From Eledone cirrhosa (lineage: Eukaryota), in contig OZ024742.1 in the NCBI GenBank assembly GCA_964016885.1, positions 186,992,001 through 187,056,000 of the forward strand: a DNA stretch of 64,000 bases. Direction: 5' to 3'. Below, piece after piece: positions 1 to 64,000 of this stretch. How positions within the stretch are numbered: the stretch's first letter is position 1; each line of letters opens with the position of its first letter. Both the position numbers and the translations under genes were made by a program. A model generated the notes under the pieces. The model was not told the origin of the DNA. It made no database searches and saw only the letters and a program-made list of their open reading frames with translations.

Positions 1-365
1 AAGAATTTTTGCAAACACCAAGTAGCGCTGGAGCCACTTTATTAACATAAAAACAGTCTTGGCGCAAAATCAATTTTTTACATTCACATGACCTCTACCG
101 ACCAATCAAAATTGTTTTGAGCACAAGAATTTTTGCAACACCAAAGTAGCGCTGGAGCCACTTTTTTAACATAAAAACAGATCAGAGCAAACAACACGGA
201 CACTCTATCTCAAAATTATTTTTGAAAAGCATTTAGAAATGCGCAACCGGTAAAAACTTAAAAACTTAAAACCACAACTGAATACTAACCCATACAATTA
301 CTAATACTCTTTTATTCCCATTTTTCAACTGTGAACAATTTGTCAGCATTTTCTATTCCGTTTAC
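1..365 (+). mobile_element. Probable PLE 3' (pLTR) remnant with a ~55-bp direct duplication and a decayed hammerhead-like motif
   Basis: AAGAATTTTTGCAA..CACCAA..GTAGCGCTGGAGCCACTT..TTAACATAAAAACAG occurs at ~1 and ~126. TTGAAAA-GCAT-ttagaa-ATGC-GCAAC-CG-GTA at 222-252 resembles the decayed HHRs at ~1757, ~23472 and ~42194. Confidence 0.35.
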
Positions 366-379
366 CAATATATATATAT

Positions 380-412
<33 letters not shown>

Positions 413-440
413 TATATATGTTGTGTGTTATATATATATA

Positions 441-779
441 TAAATTAGCGAGAATCGCATTTCGGCTATTGGAAATTATCGAAAAACAACTTCCGAGATG
501 TGTGGCAAGCGCTCCATAGAAACTGGTGAACTAGAGCAACAACGTAAGTTAAAAGGCTAAACACGCTGAGACGATGGTTAAACCATTATCTGCAAAGCCA
601 TAGAAACAACCAAGCTTTTCGGGTAAAAAAAATAATAAAATATGATTGAAAATTATACCCGGACCCTTAGTGGTGAGGTCCAATAACTTACGTTGTTGCT
701 CTAGTTAACTAGTTTCTATGGAGCGCTTTCCAAAGTTGATTTTCGCTAATTTCCAATACCCGAAATGCAATTCTCGCTA

Positions 780-784
<5 letters not shown>
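441..784. mobile_element. Non-coding fold-back element with ~105-bp imperfect inverted arms, inserted in (TA)n
   Basis: 441-551 (TAAATTAGCGAGAATCGC...GAGCAACAACGTAAGTTA) is the reverse complement of 684-784. TA runs flank both sides. Confidence 0.75.
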
Positions 785-818
<34 letters not shown>

Positions 819-819
<1 letters not shown>

Positions 820-1330
820 CAACATCATAAAGAGCAAAAGACAACCTAAATCCATAAAAAACATCCTCACACAAGCAAAAATCCAACAAACCCCCACAAT
901 GAACCCTACAGTAACAAAATGCGGAATGCCCAACTGTGGCATATGGATAAATCTAATAGAAGGTTCAACATTCCATTTTAAAGAAGGACAACATTTCACA
1001 GTTAAACACAACTTTACATGTGCATCTGAAAATCTAATCTATGTTTTGACCTGCTCAGGTTGTCAAGAGCACTACATAGGACAGACAAAAAACAGCCTCC
1101 GACAACGGCTGACCGTCCATAAATCACAAATCAAAATACAGGAATACAGAAAGATTGCGTTTAGTGACCATATCGCCAATTGTGCACCCAAGCAACATCC
1201 AAACTTCAAAATTTTCCCCATTTACAAATTCATAGACAACGTTACTTTCAACCATCGTACTAATAAGGAAACGTATTTCATTAACAAATTCAAACCCCTA
1301 CTTAATGCACTAAACTTCGGACTAAACTAA
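819..1330 (+). pseudogene. 5'-truncated Penelope-like element: linker plus GIY-YIG endonuclease
   Basis: In-frame KRQPKSIKNIL upstream of ORF 899-1330, a Cys linker (CGMPNCGIW), FTCASENLIYVLTCSGCQEHYIGQT..LRQRLTVH, and KETYFINKFKPLLN. Begins right after (TA)n. Confidence 0.9.
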
Positions 1331-1975
1331 AACTGGAACGAACAATGAAACATTTACAAATACCTATGTCTCTCTAAAGAGTTACCTCCCTCACACCCTA
1401 CCTAATCCTTTTTCTTAAATAAATTAAATATCATCCAGCATGAATTACCTCTCCCTGCATATTAACTCTCTAAAAAGGGAAATCATATAAAACCCCAGTC
1501 CACCATTTGCCTCCATAATGGATCAACTAAGCACTCTTGCTATATTAACACATTTTGATCGGCTTATCTTCAAGAACTATGCCTGCAAATAACATTATTT
1601 GTTCTTACACATTGACTTATTATGCTCCACATTACGTCCCTTTTATTCTTTTTTCTTTTCACCTCATAAACCTTGTTTGTAAATAACGTTATTCTTTCTG
1701 CACCATTTCTTTAACATGTCCAACACCACCATTCTACACCAATACATATTATAATTTGATAATGCATAAAAATGCTGAAACCGGTAATAGACAATTATTA
1801 AATAAATAAATAAATACCATTGTTAATTAATTAATAAATCAACTTAACACTTCACACAAAGTAAAATATTTCGTTTTAATCATTTTCTAAACCCAGAAAA
1901 AAAGAGAGAAATAAATAAAAAGGGAAAAAAAATATTTCTCTTCCTAATAATCGTCTTTTTCTCACTGTTTTCATA
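1331..1975 (+). mobile_element. 3' UTR/pLTR of the PLE with a decayed HHR at ~1757-1787
   Basis: Directly follows the GIY-YIG stop. Contains TTGATAA-TGCAT-aaaa-ATGC-TGAAAC-CG-GTA and ends at (TA)n. Confidence 0.5.
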
Positions 1976-1996
1976 CATAAATATATATATATATAC

Positions 1997-2402
1997 TTCG
2001 TTTTTGAATTTGTTTTGCAAGATTTTGTATCTGAAAACGTGTGCTGAAACATCAATTGTTATGCTTTGGGAGGGTCATGCTGCCAATATAAACACACGCA
2101 CCACGGATTTCACTTCAATTTATTATAAATTTCCGGTTGGTTGTTTCGATAACCGGATGGTGGTTTATATAATGTCAAAGCTCTTTCGTCACACGTTCTG
2201 TGACTTCCTCAGTGACTGGGTTTTATTTTGTGTCTTTCTGGTCACTGAGGAGGTCACAGAATGTGTGACGAAAGAGCTTTGAGAATATATAAACAACCAT
2301 CCATTTATCGAACCAACCAAACAACCGGAAATGAATAATAAATTGAAGTGTAAACCAGCAGGTGCGTGTGTTTTATTGGCAGCATATGGCTCTTCCAAAA
2401 TA

Positions 2403-2408
<6 letters not shown>
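1997..2408. mobile_element. ORF-less inverted pair of PLE pLTRs, each with a hammerhead ribozyme
   Basis: ~2055-2216 is the reverse complement of ~2241-2408. Minus-strand HHR at 2174-2216: GTCA-CTGAGGA-A-GTCACA-gaacg-TGTGAC-GAAAG-AG-CTT-TGAC. Plus-strand HHR at 2241-2283. Confidence 0.8.
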
Positions 2409-2486
<78 letters not shown>

Positions 2487-2630
2487 AAATACATATACAT
2501 ATGCAGATAGATAGACATAGATTGATACAAAGACAAATATACTGTACACAAACACAGAGACACGCACACACGCACACACACACACACACACACTCACACA
2601 CACATACACACACACACATACACATACATG

Positions 2631-2691
<61 letters not shown>

Positions 2692-2694
2692 GTG

Positions 2695-2747
<53 letters not shown>

Positions 2748-3044
2748 TGAAACAAAATGAAAACGAAATTTCATTTCTCACTCTTAGTATGGCACTTACT
2801 TAAATGTAAGTATGCATGTATACGTACATACATATATGTATACAGACGTACAGTAGCATGCACATATATATATATATATACATATATACATACATATGCA
2901 TACAGGTACACATACATATATGCACGTATCAGTTTAGCGGCGCTAACGTCGCTTTGTTCGTTTGTAAACAAACTGAACAGCCTGAATTTATGCCATACGG
3001 TGTTAAGGCAACCACGTCACCTTTTTGTTCAACACTGACACAGG

Positions 3045-3089
3045 AACGATGTACTAGTTTCAAGCTTGTTAGCTATCATCAGCACCGTT
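3045..3089 (-). ncRNA. Type I hammerhead ribozyme (further minus-strand copies at 3511-3555 and 3977-4021)
   Basis: Reverse complement reads AACGGTG-CTGATGA-T-AGCT-aaca-AGCT-T-GAAAC-TA-GTA-CATCGTT: 7-bp stem I, stem II, palindromic ACTAGT stem III, GUA site. Confidence 0.85.
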
Positions 3090-4352
3090 TACCCATCTGC
3101 CAGATAGTTGAACGTTCAAAAGTATATACTTTCCTTATGAAAATTAACGGCTGAGCAGCCTAATTTGCATATTGAGTGAGTTAAATCGGTCAGGCATACC
3201 GAAAACGATAAATTGAAACAAAATGAAAACGAAATTTCATTTCTCACTCTTAGTATGGCACTTACTTAAATGTAAGTATGCATGTATACGTACATACATA
3301 TATGTATACAGACGTACAGTAGCATGCACATATATATATATATATACATATATACATACATATGCATACAGGTACACATACATATATGCACGTATCAGTT
3401 TAGCGGCGCTAACGTCGCTTTGTTCGTTTGTAAACAAACTGAACAGCCTGAATTTATGCCATACGGTGTTAAGGCAACCACGTCACCTTTTTGTTCAACA
3501 CTGACACAGGAACGATGTACTAGTTTCAAGCTTGTTAGCTATCATCAGCACCGTTTACCCATCTGCCAGATAGTTGAACGTTCAAAAGTATATACTTTCC
3601 TTATGAAAATTAACGGCTGAGCAGCCTAATTTGCATATTGAGTGAGTTAAATCGGTCAGGCATACCGAAAACGATAAATTGAAACAAAATGAAAACGAAA
3701 TTTCATTTCTCACTCTTAGTATGGCACTTACTTAAATGTAAGTATGCATGTATACGTACATACATATATGTATACAGACGTACAGTAGCATGCACATATA
3801 TATATATATATACATATATACATACATATGCATACAGGTACACATACATATATGCACGTATCAGTTTAGCGGCGCTAACGTCGCTTTGTTCGTTTGTAAA
3901 CAAACTGAACAGCCTGAATTTATGCCATACGGTGTTAAGGCAACCACGTCACCTTTTTGTTCAACACTGACACAGGAACGATGTACTAGTTTCAAGCTTG
4001 TTAGCTATCATCAGCACCGTTTACCCATCTGCCAGATAGTTGAACGATACGTGCATATATGTATGTGTACCTGTATGCATATGTATGTATATATGTATAT
4101 ATATATATATATGTGCATGCTACTGTACGTCTGTATACATATATGTATGTACGTATACATGCATACTTACATTTAAGTAAGTGCCATACTAAGAGTGAGA
4201 AATGAAATTTCGTTTTCATTTTGTTTCAATTTATCGTTTTCGGTATGCCTGACCGATTTAACTCACTCAATATGCAAATTAGGCTGCTCAGCCGTTAATT
4301 TTCATAAGGAAAGTATATACTTTTGAACGTTCAACTATCTGGCAGATGGGTA

Positions 4353-4397
4353 AACGGTGCTGATGATAGCTAACAAGCTTGAAACTAGTACATCGTT
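4353..4397 (+). ncRNA. Type I hammerhead ribozyme (further copy at 4819-4863)
   Basis: AACGGTG-CTGATGA-TAGCTAACAAGCTT-GAAAC-TA-GTA-CATCGTT read directly on the + strand. Confidence 0.85.
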
Positions 4398-5105
4398 CCT
4401 GTGTCAGTGTTGAACAAAAAGGTGACGTGGTTGCCTTAACACCGTATGGCATAAATTCAGGCTGTTCAGTTTGTTTACAAACGAACAAAGCGACGTTAGC
4501 GCCGCTAAACTGATACGTGCATATATGTATGTGTACCTGTATGCATATGTATGTATATATGTATATATATATATATATGTGCATGCTACTGTACGTCTGT
4601 ATACATATATGTATGTACGTATACATGCATACTTACATTTAAGTAAGTGCCATACTAAGAGTGAGAAATGAAATTTCGTTTTCATTTTGTTTCAATTTAT
4701 CGTTTTCGGTATGCCTGACCGATTTAACTCACTCAATATGCAAATTAGGCTGCTCAGCCGTTAATTTTCATAAGGAAAGTATATACTTTTGAACGTTCAA
4801 CTATCTGGCAGATGGGTAAACGGTGCTGATGATAGCTAACAAGCTTGAAACTAGTACATCGTTCCTGTGTCAGTGTTGAACAAAAAGGTGACGTGGTTGC
4901 CTTAACACCGTATGGCATAAATTCAGGCTGTTCAGTTTGTTTACAAACGAACAAAGCGACGTTAGCGCCGCTAAACTGATACGTGCATATATGTATGTGT
5001 ACCTGTATGCATATGTATGTATATATGTATATATATATATATATGTGCATGCTACTGTACGTCTGTATACATATATGTATGTACGTATACATGCATACTT
5101 ACATT

Positions 5106-5147
<42 letters not shown>

Positions 5148-5500
5148 CGGACACAATTTACGAATCAATGAATCAGTGAATAAATAAACATGAACTTGTG
5201 ATATTCCAATACGTATGAATGAGTTTCTGTATATAATCTAACGACATATTTTTCTAAAAATCTATGTAATCATGCATCCATGATACATTACATTACTTTA
5301 CAACCGTTTTCATGTATCTTCCTTCTACATTTATGCAGTTGTACAATTTATTAGCTATACAAAACCAACATATATTCATCAAGGCATCCATTTAACAAGC
5401 GATTGTGTTCTATCTAGCGTGATATATCAGAACATGATATTCAGTTAAATATTTGGTATATGTGTATTATATATATTCATATATTAAGTATCATCATCAC

Positions 5501-5531
<31 letters not shown>

Positions 5532-5559
5532 GTATGTATGGGCCTAGAGATTGGTTTGT

Positions 5560-6100
5560 CACAGTACATTGGCATGCAGGTTGATTTAACCTGTAAAGAA
5601 TATTGCCGGTTATCACTCAGTAGAGTGGCCGTTGGAAGTCATTGAAGAAGCCAAGAACACGGGTGCATTGTATGAAATTTCTGTTTGTGGCGAGTGTGGA
5701 AAGCGTGAGCCTCAGTTGATAGATTGAAACGTCATTTGAAAGTGCACCAAAAAAGGGTCCCTGGGACTGGGAGTGAGACATCCTTTGTTCTTGTTAGGGC
5801 ATAATTGAAGCAGAAGGAAACCTTTAATGTAAAATATGCAACCGGTTGGAAGGCAATGATATTGATCTGTTCACCGTAGTTTAGAGAATGGGATTAAGCC
5901 CAGTGCCAGGCCTTTCTTCCCTTAAAAAATCTTAAGCGTTGGCATCATTTGATCTAAACATTTTTCACGTTTGTTGCATGAGTATGGCTGGCCGAAGCTA
6001 AAACAAGGATGTTTTGTCCCTCGCTGCAGCATGTGTAGAAAAGAGTGTAAGTTCTTGGCAGAGCTACAAAGTCATATTCGTGCCACCCATGTGTGAGAAA
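5560..6100 (+). mobile_element. Decayed RTE-derived fragment
   Basis: The 3' part translates to CSMCRKECKFLAELQSHIRA, similar to the C-terminal zinc finger of the RTE-derived family at 43686. Confidence 0.35.
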
Positions 6101-6216
6101 AGGATCAAATGATGGTAATTCTCAAAATCGAGTTACAGCCAACGTCAATGTATGCATCTATGAATTTATGTATGTGTTTATGTTTGTATATGAATGTATT
6201 AATTTTTATACACATA

Positions 6217-6343
6217 CGAGGGTTGGTTGAAAAGGTCATAGGCGGTATTGTTTCTTTCCAGGGTCTATGTTGAAACATAAAACTCATTTGGTCATTCCAT
6301 GGGAGTATCATGGTCAATCTATAAACTTTTCAGCCGCCCCTTG
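6217..6343. mobile_element. Mariner-type MITE (127 bp)
   Basis: TA|CGAGGGTTGGTTGAAAAGGTCATAG ... CTATAAACTTTTCAGCCGCCCCTTG|TA: ~25-bp imperfect TIRs and a TA TSD. Confidence 0.7.
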
Positions 6344-6393
6344 TACATTTATATTTGTGTGTGCACATGTTTACCTGTTTATATATATATATC

Positions 6394-6492
<99 letters not shown>

Positions 6493-7029
6493 AAATTAGT
6501 AGTAGTAGTTTCACAATTTTCTCTGTGGTGAATTAAGAAAATAGTGAGGGTCTTGGATTAAATGCTTCGATATTTGTTCTGCCTCTCTGAACTTTGAGTT
6601 CAAATCTCGTCTCTTGCCATTCAAAGTTCAGCGACATTTCAGCCAGGAATCGCAGGTGGCATGTAGTAACGAGCAATGGAAAGATAAATAGACACAGATC
6701 GATACTTCAGGGTTTATAACACGTGGAAAAAGAGTTTTGAATACCGAAGCAAAGAATATAATAGATATAATATATATTATATTACTGAGATTATTGTCTG
6801 TTCCTGTGGCAATCCGCCAAACTCGCAGTGGCAACGACAAGTAATCTCATGTGTATATCTATATATATATATATATATGTGTGTATGTGTGTGTGTATGT
6901 GTGTGTGTGTGTGTGTGTGTGGATGACGGCTGAGAGAAAGGGGTACTCAATATCGAAGTAGACTTTTAATATTCATTTATATTAAGGCTTACAAGTCAGT
7001 GTGGATACTTTGGAGTTTCGCCATTGAAA

Positions 7030-7092
7030 CGTTAGTTCTTGTCTGATGACCCTGTAATAAACAGGCGAAACTCCAGAGTAACATGACTAACG
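7030..7092 (+). ncRNA. Type I hammerhead ribozyme in a short pLTR remnant
   Basis: CGTTAGTTCTTGT-CTGATGA-C-CCTGT-aataa-ACAGG-C-GAAAC-TC-ca-GA-GTA-ACATGACTAACG. An inverted copy of its 3' half lies at ~7006-7022. Confidence 0.85.
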
Positions 7093-7113
7093 ATTTAGCC
7101 TTGATATAGATGA

Positions 7114-7197
<84 letters not shown>

Positions 7198-7741
7198 GTA
7201 TATATATATTATTGAGATTACTCGTTGTTGCTAATATAACTTATATATATGTATTTATGCAGTAGCAACTCAGCCAGGAGCTGCAACCAACAGGATAATA
7301 TTAGAAATGGAAAGAGCAATGGCAACATAGTTTCCTTGTCCTATTTGAATATCAGCTTCTTTTCCTTTTACTAATAAAAGAAAAAGGCTAGTTGGCGTTG
7401 AACAAGAGTTTGAAAAGCTGCCAAAATCCACGGCTTTGTAAATCGCTTTAAAACCAATGATAACATTGCTACAAGCTATTTTGATTCCGTGTAATAAAAT
7501 CCAAAGCTGTTCACTTCACTAGTTTCTGTCATTGAGACTTTGACAAATTGAATAATGGGCTTCTTGTTTTAGCGTTCGACACAGGAGGTGTTATTTGTTC
7601 TTTCTTTCTTTCTTACATTCTTTCTTTCTTAAATTCTTTCTTTCTTGGTTTCTTACTTACTTTCTTTCTTTCCTTCCTTCTTTCTTTCTTTTTTTCTTTA
7701 TTTCTTTCTTTTAATCCTTAAATAAAACTGGACTGCACAAA

Positions 7742-7769
<28 letters not shown>

Positions 7770-7783
<14 letters not shown>

Positions 7784-7871
7784 CAGAACACACTCAAACA
7801 GATTGACAGACAGACACACACTTACGCACATATATAAACCATGAATATATATATATAAATATAAATGTATG

Positions 7872-7941
<70 letters not shown>

Positions 7942-8031
7942 CATACATTTATATTTATATATATATATTCATGGTTTATATATGTGCGTAAGTGTGTGTC
8001 TGTGTGTCAATCTGTTTGAGTGTGTTCTGAT

Positions 8032-8043
<12 letters not shown>
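7770..8043. repeat. Near-perfect ~270-bp palindrome centred on a (TA)n run
   Basis: TATCAGAACACACTCAAACAGATTGAC... is mirrored by ...GTCAATCTGTTTGAGTGTGTTCTGATA. The centre lies at ~7908. Confidence 0.9.
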
Positions 8044-8071
<28 letters not shown>

Positions 8072-8779
8072 ACACAAACACACACACGCGCGCAGACACA
8101 CACGCACACACATATATATGTGTGTAGATGTATATATGTATATATATATATATATATATATGCATCTTTAAGCTAAAACTTTATACATGCATACGTTTTT
8201 TCCTTAACCGAATAACTTTATACATGTGTACATGCGTACATTCATTGAAACGCCTTTTTTAAAATTTGATGTATGTATACGATTATCATCACCAACAGCT
8301 CCACTCCTCAAAAATCAACGTAAGAAACTACTTATGTCACTCAACAACCAGTCAATAAAATATATTTCATGTTATTGAAACTAGAAATAACCAAAAAAAT
8401 TCCCTAGATAAATGAACTACTCAATGAAGCACATATACACAATATAAATCATATATTGTTTCCTCATAAATACAGTAATAAATACTACAATAAATTAAAA
8501 GGGATGGGAAACTGTTATTGGAGTGGTAAAATTAAAATTTATTCAAAGCAAACATTGATTTCGTATTGATATTTGGACCGTTTGCATTTTCAAATTTCTT
8601 AAGTCAACAGAATGTTGATATCTCAGGGAGAATGTGAGGACCTTCTCCAGGAGGTAACAAGAATTTAAAAAAAAGTTTCCAACCGAAGTTAACGAAGGAC
8701 ATATTAGATCTACATAGCAAAATTATAATATTAAATTCTTATAAAATACCAACTAATAGTGAAGTAGTGCTTTTCCTTT

Positions 8780-8834
<55 letters not shown>

Positions 8835-8836
<2 letters not shown>

Positions 8837-9003
8837 GTATTTCCCAGCGTCGAACACGCTATCTTTTTCGTAAAATAAGTCTAAAAAAATCTATCATGCG
8901 TCCTGGACGCCGAAGGTTGTTTATTATTTAATAAAAATAATTTGGGTTGTCAAAATTAGGGTGCATCCTCGAGCCGAAGTGTCTTCGGCGCCGGGAAATA
9001 CAG
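8835..9003. mobile_element. Tc1/pogo-type MITE
   Basis: TA|CCGTATTTCCCAGCGTCGAACAC ... GTCTTCGGCGCCGGGAAATACAG|TA. Confidence 0.75.
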
Positions 9004-9049
9004 TACATACATACACACACACACACACATATATATATATGTGTGTGTG

Positions 9050-9102
<53 letters not shown>

Positions 9103-9105
<3 letters not shown>

Positions 9106-9244
9106 TCCCGGGTTCAATCGGGGCTAACCACAGTAAGTATGCTACTCAATAAATTAGTAGAGCTTATACAACATTTCCTGATGATTTCCTTCGAATGAAA
9201 CTGTTCTTGTCCTGTAGAAGACATTTCTGTATTATTAGATGTTG

Positions 9245-9245
<1 letters not shown>
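9103..9245. mobile_element. Short pLTR-like element with an HHR-like core; same family as 50468-50687
   Basis: CTGATGA-T-TTC-cttc-GAA-T-GAAAC-T-GTT at ~9178-9205. CCGGGTT.AATCGG.G.TAACCACAGTAAGTA matches the reverse complement of 50640-50680. Confidence 0.6.
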
Positions 9246-9314
<69 letters not shown>

Positions 9315-9372
9315 GTATATATATATAGTAATATATATAGCACCGATTCTTTGCTTAAAATTTAATCTGTTA

Positions 9373-9497
<125 letters not shown>

Positions 9498-9845
9498 ATG
9501 TATATATATTCATAGTATAATGGGAAAAACTCAACGTTAGGAAGCTGTTAAAACAGTAAAAGGACGACAATGACAGCGTCCGGTAAAATTTACCTCAAAG
9601 GATAGAAATCAGCGGCTAGAAGTGACAGAAAAGAAATAAAATCGACGAGAGAAGATCTCAGAATCATTTAAATACACTCAACACCTTTTCGATCGTGAAG
9701 ATTATTATGATAATAAGATGACGATAATGATAATGGCTCATTAACAACTGATAGAAAAGTTTAGTGTGTAATAGTTTGGAGAGTACAAGGACTGTTTATA
9801 TATATATTTATATATATATATATATATATATGAATATATATATAT

Positions 9846-10302
9846 ATCATGATCATCATCATCACCGTTTTACGTCCGTTCTTCCACGCTAGCATGGGTT
9901 AGACGGGTTGTCCTGTTGTGTGCAGTGTCTGGTCGGCTGACCATGCCTTGCTCATACAGGAACTGATCTGGCTTGATTTCTACAGCTGGATGCCCTTCCT
10001 AACACCAACCTCATTTACAGTGAGTGCTGGGTACTTTTTCGTGGCGCCTACACGTCCACTTTACAGTGCGGGCTGGGTGCTTTTTTGCCGTGGCACCTCC
10101 ACGACCACCTTGTGGTGGGGGGTGTGGGGGCATATTGTTTATATGCTTCAGCATGTACCCATGGGAGGTCGGGTACTCTGTATTACTGCGTGACGCCAGA
10201 AGTCATGGTCGTGTGTCATTGTCTTTGAGAGGTGGAGTTGGGTAAGGTCGGCTTTTATCACCTCATCCCAGGTCATCTTGGGTCTCCCCACTCCGCGGTT
10301 TC
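9846..10302 (-). mobile_element. RTE-clade LINE 3' fragment with a (GAT)n tail
   Basis: Reverse complement encodes [17 protein letters not shown], contains AGGAAGGGCATCCAGCTGTAGAAA, and ends GGACGTAAAACGGTGATGATGATG. Confidence 0.75.
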
Positions 10303-10303
10303 C

Positions 10304-10415
<112 letters not shown>

Positions 10416-10451
10416 ATAAATAGATGGGTATGTATATATATATAAATATAC

Positions 10452-10517
<66 letters not shown>

Positions 10518-11004
10518 TCTCTGTTTCTCTCACCTTCTTTCGCCCCCTCTGTCAGTTACACTTCTCTCGACTGGCCTCTTCCTCGCACTTCCACTCACTC
10601 ACTCTCTGCTTCTCCCCTTCTCACTTCCTCCCGTTTGGCCTGAAGTGGTGTCCTTTCTTGCTCACATCTCACTCCTGTCGCACGGTCTGTTGTCTCTCGC
10701 TCAGGAAATCCACACAGCTTAAGCTGATCGTATTCCCATGTGCTTGTTTTCTCCTATCTTTGCGTTGCTATCCTTATATGTTTGTTTACTTGTCTCGCTC
10801 GCTTTACGCGATTTACTTGTCCCAATAGCTTTATTTAGCTATTGCTCGCACCAACTGGAGGTATATGATTTTTAAAGCGATGAAATACCAATGAAGGTTG
10901 GAAAATCATTGATGATGGACTATTTTTATCATATGTAACCCATGTGCAACCACGCAGTATTCTTTCTTCTTATGTTTTATATATACTTATATATATATAT
11001 ATAT

Positions 11005-11235
11005 ATTATTAAAATAACAGATTAAAGTTTAAGCAAAGAATCGCTGCTTTCACTTTAACGGGATCTTCTGAAACGGGATCTTCAGAAGAACCCTTTAAGA
11101 GTGAAAGCAGCGATTCTTTGCTTAAACTTTAATCTGTTATTTTAATAAATATTTGCTCTACGGTTCATATATATTTGAGATATATTTATCCTTATCGAGC
11201 CCTCTTTGGATTTTATGCTTCAAATTTATTATTAT

Positions 11236-11240
<5 letters not shown>
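11005..11240. mobile_element. Fold-back element with a degenerate HHR-like core in each arm
   Basis: 11005-11070 is the reverse complement of ~11080-11148. Core reads CAGAAGA-..CCC..-GTGAAAGC. A remnant of the same arm lies at 9344-9380. Confidence 0.55.
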
Positions 11241-11283
<43 letters not shown>

Positions 11284-11285
<2 letters not shown>

Positions 11286-14200
11286 CGTAAACTCCGTTCC
11301 ACTTATTCTAGTAGGCTTTTATATTTATATGTGAGCTGATAGAGTACAGTCTAAGGATTTACAGAAACCCATGAAGCTAGATTTAACACCTTTCTAGTGG
11401 GTCCGGGTATGATTTTACATTCATTTAAATTATTGACGTATTGTTTTATTGATATTTTTTATCTGTTTGGCCCGAATCTTCCTTTATCGATTTTAAATCG
11501 TATGGTTGATTGTAGACTTGTTCTATATGTGACGGTATTTTAACGATAGTTATAGCTCTGATTCATCTGAATTATTGAGCCCTCTGCCGCTCATATCGAA
11601 TTTCGTTTTTCGTGAACTCGTGCGCCGATTTTTCGATACTCGATCTTTCTAATATATTTAGCTCTGGACTTAGCTATCCACCAGTTAATTTTATTGCTCA
11701 TTTTTTGTCGATTCTATTGAGTGATGAATAGCTTTTGTTTTATTTTAACATGTCTATTGAGCACTCTAATTCGATATGTGTATTTCCACATTCACTCGAA
11801 TTGTTTTCGCGGATATAGGGGTCATCTCCCTTGTCTAATGCCATGTGCGTTTTTCACCGCTAGTTGACTCCTCTGCCGCCAGGAAAAAACTCGTTGACAA
11901 CGTAAACTCCGTTCCACTTATTCTAGTAGGCTTTTATATTTATATGTGAGCTGATAGAGTACAGTCTAAGGATTTACAGAAACCCATGAAGCTAGATTTA
12001 ACACCTTTCTAGTGGGTCCGGGTATGATTTTACATTCATTTAAATTATTGACGTATTGTTTTATTGATATTTTTTATCTGTTTGGCCCGAATCTTCCTTT
12101 ATCGATTTTAAATCGTATGGTTGATTGTAGACTTGTTCTATATGTGACGGTATTTTAACGATAGTTATAGCTCTGATTCATCTGAATTATTGAGCCCTCT
12201 GCCGCTCATATCGAATTTCGTTTTTCGTGAACTCGTGCGCCGATTTTTCGATACTCGATCTTTCTAATATATTTAGCTCTGGACTTAGCTATCCACCAGT
12301 TAATTTTATTGCTCATTTTTTGTCGATTCTATTGAGTGATGAATAGCTTTTGTTTTATTTTAACATGTCTATTGAGCACTCTAATTCGATATGTGTATTT
12401 CCACATTCACTCGAATTGTTTTCGCGGATATAGGGGTCATCTCCCTTGTCTAATGCCATGTGCGTTTTTCACCGCTAGTTGACTCCTCTGCCGCCAGGAA
12501 AAAACTCGTTGACAACGTAAACTCCGTTCCACTTATTCTAGTAGGCTTTTATATTTATATGTGAGCTGATAGAGTACAGTCTAAGGATTTACAGAAACCC
12601 ATGAAGCTAGATTTAACACCTTTCTAGTGGGTCCGGGTATGATTTTACATTCATTTAAATTATTGACGTATTGTTTTATTGATATTTTTTATCTGTTTGG
12701 CCCGAATCTTCCTTTATCGATTTTAAATCGTATGGTTGATTGTAGACTTGTTCTATATGTGACGGTATTTTAACGATAGTTATAGCTCTGATTCATCTGA
12801 ATTATTGAGCCCTCTGCCGCTCATATCGAATTTCGTTTTTCGTGAACTCGTGCGCCGATTTTTCGATACTCGATCTTTCTAATATATTTAGCTCTGGACT
12901 TAGCTATCCACCAGTTAATTTTATTGCTCATTTTTTGTCGATTCTATTGAGTGATGAATAGCTTTTGTTTTATTTTAACATGTCTATTGAGCACTCTAAT
13001 TCGATATGTGTATTTCCACATTCACTCGAATTGTTTTCGCGGATATAGGGGTCATCTCCCTTGTCTAATGCCATGTGCGTTTTTCACCGCTAGTTGACTC
13101 CTCTGCCGCCAGGAAAAAACTCGTTGACAACGTAAACTCCGTTCCACTTATTCTAGTAGGCTTTTATATTTATATGTGAGCTGATAGAGTACAGTCTAAG
13201 GATTTACAGAAACCCATGAAGCTAGATTTAACACCTTTCTAGTGGGTCCGGGTATGATTTTACATTCATTTAAATTATTGACGTATTGTTTTATTGATAT
13301 TTTTTATCTGTTTGGCCCGAATCTTCCTTTATCGATTTTAAATCGTATGGTTGATTGTAGACTTGTTCTATATGTGACGGTATTTTAACGATAGTTATAG
13401 CTCTGATTCATCTGAATTATTGAGCCCTCTGCCGCTCATATCGAATTTCGTTTTTCGTGAACTCGTGCGCCGATTTTTCGATACTCGATCTTTCTAATAT
13501 ATTTAGCTCTGGACTTAGCTATCCACCAGTTAATTTTATTGCTCATTTTTTGTCGATTCTATTGAGTGATGAATAGCTTTTGTTTTATTTTAACATGTCT
13601 ATTGAGCACTCTAATTCGATATGTGTATTTCCACATTCACTCGAATTGTTTTCGCGGATATAGGGGTCATCTCCCTTGTCTAATGCCATGTGCGTTTTTC
13701 ACCGCTAGTTGACTCCTCTGCCGCCAGGAAAAAACTCGTTGACAACGTAAACTCCGTTCCACTTATTCTAGTAGGCTTTTATATTTATATGTGAGCTGAT
13801 AGAGTACAGTCTAAGGATTTACAGAAACCCATGAAGCTAGATTTAACACCTTTCTAGTGGGTCCGGGTATGATTTTACATTCATTTAAATTATTGACGTA
13901 TTGTTTTATTGATATTTTTTATCTGTTTGGCCCGAATCTTCCTTTATCGATTTTAAATCGTATGGTTGATTGTAGACTTGTTCTATATGTGACGGTATTT
14001 TAACGATAGTTATAGCTCTGATTCATCTGAATTATTGAGCCCTCTGCCGCTCATATCGAATTTCGTTTTTCGTGAACTCGTGCGCCGATTTTTCGATACT
14101 CGATCTTTCTAATATATTTAGCTCTGGACTTAGCTATCCACCAGTTAATTTTATTGCTCATTTTTTGTCGATTCTATTGAGTGATGAATAGCTTTTGTTT

Positions 14201-17200
14201 TATTTTAACATGTCTATTGAGCACTCTAATTCGATATGTGTATTTCCACATTCACTCGAATTGTTTTCGCGGATATAGGGGTCATCTCCCTTGTCTAATG
14301 CCATGTGCGTTTTTCACCGCTAGTTGACTCCTCTGCCGCCAGGAAAAAACTCGTTGACAACGTAAACTCCGTTCCACTTATTCTAGTAGGCTTTTATATT
14401 TATATGTGAGCTGATAGAGTACAGTCTAAGGATTTACAGAAACCCATGAAGCTAGATTTAACACCTTTCTAGTGGGTCCGGGTATGATTTTACATTCATT
14501 TAAATTATTGACGTATTGTTTTATTGATATTTTTTATCTGTTTGGCCCGAATCTTCCTTTATCGATTTTAAATCGTATGGTTGATTGTAGACTTGTTCTA
14601 TATGTGACGGTATTTTAACGATAGTTATAGCTCTGATTCATCTGAATTATTGAGCCCTCTGCCGCTCATATCGAATTTCGTTTTTCGTGAACTCGTGCGC
14701 CGATTTTTCGATACTCGATCTTTCTAATATATTTAGCTCTGGACTTAGCTATCCACCAGTTAATTTTATTGCTCATTTTTTGTCGATTCTATTGAGTGAT
14801 GAATAGCTTTTGTTTTATTTTAACATGTCTATTGAGCACTCTAATTCGATATGTGTATTTCCACATTCACTCGAATTGTTTTCGCGGATATAGGGGTCAT
14901 CTCCCTTGTCTAATGCCATGTGCGTTTTTCACCGCTAGTTGACTCCTCTGCCGCCAGGAAAAAACTCGTTGACAACGTAAACTCCGTTCCACTTATTCTA
15001 GTAGGCTTTTATATTTATATGTGAGCTGATAGAGTACAGTCTAAGGATTTACAGAAACCCATGAAGCTAGATTTAACACCTTTCTAGTGGGTCCGGGTAT
15101 GATTTTACATTCATTTAAATTATTGACGTATTGTTTTATTGATATTTTTTATCTGTTTGGCCCGAATCTTCCTTTATCGATTTTAAATCGTATGGTTGAT
15201 TGTAGACTTGTTCTATATGTGACGGTATTTTAACGATAGTTATAGCTCTGATTCATCTGAATTATTGAGCCCTCTGCCGCTCATATCGAATTTCGTTTTT
15301 CGTGAACTCGTGCGCCGATTTTTCGATACTCGATCTTTCTAATATATTTAGCTCTGGACTTAGCTATCCACCAGTTAATTTTATTGCTCATTTTTTGTCG
15401 ATTCTATTGAGTGATGAATAGCTTTTGTTTTATTTTAACATGTCTATTGAGCACTCTAATTCGATATGTGTATTTCCACATTCACTCGAATTGTTTTCGC
15501 GGATATAGGGGTCATCTCCCTTGTCTAATGCCATGTGCGTTTTTCACCGCTAGTTGACTCCTCTGCCGCCAGGAAAAAACTCGTTGACAACGTAAACTCC
15601 GTTCCACTTATTCTAGTAGGCTTTTATATTTATATGTGAGCTGATAGAGTACAGTCTAAGGATTTACAGAAACCCATGAAGCTAGATTTAACACCTTTCT
15701 AGTGGGTCCGGGTATGATTTTACATTCATTTAAATTATTGACGTATTGTTTTATTGATATTTTTTATCTGTTTGGCCCGAATCTTCCTTTATCGATTTTA
15801 AATCGTATGGTTGATTGTAGACTTGTTCTATATGTGACGGTATTTTAACGATAGTTATAGCTCTGATTCATCTGAATTATTGAGCCCTCTGCCGCTCATA
15901 TCGAATTTCGTTTTTCGTGAACTCGTGCGCCGATTTTTCGATACTCGATCTTTCTAATATATTTAGCTCTGGACTTAGCTATCCACCAGTTAATTTTATT
16001 GCTCATTTTTTGTCGATTCTATTGAGTGATGAATAGCTTTTGTTTTATTTTAACATGTCTATTGAGCACTCTAATTCGATATGTGTATTTCCACATTCAC
16101 TCGAATTGTTTTCGCGGATATAGGGGTCATCTCCCTTGTCTAATGCCATGTGCGTTTTTCACCGCTAGTTGACTCCTCTGCCGCCAGGAAAAAACTCGTT
16201 GACAACGTAAACTCCGTTCCACTTATTCTAGTAGGCTTTTATATTTATATGTGAGCTGATAGAGTACAGTCTAAGGATTTACAGAAACCCATGAAGCTAG
16301 ATTTAACACCTTTCTAGTGGGTCCGGGTATGATTTTACATTCATTTAAATTATTGACGTATTGTTTTATTGATATTTTTTATCTGTTTGGCCCGAATCTT
16401 CCTTTATCGATTTTAAATCGTATGGTTGATTGTAGACTTGTTCTATATGTGACGGTATTTTAACGATAGTTATAGCTCTGATTCATCTGAATTATTGAGC
16501 CCTCTGCCGCTCATATCGAATTTCGTTTTTCGTGAACTCGTGCGCCGATTTTTCGATACTCGATCTTTCTAATATATTTAGCTCTGGACTTAGCTATCCA
16601 CCAGTTAATTTTATTGCTCATTTTTTGTCGATTCTATTGAGTGATGAATAGCTTTTGTTTTATTTTAACATGTCTATTGAGCACTCTAATTCGATATGTG
16701 TATTTCCACATTCACTCGAATTGTTTTCGCGGATATAGGGGTCATCTCCCTTGTCTAATGCCATGTGCGTTTTTCACCGCTAGTTGACTCCTCTGCCGCC
16801 AGGAAAAAACTCGTTGACAACGTAAACTCCGTTCCACTTATTCTAGTAGGCTTTTATATTTATATGTGAGCTGATAGAGTACAGTCTAAGGATTTACAGA
16901 AACCCATGAAGCTAGATTTAACACCTTTCTAGTGGGTCCGGGTATGATTTTACATTCATTTAAATTATTGACGTATTGTTTTATTGATATTTTTTATCTG
17001 TTTGGCCCGAATCTTCCTTTATCGATTTTAAATCGTATGGTTGATTGTAGACTTGTTCTATATGTGACGGTATTTTAACGATAGTTATAGCTCTGATTCA
17101 TCTGAATTATTGAGCCCTCTGCCGCTCATATCGAATTTCGTTTTTCGTGAACTCGTGCGCCGATTTTTCGATACTCGATCTTTCTAATATATTTAGCTCT

Positions 17201-20200
17201 GGACTTAGCTATCCACCAGTTAATTTTATTGCTCATTTTTTGTCGATTCTATTGAGTGATGAATAGCTTTTGTTTTATTTTAACATGTCTATTGAGCACT
17301 CTAATTCGATATGTGTATTTCCACATTCACTCGAATTGTTTTCGCGGATATAGGGGTCATCTCCCTTGTCTAATGCCATGTGCGTTTTTCACCGCTAGTT
17401 GACTCCTCTGCCGCCAGGAAAAAACTCGTTGACAACGTAAACTCCGTTCCACTTATTCTAGTAGGCTTTTATATTTATATGTGAGCTGATAGAGTACAGT
17501 CTAAGGATTTACAGAAACCCATGAAGCTAGATTTAACACCTTTCTAGTGGGTCCGGGTATGATTTTACATTCATTTAAATTATTGACGTATTGTTTTATT
17601 GATATTTTTTATCTGTTTGGCCCGAATCTTCCTTTATCGATTTTAAATCGTATGGTTGATTGTAGACTTGTTCTATATGTGACGGTATTTTAACGATAGT
17701 TATAGCTCTGATTCATCTGAATTATTGAGCCCTCTGCCGCTCATATCGAATTTCGTTTTTCGTGAACTCGTGCGCCGATTTTTCGATACTCGATCTTTCT
17801 AATATATTTAGCTCTGGACTTAGCTATCCACCAGTTAATTTTATTGCTCATTTTTTGTCGATTCTATTGAGTGATGAATAGCTTTTGTTTTATTTTAACA
17901 TGTCTATTGAGCACTCTAATTCGATATGTGTATTTCCACATTCACTCGAATTGTTTTCGCGGATATAGGGGTCATCTCCCTTGTCTAATGCCATGTGCGT
18001 TTTTCACCGCTAGTTGACTCCTCTGCCGCCAGGAAAAAACTCGTTGACAACGTAAACTCCGTTCCACTTATTCTAGTAGGCTTTTATATTTATATGTGAG
18101 CTGATAGAGTACAGTCTAAGGATTTACAGAAACCCATGAAGCTAGATTTAACACCTTTCTAGTGGGTCCGGGTATGATTTTACATTCATTTAAATTATTG
18201 ACGTATTGTTTTATTGATATTTTTTATCTGTTTGGCCCGAATCTTCCTTTATCGATTTTAAATCGTATGGTTGATTGTAGACTTGTTCTATATGTGACGG
18301 TATTTTAACGATAGTTATAGCTCTGATTCATCTGAATTATTGAGCCCTCTGCCGCTCATATCGAATTTCGTTTTTCGTGAACTCGTGCGCCGATTTTTCG
18401 ATACTCGATCTTTCTAATATATTTAGCTCTGGACTTAGCTATCCACCAGTTAATTTTATTGCTCATTTTTTGTCGATTCTATTGAGTGATGAATAGCTTT
18501 TGTTTTATTTTAACATGTCTATTGAGCACTCTAATTCGATATGTGTATTTCCACATTCACTCGAATTGTTTTCGCGGATATAGGGGTCATCTCCCTTGTC
18601 TAATGCCATGTGCGTTTTTCACCGCTAGTTGACTCCTCTGCCGCCAGGAAAAAACTCGTTGACAACGTAAACTCCGTTCCACTTATTCTAGTAGGCTTTT
18701 ATATTTATATGTGAGCTGATAGAGTACAGTCTAAGGATTTACAGAAACCCATGAAGCTAGATTTAACACCTTTCTAGTGGGTCCGGGTATGATTTTACAT
18801 TCATTTAAATTATTGACGTATTGTTTTATTGATATTTTTTATCTGTTTGGCCCGAATCTTCCTTTATCGATTTTAAATCGTATGGTTGATTGTAGACTTG
18901 TTCTATATGTGACGGTATTTTAACGATAGTTATAGCTCTGATTCATCTGAATTATTGAGCCCTCTGCCGCTCATATCGAATTTCGTTTTTCGTGAACTCG
19001 TGCGCCGATTTTTCGATACTCGATCTTTCTAATATATTTAGCTCTGGACTTAGCTATCCACCAGTTAATTTTATTGCTCATTTTTTGTCGATTCTATTGA
19101 GTGATGAATAGCTTTTGTTTTATTTTAACATGTCTATTGAGCACTCTAATTCGATATGTGTATTTCCACATTCACTCGAATTGTTTTCGCGGATATAGGG
19201 GTCATCTCCCTTGTCTAATGCCATGTGCGTTTTTCACCGCTAGTTGACTCCTCTGCCGCCAGGAAAAAACTCGTTGACAACGTAAACTCCGTTCCACTTA
19301 TTCTAGTAGGCTTTTATATTTATATGTGAGCTGATAGAGTACAGTCTAAGGATTTACAGAAACCCATGAAGCTAGATTTAACACCTTTCTAGTGGGTCCG
19401 GGTATGATTTTACATTCATTTAAATTATTGACGTATTGTTTTATTGATATTTTTTATCTGTTTGGCCCGAATCTTCCTTTATCGATTTTAAATCGTATGG
19501 TTGATTGTAGACTTGTTCTATATGTGACGGTATTTTAACGATAGTTATAGCTCTGATTCATCTGAATTATTGAGCCCTCTGCCGCTCATATCGAATTTCG
19601 TTTTTCGTGAACTCGTGCGCCGATTTTTCGATACTCGATCTTTCTAATATATTTAGCTCTGGACTTAGCTATCCACCAGTTAATTTTATTGCTCATTTTT
19701 TGTCGATTCTATTGAGTGATGAATAGCTTTTGTTTTATTTTAACATGTCTATTGAGCACTCTAATTCGATATGTGTATTTCCACATTCACTCGAATTGTT
19801 TTCGCGGATATAGGGGTCATCTCCCTTGTCTAATGCCATGTGCGTTTTTCACCGCTAGTTGACTCCTCTGCCGCCAGGAAAAAACTCGTTGACAACGTAA
19901 ACTCCGTTCCACTTATTCTAGTAGGCTTTTATATTTATATGTGAGCTGATAGAGTACAGTCTAAGGATTTACAGAAACCCATGAAGCTAGATTTAACACC
20001 TTTCTAGTGGGTCCGGGTATGATTTTACATTCATTTAAATTATTGACGTATTGTTTTATTGATATTTTTTATCTGTTTGGCCCGAATCTTCCTTTATCGA
20101 TTTTAAATCGTATGGTTGATTGTAGACTTGTTCTATATGTGACGGTATTTTAACGATAGTTATAGCTCTGATTCATCTGAATTATTGAGCCCTCTGCCGC

Positions 20201-20266
20201 TCATATCGAATTTCGTTTTTCGTGAACTCGTGCGCCGATTTTTCGATACTCGATCTTTCTAATATA
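11284..20266. repeat. Tandem array of a 615-bp non-coding unit, ~14.6 apparently identical copies, flanked by (TA)n
   Basis: CGTAAACTCCGTTCC recurs at 11286, 11901, 12516 and onward (period 615). No ORF of 60 aa or more. No differences seen between copies. Confidence 0.97.
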
Positions 20267-20284
20267 TATATATATATATATATT

Positions 20285-20376
20285 TAGTTATGTTGTTTAT
20301 TACATAACTATTAAGCTCTGTTACCTACATAGAGCACTCTTTTTTCCTGGACTTTTCCGACGGAATTACTTCATTT

Positions 20377-20378
<2 letters not shown>
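20285..20378 (-). mobile_element. Short repeat with a terminal hairpin; second copy at 49250-49348 (+)
   Basis: Shared GTAAATGAAGTAATTCCGTC..AGGAAAAAAGAGTGCTCTATGTAGGT..AGCTTAATAGTTATGTAATAAACAA with a fold-back end. Confidence 0.6.
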
Positions 20379-20408
<30 letters not shown>

Positions 20409-20626
20409 GCAGACATGCACACATATTTGCACGCATATATACATATACGTGTTTGGGTACACGTTTGGTTTGTTTACCCTTCTCACACGACAACGAACTG
20501 TAATACTATTGATTGGGTGGTTACATAAATGAACACATGCACACAAATACATACACACAAACGCACATACATACATACATGAACACATACATACATATAT
20601 AAATAAATAAATAAATATATACATGA

Positions 20627-20659
<33 letters not shown>

Positions 20660-21129
20660 CATATATATATACATATATATATATATACATAAACATGCAT
20701 ATATCCTGTATAAACGTGTATGTACATACACATATGCATACAGAAGCAATTATCACTGTGTACCTGGAAGACTTTCACATACCTTTTGATTATCCGGTGT
20801 AACACTACTGTGGTGTCTATTGATGTCAACGAAACTAACAGCTAAATGTTTCATTGTTAGGAAATTCTTAAATTGAATACCATGATTCTCTCTATTGTAG
20901 GTATATGTATTGGATTCTTGAATTCTTGAATTCTTGAATCTATGTTTCTAAAGAAACTATGTAATTTGCTAAAGCAGGAGTTAAATAGAACCGAAGAATT
21001 TGATTCCATGTAACACATTTATTTAAAGCCTCTCTTTTCTTGCTGTCGTTGCTTTTGTTCTAACATGACAGTCTTGTTCAACCACTGAGCTAGTTACGTC
21101 ACTTCTTTTTATGTTTAGTCCGTAAGTGA

Positions 21130-23040
21130 TGGTAGAGGCAACACTGAAAACAACAACAATGTTGTGTGTGGCATCAGCAACAACAGCAAGAAAAATAACG
21201 AAAGCAGCAGTAACAACAACAACAACAACAACAACAACAATAACGATAATGATTGTGGCAGCATCAACAAAAAGAAAAATAATGACAGCAACAGCAGCAA
21301 CAACAACAGCAAAACTAGCACTGATGTGTGTCGCAGCTGTAACAGCAGCAAGAAAAATAACGACAGCAGCAACAACAAGGACAGCAAAAGCACAACAACA
21401 ATGATGACGATGACAATGAAATGAACAATAACAACGATGTTTGACAGCAACAACAACAGCAAGTAAAATATCCACAGCAATATCAACAAAAATAATGATA
21501 GCAACGACAGCAACAACAATAACAATAACAGCAAGAAAAGCAGCAGCAACAACAATAGCGACTGTAAAAAACAGCAACAGCGATAGCTAAAACAACAACA
21601 ATGAGAGCAACAGCAAAACCAACGACGACATCAGCAACTACTACAACGAAAACAACGACAGCAACAACAACATTAGCATCAACGACGACAACAACAACAA
21701 CGACAGCTAAAACAGCAACAACGACAGCTAAAACAACACCAACGACAGCTACAACAAAAACCACGAGAGCTAAAACAACAACGACAGCTACAACAATAAC
21801 AACGACAGCTAAAACAACAACAACGACAGCTACAACAATAACAACGACAGCTACAACAACAATAACGACAGCTACAACAACAACAACGACAGCTAAAACA
21901 ACAACGACAGCTACAACAATAACAACGACAGCTACAACAATAACGACAGCTACAACAACAACAACGACAGCTAAAACAACAACAACGACAGCTACAACAA
22001 CAACAACGACAGCTATAACAATAACAACGACAGCTACAACAACAACAACGGCAGCTACAACAATAACAACGACAGCTACAACAACAATAACGACAGCTAC
22101 AACAATAACAACGACAGCTACAACAATAACAACGACAGCTACAACAATAACAACGACAGCTACAACAATAACGACAGCTACAACAATAACAACGACAGCT
22201 ACAACAACAACAACGACAGCTACAACAACAACAACGACAGCTATAACAATAACAACGACAGCTACAACAACAACAACGACAGCTACAACAATAACAACGA
22301 CAGCTACAACAACAATAACGACAGCTACAACAATAACAACGACAGCTACAACAATAACAACGACAGCTACAACAACAACAACGACAGCTACAACAACAAC
22401 AACGACAGCTACAACAACAATAACGACAGCTACAACAATAACAACGACAGCTACAACAATAACAACGACAGCTATCACAATAACAACAACAGCTACAACA
22501 ACAACAACGACAGCTACAACAATAACGACAGCTACAACAACAACAACGACAGCTACAACAACAACAACGACAGCTACAACAATAACAACGACAGCTGCAA
22601 CAACAACAACGACAGCTACAACAACAACAACGACAGCTAAAACAACAACGACAGCTACAACAATAACAACGACAGCTACAACAATAACAACGACAGCTAC
22701 AACAACAACAACGACAGCTAAAACAACAACAACGACAGCTACAACAACAACAACGACAGCTATAACAATAACAACGACAGCTACAACAACAACAACGACA
22801 GCTACAACAATAACAAAGACAGCTACAACAATAACAACAACAGCTACAACAACAACAACGACAGCTACAATAACAACAACAACGACAGCTACAGCAACAA
22901 CAGCAACAGCAACAACAAAAACAACAACGACAGCTAAAACAATAACAACAACAGCTACAAAAAAATAAACAACTACAGCTACAACAACAACTGCAGCAAC
23001 AACAAAAAAATATCAAAACATAACAACAACGACAGCTACA
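21130..23040. repeat. (ACA)n-derived minisatellite with an ~18-21-bp unit ACAACAATAACAACGACAGCT
   Basis: Direct reading. Produces the poly-Thr, poly-Val and poly-Cys ORFs. Confidence 0.95.
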
Positions 23041-23335
23041 AATGCTATGTTGAAGATCAATTAAAAGGAGAATATTTATGCTGAACTAATGAGGAACATC
23101 TAGATACTCTACTTTGACTGTAGCTTTAGTTTTATACTCGTGATTATTGGGTTTACATAGATATGTTACTAACTGCCTAGGTACAAGTCTTGAGAAGGGG
23201 GGTTTCACAGAACCAGAAAGAGCTTGGTTAATTAGGAAATTAACCAAGTTAATTAGGAAATTAATTAGATCGAAGTTATTAAGGGGACTGTGAAAATATG
23301 TGAAACATTCCAGAAATTTAACAATGTTTCTGATA
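23040..23335 (+). mobile_element. Decayed 3' end of an RLE-type non-LTR retrotransposon; same family as 24850-25330
   Basis: AAAGGAGAATATTTATGCTGAACTAATGAG...GATATGTTACTAACTGCCT...GTGAAAATATGTGAAACATTCCAGAAAT matches the 25090-25320 region. Confidence 0.65.
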
Positions 23336-23371
23336 TATATAGAAACATACAACCCCCCCACCCATATATAA

Positions 23372-23421
<50 letters not shown>

Positions 23422-23757
23422 TTATATATATATATATATATGCTAATTAACTGCATTATACACTTCCGTCGTTGAAAAAGCATATAAAGCTGAAACCGGT
23501 ACACGATTAAATGCGGAAATCCTTACTTTATAAATAAATAAATGTTTTGATATTATACTGAAAAAATCCCTCCACTATTTTCTACTGTATTTTTTCCTTA
23601 TTAATATTTGTTTATGTATATATATATATACACATACATGTACCTCAAAACATACAAATTCACACATGCCATAACAGCCACACCTGCACACACTCCATAC
23701 ACACACAAACGCATACATACATACATACATACATACATACATACATACATACATACA

Positions 23758-23790
<33 letters not shown>

Positions 23791-24139
23791 GCATACATGC
23801 AACTCGATTTCGAGTAATGACATCACTTGATACTTAAGTATGAATATCACGGACGTGGCTTTTTAGTCCTGCTAGAGACTTGCCTGTGGCCAGCAATACC
23901 ATGCATCGCAAAAAGAAAAATATAAATAAGTAAACGACACGTATCAAGCGATGCTTGTGCTTGAAGATTTTAGTGAAGATAAGCTTCCTTGGTGTGGAGG
24001 GTGATTTTGGACACGGGATGAAAACCCAAACCATCAAGGGTGGAGGAACTCAGGAGAGTCAGCGGTCATCCAATAATTTTTAAAAAACTTTTTGAGCGAG
24101 AGACTCCTAGTCTTCATTAAGACATACATACATAATACA

Positions 24140-24737
24140 TGGTGGCTGTCAACTCGTTTTCGAGTACGGCCACTACTTTATATCCATGTAGGAGAACCCC
24201 TACCGATGCGCTGAATGAGTGTGACTTTTTAGTCTTGAAAACTCTGGTAAAAACACTACACTTGTGACAATTATTGACACATAGTGCTGGGCCCATGGTA
24301 CCATGTGACGACAAGTGCAGAGATATCTCCAGATATAAAGCAATGCCTGTGCCGTGAAGCTTTTATAGTGAGCAAAGGCACTGCACAAAGCCAGTCCCAC
24401 TCTCTTAACCAAGATGATATTTACCAAAAAGAATAACAAGTCAACATCATTGGATACCATCAGGGTTGCAGGTGTTATATCAGAGTTTTCCTTCTCTTAG
24501 AATTCTGCCTTGACAAAGGTTAAGGGGTCATCTCTCCTGGTGATTTTGGATGGCCATTGACTCTTAAGAGCTCCTTTGCCCTTTGACAGGTTTTGTTTTT
24601 AGTCCTGCAGGATGTCCAAAGTCACCCTCCTCACCAAGAAACCTTGATGGGTTTGCCAGTTTAGTCGCCAACGACCCGACCATGAGACAGGTTGTACTGG
24701 GATACATGTTACCAGTAGCAGCAACTGGTGACCTGAC
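24140..24737 (-). mobile_element. ~600-bp non-autonomous RTE-derived element, copy 1
   Basis: Reverse complement of 43686-44287. A more deleted relative lies at ~23850-24115. Confidence 0.85.
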
Positions 24738-24849
24738 ATATACATACATACATACATACATATATACATCATACATACTCACATACCTGTCCAAATATGT
24801 CATCGCGGTACTATCTACCTTTGAGGCATGATGTAGTGGCCAAAACACT

Positions 24850-25330
24850 GTACGATGCAAGACGTAGAAAAGATAGCCCTGATCATAAACACATTAAAAG
24901 CTACAGCAATGTGGAACACATATACACAATATGAAAGAGTACTGGTGGAATGTTCCAGTAAAAACCCCAATAAAATGCAGGCATAACAGACCAGATATAT
25001 ATAATGATATGGGACGGGGAAAAGAAGACATACATAGTAGTGGAAGTTAACTGCCCAGCAGATGCCAATATAATATCAAAGATTAGCGAAAAGGAGAATA
25101 TTTATCCAGAACTGATGAGAAATCTGCAGATACTCCACTCTGATTATACCTTCAGATTTATGCCTGTGATTATTAGGGCACTGGGATATGTTACTAACTG
25201 CCTCAGTATAAATCTTGAGAAGCTGGGCTTCACAGGAACAGAAAGAACACAACTACTTAGGCAATTACAAGTACAATCCATTAATGGAACAGTAAAAATA
25301 TGTAAAACATTCCAAAAATGTTGCATCTAA
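24850..25330 (+). pseudogene. C-terminal restriction-like endonuclease (RLE) of an R2/NeSL/CRE-group non-LTR element
   Basis: CATAACAGACCAGAT (HNRPD) followed by YIVVEVNCPAD...EKENIYPELMRNLQ...FMPVIIRALGYV, a PD-(D/E)xK pattern. Confidence 0.8.
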
Positions 25331-26199
25331 TAACTGCATATACACATGTACAGATAATAAGCATATACACATGAACACATACAACTCAAAACATACACAT
25401 CCACACATACAATAACATCCATGCATACATATCTACCTAGTTGATGTTGTGTAAATTGCAATGAAAGAGTGTTGTGTCTATGTTAGAAACCGACTCTCTC
25501 TCTATTGCCAAATATTTGGGAAATTATAAAACCAGAAGAACATACATACATACATACATACATACATACATACAAAGATACATATATACATACATACATA
25601 CAAACATATATATATATATATACATATATACACACATACATAAACAATAATGGCGACCGTTGTGGTGAGTCCGATGATCAGACATATGTAATTACGGCTT
25701 ACATGACGGCAACATAACATATATTGAAAAAGTTGAGCTACATATTGCGGTAAGATTACATATTTCTACTTAAGTATTTGAACTGTAAATATATTACAAC
25801 ACACCCATTTATATGAACATTACATAGTTTTAACATATAAATACAGCGTTGTTATATTACATTCATATAGAAATGTACAAAGTAACGTTACAAAACAATT
25901 CACCAAAAAAACAAAAGAAAAACAAACAAAAAAAACACGAAACAACGGAAACAAAAACGAAAACAAAACGAACGCTAAATATGAATGAACCTTTAAAATA
26001 CAATTGTAGAATTAAAAACTTGTTGAAAGGAAATATTACCCAAGCTGTGAACAACTTTACATTTAATTATGACAAAACTTTGTCGAAACTATTAAAGAAG
26101 ATCATCGTCTATTTTGAAGAATAAATGCAAAATATTACTCATCATGGCAAAACGTATAAGACTACTTCGACCAAATCACAACTACAACCATTGTATACA

Positions 26200-26600
26200 A
26201 TAGAGCTACGATCTCAATAAAGATTTATATGAAATATATAAACAATCTGACACCCGAAAGTTCGGTGTTATGCAGAAGCTAAAAGCTTTGTGGAACTTCA
26301 ACACCCATAATTAGACGTTTCCCCCAAACATTTAAATGAACAGGAAAAACGTATCATTAGATGTAGATTGATACATCTAACGGAACTGAGTGATACTATT
26401 GAAGATAATCATTTCACTTCCAAATGTATATACACACCTTCTGCTTCATACCCATCATTATTGGAGCCATACGTTATATACCAACCCGCTTCGACCAAAA
26501 TATAACTGAATTTGAATTTGTGCAGCTCCCTAATTCATAGACTAAAAATGGCTGCGATAGCGGGCACCTTAAATATTTACAAAACATTCTGCGATTCAAG
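26200..26600 (+). mobile_element. Decayed RLE-type LINE 3' fragment
   Basis: ATACCCATCATTATTGGAGCC (IPIIIGA) and LKMAAIAGTLNIYKTF resemble the 25004 ORF terminus. Confidence 0.5.
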
Positions 26601-27171
26601 GGATGACAATTTCTTTTTTTTTACAACCTTGCCACCAGGAAGGTGGCCGGTCAAAAATGTACTCAAAATTAAGAGAAAGAGAAACATACATACATATATA
26701 ATTGCATTTCTAATTTCAGAATTGCCATTACTTGATCATCTCCCACAAATGTGTGGCATGATAGAAGAACCCTTTTACGGCCTGTCCTGCTCATGCAAGA
26801 CACATGAAAGATATTCAGATCAAGTGTGGCTGTGCTTGAAGCTTTTTTAAGTGAAGAAAGAAGGCTTTTCACGTGACCAATCCCACTCTCTGAACACGGA
26901 GACAGGTAAACAAAAAAAAACAAGTCAATATTATTGGGTGCCATCACGTCGCAGGCTCATAGAATGGTGTTCTAAGGACATACGTACACACATAAATACA
27001 TATATTCATAAATACACGCACACACACACACAAACACACACAAACACACGCACACACACACACACACATACACACACACACATATATATATACACGTATA
27101 CATGCATTTGTATGTGTGTGTGCTTTAATTTCATATAATTTTTTTCACCTGTAATGCGCATTTGCCTACTG

Positions 27172-27209
<38 letters not shown>

Positions 27210-27211
<2 letters not shown>

Positions 27212-29737
27212 TAAAAAACAAAAAACAAAAACAATAACAAAAAGTGTAGTACGAACAGTGTGGTATTAGGTTCACACTTGAGAGTGGGGGTGGAAGACTA
27301 CGTTTCGAGCATAAGCTCTTCATCAGAAGAAAAGTGGGAAGAAAAGAGTTCCGAGGGTGTGAGGGGAAGTTGTGGAAAGGGAGAAAAATTAAAAGGAAGG
27401 AAAAAAATTTAAAATGAAAACAAGTTGTTAAAGGGTGTGAAGCGTGTAGAAGTGGTGGTGGGTAGATGGATGAGGGAGAGGGGGGAGGGGAGAAGGAAAC
27501 AGGGGGTCCGAGCGGGGAGGGCGCAAGGTGGTGTGTGTATGTGTGGATGTGAATATGAGAGTTTGGGGAAGAACGAGGTTCCATGTTCGGGTAATAGGAA
27601 AACAAATGTGTACATGGGGTGGGGTGTAAGTCAGTGTGTGCGCGCGTGTGGATGGAGAGGGGGAGGAGGGGGTGCGGGAGAGGGGCGTGTGGAGTCCGGA
27701 GCACGAGTAGGTGTATGTGAGGATACGCACGTATGTGTGTGTGTTTATGTGTGATGTGGATACGTGGGAATGTATGGTTGTGAGTGTGCGAAAATAATGT
27801 AAGTGTGTGTGTGTGTTCCTGAATGTTTTCCCGGTGAGTGTATGGAAAGATGGTGAACAAATCCGGGTATAAAAAGGAGGATGTCCAGTGCATATGACCA
27901 GTGGTGTAGGATCCATGGAATTGGTGAAAGGAAGTAGAAAGTTGTGGGGCGAGTGCGCAAAAGGAAGTGGTCGAGAAGGTCAAGACAGGGGGTGGAGTAG
28001 GCAGGGCGAAGGATGCGAGAGAGAGAGAGGAGATAGCAGTTAAGAGGGTGACAGCAGACAGGCGATTGGTAGTTGACAGGTGTGGCCTGTATGTGTGTGT
28101 GGAATGTGTGTATGTGTGTGCGGAGGTGCGATGGACAGGATGGGAGGTGGGTTACTGTGAAAACTTCAGGGCGAGGGTGGCGGGGTGCGTGTGGGTGTTG
28201 TGTGTATATTAGTGGAGGTGTTAGTAGGATGTGTGTGGGTAGAGGGGGGTAGTCGGGGGGGGGGGAGAAGGTGCTGGGTAAATATGAGTGTGATATACAC
28301 GTGTGTGTCTGCGTGTTGAGGGTGTGAGTGCGTGTGTGATAGGGGGGTGGGGTTGTTAGTGGTATTAGTTGTGGGGGGAAACGAGGGGGTGGGGGTAGCT
28401 GGAAGTGGAGGGAACGGCGAATATTGAGAGTGTTTTAGTGGTGTTAGTAGGGATGCGTATAGGGGAAGGGGAGGGGAACGATCGAAGTCTAAAGGAAGAG
28501 GGGTGGGGAGTTCAGGCGAGGGGGGCGTGTGGGTCTGTAGGGTGAAAATGGTGTGGGGGTCCCATGGGTTTCAATCAGGCCACAGATGGTGAGGTTGTTG
28601 GTGGTGGAGTGTACAGGGGAACCAAAGTGGCGGGCGATGGGGAACTCCCGCCGAGACGAATATCTCTGAGGTGCTCCTGAACCGATCCGCCAGGCGACGT
28701 TCGGTTTGTGCGACATAGCTTGCGCTGCATTCCGTGCAACGAAGTCGATTGACGAGGTTGGAGTAAGTGCAGCGGAAGGCAAGCCGGACAGAGAGAGAGT
28801 GGCCGTTGGGACACTGGAAGGTGGTAGTGATGGTAATGTGGGGGCAGGTGTGGCAGCGGGGTCTGGAGCAGGGAAGGGAACCGGAGGGGGGAGGGGTATG
28901 GAACTGCGGACGAGGATGTTTCTGAGGTTGCGGGCACGTTTGAAGGAGGGTAGTGTGGTGATGGGAAGAAGGGGTGGTGGAGGGGTCCGACTGGAGGCGT
29001 CGGAAGATGCACTTTTCCATCCTTTTCCATCCTTTTCTTGAAGCGTGGTCGGTGGAGAGGTAGGGGTAGGAGTGGTAGGTGAGGGGGGAAGGAGAGGTGG
29101 GGGTGGGGACGCGGGGGCGAGGGCAATGGCAGGAAGTAGATGGTGGGGGTATGGCACGTGCGCACGATGAGGTGGGAGGCGGTGGTAGGGAGGACGGAGG
29201 AGGAGACGATATGCTGGATGGTGGAGGTAACTTGTTGTTGGTGTAGCGGGTGGGGTCGGAAGGTAGGGGGCGGTAGAATATGGGGTTGTGGAGCTGCCTG
29301 AGGGCTTCGGTCGTGTAGAGGTCGCCTCCCTAGTCCACCGGTTTGATGACGATGTCGTCGCGGATACGGAGGAAGTGGAGAACGAGGAGTTCGACCCGTG
29401 AGATGTTATTCCGTTTGGAGCGGCGGCGGAAGTCGAAGTGATTTACTGCGCTACGACAGGCATCAACGAACGCGCCCAGGGTGCTTAATTACCCGGGAGA
29501 CGGCGTCCAAGAAGATGGTCGTCGGCCCAGGGTGTAAAAGCAGACTAAGGCTTCCGGAGTCGGTGGGGTGATGTGGAAGTGCGCCTGTAGCTTGGTGCGT
29601 CGCACAAATCGCTCAACGTCCGCTCGGGTGCGGAATTCGTCGCTGTAGGGTGTGTGAGGTATGAAGCGCAGGCCTCTACTGAGGAGTGAGCGTTCAAGTG
29701 CGGAGAGAGTGAGGTCGGGCTGTATGGTGATAACAAG
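27210..29737 (-). mobile_element. Internally deleted, frameshifted Penelope-like element (Neptune-like Cys linker)
   Basis: Reverse-complement pieces: LLSRGLRFIP, DDIVIKPVD*GG, PTIYFLP, FKRARNLRNILVRS, CSRPRCHTCPHI, CTYSNLVNRLRCTECSASYVAQTERRLADRF. The RT core is missing and there is a long C-rich 3' region. Confidence 0.85.
27292..27330 (-). ncRNA. Minimal hammerhead ribozyme in the PLE pLTR
   Basis: Reverse complement reads CTGATGA-A-GAGC-ttat-GCTC-GAAAC-GTA-GTC. Stem I pairing is poor. Confidence 0.7.
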
Positions 29738-29867
29738 TGGGAGTGGGGGATATGGGGGTAGGGGAGGATATATATATATATAAAAAAAAAAATATATATA
29801 TATATGTATGTATGTATATATATATGTGTGTGGTGTGTGTGTGTATATGTGTATATATATATGTATA

Positions 29868-30746
29868 TGAGGTGTATCAGAAAAGTTCCAGGACTGATGT
29901 CACAAAAGATTTATTTCAAACCCAAACTTCCCACTAAGAGTTTTCTCCTTCAAAGTAACCACCCTGGAGAATGTAACTGTAATCTTAGCTCTCTGCAGCG
30001 ATCAAACTTTTTTTCTTCATAATTTTATATACATGTCCTCTGTTTCAGGTCGTCAAGCAATGAGCACAGAGCAACGAACAAACTTGAAAACTCCATCAGA
30101 TGCACTGGGGTTGCTGCTGCAAGTGTATGGTAATGAGACGATGTCACGCTCACGTGTTTTTGAGTGGTACAAGAGGTTTGAAGAAGGACGCGAGGACGTG
30201 GAAGATGACCCCAGGACCGGAAGGCCCTCAACAATCAGGACTGAGGTCAACGTTGAGCGCGTCAGGCAGATGGTGCGTAACGATCTTCGGCTGACTGTTC
30301 GACTGATTGCAAATGAGCTGGGCATGAATCTGGACAGCGTCTGGAAGATTCTCACTGAAGATTTGGACATGCGGAAAGTTTGCGCGAAGTTGGTGCCAAA
30401 ATTGCTGAAGGATGGCCAGAAAGGTCGACGCATGCAAGTGTGCCAGGACATCTTCGAGCGTCTTGAAACCGAACCGATCTTGCTAGAGACTGTCATTACC
30501 GGTGAGTACGACCCGGAGGGGACCCGTTTTGAAGACGTGGACGACATCAAAAAGGCCGTGACGACGGAACTGCGGAGGATCCCGGAAGAATCCTTCCAGG
30601 AGTGCATGCAAGCGTGGCAGAAAAGGATGGAAAAGTGCATTAGATTCCAGGGGGATTAATTTGAAGGAAAAAACTCCTCGTGTGAAGTTTGAGTTTGAAA
30701 TAAATCTTTTGTGACATCAGTCGTGGAACTTTTCTGAGACACCTCG
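29868..30746 (+). mobile_element. Internally deleted mariner transposon
   Basis: ~85-bp imperfect TIRs (TGAGGTGTATCAGAAAAGTTCC / GGAACTTTTCTGAGACACCTCG) and a TA TSD. Confidence 0.92.
30033..30659 (+). pseudogene. Mariner transposase lacking the DD34D catalytic core
   Basis: MSRSRVFEWYKRFEEGREDVEDDPRTGRPST (HTH region), CAKLVPKLL (WVP linker), then ITGEYDPE fused in frame to the C-terminal GTRFEDVDDIK...WQKRMEKCIRFQG. Confidence 0.9.
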
Positions 30747-30799
30747 TATATGTACATGTATGTATATATGTACATATATATATGTTTATATGTATATAT

Positions 30800-31098
30800 A
30801 AGTATGTATACGTACATACATATATGTATACAGACGTACAGTAGTATGTATATATATATACATACATGCACACATATATATATATATATGTACGTATGGA
30901 TTCACCGAACATTTATTATAATGCTCGGTGTGTTTGTAAACAAACATCCCGTATTAAGCCGTATTAAGCTCGTTTGTTCAACACTGACAAAGGAACGCTG
31001 TACTAGTTTCAAGCTTATTAGCTATCGTCAGCAACGTATACCTTCCTGCCAGATGATTGAATGTTTGAAAGTATATACTTTCCTTATGCATATTAATA
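30800..31098 (-). mobile_element. Diverged single copy of the 466-bp HHR unit, with HHR at 30995-31037
   Basis: Matches 2810-3145. Reverse-complement HHR: ACGTTG-CTGACGA-TAGCTAATAAGCTT-GAAAC-TA-GTA-CAGCGT. Confidence 0.8.
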
Positions 31099-31999
31099 TG
31101 TATATGCATATTTATATGTATATGTACATATATATATATATATATGTTTATATGTATCTATATAATGCGGTTTTTCCCTTGTTTAAGATGAAAGACATAT
31201 TTAACAGGAAGAGACATTCTTCAGTGAATGAATTCAATGAAGTTGAAGTGAAGCAACTGAAAGTCATCTAATATTGTTATAAAAGACAGAATATGTTATG
31301 TTATTTATGCGAATATTTATCAATGAATCTTCTTAGAAATATCGTGATTTTCAACGTTTGTGAATATATTTTTGGCTTACACTATGAACAATGGGTTCAA
31401 TAAGAATCTTGTTTTCTATAAAATCTTTCATATATTCATAATGGCGGAAAAAATATGAATATATTATTTCAAATAATAAGGTAAAAAAAGGAAATGGACG
31501 AGAACAAATTTTTGAATTTACACACATACATGGACGCACACAGACACATACGCACATATACAGACTCATCACACACATACATACGCACACACACACAGGC
31601 TCGCCGATGCACTCTCACAGGTGCACACATACGCACTCTACATAAACATACACATATATATATAAGTGTGTTTATATGTATGTATATATATATATATATA
31701 TATATATACATGCGTGTGTGTGTGTTTATCTGTACCTGTGTGTATATGTGTATACACACACACACACACGCACACAAAGAGAGAGACTAGTGGAAGCAGA
31801 AGGGTAAATGTTAAGTAGGTTCAAACAGCAACCTGCCTCTACATCCTTTTCATCTCCCTCTTTCTGCTGATTTATTGATATGTAGCCCTAAATTATAATA
31901 TGCAGCATGAAGAAGGCATTGTTTCATTGGTCTGCTATGTACTACGTTGTGTACTTACAGTGCCGCAGTTATGTACCATTGTATATACAATAGATCCAT

Positions 32000-32495
32000 C
32001 ATAGCCGAATAGTAAAGAACTTCGATTGGCAATCATTAGGTCCCGGGTTTGATCTCACTGTGATCTTGGGTTTGATCTCACTGTATTTTGTGTAAGTCTT
32101 ATTCACCATAGTTACGGGTTGACTTTGCCTGGTAATTGAAACTCGGTATACACAGGTAAGTCTATTCACGATAGCCACGGCTTGACCTTGGCTGGTAAAT
32201 GAAACAAGGTATACGCGGGAAAGTCTTATTCACCATAGCCACGGCTTGACCTTGGCTGGTAAAATGAAACTCGGTATACGCGGGTAAGACTTATTCACCA
32301 TAGCCTCCAGTTGAGCCATGCCTGATAATTGAAACTGGGTATACGCGGGTATGTCTTATTCACCATAGCCACCAGTTGAACCATGCCTGGTAATTGAAAC
32401 TCGGTATATGCGGGAAAGTCTTATTCACCATAGTCACGGCTGAAATCTGCCTGATGATGGAAACTGGGTATACGGAAACAGTTTGGATGCCCGTC
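32000..32495 (+). mobile_element. tRNA-derived SINE whose body is expanded into ~6.5 tandem ~59-bp repeats
   Basis: A/B-box-like head (TAGCCGAATAG..GGTTTGATCTC), repeats of TTATTCACCATAGCC..GAAACTCGGTATACGCGGG at ~32098-32475, ending ACGGAAAC..GCCCGTC. Confidence 0.65.
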
Positions 32496-32628
32496 AAATG
32501 GACTGTATCTGAAATTCAAAGGTCTAGTTTTGTCATAAGCATTGTATCGCACTGAAACTCCTTAAGAATTAGGTTACAGAGGGACTGTCTGTGTTTGCCC
32601 CACCGCCATCGTTGGGCTAATAATTTAG

Positions 32629-32874
32629 GTCGAACTGCGCCGCCTCCTTTTGGCATTTTTGTCCTCGCTACCGCAACTTAGCTTTCTTTCGTCGTCTACC
32701 TGCGTGTTGCCCCGCTGTTCTCGGTCGTCTCGAAATTTCACGATTTGCGTCTCCTCCCTCCCCACCGACCAGAGCCGAAGGAAGTCGAGCCGTAAGCTTG
32801 CGCCTCGCATCAAATGTAATGCAGACGCTCAAGGCAATAGTAACAATGCTGGGGAGGTCGTGTCTATTATATAG
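32629..32874 (+). CDS. Candidate terminal coding exon of a host gene
   Basis: Unique GC-rich island. CTAAT..TTTAG| acceptor, then phase-0 frame VELRRLLLAFLSSLPQ...GEVVSII*. Confidence 0.35.
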   Translation, partial: VELRRLLLAFLSSLPQLSFLSSSTCVLPRCSRSSRNFTICVSSLPTDQSRRKSSRKLAPRIKCNADAQGNSNNAGEVVSII

Positions 32875-33408
32875 AATTAGGTTAAGGGTACACATGTCTG
32901 TTAATTTTATGAGCTGACTGTTACCTAGATCGAACAACTAGAATATTCATCGTCGAATCTGATGGAGATCCATTCCGTTGGATGATTATTAAAGAAAAGC
33001 TAGCTTACACGGAAATGATAAAATTGTCCTTTTTGATATTAATGTGGTTAGAAACTAATTAAATACTTAATTAATGACGTACTAATTAACTTTACATTTT
33101 GCAATCATACATGTTAATTTCACTAGCAGCATGTTCCCCTGATCGAACGAAATGGAACACTCATCGTGGAAACTGACGGAATCCAATTCGATTTGAGACC
33201 ACAGCTAACTGAATTTACCCCAGATTTTTATACTTCCATGTGAAATATCTATACGCTCACAACAGTTATTAACTCAAAACGAAAGTGCAATGAACTTTTA
33301 TATCTATATGGAAAAGGAAAAATGAAAACAGCGCTCAGTCAGGTATGTGAACTGATATATTATTTATGTTCATACACGGATCAAAAGCGCTACCTATGGT
33401 TTCAAGGC

Positions 33409-34200
33409 TGAATTTTGACCATCTACCCAGATTGTAAGACGGATTAAATTTGTGACCTAGTCTTCAGGCGCTTGGATGAGTTACTGTTAAACTGTATCTG
33501 TTAACGAGATACTGTTAAAAATATAGTGATAAACGCTTCTTTAAAAAAAAAACGTAGTATAACAAAGGGAAATAACTCTAAGATGTAAATTTGAACTGAC
33601 TATGTGAGTATTCGTGTGGGTGCAATACAGCAGATATATGATGGTATGAAATATAGAGATGTTTATATTCATTAAGCTATGGGGTTGAGTAGTATAGAAA
33701 ATGTAGCATATTATGTTGCTGAGGAAGAAGATAAGTCATTAAGAAAGTATATAAATCAAATTAATGTGGTTGAAACTCTGTTGTATCTGTTGAGTATTTC
33801 CACTTAGCAAAAATTTGGCCTTTGAAATTCAACTGATTTTCACACACCTTAGATATTGATTTATATACTTTCTTTATAACTCATCTTCTTTCACAGTAAC
33901 ATAATACGGCACACTTTTTATACTACTCAACTCCAGAGCTTAACAAATATAAACATCTGTATATTATATACCACAATGGTATTACCATACATCTGCTATA
34001 TTGCCCACACACTAACACGATTACACCTACTTTGACATTTCAAATTTACATCATGGAGTAATTTCCCTTTGTTATAGTACATTTTCATAAAGAAACACTT
34101 AACAGGGTATATTTCTAACGCTATCTTAGAGACTGGTTCAAGCGCCCAGAGACTACGTCACATATTTGACCCCTCTTATAATCTAGGTTTAAAATCGGGC
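33409..34200. mobile_element. Old non-autonomous DNA transposon/MITE with long (~170-bp) diverged TIRs
   Basis: AAATTTGTGACCTAGTCTTCAGGCGCTTG matches the reverse complement of CAAGCGCCCAGAGACTACGTCACATATTT. TATAACAAAGGGAAATAACTC matches that of GAGTAATTTCCCTTTGTTATA. Confidence 0.7.
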
Positions 34201-34278
34201 TTTGATAACATTTAATATATATATATATATATCCGTATGTGTTTGACAGCTGTGAGAAACGTGTGTGTATGCGTGTGA

Positions 34279-34338
<60 letters not shown>

Positions 34339-34343
<5 letters not shown>

Positions 34344-34995
34344 CGGAACAAGCAAACATTAAACAATCTTTTAAATAAATTAAATTACGATTTAAATATT
34401 TACCTCTTCTAGTGCTATGACCGGCGGTTTCGCTTATCAAAAGATCGGAAATTCAGAGAATTTCCAATGGAAAGATATAGCTCTTCAGATAGTTTTTCAA
34501 AATCGACTAGACATAAGTCCGTATAGATGTAAATATATCACGCTCTGCCAAGTGAATGAATCAAGCCGTTAAAATGACCCACACACTTATTGGACCGTTA
34601 GAAAAAGCGGGAATTATAGACTCGCTGATATTTCATGCTGCTAGAAATAGGAGCATGATACAGCATATTTTTTTCTCTACATTAAGGAGAATTAGATACA
34701 TGATATAGATATCCCAGAAGGTACTAGATACTCACGGAAATATATATGGTGTCTATAATTATGGTTGTTCTATGGTACTAATTTGAGATACCAGAACTGT
34801 AAATATGAGCGGAACAAGCAAATGTTAAACAATCTTTTAAACAAATTAAAATATGATTTAAATATTTACCTCTTCTAGTGCTATGACCGGCGGTTTCGCT
34901 TATCAAAAGATTGGAAATTCAGAGAATTTCCAATGGAAAAATATAGCTCTTCAGATAGCTTTTCCAAATCTACTAGAAATAAGTCCGTATAGATG

Positions 34996-34998
<3 letters not shown>
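34339..34998 (-). mobile_element. Retrozyme-like element: ~190-bp direct repeats at a 466-bp period, each with an HHR, flanked by (TA)n
   Basis: GAGCGGAACAAGCAAA occurs at 34341 and 34807. Reverse-complement HHR: CTAT-CTGAAGA-GCT-[long stem II]-AGC-GAAAC-C-gcc-G-GTC-ATAG. Confidence 0.85.
34415..34492 (-). ncRNA. Type I hammerhead ribozyme with extended stem II (second copy at 34881-34958)
   Basis: Intact CUGAAGA and GAAA core, GUC cleavage triplet, 3-bp stem III, 4-5-bp stem I. Confidence 0.8.
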
Positions 34999-35073
<75 letters not shown>

Positions 35074-35079
35074 ATATGT

Positions 35080-35140
<61 letters not shown>

Positions 35141-35157
35141 TATATATATATATATAA

Positions 35158-35827
<670 letters not shown>

Positions 35828-35856
35828 CATATACACATATATATATATATATATAT

Positions 35857-37777
35857 TGCCGCCGACCTTAAGGTAGATAGAGAGCTAAGCGGGTGGGGTT
35901 CCTCACCCTGAAAGATCACAAGGCAGACTTTACTTCTAACGCCACATGTAGACTAATAAACCCGGCACGCACAGATATGGGACTAGTCAGTAAGGCCATA
36001 CTTAGGACATAGTTAAGAGCATTAGGACCAAGTCCAACCTGCCCCAGTGGGAGAACTGCGACTCCGTAATTAAGTGGTTTAACTCCTTAAAATCCAAAAA
36101 AAGCGAAATTCCCACAGTTTGAAATTCTCGATTTTTACCCGTCGATCTCAGAGACCCTGTTAAAGAAAGCGTTGGACTTCGCTACCACTTATACCACCGT
36201 TGATGGTTTAGACAGGGAAATCATCGCTCACTGCCGGAAAACCCTCCTCTTCAACGACGGAGTAGCCTGGGCAAAGAAGTCTACAACTTCAGACCTATTC
36301 GACGTCTCCATGGGATCGTTTGACAGTGCTGACGTATGTGACTTGGTTGACCTATTTATCTTAGACATATTACGTGTTAGATTCCCGGACTTCCACACGG
36401 GAATATATCGCGACGATGGACTGATTTTATCGAGCCATAAAAGTTGTCACGACCTCGACCGGTTTAAAAAAGACTTAGCTTCTACCTTCAATGAGTTAGG
36501 ACTTAGGATAACAGTAGCCACCAACCTCTCTAGCATAGATTTCTTAGACATTAATTTAGACCTTCGCACACACACGCACAGACCTTTCCATAAGCTAAAC
36601 GAGAAACTAAATTACATTCACAAGAACTCATGCCACCCTCCCACTGTTTTTAGAAACTTCGTTAAGAATATCAGTACTAGAATCTCAAACCTCTCCTCTA
36701 ATAAGGCTATCTTTGACAGGGCGGCACCCTACTATAACACGGCGTTGGTTAACAGCGGCTTCTCACAGCCTATCACTTACTCTCCTACTAGCAACAACAC
36801 CATTAGGAAAACTAAGCGCAACAATAGACAGACTATCCGGTTCTCTCCTCCCTTCTAACTCAACGTTAAAAGTAATGTAGGAAAAAAATGTCTAGCCCTC
36901 TTAGATAGACACTTTCCCATAGGTCATAAATACCGCTCCATCTTTAACCGACACAAAGTTAAACTAGGATACTCCTGCACTAAGAACATGAAAGCGCACA
37001 TTACCATCAGCCCTAGGAGCAACACCCCACCAGGGTGCTTTTGCCGTAAGCCTGAAGCTTGCCCCCTTCAACAGCAATGCAACACACGAGCTGTAATTTA
37101 CGAGGCTGTGGTCACTTCCAACCGACCAAACGAACCACAGGAGGTCAAATCCTATGTGGGCATGGTGGAGGGCCGATTTAAGGAACGTTTCCTGAACCAC
37201 CAGTCTACCTTCAGGCACCTGGACAGACGTTCATCCACGAAACTCGCGAGACACGTATGGTCCCTTAAGGACTCAAGTATAGACTACTCCATTCAATGGA
37301 AAGGCATCACTAAGTTCAAGCCATACGCAAGGGGAAATCCGACGCGTGGCTTATGTATTGACGAACTAAAGAGATTGCGCAATAGTGATTGCCTAAACAC
37401 GTGAAATGAATTTTTCACACGTTGTCCACACGTCGCTAAACACCTATTGCATAACTACAAGGCTCCGGACTGATTCTTTGTAATTTTATTTTTCAACCAA
37501 ACACTTTTCGGACTTTCGCAGTTATCTCCCTTACACCTCTCGAACGCAGTCTAGTATTGCCTGTGTGAAGTGACCGGGTTTCTGCGCACCCGCGTTCGTA
37601 CGGTTGCCCTTCCTGTTCCTATAACCAATAACCATGCCCATTCCGATCTGAGGATCCGCTAAGGTGAAAAATTGTTCTCGGGATGGTGAACTAACTGTTG
37701 TGTAACCACTTCTACCTAACTCGTCCCTTGGACTGAGTGCTCTACCACTACGGATATTACCTTCCAGTGTTCCACCA

Positions 37778-37780
<3 letters not shown>
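35857..37780 (+). mobile_element. 5'-truncated, disrupted Penelope-like element, probably Naiad-type (RT + GIY-YIG + pLTR)
   Basis: TLKDHK..CRLINPA, MGSFDSADVCDLV, YRDDGL, SCHPP, CFCRKPEACPL..C, VIYEAVV..YVGMVEGRFKERFLNH, and LCIDE..LNT*NEFFTRCPH. Contains frameshifts and stops. Confidence 0.88.
37638..37686 (+). ncRNA. Hammerhead-like ribozyme in the PLE pLTR
   Basis: CCATTCCGA-T-CTGAGGA-TCC-gctaa-GGT-GAAA-AATTG-TTC-TCGGGATGG, with a 9-bp stem I offset by one base. Confidence 0.65.
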
Positions 37781-37810
<30 letters not shown>

Positions 37811-37815
<5 letters not shown>

Positions 37816-39337
37816 ATACTTGGGGAGGGTCATATTTGCGTAATATTGCCAGAATTAATAACAGAACACACTCACTGTTTGGTTGGTTTTCGCTTCTCGC
37901 TGTCTTTTATTATATCTGCGATCTAACTTACTCGGTCCTCAATGTTGCCATTGACTGACCGGCGGTCAAAAATAATACAGATACAATATAGACACAAACA
38001 CATATATATATATATAGTTTACATAATTTACATAAATCTTTCGTTGCACATCTGCAACATCGTCAGTGGTGTTATATTCATTGTTCCTCCTGTTGTGTTG
38101 TATGTCTACGCCATTTTTTTTTTGTTCAGTCTGTCTATATATTTATTTATTTATTTGCTTGTTTGTTTATCTTATTTTATTTGTCTTCTTTGCGCATGCG
38201 TTTGCGTGTGTGTATAGTGTTATGTGTGATGTGTGACTAGTGTGTATAGTGTTGTGTCTGCTGGGTGACTAGTGTGTGTTTATGTGCTTGTTGTTATTGT
38301 GCTTGTGTATGTATTTATTTATCTTATTTTATTTAATTTTATTTACTTATTTATACTTCTCTTGGGTCAGTGTTGTTTGTTTGGGTGTTGTTGTTGTTCC
38401 ACTCATTCTTTCTGTTTAACTTTGGTCTTCTAATTTCTATTTCACTGGCCTCTCTGATTTGCCTATCTGCTGGGTCATTCCTATGTTTAGATATTATTCT
38501 AATTTCTATGTTGTCTATGTTACCGTCATGTTGTTGTCTAGCATGTTCGTATAGTACTGACCCGTTTTTTCGTCCTTTTAGTTCCCCCCAGTGTTGGTCT
38601 ATCCTTTCACCTATGCTACGAGCTGTCTCACCTATGTATGTTGTTGTCATGTTTCTGCAAGTACCCTCTGTACATCTTATGCTATAGACTACGTTTCTAG
38701 TTTTACAGTTTATCCGGGGGTTCACCTTACATATGATACACTTCCTATTGGTACAGTGGGTTTTCTTAAACCAACAACACTGACCTAAGAGAAGTATAAA
38801 TAAGTAAATAAAATTAAATAAAATAAGATAAATAAATACATACACAAGCACAATAACAACAAGCACATAAACACACACTAGTCACCCAGCAGACACAACA
38901 CTATACACACTAGTCACACATCACACATAACACTATACACACACGCAAACGCATGCGCAAAGAAGACAAATAAAATAAGATAAACAAACAAGCAAATAAA
39001 TAAATAAATATATAGACAGACTGAACAAAAAAAAAAATGGCGTAGACATACAACACAACAGGAGGAACAATGAATATAACACCATTGACGATGTTGCAGA
39101 TGTGCAACGAAAGATTTATGTAAATTATGTAAACTATATATATGTGTTTGTGTCTATATTGTATCTGTATTATTTTTGACCGCCGATCAGTCAATGGCAA
39201 CATTGAGGACCGAGTAAGTTAGATCGCAGATATAATAAAAGACAGCGAGAAGCGAAAACCAACCAAACAGTGAGTGTGTTCTGTTATTAATTCTGGCAAT
39301 ATTACGCAAATATGACCCTCCCCAAGTATAACAATAT
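37811..39337 (-). mobile_element. PLE GIY-YIG fragment between ~565-bp inverted pLTRs
   Basis: 37811-38376 is the reverse complement of 38773-39337. HHR core CTGACGA-T-GTTGCA-gatg-TGCAAC-GAAAG at ~38038-38066 (-), mutated to TTGACGA at ~39085 (+). Confidence 0.9.
38351..38772 (-). pseudogene. GIY-YIG endonuclease (PLE; Nematis/Neptune-like)
   Basis: CTNRKCIIC..NCKTRNVVYSIRC..C..TYIGETARSIGERIDQH..LYEH..RQIREASEI..LNRKNEW. Confidence 0.88.
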
Positions 39338-39457
39338 CTGTTTCGACACACGATTTCATATAAAAAACCTCGCAAAACTATATATATATATATGCATACT
39401 TTTCTCTCGGCTGTCTCTCAGATATGCATATGTACACACGTATGTGCGTGTATATAT

Positions 39458-39525
<68 letters not shown>

Positions 39526-39528
39526 ATG

Positions 39529-39572
<44 letters not shown>

Positions 39573-40011
39573 GTATATACGTGTGTGTCTATATATACTA
39601 ATAAGAAACAGGAACCAACGTGAAGTCCAGTGCAGCAGATAAATAGTTTTTGAGCTATTGACAATTTGATTACAACTTACAAGGTTTTCCTATGAAACAA
39701 TATTACTTTAATACAATCGTCTCAGCCATTGGTTTAGAGACTAATTATTATATTTCTATATTTGTTTTCTCTTTATTTGCTCTTGTCTACACAAGTTAAG
39801 CCAGTCAGTATATCTTCACTTCATCTAATGGCGTTTAATGACCCATTATTAATATTTCTCATTCAACATATCGTTTTCACTTGGAAATCTGTATTAATAA
39901 ACCGAGGCTTGACTTGACTGATCGAAATAATGACATTAAAAGGTTTGCATATCAAGAGTTTAGTCCGGCGGTTGAAGTCAGAAATACTAACACACACACA
40001 TCCACACATCC

Positions 40012-40048
<37 letters not shown>

Positions 40049-40172
40049 TACACTCACACATATACGTGTGTGAGAGTAGGTGGATGTGTGTGTGTGTTAG
40101 TATATATATATATACATATTTTCTCTCTCTCTTTATATATATATATATAAATATATATATATGTACACGTGT

Positions 40173-40230
<58 letters not shown>

Positions 40231-40269
40231 TATATATATATAATTATATATATATGTACATATATATAT

Positions 40270-40300
<31 letters not shown>

Positions 40301-40799
40301 CATACAACAACATACATAAGTAAGATATATTTGCTGAAACATTACTGGATTAACGATGATCATGTAATGATATGGTTTCCCTACATCGGTGCTATTCTAT
40401 AGTGTTAAATATAATTATCCGTCTCGTTGGTCATTCTAATATTGCAGAACTATTATGGAACGATGAATGCTTAAGTTGAAGGCGTTTACATACAATGGGT
40501 CCTCCGTCAGATTAGACGAGTGTTCTTAATGTCAGTCAATGGAACAGCCTGTTCGGGAAGTTAACATATATGGACGAACATTCTCAGAGATTCTTATGCA
40601 ACCTTAATTTAAATCTCTTAAATTAAGGTAAAATGTGTGGTAAATTTGTTACTTTGAATTATAGATACAACCCATCTTCTGTTTTAGTGTAAGTAACTAA
40701 ATACTGGGGAGTGTAACGTGGCACAGTTTGGGATAAGCCCAGCTTATTGAATTGCATCTATATTAGGCTAAATCCTGCAGTCTGTTTCAATTCAGGGGG

Positions 40800-41040
40800 C
40801 ACATCAGGCCAGTGCTTATCCTGGTTTCGTGGTGTGGAGCGACTGAGTGTACAGGATTCCTCCCTGGACAGGACGCCCGTCCATTGCAAAGTTAAAACTC
40901 CAGCTATTGCTGGTACTCATTTTCAGCTTAATATACTGTAGCAACGTGAAATGAAGTGTTTCGATCAAGAACACAACACACAACCCCAGCCCAAGAATCG
41001 AACCCATGACAATATGATCTTAAGTTCAATACCCTTACCA
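40800..41040 (-). mobile_element. tRNA-derived SINE; related copy at 48218-48500 (+)
   Basis: Reverse complement has B-box GGTTCGATTC, TGTGTTCTTGA..ACACTTCATTTCACGTTGCT and GCAATGGACGGGCGTCCTGTCCAGGG. Confidence 0.7.
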
Positions 41041-41743
41041 AGTTTACTCCATCAATACCCTTACCAAGTTTACTCCATCATGTATTACAGTGGCTGAAGA
41101 TTTTCCAGACACATTTATAACGTAATTCTCAGGCAGACTTAGCATGGTAGGGTCTGTGACAAGGCTGATTCTTTGATTTACAGGTAGAATCTACCTAACG
41201 GTCTTTCTCAGTTTCACTCATAATATTTGGGTCTATCAGAGGTTATGATAAATGAATGCTGTCCAAGATACCACACAATAAAATTGAACTTTGGCCTTAT
41301 GACTGTGAAACAAACATTTTAGTAATTCCGCTACATTGAGTCCTGTGGCTATAATTTACGTAATTTCCACCCCTAACTTTAATGGTGAACTGAAAGACAA
41401 TAAGACAAAGTTGGGATAAGGGTTTAAACAAACCTTCATAATTATTTTCTATTCTGAAAATGCAGCTTTTATTTTTCCTGTCCATAACCATCAAATCACC
41501 TCCGAAACTCTGCGAAACCCACCGAAACCCTCCAAGACTAGACAAACCGATGACTGAGGGTAACTATCTACCTACCTATGAGCCACTTTCTCTGTAGCTA
41601 TCTATCTACCGACTTTCTTAATTACCTACTTCCTATGCACTTACCTACCTCTTTCTCTCTAGGTATCTAACAACATACCTACATATCTCTATACCTACAT
41701 ACCTACCTACTTACCTACCAACTACCTATCTACCTACATGACT

Positions 41744-41801
<58 letters not shown>

Positions 41802-41802
41802 G

Positions 41803-42012
41803 TGTGTGGCTCAGTGTTTAGAGAATTGGATTCGCAATCGTAAGGTTGTGAGTTCGATTCCTGGACCAGGCGTTGCGTTATGTCCTTGAGCAAGACACTT
41901 TATTTCACGTTGCTCCTTTTACCTGGAGTTGCGACCGATAGATAGTATTAGCAATTGGAAAGACCAACAGAAACATTGTTTCCTCGGTCCGATTTGACGA
42001 AAGTCGATCGTT
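41803..42012 (+). mobile_element. tRNA-derived SINE; near-identical copy at 45199-45415
   Basis: GTGGCTCAGTG (A box), GAGTTCGATTCC (B box), TGTCCTTGAGCAAGACACTT. Confidence 0.8.
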
Positions 42013-42314
42013 AAAATATATATATATATTACATTGCTGTAATTATAGTCAACACCACCAAAGAGAGAAGGTGATACACAAAAATGTGAACTCTTCTGTG
42101 TATATGTATGTAAACCATGTTTTTTTTAAATAACATATTCTTATTAATATACAAATTAAGTCTATTATAAATGCTATTATTCACATCCATAGTATGAAGA
42201 TGCCCACGTGGCAGAAACCGGTACGATAAATTTCTTCTTTATAAATAAATGATTTGCTGTTATTCTATGAGAAAATACCATTAGCATTTTCTGGTGTTTT
42301 CTTTTCTTTTTTAC

Positions 42315-42450
<136 letters not shown>

Positions 42451-42493
42451 GTATATATATGTATACATATATATGTATATATCTATATATCTA

Positions 42494-42547
<54 letters not shown>

Positions 42548-42548
42548 C

Positions 42549-43665
<1,117 letters not shown>

Positions 43666-43685
43666 ATATATGTATATATATTTAT

Positions 43686-44284
43686 GTCAGGTCACCAGTT
43701 GGTGCTACTGGTAAAATGTTTCCCAGTACAACTGTCTCATGGTCGGCTCGTTGGCGACTAAACTGGCAACCCCACCAAGGTTTATTGGTGAGGAGGGTGA
43801 CTTTGGACATCCTGCAGGACTAAAAACAAAACCTGTTAAAGGGCAAAGGAGCTCTTAAGAGTCAATGGCCATCGAAAATAACGGGAGAGATGACACCTTA
43901 GCCCTTGTCAAGGCAGAATTCTAGGAGAAGGAAAACTCTGAGATAACACCTGCAACCCTGATGGTATCCAATGACTTGTTCTTCTTTTTGGTAAATATCA
44001 ACTTGGTTAAGAGAGTGGGACTGGCTTTGTGCAGTGCCTTTGCTCACTATAAAAGCTTCACGGCACAGGCATTGCTTTATATCTGGAGATATCTCTGCAC
44101 TTGTCGTCACATGGTACCATGGGCCCACCACTATGTGTCAATAATTGTCACAAGTGTAGTGTTTGTACCAGAGTTTTCAAGTCGCTGGCTGGACTAAAAA
44201 GCCACACTCGTTCAGGCGCATCCGTAGGGGTTCTCCTACATGGATATAAAGTAGTGGCCGTACCCGAAAACGAGTTGGCAGCCA

Positions 44285-44287
<3 letters not shown>
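43686..44287 (+). mobile_element. ~600-bp non-autonomous RTE-derived element, copy 2
   Basis: Structured 5' part, an endonuclease-like remnant (TTCTTTTTGG..GAGAGTGGGACTGG), C-terminal zinc finger CHKCSVCTRVFKSLAGLKSHTR, and a (TA)n tail. Confidence 0.85.
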
Positions 44288-44354
<67 letters not shown>

Positions 44355-44377
44355 CTATCTATCTATCTATATATCTA

Positions 44378-44408
<31 letters not shown>

Positions 44409-44432
44409 AATGCCTTTATGGTAAATAAAGAA

Positions 44433-44516
<84 letters not shown>

Positions 44517-45088
44517 ATATATATACATATATATATTATAGCTGTTATTCTTATTGCTATGGATATGTTTGTTAACAATTTCCAAACGACGTTGTTATTA
44601 TTATTTTTGTGGAGAAATTTTTCGATACTAAAAATCGTTGGTAACGTTCGTGTTTTGGGGTCATTAGGGAAGGAAGCACTTTCCTAACACGGAAGCAGCT
44701 TCCCATCCGAAATGTGTACGACTTAACAAAGTTTGAACTTCTTAAGTGTAGTGGTAATGAGATCAATGTTGTCAATACATTAAGTAAAATACATTCTTAA
44801 ATATATTCGGACAGAGTGTCATGAACGCTGTTGCACATACACATGCAGATCACGCAATGAAATAGACATCAACTTATACCGTGTAACCATACACACAAAA
44901 TACACAAATGCTATATACACATGTATATATTCAAAACTGCCCACACTTAAACCTATACATACACACACACATACATATATATATGTATACATATAATATA
45001 TATATTTATACATACATGTATGCATCAATTCATATAAGTAGGCCGAATTTACTTGCAAACCGCCAGAGATTCGATTTTACTGATTTCC

Positions 45089-45198
<110 letters not shown>

Positions 45199-45415
45199 GA
45201 AGGCGTGTGGCTGAGTTGTTAGAGAATTGGATTCGCAATCATAAGGTTATGAGTTCGATTCCTGAACCAGGAGATGCGTTATGTCCTTGAGCAAGACACT
45301 TTATTTCACGTTGCTCCTTCTACCTGGAGTTGCGACCGATAGATAGTATTAGCAATTGGAAAGACCAACGGAAACATTGTTCCCTCAGTCCGATTTGACG
45401 AAAGTCGATCGTTCC
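45199..45415 (+). mobile_element. tRNA-derived SINE
   Basis: Matches 41803-42012. Confidence 0.8.
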
Positions 45416-45417
45416 TC

Positions 45418-45450
<33 letters not shown>

Positions 45451-45926
45451 TATATATATATACATATTTATATATACACACACACATACACACTAACACA
45501 CATATATATATATATAAAACATATATGTATGTATCTATTTCTGCATCGCTTCAGCATTCTCTCTCTCTATATATATATATTCAAAGAATGATAGATGGAC
45601 ATCTCTACACACACATACGCACGCAAACGGACACATCTCCGACTCCTCTCTCTGTCTATGTGTGTGTGTGTGTGAGTATATAATATATATATATATATAT
45701 ATACAATACATATAGACACATAAACAAATAGATCAGAGAAATATCAATAGTGTGTGTGTTTCTAAGAATCCGCACCTGTCGCAATTGTCTTCTCATGCTG
45801 ACTCGCCTTCTATAGAAACTGGTTTAACATTCATACTGGATCCTAAAAATAGAAAACGTTAAGGAATATATGGACATATATATGTACATATATATATATA
45901 TACACATATATATATACATATATATA

Positions 45927-45998
<72 letters not shown>

Positions 45999-46046
45999 TA
46001 TATATATATATATATATGTACATATAAATGTCCATATATTCCATAA

Positions 46047-46094
<48 letters not shown>

Positions 46095-46277
46095 CTATCT
46101 GTTACATATATATATATGATATATATATAACTGTTACATATATATATATATATATATATGATATATATATATATTCATATATATATATATATATACATAT
46201 ATGATATATATTCAGATATATATATATATATATGATATATACACACACACACACACATACACCCACACACACATACA

Positions 46278-46321
<44 letters not shown>

Positions 46322-46538
46322 CACACAGACACACATACACACACACACACACACACTCACTCACACACACACACATATATATATATTTGAAGCGATTTAA
46401 TTAGATTAGTCAAGCCTGCAAACAAGGTACTGACCTTTGTGTGTTATTGTCGTCTCCCTCAGCGTTCACAACATCCGAATTATTCGTAAATAAGTTTGAT
46501 AAAACATCTGCTCTTTGTGGTGATTTGAGTTCTTAACA

Positions 46539-47765
46539 ATGATGATGTTGATGATGATGGTGATGATGGTGATGATGGTGATGATGGTGATGATGGTGTT
46601 GGTGGTGGCTAAGTTAATGGTGATGATGGTGTTGGTGGTGGCTATGTTGATGGTGATGATGGTGTTGGTGGTGGCTATGTTGATGATGATGATGGTGATG
46701 ATGATATTCACGATGCTGTTGGTGGTGGTTATGTTGATGATGATGATGGTGATGTTGGTGATGATGGTGTTGGTGGTGGCTATGTTGATGATGATGATGG
46801 TGATGATGGTGATGATGGTGATGGTGGTGGTTATGTTGATGATGATGATGGTGATGGTGATGATGGTGATGGTGGTGATTATGTTGATGATGATGATGGT
46901 GATGGTAGTGGTTATGTTGACGGTGATGATGGAGATGATGAAGGTGATGGTAGTGGTTATGTTGACGGTGATGATGGAGATGATGAAGGTGATGATGGTG
47001 TTGGTGGTGGTTATTTTGATGATGATGATGGTGATGATGGTGATGATGATGTTGGTGGTGGCTATGTTGATGATGATGATAGTGATGATGATATTGATGA
47101 TGATGGTGATGATGAAGGTGATGATGGTGATGGTGGTGATTATGTTGATGATGATGATGGTGATGGTGATGATTGTGTTGGTGGTGGTTATGTTGATGAT
47201 GATGATGGTGATGATGGTGATGATGTTGTTGGTGGTGGCTATGTTGATGATGATGATGATGGTGATGATGATATTGATGATGATGGTGATGATGAAGGTG
47301 ATATTGATGATGGTGGTGATTATGTTGGTGGTGGCTATGTTGATGATGATGATGGTGATGATGAAGGTGATGATGGCGTTGGTGGTGGTTATGTTGATGA
47401 TGATGATGGTGATGATGATATTGATGATGGTGTTGGTGGTGGCTATGTTGATGATGATGATGGTGATGATGAAGGTGATGATGGTGTTGGTGGTGGTTAT
47501 GTTGATGATGATGATGGTGATGATAAAGGTGATGAAGGTGTTGGTGGTGGTTATGTTGATGATGATGATGATGGTGATGATGATATTGATGATGGTGTTG
47601 GTGGTGGCTATGTTGATGATGATGATGATGATTGTGTTGGTGGTGGCTATGTTGATGATGATGATGATGATGGTGATGATGATATTGATGATGGTGTTGG
47701 TGGTGATTATTTTGGTGATGATGATGATGATGATAATGATGATGGAGATGATGATAATAATAATG
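46539..47765. repeat. (GAT/GGT)n cryptic microsatellite
   Basis: Direct reading. Source of the poly-Met/Val ORF. Confidence 0.95.
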
Positions 47766-47799
47766 GTTTCTTATATAGGCACAAGGCCCACAATTTGGG

Positions 47800-47995
47800 G
47801 GGAGTGGAAAGTCGATTAAATCGACACCAGTGCATTACTGGCCACCAATTAGCCAGTGTATTACTGGTACTTTATTTTACAGACCTCTTAAGGATGAAAG
47901 GCAAAGTTAACCTCGGTGGGATTTGAACCCATATTGTAAATGGCCATAACTCCATGACGTAAGTAGACGCTCCTCCGATATTGCCAATACACCAC
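47800..47995 (-). mobile_element. SINE remnant
   Basis: ACTGGTACTTTATTTT..GGATGAAAGGCAAAGTTAACCTCGGTGGGATTTGAACCC; the reverse complement contains B-box GGGTTCAAATCCC. Confidence 0.6.
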
Positions 47996-48217
47996 CTTAA
48001 TAGCAATAACAACAATAATAACAGTGCGTGCAGCCATACCTTTGAGATATGTGCTGGATATCTGAAGACGGGTCTAGTGACTTGATTTTCAGCCTACAAA
48101 GCCGGTAGATCAATCAACACTATTGCTGTACGATGATGATATTGATGATGATGATGATGATGATGATGATGTTGATGATGATGGTGGTCATGATTGTTTT
48201 TATATTGGCCACAAGGG

Positions 48218-48500
48218 CGCATGGTGGTGGTGCGAGGCCTAGCGGTAACGGTGTTGGACTTACTGTCATAATGTCGCGGTTTCGATACCCGGGGTCGGTT
48301 GTGTGTTGTGTTCTTTAAGCAGTACACTTCATTTCACGTTGCTCCAGTATTCGCAGCTGAAGATAAGTACCAGAAATAACTGGGAGGTAACCCTGCGATG
48401 GACTGGCGTCTTGTACAGGGGGAAGTCTTGTACTCTCAGTCGCTTGACTCCACGAAACCCGTACAAGTACAGACCTAATAAGCCACCTGGCTTGAGGCAA
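48218..48500 (+). mobile_element. tRNA-derived SINE
   Basis: GGCCTAGCGG (A box), GGTTTCGATACC (B box), AACCCTGCGATGGACTGGCGTC. Confidence 0.7.
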
Positions 48501-49151
48501 ACTTTAGAATTTAGGCTAATAGACTTGTAATTCAGTGAGCTAAGCTTGTCACAAACTGCGTCATGTTAATTTTCCCTGTGAGAGCAGTTCTTAGCCACTT
48601 CAGTGCAACAGAAGATTCGCATCCTCTCCAGGGGGAAGTTTGTACTCTCAGTCGCTTCACATCACAGAAACCGGGATCAATACCAGCTTGACAGGCGTCC
48701 GGAGTCGATACGGGTCGATTTAAGAAGGGTGCATAAGGTTGGTTAGAATACAAAGACGAAAAACAACAAAATAAATGTGTTTTACATCGAATAAGCAAAA
48801 ATGATTTATAATTTAGGGAGAAGACAAGCAAATTGATGACTGACCTGACGTCAGTCGATCAAATCAGTCTCCAGTACTTGACTGGTTCTATATTTTATTG
48901 ACTCCGGATGGCTGGTGACGACGACGGTGGGATGATGATGCTGATGATGGGGATGATGAACATGATGATGACGATGATGACGATGATGGTGATGATGATG
49001 TTGATGATGATGATGATGTTGATGATGACGATGACGATGATGCTGATTATGATGCGGATAATATTAATATTAAGCCACATATTTGTATATGGAACTGTAG
49101 TTGATTGACCCCAATATGTATTACTGGTGCATATTTCTTCATATATGCAAG

Positions 49152-49223
<72 letters not shown>

Positions 49224-49342
49224 CATATATGTATGTGTGTGTGTCTCTGTGTAAATGAAGTAATTCCGTCCAGGAAAAAAGAGTGCTCTATGTAGGTCAC
49301 ATAGCTTAATAGTTATGTAATAAACAATAATTGTTTATTACA

Positions 49343-49380
<38 letters not shown>

Positions 49381-49776
49381 ATACCTACAGGCACGCGCAA
49401 ACATCACACAACCATATATACATATATATATATAAATAACTACATATAGATATGCATATATATGTATGTCTGTAGGTAGTATAGTAAAGATCAGCTAGTA
49501 TGTATGCAAAGCAAAAATACAATGAAAAAGTTGCTGGCTTGAAGAATTGAACAATTGGACAATACAAGACACAACACACCACACACAACATAGCAGTAGA
49601 ATCATACAGAATCTATTTTGAGGAGGTTATACTAATCTGATTCTGGCATCTCAATTATGAAAGATCATTTTAGCTGGAAGTCTTGCCATCTCTTACACAT
49701 GTGCATACAAACACACACACCACATCACATACATGTATATGTGTATGTATATATGATATGTATCTCTCTCTCCTTC

Positions 49777-49847
<71 letters not shown>

Positions 49848-49893
49848 CTCTTTCTCTCTCTCCCTCTCTCTCAGTATGTCAGCATATTTATAA

Positions 49894-49976
<83 letters not shown>

Positions 49977-50405
49977 TATGCAGTTCAAGATTGAAACAGA
50001 AAAGCATAATACATATGCATAACTGTATATACGCATGTAAATATATATACATAGATGCACACACACACACACACACATTATATACATAAACACATATGTA
50101 TATATATGAATGTAAGTGTATGTACATGGAAACACATAGCTACACGCATACACATATACGTATAAGATTCTTTATATAATGCAGTAGTTTATTTTCTATC
50201 TATTTCAATAGTGTCCGAGCGATAAGTCGAAAACTGTTATTTTCCCGTTATGGACATCAGGGGAGTGGACCGGAATATTTGAGAATTGATTTTGGTTTTT
50301 GTTCGTCTTATTATTGTTGTTGTGGTTGCTTTTTGTTGCTTTGGTGTGGTATTTATTTATATTTTATATATATATTATAAATGTGCATGTATGATGTATA
50401 TATAC

Positions 50406-50467
<62 letters not shown>

Positions 50468-50471
<4 letters not shown>

Positions 50472-50687
50472 TTAATATAGATGAGATTCTACAGGACTAG
50501 AACTGTTTCATTCATTAGAAATCATCAGGAATCCTGATGATTTCTAATGAATGGATTCCTGATGATTTCTAATGAATGAAACAGTTCTAGTCCTGTAGAA
50601 TCTCATCTATATTAAAACTGTTATACTCTGCTATGTATTGAGTACCTTACTTACTGTGGTTACCTCCGATTCAACCCGGAATAACGT
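50468..50687. mobile_element. Fold-back pLTR element with three HHR-like cores at the inversion centre
   Basis: 50468-50530 is the reverse complement of ~50557-50619. The centre contains an extra partial CCTGATGATTTCTAATGAATG. Confidence 0.7.
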
Positions 50688-50711
50688 ATACATATATATA
50701 TATATATATGC

Positions 50712-50799
<88 letters not shown>

Positions 50800-50916
50800 T
50801 ATATTTCTTTATCTATCCATCAATATATCTGTCTACCTATTTACCTACCTATCTATCTCTCTCTCTGTCTCTTTGGCTTTCTCTTTCTCTCGATGTCTCC
50901 CGCCCTCTCTCTATCG

Positions 50917-51065
<149 letters not shown>

Positions 51066-51569
51066 AGTATCTATTTGAAACAAAGTATGTATGCATGTAT
51101 GTGCATGCTTTCTTGTATGTGCAGCTATAATGTAATTTTTTTCTTTCTCTTTGTATAAATATATAAGGCTTAAAGTTTTCTAAATGTGACTCAGGTGTCA
51201 GTTGTATAGAAACATAGTATTTGACACCAAGGTGAACTTGGATTATTGTTGTACATTGCTGAGGGGCTAAAGAGTTTGTTTTGCAAACAGTTGGTCTCAG
51301 ATTCAGTCTCTCAGTCACTTGAGTTAATCATGTTATGTGCATGTATATATGTATATATATTCTGAAGTAAGCACTCTGAATCTTTGTAGATTATATCTGG
51401 TGGTCCAGATATATAATGGGTTTTTAAAAGAATTTTTTCCGAAATTTTCCACTACAAATGTTTCGTGTGTTGTTGGTTTCATAGTATTAATCCAGCACAT
51501 TCAGATTGTATTCCGAACATTATTTTTATCTACCCTTTGTTCTCTTGAGAACCCGTATATACATACATA

Positions 51570-52080
51570 GCTGCTCAGCAGATGCCAATATAATATCAAA
51601 GATTAGCGAAAAGAAGGATATTTATGCTGAACTAATGAGAAATCTGCAGATACTACACCATGACTATACCTTCAGATTTATGCCTGTGATTATTGAGGCG
51701 CTGGGATATGTTAGTAACGGCCTCAATACAGAAACAGAAAGAACACAACTAGTTAGGAAATTACAAGTACAATCCCTTAACGGAACAGTAAAAATATGTA
51801 AAACATTTCAAAAATTCTGCATGTAATAACTGCATATACACATGTACAGATGCGAAGCATATGCAAATGCATTCATACGACTTAAAACATACATATCCAC
51901 ACATACAATAACATCCATACCTGCACACACATGCATGCATGCAGACATGCATACATATCTAACTAGTTGATGTGTAAATTCCAATGAGAGAATCTTGTAA
52001 CTATATTAGAAACCGACTCTCTCTCTCTTTCTATTGGCAAGCATTTGTGAAATTATAAAATCAGAAGAACATACATACAT
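51570..52080 (+). mobile_element. RLE-type LINE 3' end plus flank, paralogous to 25050-25560
   Basis: CSADANIISKISEKKDIYAELMRNLQIL..FMPVIIEALGYV; similarity continues ~250 bp past the stop. Confidence 0.8.
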
Positions 52081-52102
52081 ACATATATACATATATATAT
52101 AT

Positions 52103-52201
<99 letters not shown>

Positions 52202-52393
52202 AATTCGAAAAGGCAACTGGAGTCTTATTTAAAAAAATATATATATATTTATTTGGTTCCAAAAATAAATAAATAAATATATATATTTTTTTAAAAATAA
52301 GACTCCAGCTGCATTTTCGATTCCATCTTTTTTTCTTTATACTTTCACTCGTGTAGGACAACTCGGTTATTTTTCATTTTGTAAAAAAACCTC

Positions 52394-52426
<33 letters not shown>

Positions 52427-52472
52427 AAATAAAATAAATAAGTCAAATATTTAAAATTTGGCTTCGTTTATT

Positions 52473-52527
52473 ACAGCTATATATATTTCGGTGACAGCCA
52501 TCTTTGGCTGTGACCTCTTCAGGCAGT
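52473..52527 (-). ncRNA. Type I hammerhead ribozyme (pLTR remnant)
   Basis: Reverse complement reads ACTGC-CTGAAGA-GGT-c-ACAGCCA-aaga-TGGCTGT-c-ACC-GAAAT-atat-ATA-GCTGT. Confidence 0.7.
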
Positions 52528-52710
52528 CTGAATTGGTGTGGTAGAGACGGGTACACATGTTGTTGAGGTTTTTAACTCGGTCAATACTCCGATATGCCCA
52601 GTTCCTGGTTGGGTTGTTATTTCATATGATTCCAGTTCCTCTCCTCAGAGAAATAACAACCCAATATTGCAAACACATTGCACACTATAGTTGGGCATTT
52701 TGGTATTTTA

Positions 52711-52757
<47 letters not shown>

Positions 52758-52770
52758 AACACACACACAC

Positions 52771-52818
<48 letters not shown>

Positions 52819-53676
52819 GTGTGTTTCTGCGTGTGTGTGTGTGTATATATACACAATGTACAATATAGTTAGGTGTATTGGTCTTTCATTTGATACGTAT
52901 AATTGACACAATAATTGGTTGTATCGATATTTCATTTCATATATATATATATATATACACGTTTAAATTTGGTGGTTTACCACTGTGTAGAATGGTTCAT
53001 TCTGCAATGTTAACCTTAGTGTATTATGAGAAAGCACTCGACATTATGCAACTCATCCATCTTTGATGTTGAAACATGCTTGTAGGTGGTGCGGGGACGG
53101 AGTCAAATATATTTTCAGGTAAAATGATAGGTTGCCAAACAGGATTAATTTCCTTAATTATTCATTACTGCAAATACCATGCATATTTCAGTGGCCAGGT
53201 TGCGCAAGAACTCGGTGACATCTTCAGGTGTAAATTGCATAATAGAAGTATACCAACGGAATGATGGTAAACCCATTCCAAGAGGCTTTTAGGAAATAAG
53301 CAAAGAAAAAACCGAGAAAAAAAAGCGTGTTTATGTTTGTGACCCAGAGACGTTCGAAGCAGCATGTTGTTATTATGCTCCGTCATCTCTCTTTATATAG
53401 ACACATGATATACAGTATTCATTCCAAGTTGGGAACCCCCCAGTCCATCTTTTGGCTAGAACTCCTCCTTTAGGGGCAAGGGAATTTTGTTTGAGAATCA
53501 TTGCACTAAGTCATATATTTTACGGACGAAATAAAAAATTGCAATTATATATGAATTATACAGAAGAAAAAACAAGAGAGTTAAAGCAACACTGACAGAA
53601 AACACTTTAGCTTGCATAATACATACATATATATATAATATATAATAATATTATTAATTCTGGCAATATTACACAA

Positions 53677-57648
<3,972 letters not shown>

Positions 57649-57929
57649 TGCACGCCATCTTTGCCTGGTAATAACATATGTGAGAGCCGATAGAAGCTAT
57701 ACACGAAAGTTCCATGGAACCAACACTGACGTCAAAGACATCTTTGATGTGGTGTTTAGGGAAACCATAATTGCTGCTCGTTTATATTTTCAAACTAAGG
57801 AAACGTAACAAATAAAACATTTACAAACTGTTGAGAAAATGGTTGTTGTTTTTTGTTCAGTGGAATCCGAATTAGAGGGACGAAAATAATTCCGGGAGGT
57901 AGGTTTGAAAACAAATACAAAAGCAAATT

Positions 57930-58391
57930 TATGATGTTGATGGGTGATGATGATGAGGGTGATGATGATTATGGTGATGATGATGGTGATGATGATGATG
58001 GTGGTGATGGTGTTTATGATGATGATGATGATATGTGAAAAGTAATAAAGCGAAGAATTAGAAGGAAGAAGTAGAAGGAGAAGGAGAAGGATGAGGGAGG
58101 AGGTGGAGGAGGAGAGGGGAAGAAGAAGAAGAAGAAGAAGAAGAAGGAGAAGAAGAAGAAGAAGAAGAAAAAGAAGAAGAAGGAGGAGTGGAGGAGGGGA
58201 ATAATAATAAGAAGAAGACAAAAAATATGAAATTGAAAACAAAAGGAAATAAATAAAAGAACAGAAAAAGTATAAGATTGAGAGAGAAGAAAAGTGAGAG
58301 GAAGGAAAAAAGAAGAGAAAGAAAAGCGAATGTAATAATATCAACAAAGACGACAAGAACAAGAACAAGAACAACAACAACAATAATAATG

Positions 58392-58425
<34 letters not shown>
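57930..58425. repeat. Compound (GAT)n/(GAA)n/(AAC)n/(AAT)n microsatellite
   Basis: Direct reading. Confidence 0.9.
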
Positions 58426-58427
<2 letters not shown>

Positions 58428-61400
58428 CCAGAAACTAGATACACCACCCACCCCATCATCTGTGTACACTAAACACAACAGCCAGATAACGACACATTTT
58501 CACCTTCACCGCCACCGCTCACTACGGCCATCATTACCACCACTATCCCATCACCGCCGCCACCACCCCTTGACTCCGCTACAGCACCATCACTACAGTA
58601 ATACGGTCACATCACCGCCACCACTGCCTCGGTATCGACATCACCACCACCACTGTCTCAGTATCGCTAACGCCGCCAGTCTCCCACTTCCCTGCTGGCT
58701 GCTACTTCCACATTATAGAATTCCTACTACTAACAAAGAGGAAGGCATCAAAATATATAGATAGACCCAAAAGAAAAAAGAAAAAACAAACAACAAAACC
58801 AAAGCAGCACAGCAACAACAGCAAAAAACGAGAAAAACAAACAGAGAAAAACAAAAACAAAAAAAAGAAACCCCAAAAACGTAAAGAAAATAAGAATGAA
58901 GAGAGAAGCAGGCGGACGGACAGAGAAGAGGGGGGAAAAAGTAAAACTTAAAAAACTAAAACTAAGTCAGACATTCGAACACTACATTACAATGAAACTT
59001 ATGCTTATTCATTTCTGGGGCCCTTTCTGCCTGTGTGTTTGTTTGTTTATGTGTGTTCGTATACAGCGTGGCGATAATGCCACACAAGGGCCAAGTGGGA
59101 TGGCGGATCCACAGATGGCTATGTAAACATACATCCGCCAATCCTCGATAAGAGTGTTTAAATATCGAACATAAACAGTTCGAATAACGGTGAAATGGAG
59201 ACTAGAACGTCATGTGACAGACTCTCACCCAACAGGTGCCCCCTGGCTCAGCAGCAGGAACCTGACTGTCAACCAAATACTGCTGATGTTGGAGGAAGGA
59301 GAAGAAGGAAAGGGGCCAGAACCAACTGGACGAAAGAATTGAATAGAACTGTTATGCAATGCTACCTGAAAAGTAACCCCAAGGAGAGGGGCTACAGGAG
59401 ACGGATGCATAACATCTGGAACGAGATTGGTTTATTTAAATTAGATGAACAAAAATTGGCCGGGCAGGCTCGGGTAATAAGAACTAATGGGTGGATAAGC
59501 GAGCTGGAACTGGAGGAACTGAGCAGAGAGAATGGCTTGGAGATGGCGGGTGTAGTATGCCAGACAAACGAGCCGGTGGGAAATGAAGGTGAGGAGGTCC
59601 TGAGAACGGAGGAACCACCCGAAGCAGACAATGATCTGAGTACTGAGATAAATAATACCTGGAACAGAGATACGGCCACTGAGGAGATGAATGCTGACGG
59701 GCTAGGACAAGATTCGGTTGACATCCTAAATTTAGTGGTAGATGAATTGAACAATGATAGTGGGAGACCTATGAACCTAAGATTTGTAGACAGGAAAAAG
59801 TTAAAAGAAACAACAGCTAAGGTAAACAAAGTCATCCCATACCTTGAGGCGAGGAGCCTTCACCAGTGCAACAATATCCTCAGAGCAACAGCAAATACGG
59901 TGAGGAAACTACTTGGTATAAAAGCGAGAGGAAACAACAGACAAGAAAGAGCAGAGCCGTGGTGGAAGAAGCGACTGAGTGGGCAAATCGGGGAAATGAG
60001 AAATGACATAGGAAAGCTTGAGTCACTACTGAATGGGACACTAAAAAACATAGGCACTAAAAATAGACTGGAAATAAAATACAAAACTAGGAGTAAAAAG
60101 CTAAATATTATCATAGAGGAATTGAAGCAACGCATTGTAGCAAAGAGTGCAAAAATCAGGCGATACGAGAACAGAGTCAGTCAGTATAAACAGAACCGCA
60201 TGTTCGACAACAACCAGAAGATGCTGTTTGGACAGCTTGAGGGCAAAGAAAGAGGCAACGACTTGATCCCTGGGGCGGAGCAAACTAAAACATTCTGGAG
60301 AGGAATATGGGAGCAGGATGTTAGACACAACGCCCAGGCAGGGTGGATTGAGACAGTACAGAGGGAGATCGGTGAGCAGGCACAGCAACAGACTGATTTG
60401 AGTATCACAGTTGAAACTCTTAAGGGGCAAGCCAAAAAACTAACCAACTGGAAATCACCAGGCCCAGATGGTGTGCAGGGGTATTGGATTAAACATTTAA
60501 CATCCCTCCACCCGAAGCTGACGGCCATGTTCAATGACTGCTTGGTGTCGGGTGAGGTGCCAGATGGTTGACAAAAGGTACCACAGTTCTGATAATGAAA
60601 GACCGAATCAAGGGTAATGATTTTACCAACTATAGACCTATCACATGTCTGCCCGTAATGTGGAAACTGTTGACGAGCATTGTGTCTGAGGAAATCTACC
60701 ATCACCTCCACACAAACAACTTGTTACCGGACGAACAGAAAGGATGCCGAAAGAAGTCACGTGGTACAAAGGACCAGTTGCTTATTGATAAGATGGTAAT
60801 GGGGAATTGCAGGAGGAGACACACTGATCTTGCTATGGGATGGATAGACTACAGAAAGGCATTTGACATGGTGCCTCATTCCTGGATCACCAAAAGCCTG
60901 GAGATCTTCAGGGTGGCGGATAACATCAGACAGTTGCTAGGCAGGAGTATGGGGTCCTGGGAGACAGAGTTGACATCAACTGGAGTATCCTTGGGAAGCG
61001 TGAAGATCAAGAGAGGTATCTTCCAGGGAGATAGCCTGTCCCCTCTGTTGTTTGTCCTTGCCCTGATGCCCTTGACCATTATGCTGCGAAAAGTGAGAGC
61101 AGGATACAAGTTGGGAAGGGGAGAGCTTACCATCAATCACCTCCTCTTCATGGACGATCTTAAGCTCTTCGGGAAGAGTGAGAAGGAGTTGGATGTGCTT
61201 GTTGACACTGTCCGTATTTTCAGCAGTGATATATGTATGCAGTTTGGTATTGGTAAATGTGGAGTCATTGTGATGAAGAGGGGTAGGTTGAGCAGAAGTA
61301 ACGGGATCCAGATACCAACAGGTGAGATGATAAAGGAAATTGACTCTGAGGAAGGATACAAGTATTTGGGCGTTCTGGAGGCTGATGGCATAAAGAACAA

Positions 61401-62659
61401 AAAAATGAAGGAATTGTTAAGAACTGAATACATTCGGAGAGTAAGGAGCGTATTGAAGTCACATCTGAACAGCAGAAATGCCATAAGCGCAGTAAATTCC
61501 CGAGCTGTGTCTATTATTAGGTACAGTGCGGGAATTCTGAGATGGAATGTTGCTGAACAGAAAGAAATGGATAGGAAGACTAGGAAGCTATTGACTATCT
61601 ACAACATGTTCCACAAGAGGAGTGATGTCGATAGACTCTACCTAAGGAGATCTGAGGGTGGAAGAGGTCTTATCAGCATAGAGGACTGTGTTCAGATGGA
61701 GAAAAACAACCTATACAAATCCGTGACCTATAGTAAGGAGCCAATGCTCAGAGCTGTACTGAAGGAGGGGACAGTAGGCCAGGGGATGTCCAGGGAGGAA
61801 ATAACATCAAGGAGGAAGAGCAGCCTTAAGGGAAAACCCCTTCATAGTACCTTCTTTGAGAAAACTGAATTTAGAGATCCACAGACATGGAACTGGTTGA
61901 GAAGAGGAGACCTCAAAAAGGCTACAGAAGGAATGCTAATGGCTGCGCAGGAGCAGGCCCTCAAAACGAAGTGGTTGAAGCACCATATCTACAAGGAGGA
62001 GGCCAGCCCACTGTGCAGGATCTGTGGAGAGAGAGAGGAGACTGTGGCTCACATTGTGTCCGAGTGTAAACACCTAGCCCAGACCCACTATAAGGGCTGG
62101 AGACACGATGTGATGGGCAGGGTGATCCACTGGCACCTGTGCAAAGTAAACAATCTACAACATTCTGAGAAATGGTATGAGCATAGGCCAGAGGCGGTGA
62201 TGGAGAACAATCAGGTGAAGGTGCTGTGGGATTTTAGGATACAGACGGACAAATAACTGGAACACAATAGACCTGACCTGGTGGTTGTGGACAAAGAAAA
62301 AAGATCGTGCCTGATTGTGGATGTGGCCTGCCCGTTCGACATGAGAGTGCAAGAGAAGGAGAGGGAGAAAATTAACCGATACCAGGACCTAAAGTGGGAG
62401 GTGAAAAGGATTTGGAACTGCCATGAAGTCAAAGTGATCCCGATTGTCATAGGCGCACTGGGGACTATCTCCAAAGGTTTCCAGGGATGGTTAAAGAAAA
62501 TCGGCCCCTTCACGCTTTTTGGAACGCTTCAAAAGGCATGCTTGCTTGGAACAGCAAGAACCCTCCGATACGTCCTGAATATCTGAGGCTGCAGGTAGTG
62601 GCTTGATATTCAATCCAACGGACTTTCCAGTTAACCAACATCAATGACTGAGATTCAAG

Positions 62660-62699
<40 letters not shown>

Positions 62700-62720
62700 G
62701 ATAATGATAATAATAATAAT
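58426..62720 (+). mobile_element. Near full-length R4/Dong-clade non-LTR retrotransposon with an (AAT)n tail; 5' boundary uncertain
   Basis: Single ORF with RT and RLE, a 3' UTR ending at 62660 followed by (AAT)n, and a flanking direct repeat (58346-58425 and 62721-62812). Confidence 0.9.
59195..62586 (+). pseudogene. R4/Dong ORF: Myb-like N-terminus, RT, CCHC knuckle and RLE; one frameshift (~60567) and one in-frame TAA (62254-62256)
   Basis: [106 protein letters not shown]. Confidence 0.95.
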
Positions 62721-62766
62721 AAAGACGACAAGAACAAGAACAAGAACAACAACAACAATAATAATG

Positions 62767-62812
<46 letters not shown>

Positions 62813-62814
<2 letters not shown>

Positions 62815-64000
62815 GGATCGATGCCATAAACACGCTTGCCATACCAGTAGTAACCTACAGTTACAATGTCATCAACTGGTCAAGCACAGAGATCCGTAGG
62901 CTCGATACAAAAATCCGAAAATTCTTAACCATGCACAGAATGCATCACCCTCAGGCAGACATAGATAGAATATATCTCCCTAGGAAAGAAGGAGGACGTG
63001 GGTTAATCCAGTTAGACATTGCGTTGAAAACTGCAACAATTGGATTATCCACATATCTAAGGGAATCACATGATTGTATGATCAAACTCGTTTTGAAACA
63101 CGAAAGCACCAAAAGATCATATTCCATTACAAAAGATGCACAAAGATACAGTAATGGACTACAAATTTCAGAAGTCCCATTTACTGCTGAAATGGAAAAC
63201 ACAGAAAAAGCAAAGCAGGTAAAAGTAACTGCAAAGAAAGAACTGCTACAGAAACTGGCTAAGAAATGGCAAGAAAAGCCTCTGTATGGAAAATACCCAG
63301 AGCGAGCTAACAATCCTGATGTTGACAAAACTTTAACCCATCAGTGGATGGCATCCTCTGGACTGAAATCAGAGATTGAAGGACTGATTATATCGGCACA
63401 AGATCAGTGTCTGCCAACAAAAAATTACCAAGCCAACATAATAAAAAATGGGTGCAGCCCATTATGCCGTGTATGCAAAAAACAACCAGAGACCATTGAC
63501 CATATAATTTCAATGTGCAGTCCTATAGCTCCAACCGAATACCTAAACAGGCATGACAGAGCTGCACAATACATACATTGGATAATGTGTAAGCATTTTG
63601 ACCTGCCCCATCAAAAGAATTGGTGGGAGCATCAACCACCTCCCATACTTGAAAAAGATCACATCTCAATCTTGTGGAACTTTAGCATCCAAACAGACCG
63701 AAAAATAGATGCAAATAGACCTGATATAATATTGAAGGACTTTCAAAGGAGGGTATGCCTGCTAATTGATATGTCTGTTCCAATAGACAAGAATGTATCT
63801 ATAAAAACATTTGAAAAATTGAGCAAGTATAAGGACCTGGAGATAGAAATTGGAAAAATGTGGAAATTGAGAACTAAAACAATACCAGTGGTTGTAGGCG
63901 CTCTGGGAATGATACCTAAGGGGTCTAACGACTACTTATCGCAAATCCCAGGAAACCGGCGTATAGGAGAAATACAAAAGATAGTACTAATGGGAACTGC
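62813..64000 (+). mobile_element. Second, 5'-truncated R4/Dong-clade element of a different family; runs off the window
   Basis: Reads RIDAINTLAIPVVTYSY..RKFLTMHRMHHPQADIDRIYLPRKEGGRGL..SAQDQ..CRVC..ETIDHIISMC..RHD..NRPDII..IDMSVP..KYKDL..PVVVGALG. Confidence 0.92.

Follow-up and report, generated by a model that had tools for sequence, protein, structure and literature searches.

The genome of Eledone cirrhosa carries a family of mobile repeats of about 610 nt that has no open reading frame (ORF) and that, in all likelihood, spreads in the manner of Penelope-like elements (PLEs). Its T-rich RNA strand would be copied by a borrowed Penelope-type enzyme, and the RNAs are likely cut at a conserved GUC and likely in part circularised. 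Judged from sequence, this reading as a whole has a probability of about one half. The family is retrozyme-like in its behaviour, yet it is without the defining hammerhead. Two of its members lie in the window, the whole stretch of 64,000 nt that was analysed: a fold-back at 441-784 and an array of 615-bp units at 11284-20270.

The fold-back and the 615-bp array almost certainly belong to one ORF-less repeat family, the fold-back as an old member and the array as a young one. A full unit of the fold-back family (L003, 609 nt) was aligned with the 615-bp unit at 396 identities in 664 columns and a score of 219, whereas 500 dinucleotide shuffles had a mean of -46 and a maximum of 2.5 (z 17), and the reverse strand scored -109. 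The full unit of the fold-back family is itself a tandem unit of 609-616 bp, and its alignment with the 615-bp unit over the whole length bears out the diverged family proposed by an initial annotation. That annotation had quoted five motifs in the same order in both elements. All five are present in order (minus strand of 441-784, at 712-703, 696-688, 666-649, 645-642 and 631-618), but homology holds for only part of them. CTAGTTAACT and ACAACGTAA sit in the inverted arm, which is the opposite strand of the family, and are chance matches: the inverted arm scored 20 against the 615-bp unit, a value reached by 583 of 1000 shuffles, and CTAGTTAACT depends on a private substitution where the related copy L002 and the long arm have TTCAC. 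In contrast, the block GGGTCCGGGTAT...RCCCGAA scored 44, which none of 1000 shuffles reached, and GGGTCCGGGTA and RCCCGAA are true homology between the two elements. The sharing is not confined to motifs, as had been supposed, but runs through the whole collinear unit, where 216 of 523 ungapped columns are invariant among 10 subfamily representatives. Nor is conservation restricted to the quoted motifs, since the longest invariant run in these representatives, CCAGTTAATTTT (12 nt; P 0.006), belongs to another hairpin; the next in length is CAGAAACCC (9 nt; P 0.09).

The stretch 441-784 is a self-complementary fold-back flanked by (TA)n runs on both sides. Its long arm (441-685, minus strand) is a 5'-truncated subfamily A copy with the fixed 3' end at 441, and its short inverted arm (684-784, plus strand) is a second 5'-truncated copy of subfamily A, consisting of the last ~100 nt with a 10-nt deletion. 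The (TA)n-type microsatellite target at 368-442 adjoins the 3' end of the long arm, a (TA)18 target at 783-818 adjoins that of the short arm, and the two arms are joined 5'-to-5' over a common TA at 684-685. The long arm starts inside hairpin Y, upstream of the GUC site and just 3' of the CAGAAACCC block; CAGAAACCC is absent from the fold-back copy, and with it the GAAAC block is missing. The arm contains GGGUC/CGGGUA (656-666, minus strand; the stroke marks the predicted cut), in which the 5'-end pile-up site of the family falls between 662 and 661, and ACCCG (620-624, minus strand), the 3' strand of helix Z, whose partner is CGGGU. Folding of the fold-back gave a z of -18, compared with -2.5 for the long arm by itself and -0.3 and 0.0 for the two strands of the subfamily B core; the value of -18 is due to the inverted duplication and to nothing more. 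The fold-back is a decayed two-armed insertion of the ~610-nt repeat, older than the 615-bp array. It may have originated when both ends of one break primed copies and these met over TA. The inverted arm is peculiar to this insertion, as none of 50 others chosen by their 3' junction has one, and the fold-back as the normal form of the family is not supported. Opposite-strand matches at L190/L385 are separate insertions rather than inverted arms. L190/L385 and L396 are cases of nested insertion, in which members of different subfamilies occupy a single (TA)n tract in opposite directions; this group also includes a 1.1-kb element inside a D-type copy. The GIY-YIG fragment at 818-1327 sits past the (TA)18 and is part of a different insertion.

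The young member is a subfamily B array on the plus strand (11284-20270) of 14.6 x 615 bp, in which the 14 full units are identical. It begins at unit position 242, and its fixed 3' end, at about 20270, abuts (TA)n. The intact core of the first unit (11362-11474, plus strand) recurs every 615 bp and is composed of CAGAAACCC (11362), hairpin Y, GGGUC/CGGGUA (11399, with the predicted cut at 11403/11404) and GCCCG (11470). A conserved hairpin, AGCUAU..CCAGUUAAUUUU..AAUAGCU (11671-11735, plus strand, bounds approximate), is located just beyond the fixed 3' end. The genome search covered 3.0 Gb in 1,796 contigs and gave 2,155 candidates for the fold-back's repeat at first look, 40 of which were scored. 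The pattern AGAAACCC N20-45 GGGTCCGGGTA had 4,941 matches against 3 with a reversed control, and a hairpin motif elsewhere in the unit had 1,634 against 0. Junctions of the unit end with (TA)4 numbered 4,520 on the forward strand against 55 in the control, and doubling this count therefore yields an estimate of about 9,000 insertions. At 90%, 64 full units formed 10 clusters, the subfamilies being 59-89% alike, and a further branch D was seen in a tree of 42 units. Full units are 580-634 nt long (one deleted copy has 503 and another 563), within the span of about 50-1000 bp that retrozyme units have, and arrays occur on many contigs. The longest ATG frame is 35-59 aa in 10/10 subfamily representatives, with no ORF of the reverse transcriptase (RT) or GIY-YIG type. 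No published report of such a family was found in the literature searched. Between 0.61 and 0.83 of the words of the young B unit were present in sequencing runs X2-X7, which carry four organism codes. No RNA run was listed among those containing the unit; the four runs inspected consisted of contigs, and the one suspected to be RNA looked like converted DNA, so the runs do not bear on expression. Pattern matches in metagenome and viral sequences (124 loci) were judged to be chance, with a best profile E of 0.25, and a second pattern family, GAAACCGGAACGGG, proved to be GIY-YIG coding sequence and not a relative.

All 21 B arrays compared have a common 3' end within 4 nt, with TA next to it, and 21 different 5' ends; this set consists of the window's array and 20 from the best matches and is biased toward full units. 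In a sample picked by internal motifs, 57 of 60 insertions extend to the fixed 3' end (3 insertions at locus edges were left out), and of the 50 insertions sampled by 3' junction, 43 fall short of a full unit. It is on the T-rich strand that the fixed end is a 3' end. Folding energy was lower for this strand in 8 of 10 representatives, each compared with 12 shuffles, and CGGGU/GCCCG-type pairs are wobbles on it only; alignment folding leaves the two strands unseparated (z -3.9 and -4.7), with a low SCI of 0.11. A fixed 3' end, 5' truncation, partial tandems and a microsatellite target are all features of a Penelope-like footprint, and the PLE-like layout in (TA)n that the initial annotation had noted was confirmed in this form. 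Truncated 5' ends, partial tandems, inverted copies and a preference for (TA)n are described for Naiad-type PLEs (10.1101/2021.04.23.441226). PLE-type spread of the family is well supported by this evidence. A DNA rolling circle, either Helitron-like or an eccDNA, would replace the retroelement altogether and could account for homogeneous head-to-tail arrays at many loci, but the single fixed end, the TA microhomology, the 43 of 50 insertions below one unit and the 5'-to-5' inversion are PLE traits, which makes it highly improbable. Helitron ends read TC...CTRR with a 3' hairpin. The ends of the family do not read TC...CTRR.

Under the PLE reading, the endonuclease would nick (TA)n and the RT would start inside the RNA at the fixed site, upstream of the conserved hairpin beyond it (11671-11735 in the window), which may serve as the RT landing signal. 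PLE RT is able to start within a template (PMC11167929). A helper PLE containing family sequence was not found in 50 GIY-YIG loci searched with the profile and the covariance model, where the matches were one separate insertion and one at E 2.8 only; this search scored 150 of 10,596 candidates. Two short Naiad motifs gave 0 and 5 chance matches in the genome, and no such Naiad was found by them.

The 5' ends of insertions cluster just after the motif, which supports the functional signal suspected there. Fifty insertions were taken in genome order by 3' junction out of 51 listed. Counted from the GUC, 15 of them start at 0..+15, compared with a single start at -66..-2, which corresponds to a hazard ratio of 8.9 (P 4e-9). 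The 51st locus, which was omitted, holds an array of 16 units; it runs past the site 16 times and has its end elsewhere. A post hoc hint had preceded this test (4 of 25 ends near GUC, P 0.017), and one locus, L147, is common to both. Genome-wide, 140 reverse-strand junctions fall around the site, compared with 42 and 49 in control windows, the three junction anchors admitting unequal numbers of subfamilies. The pile-up is unsharp, and most ends lie at +4 to +15. A hand count of 26 junction loci placed 15 ends at 0..+11 and 10 at -19..-5, with 1 ambiguous; exactly 0 was seen in 2. On later passes, stops at the site occurred in 5 of 15 for non-B copies and in 2 of 97 for B (Fisher P 4e-4). These results indicate that the motif is the place where templates end or the enzyme stops.

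Several processes could produce such a boundary, and they were ranked in the order cut, roadblock, transcription start, splice donor and DNA circle. The cut is ranked first because the boundary falls where the half hammerhead core described below predicts it. On a template cut after GUC, the RT would run off after ~230-250 nt, and the run-off end would be joined to TA by short homology with the loss of 0-15 nt, which would generate the hotspot. On an uncut or circular template, the RT would continue and produce arrays, and subfamily B, which seldom stops at the site, would produce long ones. The cut itself would be made by the RNA in a hammerhead-like fold with the CUGANGA strand absent or split, perhaps aided by a protein, and this is the weakest step of the proposed mechanism. 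In L168, an internal deletion rejoins at the GUC site, as though the enzyme had jumped from there; L168 and L136 are both copies with internal deletions.

A roadblock would explain the boundary by stalling of the RT, either at the foot of hairpin Y or where a protein is bound, with no cut, and with circles, if any, made otherwise. The spread of ends over +4 to +15 and the ends 5-19 nt upstream within hairpin Y are in its favor, as are the absence of a full ribozyme core, the similar stop rate of non-B copies on first and later passes, and the dispensability of hammerhead cleavage for insertion in vitro (PMC11167929). A stop rate that stays constant from pass to pass is equally compatible with a roadblock and with a cut. 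However, hairpin Y, with 4 + 5 pairs, is weak, and longer stems close to the 3' end do not stop the enzyme; subfamily B, with the same Y and Z helices, stops in just 2 of 97 passes; and a roadblock gives no reason why the boundary coincides with the GAAAC...GUC half core. On balance, the roadblock is a rather doubtful explanation, although it is the one placed nearest to the cut. If the hotspot were instead a transcription start, an internal promoter would supply linear read-through templates, and unequal exchange would lengthen the arrays with neither circle nor cut. Copies of n + 0.4 units are expected if each unit has a start, PLEs are thought to use pLTR promoters (PMC11167929), and local amplification was seen in the 38-kb array described below. 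However, no more than 2 of the 21 B arrays begin within the pile-up interval, young arrays of 12-16 identical units stand at separate loci with clean fixed ends, and the conserved letters form helices around a loop that varies from 11 to ~61 nt. This explanation is therefore unlikely. A splice donor, GG/GTRAG at +3 with an acceptor CAG 46 nt upstream, would make excised introns the short templates. GTR follows in 23/23 copies, with GTAAG, GTATG or GTGAG in 10, and 5' UTR introns occur in PLEs (10.1101/2021.04.23.441226). Against it, the G at +5 is missing in 13/23, several insertions begin before the GT, at 0 or +1, and no exon-exon junction was found among 544 redundant intact motifs, one exon-less pattern match being unrelated sequence. 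It would be surprising if splicing were the cause.

The arrays bear on the proposed circularisation. In 15 B arrays with at least 3 full units, 9 array-wide haplotypes and one mixed site were found. Five further young arrays, in which 6-15 units were compared, are nearly or fully homogeneous, one having a variant in 5 of 12 units. Overall, a mixed site was seen in 2 of the 26 young arrays, and haplotypes are common to several loci. This homogeneity is most simply accounted for by a single-unit bottleneck, for example a circle. It is not proof of a circle, because haplotypes are shared between loci, mixed sites occur and local growth took place in the 38-kb array. The haplotypes common to several loci could come from long parent arrays. 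The array of ~38 kb is composed of 607-610 bp family units (G000:C1:81.709-81.748 Mb, L370-L374) with block-shared variants; it is a retro-inserted unit that turned into a satellite and grew by local duplication.

The core around the cut site was compared in 23 aligned copies, in which the order is CAGAA, helix Y (ACCC/GGGU with an inner hairpin), C, and helix Z (CGGGU/RCCCG). The outer stem of helix Y is invariant and 97.8% paired, the whole hairpin Y having 4 + 5 pairs, while its inner stem switches from G-C to A-U, a difference (14 versus 9 copies) that amounts to one clade split. The pairing of CGGGT with ACCCG or GCCCG, proposed earlier, stood up as helix Z on the T-rich strand, where 98.2% of cells are pairable in the 23 copies and both strands persist around a loop of 11 to ~61 nt; its changes are one-sided only, with no two-sided change. 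Upstream, helix W with tandem G-A pairs is 82% paired and scored 0.355, against at most 0.158 when slid, and also exceeded shuffles. Helix X (81% paired, 0.286) shares bases with W and has a low predicted probability of 0.07. Tree-aware covariation in 42 units gave no significant pair (best E 2.1), the few lineages making for low power; the covariation expected of a conserved RNA structure did not appear beyond the tree, and the refuting conditions named in the initial annotation had a split outcome. Naive column-pair counts mostly reflected the division into two main clades.

All 23 aligned copies, which had been selected by these motifs, have GAAAC, GUC and the C after it without change. In a motif-independent check on 19 units selected by the distant hairpin, AGAAACC was present in 18 and GTCCGGG in 16. 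The combination GAAAC...GUC-C corresponds exactly to one half of a hammerhead, the G and S half. G12-A13-A14, the A15.1-U16.1 pair, stem III (97.8% paired) and the NUH triplet are present in 23/23 motif-selected copies. A complete hammerhead was not found, as no three-block combination in any order, on either strand, exact or with one mismatch, is common to 2 of 10 subfamilies, and the scan showed no unbroken CUGANGA as a conserved block between stems I and II. The same scan found two rewired controls (L080, L353) and missed a minimal pLTR control at strict settings. Rfam gave 0 matches at the gathering score in the window, and 109 matches at E<=10 in 5 loci, none of them to a ribozyme and the best being (TA)n matches to miRNA models.

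A split type I reading, CNGA..[17-19 nt]..GGA, agrees with part of the core: C3 is present in 21/23 copies, G5 in 23/23, A6 in 21/23, G8 in 22/23 and A9 in 18/23 (U in 5), while position 4 varies, with the expected U4 in 9 of 23 copies, G in 8 and A in 6. Its stem I has pairs in 22, 0, 0, 22, 20 and 23 of 23 copies at six positions, that is, one pair and then a 2x2 purine loop. The closing pair of stem II is formed in 3/23 copies, or in 15/23 in a shifted register, and helices W and Z compete for the split-core bases. An insertion after A6 lowered hammerhead activity in PMC3088659. The ribozyme idea of the initial annotation gained indirect support from the pile-up of 5' ends after GUC. Tentatively, the RNA may cleave itself in an undescribed form, either a hammerhead-derived fold in which 17-19 inserted nucleotides interrupt CUGANGA at position 7 or a three-way-junction ribozyme of a new kind with only GAAAC...GUC. 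Such an RNA would be cut after GUC into linear and circular ~610-nt forms, at a rate tuned by subfamily, with low cutters giving long arrays; we regard this self-cleavage as possible and not as probable.

Other ribozyme readings were rejected. A rewired hammerhead of the SGC or Naiad type does not fit, as GAAA precedes GUC in the family and ACCCG is followed by AAU or UUU. The AGAA/NGAY internal loop is reminiscent of loop A of the hairpin ribozyme, and the AGAAAC strand of half of its loop B; the invariants of the hairpin ribozyme are G8, G+1, A22-A24, C25 and A38 (PMC8216279). In the hairpin ribozyme reading, however, G8 is found in 14/23 copies only and the loop B partner strand is absent, and tandem G-A pairs are a simpler interpretation of the AGAA/NGAY loop. 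Comparison by eye with the respective consensus led to the rejection of HDV-like, SECIS and long-range CUGAUGA readings.

Metazoan non-LTR retrozymes and this family are both dispersed, ORF-less tandem units of a few hundred bases. Retrozymes range from partial copies to ~60-mers, and circular RNA and PLE enzymes are proposed for their movement (PMC7229834 and 10.64898/2026.07.22.740005). They carry a type I hammerhead in each unit, whereas the family has the GAAAC...GUC half only, and circular RNA has been shown for retrozymes, while for the family it is proposed. Since retrozymes were found by way of the hammerhead in tandem repeats, a family that lacks it would be invisible to the published pipelines. 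Naiad/Neptune-type PLEs share with the family the (TA)n target, 5' truncation, partial tandems and an inverted 5' copy (10.1101/2021.04.23.441226), and octopus Naiad 3' UTRs are T-rich like its RNA strand. Unlike Naiads, the family has no ORF and one 3' end cluster, compared with two ends 30-40 nt apart in Naiads, and no sequence link to these was found. PMC8557442 reports no hammerhead in Naiads and marks Naiad_Ovul as 'HHR_half_core', a label that its supplement gives to eight Naiads. By eye, the 3' ends of Naiad_Obim and Naiad_Ovul in that supplement have all three hammerhead blocks in a rewired order, and these blocks are unlike the family motif. Non-circularly permuted hammerheads (SGC, CSG, GCS) have an unexpected core wiring and are missed by standard searches (PMC10085705). 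As presented there, they keep an unbroken CUGAnGA beside stems I and II, whereas the family has no such conserved block. Should self-cleavage hold, the family would contain a self-cleaving RNA at odds with the hammerhead core as now accepted; otherwise, such elements would be able to spread and build long arrays without a ribozyme, a point that bears on the role of hammerheads in PLEs. The subfamily contrast of 5/15 versus 2/97 stops provides natural test pairs.

Several other elements were observed in the window. A copy of a different T-rich repeat (10515-10980, plus strand), not homologous to the family, has a rewired Naiad-type hammerhead with its motif at about 10846-10920; the order in this repeat is cleavage block, GAAA block and CUGAUGA, the last having decayed to TTGATGA in the window copy, and intact copies are L080, L175, L351 and L353. 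A 466-bp unit forms two back-to-back arrays at 2742-5107, of 2.8 and 2.3 copies with 100% identity; a minimal hammerhead lies near 3082 on the minus strand. The 3' part of a Penelope-like element (740-1980, plus strand; GIY-YIG domain PF01541, E 1.8e-7) lies in the (TA)n tract of the fold-back and has a minimal hammerhead-like motif near 1760. A fold-back of a PLE pLTR end at 2055-2409 has CUGAGGA...GAAA hammerhead motifs on each arm. A ~2-kb nested-repeat segment at 53670-57649 is a tandem duplication with 92% identity. A mariner-type transposase fragment (HTH_48) is located at 29898-30659 on the plus strand, and a non-LTR reverse transcriptase (RVT_1, E 3e-23) split over two frames is located at 59162-62256, also on the plus strand.

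What the first reader, a model, noticed from the sequence alone, without database searches (positions are those of the whole stretch)
11284..20266. 9-kb apparently perfect 615-bp array between (TA)n tracts with no canonical hammerhead: possible circle-derived insertion of an unknown family
Seen: ~14.6 copies with no visible differences, a non-integer copy number, and both ends joined to (TA)n. The left end falls inside the mini-palindrome CGTTG-A-CAACG, and CCTCTGCCGC occurs twice per unit. There is no ORF, and I recognised no tRNA, 5S or snRNA. The architecture parallels the HHR arrays in this window, yet I found no CTGANGA..GAAA..TH on either strand. Inference: a very recent rolling-circle product, either from an RNA circle using a different ribozyme or from a Helitron-like DNA circle, or else a nascent satellite.
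Basis: partly seen in the sequence, partly recalled or inferred. Interest (0 to 1): 0.75.

Follow-up and report, generated by a model that had tools for sequence, protein, structure and literature searches.

The report
Hidden-hammerhead retrozyme with Penelope footprint
This perfect 9-kb array is one of more than 700 scattered insertions of a 615-base non-coding repeat; each unit is predicted to fold into an unusually built self-cutting hammerhead RNA, and the fixed ends and occasional back-to-back arms suggest it was likely copied round and round, probably from a circular RNA, by a borrowed Penelope-type transposon enzyme.

Summary
Confirmed: 14.6 identical 615-bp units (11284-20267) between (TA)n tracts. 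It is neither unique nor ribozyme-free. The genome holds 723 exact copies of its 3' junction, plus older subfamilies down to 55% identity. 40 of 43 young arrays end at one unit position, and 5' ends are scattered.

Each unit carries an atypical type I hammerhead across the unit junction: U3-A8 core, A/C opposite A at 10.1:11.1, and a ~76-nt helix II. Rfam and motif searches miss it. Helix II covaries across subfamilies, and the core stays conserved in loci picked without it.

A second end, 109 nt upstream, was predicted from a young Hydra-like Penelope element. It occurs at 12 loci; 8 are head-to-head two-armed insertions whose other arm ends at the main site, the Penelope signature.

Verdict: a non-autonomous, retrozyme-type element likely moved by Penelope target-primed reverse transcription; a circular template is inferred. 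Cleavage and RNA are untested, and the partner is only suggested. The scan noted other retrozyme families in this genome before; a sequence look-up found no note on this one.

The parts
11284..20267 (+). Polar head-to-tail array, 14.61 identical 615-bp units; sense strand + (ribozyme strand)
11889..12023 (+). Atypical type I hammerhead, first complete copy of 14 (repeats every 615 bp to 20022). Stem I 11889-11893 pairs with 12019-12023; core U3-A9 11894-11900; extra C 11901; helix II 11902-11977; extra A 11978; GAAA 11979-11982; helix III 11982-12017
12016..12019 (+). Predicted GUC cleavage site, cut between 12018 and 12019 (unit phase 120|121); same site at 11403|11404
   Evidence: inferred from hammerhead topology; untested
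11284..11408 (+). 5'-truncated first hammerhead; the array starts at core position A8
20262..20283 (+). Fixed 'long' 3' end (phase 374, base 20267) running into the right (TA)n tract; inferred main reverse-transcription start
11535..11548 (+). 'Short' end site (phase 265, after TATTTTAA; repeats each unit, last at 20158), used by one arm of two-armed insertions elsewhere in the genome
11554..11585 (+). GCTCT...GAGCCCTCT hairpin motif between the two ends; collinear with the Hydra-like element's end region
   Evidence: (D4)
11757..11768 (+). 12-mer shared exactly with the 5' UTR of the Hydra-like element, downstream of the long end in both
11470..11474 (+). Conserved CCCG box predicted to sequester stem I (off-switch in the monomer circle)
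   Evidence: 26 of 27 hammerhead copies from independently picked loci carry it
11239..11283 (.). Left (TA)n target tract
11001..11241 (.). Neighbour, not part of the array: fold-back fragment of the Hydra-like Penelope pseudo-LTR (arms 11001-11074 reverse, 11081-11241 forward); the array sits in the (TA)n at its end

Best explanation
The array is one recent insertion of an abundant non-coding family whose 615-nt unit is predicted to fold into an atypical type I hammerhead, and it was likely written into a (TA)n tract by a borrowed Penelope-type reverse transcriptase and endonuclease. Shown: dispersal, polarity, one main fixed 3' end, scattered 5' ends, a rarer second end 109 nt upstream on back-to-back arms, array-wide single haplotypes, and a covarying three-helix structure. 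Inferred steps: (1) read-through transcripts of arrays self-cleave at GUC (phase 120|121) into monomers; (2) monomers are ligated to circles, in which a conserved CCCG box would hold stem I shut; (3) the enzyme of a (TA)n-targeting PLE, most likely the young Hydra-like family with collinear end motifs, binds the phase 255-490 region, nicks (TA)n and primes inside the RNA at phase 374; (4) it rolls around the template until it falls off, giving 0.6-19 units; (5) occasionally the other DNA strand primes at phase 265, giving a two-armed insertion.
For: 723 exact long-end junctions, control 0; 2025 matches to a young-subfamily motif. 40 of 43 arrays end at phase 374 and 42 of 43 at 367-374; 5' phases do not depart from uniform (KS p=0.48). 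Older subfamilies reach (TA)n at the homologous place in 29 of 30 loci. Structure: 92.7% of cells paired, helix II with 5 of 8 pairs changed on both sides, slid controls 29-52%; the three-way junction is the unconstrained MFE in 7 of 7 fragments (stem I is 4 bp in one); core conservation 0.88 versus 0.69 in 30 loci picked by a motif outside the ribozyme. Short end: 12 loci, control 0; 8 of 12 are head-to-head pairs whose other arm ends at phase 374 in (TA)n, and the arms share most variants in 6 of 6 pairs compared. Variants in 21 arrays (143 units): 76 fixed in all units, 17 single-unit, 4 partial. The Hydra-like family has open 713-codon frames at several loci, a CxCX5C linker and long and short ends in (TA)n 88 nt apart (15 long, 10 short, 1 tandem, 4 other of 30). 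Literature: inverted 5'-truncated arm, tail and Hydra (TA)n targeting (10.1101/2021.04.23.441226); two internal start sites downstream of the hammerhead (PMC11167929).
Against: No cleavage, RNA or circle was tested. The core departs from consensus (A or C opposite A at 10.1:11.1 in 55 of 56; U3-G8 in 9 and C3-A8 in 3 of 56), so it may cut slowly. With 40 nt or more of upstream context, predicted stem I pairing drops to 0.18 or less for the window unit, and it is weak even in minimal fragments of three others. In the one PLE reconstituted in vitro, cleavage was not needed for insertion (PMC11167929), and 8 of 9 predicted Xenopus retrozymes did not cleave. The Hydra link is thin: gapped local alignment is no better than shuffles in 6 of 6 tests, the 12-mer statistic was chosen after seeing it (2 of 3000 shuffles; the 9-mer 526 of 3000), the 12-mer is altered in older subfamilies, and no autonomous element with this hammerhead was found. 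Covariation controls ignore relatedness, and pairs-with-double-change was not significant (54 of 500). Assembly polishing could hide differences within arrays.
Confidence: 0.62

Rival explanations
1. Same Penelope-type enzyme, but the template is linear: an uncut multimeric transcript of a parent array, or a linear monomer copied repeatedly by template jumping. The hammerhead would then be slow, protein-assisted or dispensable.
For: The PAc protein uses unprocessed RNA and hammerhead mutants still insert (PMC11167929). The core is non-consensus and stem I is often sequestered in folding predictions. Homogeneous parents give homogeneous daughters. Four variants are present in only part of an array.
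Against: Variants private to one sampled array are present in all its units (115T>C in 8 of 8, 36T>C in 4 of 4, 486A>T and 231A>G in 3 of 3), which needs a monomer bottleneck. Copying multimers with 5' truncation can only shorten arrays. The core and cleavage triplet are conserved over 45% divergence. Jumping on a linear monomer is not excluded by these data.
Confidence: 0.25
2. Short insertion followed by local expansion (unequal exchange), or an assembly artefact that inflates or homogenises the array.
For: An older 39-kb relative shows repeated blocks of variants, so arrays can expand in place. No reads spanning this array were examined.
Against: Three other long arrays (13.5-18.7 units) share nearly one haplotype at different loci, two with no internal variants; length tied to haplotype fits insertion at length. 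Single-unit variants survive in other arrays, so polishing does not erase everything. This rival does not explain fixed ends or arms.
Confidence: 0.08
3. A DNA rolling-circle element (Helitron-like or other HUH type) with a fixed origin and leaky termination.
For: One fixed end and one variable end with tandem multimers is also expected from rolling-circle DNA transfer (general knowledge). A small CGA-NNN-TCG hairpin lies near the end.
Against: The terminal bases differ between subfamilies, with no shared CTRR. There is no fixed second terminus (0 of 43 5' ends at 370-380). Head-to-head arms with two ends and a conserved hammerhead fold are not Helitron features.
Confidence: 0.04

Closest known systems
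Metazoan non-LTR retrozymes (Cervera and de la Pena 2020, PMC7229834, passages and Discussion read; Li, Clavereau and Pollet 2026, bioRxiv 10.64898/2026.07.22.740005, parts 1-3 of 5 read)
   Same: Dispersed low-GC tandem repeats, one type I hammerhead per unit, no ORF; proposed circular RNA intermediate and PLE mobilisation.
   Different: Unit 615 bp (150-450 in the 2020 paper, within 51-972 of the 2026 one). Non-canonical core, very long helix II and a stable helix III. Ribozyme predicted blocked in the circle, unlike most metazoan retrozymes. Fixed internal ends and two-armed insertions were not described in the parts I read.
Hydra-clade Penelope-like elements (Craig et al. 2021, bioRxiv 10.1101/2021.04.23.441226, passages read)
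   Same: (TA)n targets, hammerhead upstream of the insertion end, 5' truncation, partial tandems, inverted arm. A Hydra-like family in this genome has two ends and collinear end motifs.
   Different: No ORF; overall homology to the candidate's UTR is not significant; ends 109 nt apart versus a 30-40 bp tail in the paper (88 nt in the local family).
PAc Poseidon element of Anolis (Frangieh et al. 2024, PMC11167929, parts 1-2 of 4 read)
   Same: Two internal reverse-transcription starts downstream of a hammerhead, AT-rich targets, both DNA strands extended.
   Different: Autonomous; its template need not be cleaved or circular; no long monomer arrays reported in the parts read.
Non-autonomous Chlamys PLEs such as MRC1 (same Craig et al. 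preprint, passage read)
   Same: [quoted passage not shown]
   Different: Algal, mostly without hammerheads, and with clear 3' similarity to the autonomous partner.
Hammerhead core variants: U3-A8 (PMC4209133 parts 1-2 of 4; PMC3088659 passages), extra nucleotide after A9, U10.1-U11.1 mismatch (PMC3088659)
   Same: Each single departure has precedent; U3-A8 is reported active in vitro.
   Different: U3-A8 together with A-A or C-A at 10.1:11.1 and a ~76-nt helix II was not seen in the passages read; Lunse et al. 2017 was not held.

Membership tests
Hammerhead ribozyme (type I) | Three helices around the core, in type I order | tested here: met
Hammerhead ribozyme (type I) | U4 G5 A6, A9, G12 A13 A14, A15.1-U16.1, H17 | tested here: met
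   (0.83-0.93 per position in 30 loci not selected on them, 4 of which lose the region); rows were selected on part of the core
Hammerhead ribozyme (type I) | Pair between positions 3 and 8 | tested here: met
   U-A 44, U-G 9, C-A 3 of 56; never the canonical C-G
Hammerhead ribozyme (type I) | G10.1-C11.1 pair directly next to the core | tested here: not met
   A or C (once G) opposite A, then G-C; local Hydra-like and 466-bp hammerheads show U opposite U there
Hammerhead ribozyme (type I) | Match to an Rfam hammerhead model | tested here: not met
   Rfam at gathering score also reported none of the other hammerheads in the window
Hammerhead ribozyme (type I) | Self-cleavage after H17 | not testable with these tools
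   needs in vitro transcription
Non-LTR retrozyme | Dispersed tandem units, each with a type I hammerhead, no ORF, GC under 50% | tested here: met
Non-LTR retrozyme | Unit 150-450 bp with canonical core (2020 definition) | tested here: not met
   615 bp, variant core; within the 51-972 bp range of the 2026 preprint
Non-LTR retrozyme | Expressed as linear and circular monomer RNA | not testable with these tools
   no RNA run was available to lay
PLE-mobilised element | Fixed 3' end, 5' truncation, partial tandems | tested here: met
PLE-mobilised element | Inverted 5'-truncated arm and two alternative ends (tail) | tested here: met
   8 of 12 short-end loci; rare overall (12 versus 723 junctions); tail 109 nt
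PLE-mobilised element | Sequence homology to the pLTR of an autonomous PLE | tested here: inconclusive
   collinear short motifs but no significant alignment
Autonomous PLE | RT plus GIY-YIG ORF | tested here: not met
   longest frame 62 codons
Helitron | Fixed 5' TC and conserved 3' CTRR termini (recalled definition) | tested here: not met
Satellite DNA expanded in place | Variants shared by blocks of units (higher-order structure) | tested here: not met
   0 variants in this array; met in an older 39-kb relative

The most novel reading that the evidence does not exclude
A 615-nt circular RNA with an undescribed hammerhead architecture (U3-A8, A-A/C-A at 10.1:11.1, ~76-nt helix II, built-in off-switch) is copied by a specific Hydra-clade Penelope enzyme in a true rolling-circle target-primed reaction. 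One event lays down up to about 19 near error-free units (11.5 kb), starting at two mapped sites whose signals mimic the helper's own ends. That would be a named helper-parasite pair in which rolling-circle retrotransposition can be reconstituted, and would imply that such retrozymes are missed by standard hammerhead searches.
Probability: 0.35. Interest if true: 0.72.

Novelty: new variant of a known kind. Interest (0 to 1): 0.52.

Why it matters
How animal retrozymes are copied into tandem arrays has been proposed (circular RNA plus a PLE enzyme) but not shown in the papers read. This family supplies mapped start sites, a candidate helper with open reading frames, and very long single-haplotype products, so the step can be tested directly. 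The ribozyme evades Rfam and CUGANGA descriptors, so retrozyme counts in animal genomes may be too low. An older relative shows a route from a retro-inserted array to a satellite.

Tried and rejected
(1) Reading CTGATAGA (11336) as the core with an insertion: not conserved in older subfamilies; it lies inside helix II. (2) Hairpin, HDV-like, pistol and twister ribozymes: compared by eye with recalled consensus motifs, no conserved fit; Rfam negative. (3) The motif in viral contigs: 0. In metagenome contigs: 7 matches, none fitting the model (best E=0.81), taken as chance. (4) A short-helix version of the variant hammerhead in the genome: 0 matches to one strict pattern. (5) An autonomous element carrying this unit: none among the loci held; genome protein searches returned only the one abundant Hydra-like family, so other families were not surveyed. 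(6) Whole-region alignment to the Hydra-like UTR: not significant. (7) Enrichment of 5' ends at the cleavage site: 2 of 43 within phases 116-126. (8) Expression: no RNA holder listed; no evidence either way. Run X14 (RNA only by guess) gave short AT-rich pieces and one 158-nt piece, not used. (9) Reads across the right junction were not examined. (10) Pfam and PDB gave no useful hit for the Hydra-like protein; its clade rests on motifs compared with the paper's text (CxCX5C present; NKT where the paper gives DKT; CCHH absence not tested). (11) Lunse et al. 2017 could not be read; the repeat library of PMC13282606 and Repbase/Dfam were not seen, so the family may already be catalogued under another name.
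Full report
Observation. The period-615 run is perfect from 11284 to 20267 (14.61 copies, 0 differences among 14 full units), 36% GC, with no frame longer than 62 codons. (TA)n lies on both sides. Rfam finds nothing. The host is a 3.0-Gb genome rich in AT microsatellites; a cephalopod is my inference and the wording of earlier scan notes, not a tested fact.

A dispersed, polar family. A search with one unit scored 28 of 471 candidates, all near-identical arrays on many contigs. A young-subfamily motif matches 2025 times and the exact 3' junction 723 times, control 0. I examined 43 arrays: 28 and 15 from the first places listed; two more with an end in an assembly gap were left out. Forty end at unit phase 374, one each at 373, 367 and 265. 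The 5' phases do not depart from uniform (KS p=0.48), 27 of 43 have 8 or more bases of TA at the 5' side, and lengths run from 0.6 to 18.7 units. A few 5' calls are approximate (L033 differs). Related subfamilies of 55-96% identity exist (2732 and 336 further motif matches, partly overlapping the young set). They reach (TA)n at the homologous place in 29 of 30 loci.

One template per insertion. In 21 arrays of three or more units (143 units), 76 variants are fixed in every unit, 17 occur in a single unit and 4 in part of an array. Variants private to one sampled array are array-wide. This implies a monomer bottleneck. It does not by itself separate a circle from repeated jumps on a linear monomer, and polishing could contribute. 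An older 39-kb array shows repeated blocks of variants, so local expansion can follow later.

The hidden ribozyme. Consensus folding of 23 full units from different subfamilies produced a three-way junction across the unit boundary. It reads as a type I hammerhead: 5-bp stem I, core UUGANRA, one extra base, helix II of about 76 nt, one extra A, GAAA, helix III, GUC. On 56 distinct copies (of 82 found) 92.7% of cells pair, helix II has 5 of 8 pairs changed on both sides, and slid controls give 29-52%. The count of double-changed pairs alone is not above shuffles (54 of 500), stems I and III show no double changes, and relatedness is not controlled. The fold is the unconstrained minimum-energy structure in 7 of 7 fragments. 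Those rows were selected on part of the core, so I repeated the test on 30 loci picked by a motif outside the ribozyme. Twelve core positions average 0.88 conservation against 0.69 for 414 other columns (resampling p=0.0003, columns not independent). Positions 3/8 are U-A in 44, U-G in 9 and C-A in 3 of 56, and the pair next to the core is A-A or C-A in 55 of 56. U3-A8 is known from PLE and other natural hammerheads (PMC4209133; PMC3088659), as are an extra base after A9 and a U-U mismatch at 10.1:11.1. Hammerheads of the local Hydra-like element and the 466-bp array show that U-U form. I did not find this combination in searches, but Lunse et al. 2017 was not readable. Against activity: in longer contexts stem I is mostly sequestered, and in 10 of 10 circular monomers its active pairing is 0.01 or less, usually through a downstream CCCG box present in 26 of 27 copies (one of the ten lacks an intact core). 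This may be an off-switch or may mean slow cleavage. The cleavage site lies 254 nt upstream of the fixed end, so cleavage does not make that end.

The Penelope footprint. ORF fragments beside arrays led to an abundant young element with open frames of 713 codons. It has an RT-type YRDD motif, a CxCX5C linker and a GIY-YIG-like C-terminus (seen by eye), matching the Hydra clade as described, which inserts in (TA)n. Its copies end in (TA)n at two sites 88 nt apart (15 long, 10 short, 1 tandem, 4 other of 30); a fold-back piece of its end lies at window 11001-11241. Around these ends it shares a collinear series of short motifs with the unit. Both flanking words together were reached by 0 of 3000 shuffles, but the statistic was chosen afterwards, and gapped alignment is not significant. 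The layout, together with one odd array ending at phase 265, predicted a second end there. It occurs at 12 loci, control 0. Eight are head-to-head pairs whose other arm ends at phase 374 in (TA)n, and four are single arms; the arms share most variants in 6 of 6 pairs compared. Among 39 arrays picked otherwise only one locus had both strands, and there the second copy is a separate, diverged one. An inverted arm and two ends are the PLE hallmarks, explained biochemically by two internal start sites and extension of both DNA strands (PMC11167929). Earlier scan notes on other retrozyme families prompted me to look for arms; the test is my own.

Mechanism and verdict. Shown: dispersal, polarity, two ends, arms, single haplotypes, conserved fold. 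Inferred: transcription, self-cleavage, circularisation, and the identity of the helper. PLE-type mobilisation is well supported (about 0.85-0.9). A circular template with a working ribozyme is the best single account (0.62), and a linear template the main rival. Retrozymes and their PLE link are already proposed (PMC7229834; bioRxiv 10.64898/2026.07.22.740005), and this scan noted other such families in the genome, while a look-up by this sequence found none. It is a new variant of a known kind. Its value lies in the concealed ribozyme architecture, the mapped start sites with a candidate helper, and the length of the error-free products. Supplements of the papers were not opened; they may hold similar hammerhead variants.

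Noticed in passing
window 2742-5107: Perfect two-armed array of a 466-bp unit with a minimal CUGAUGA hammerhead that has U opposite U at 10.1:11.1; appears to be a family already noted by the scan.
   Followed up: partly
window 11001-11241; L220-L248: Young Hydra-like PLE with many open 713-codon frames; its hammerhead-like motif reads CAGAAGA (U4 replaced by A) in 66 of 71 regex matches among the loci held.
   Followed up: partly
window 35902-37780: A second, diverged Hydra-like ORF (35% identity to the first) followed by a minimal hammerhead-like motif near 37648 and an end in (TA)n.
   Followed up: no
L173-L177 (G000:C1:81.71-81.75 Mb): 39-kb array of a 609-bp sister subfamily with the same fixed 3' end, a single 5' truncation and higher-order blocks: an inserted array turning into a satellite.
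   Followed up: partly
C1:13.09, 44.27 and 49.83 Mb arrays (L089-L096, L107): Three of the four longest young arrays share nearly one haplotype, suggesting that array length depends on sequence variant or on a very recent burst.
   Followed up: no
L035 and L037, 5' junctions: The array joins almost directly (1-3 bases of TA) onto the end of another short fold-back element; this could be a template switch between RNAs or insertion at the first TA.
   Followed up: no
public runs: Eleven runs hold half or more of the unit's words, from 7 studies and 8 coded organism labels. X1 holds a single 645-nt contig (one unit plus 30) with 2 differences. Related species, host traces or wider spread could not be told apart.
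   Followed up: partly
window 53972-57645: Two ~2-kb duplicated segments containing hammerhead-like CTGAAGA...GAAA motifs on the minus strand near 55027 and 57045.
   Followed up: no
window ~59000-64000: A-rich stretch with sequence resembling a LINE reverse transcriptase, seen by eye output only.
   Followed up: no
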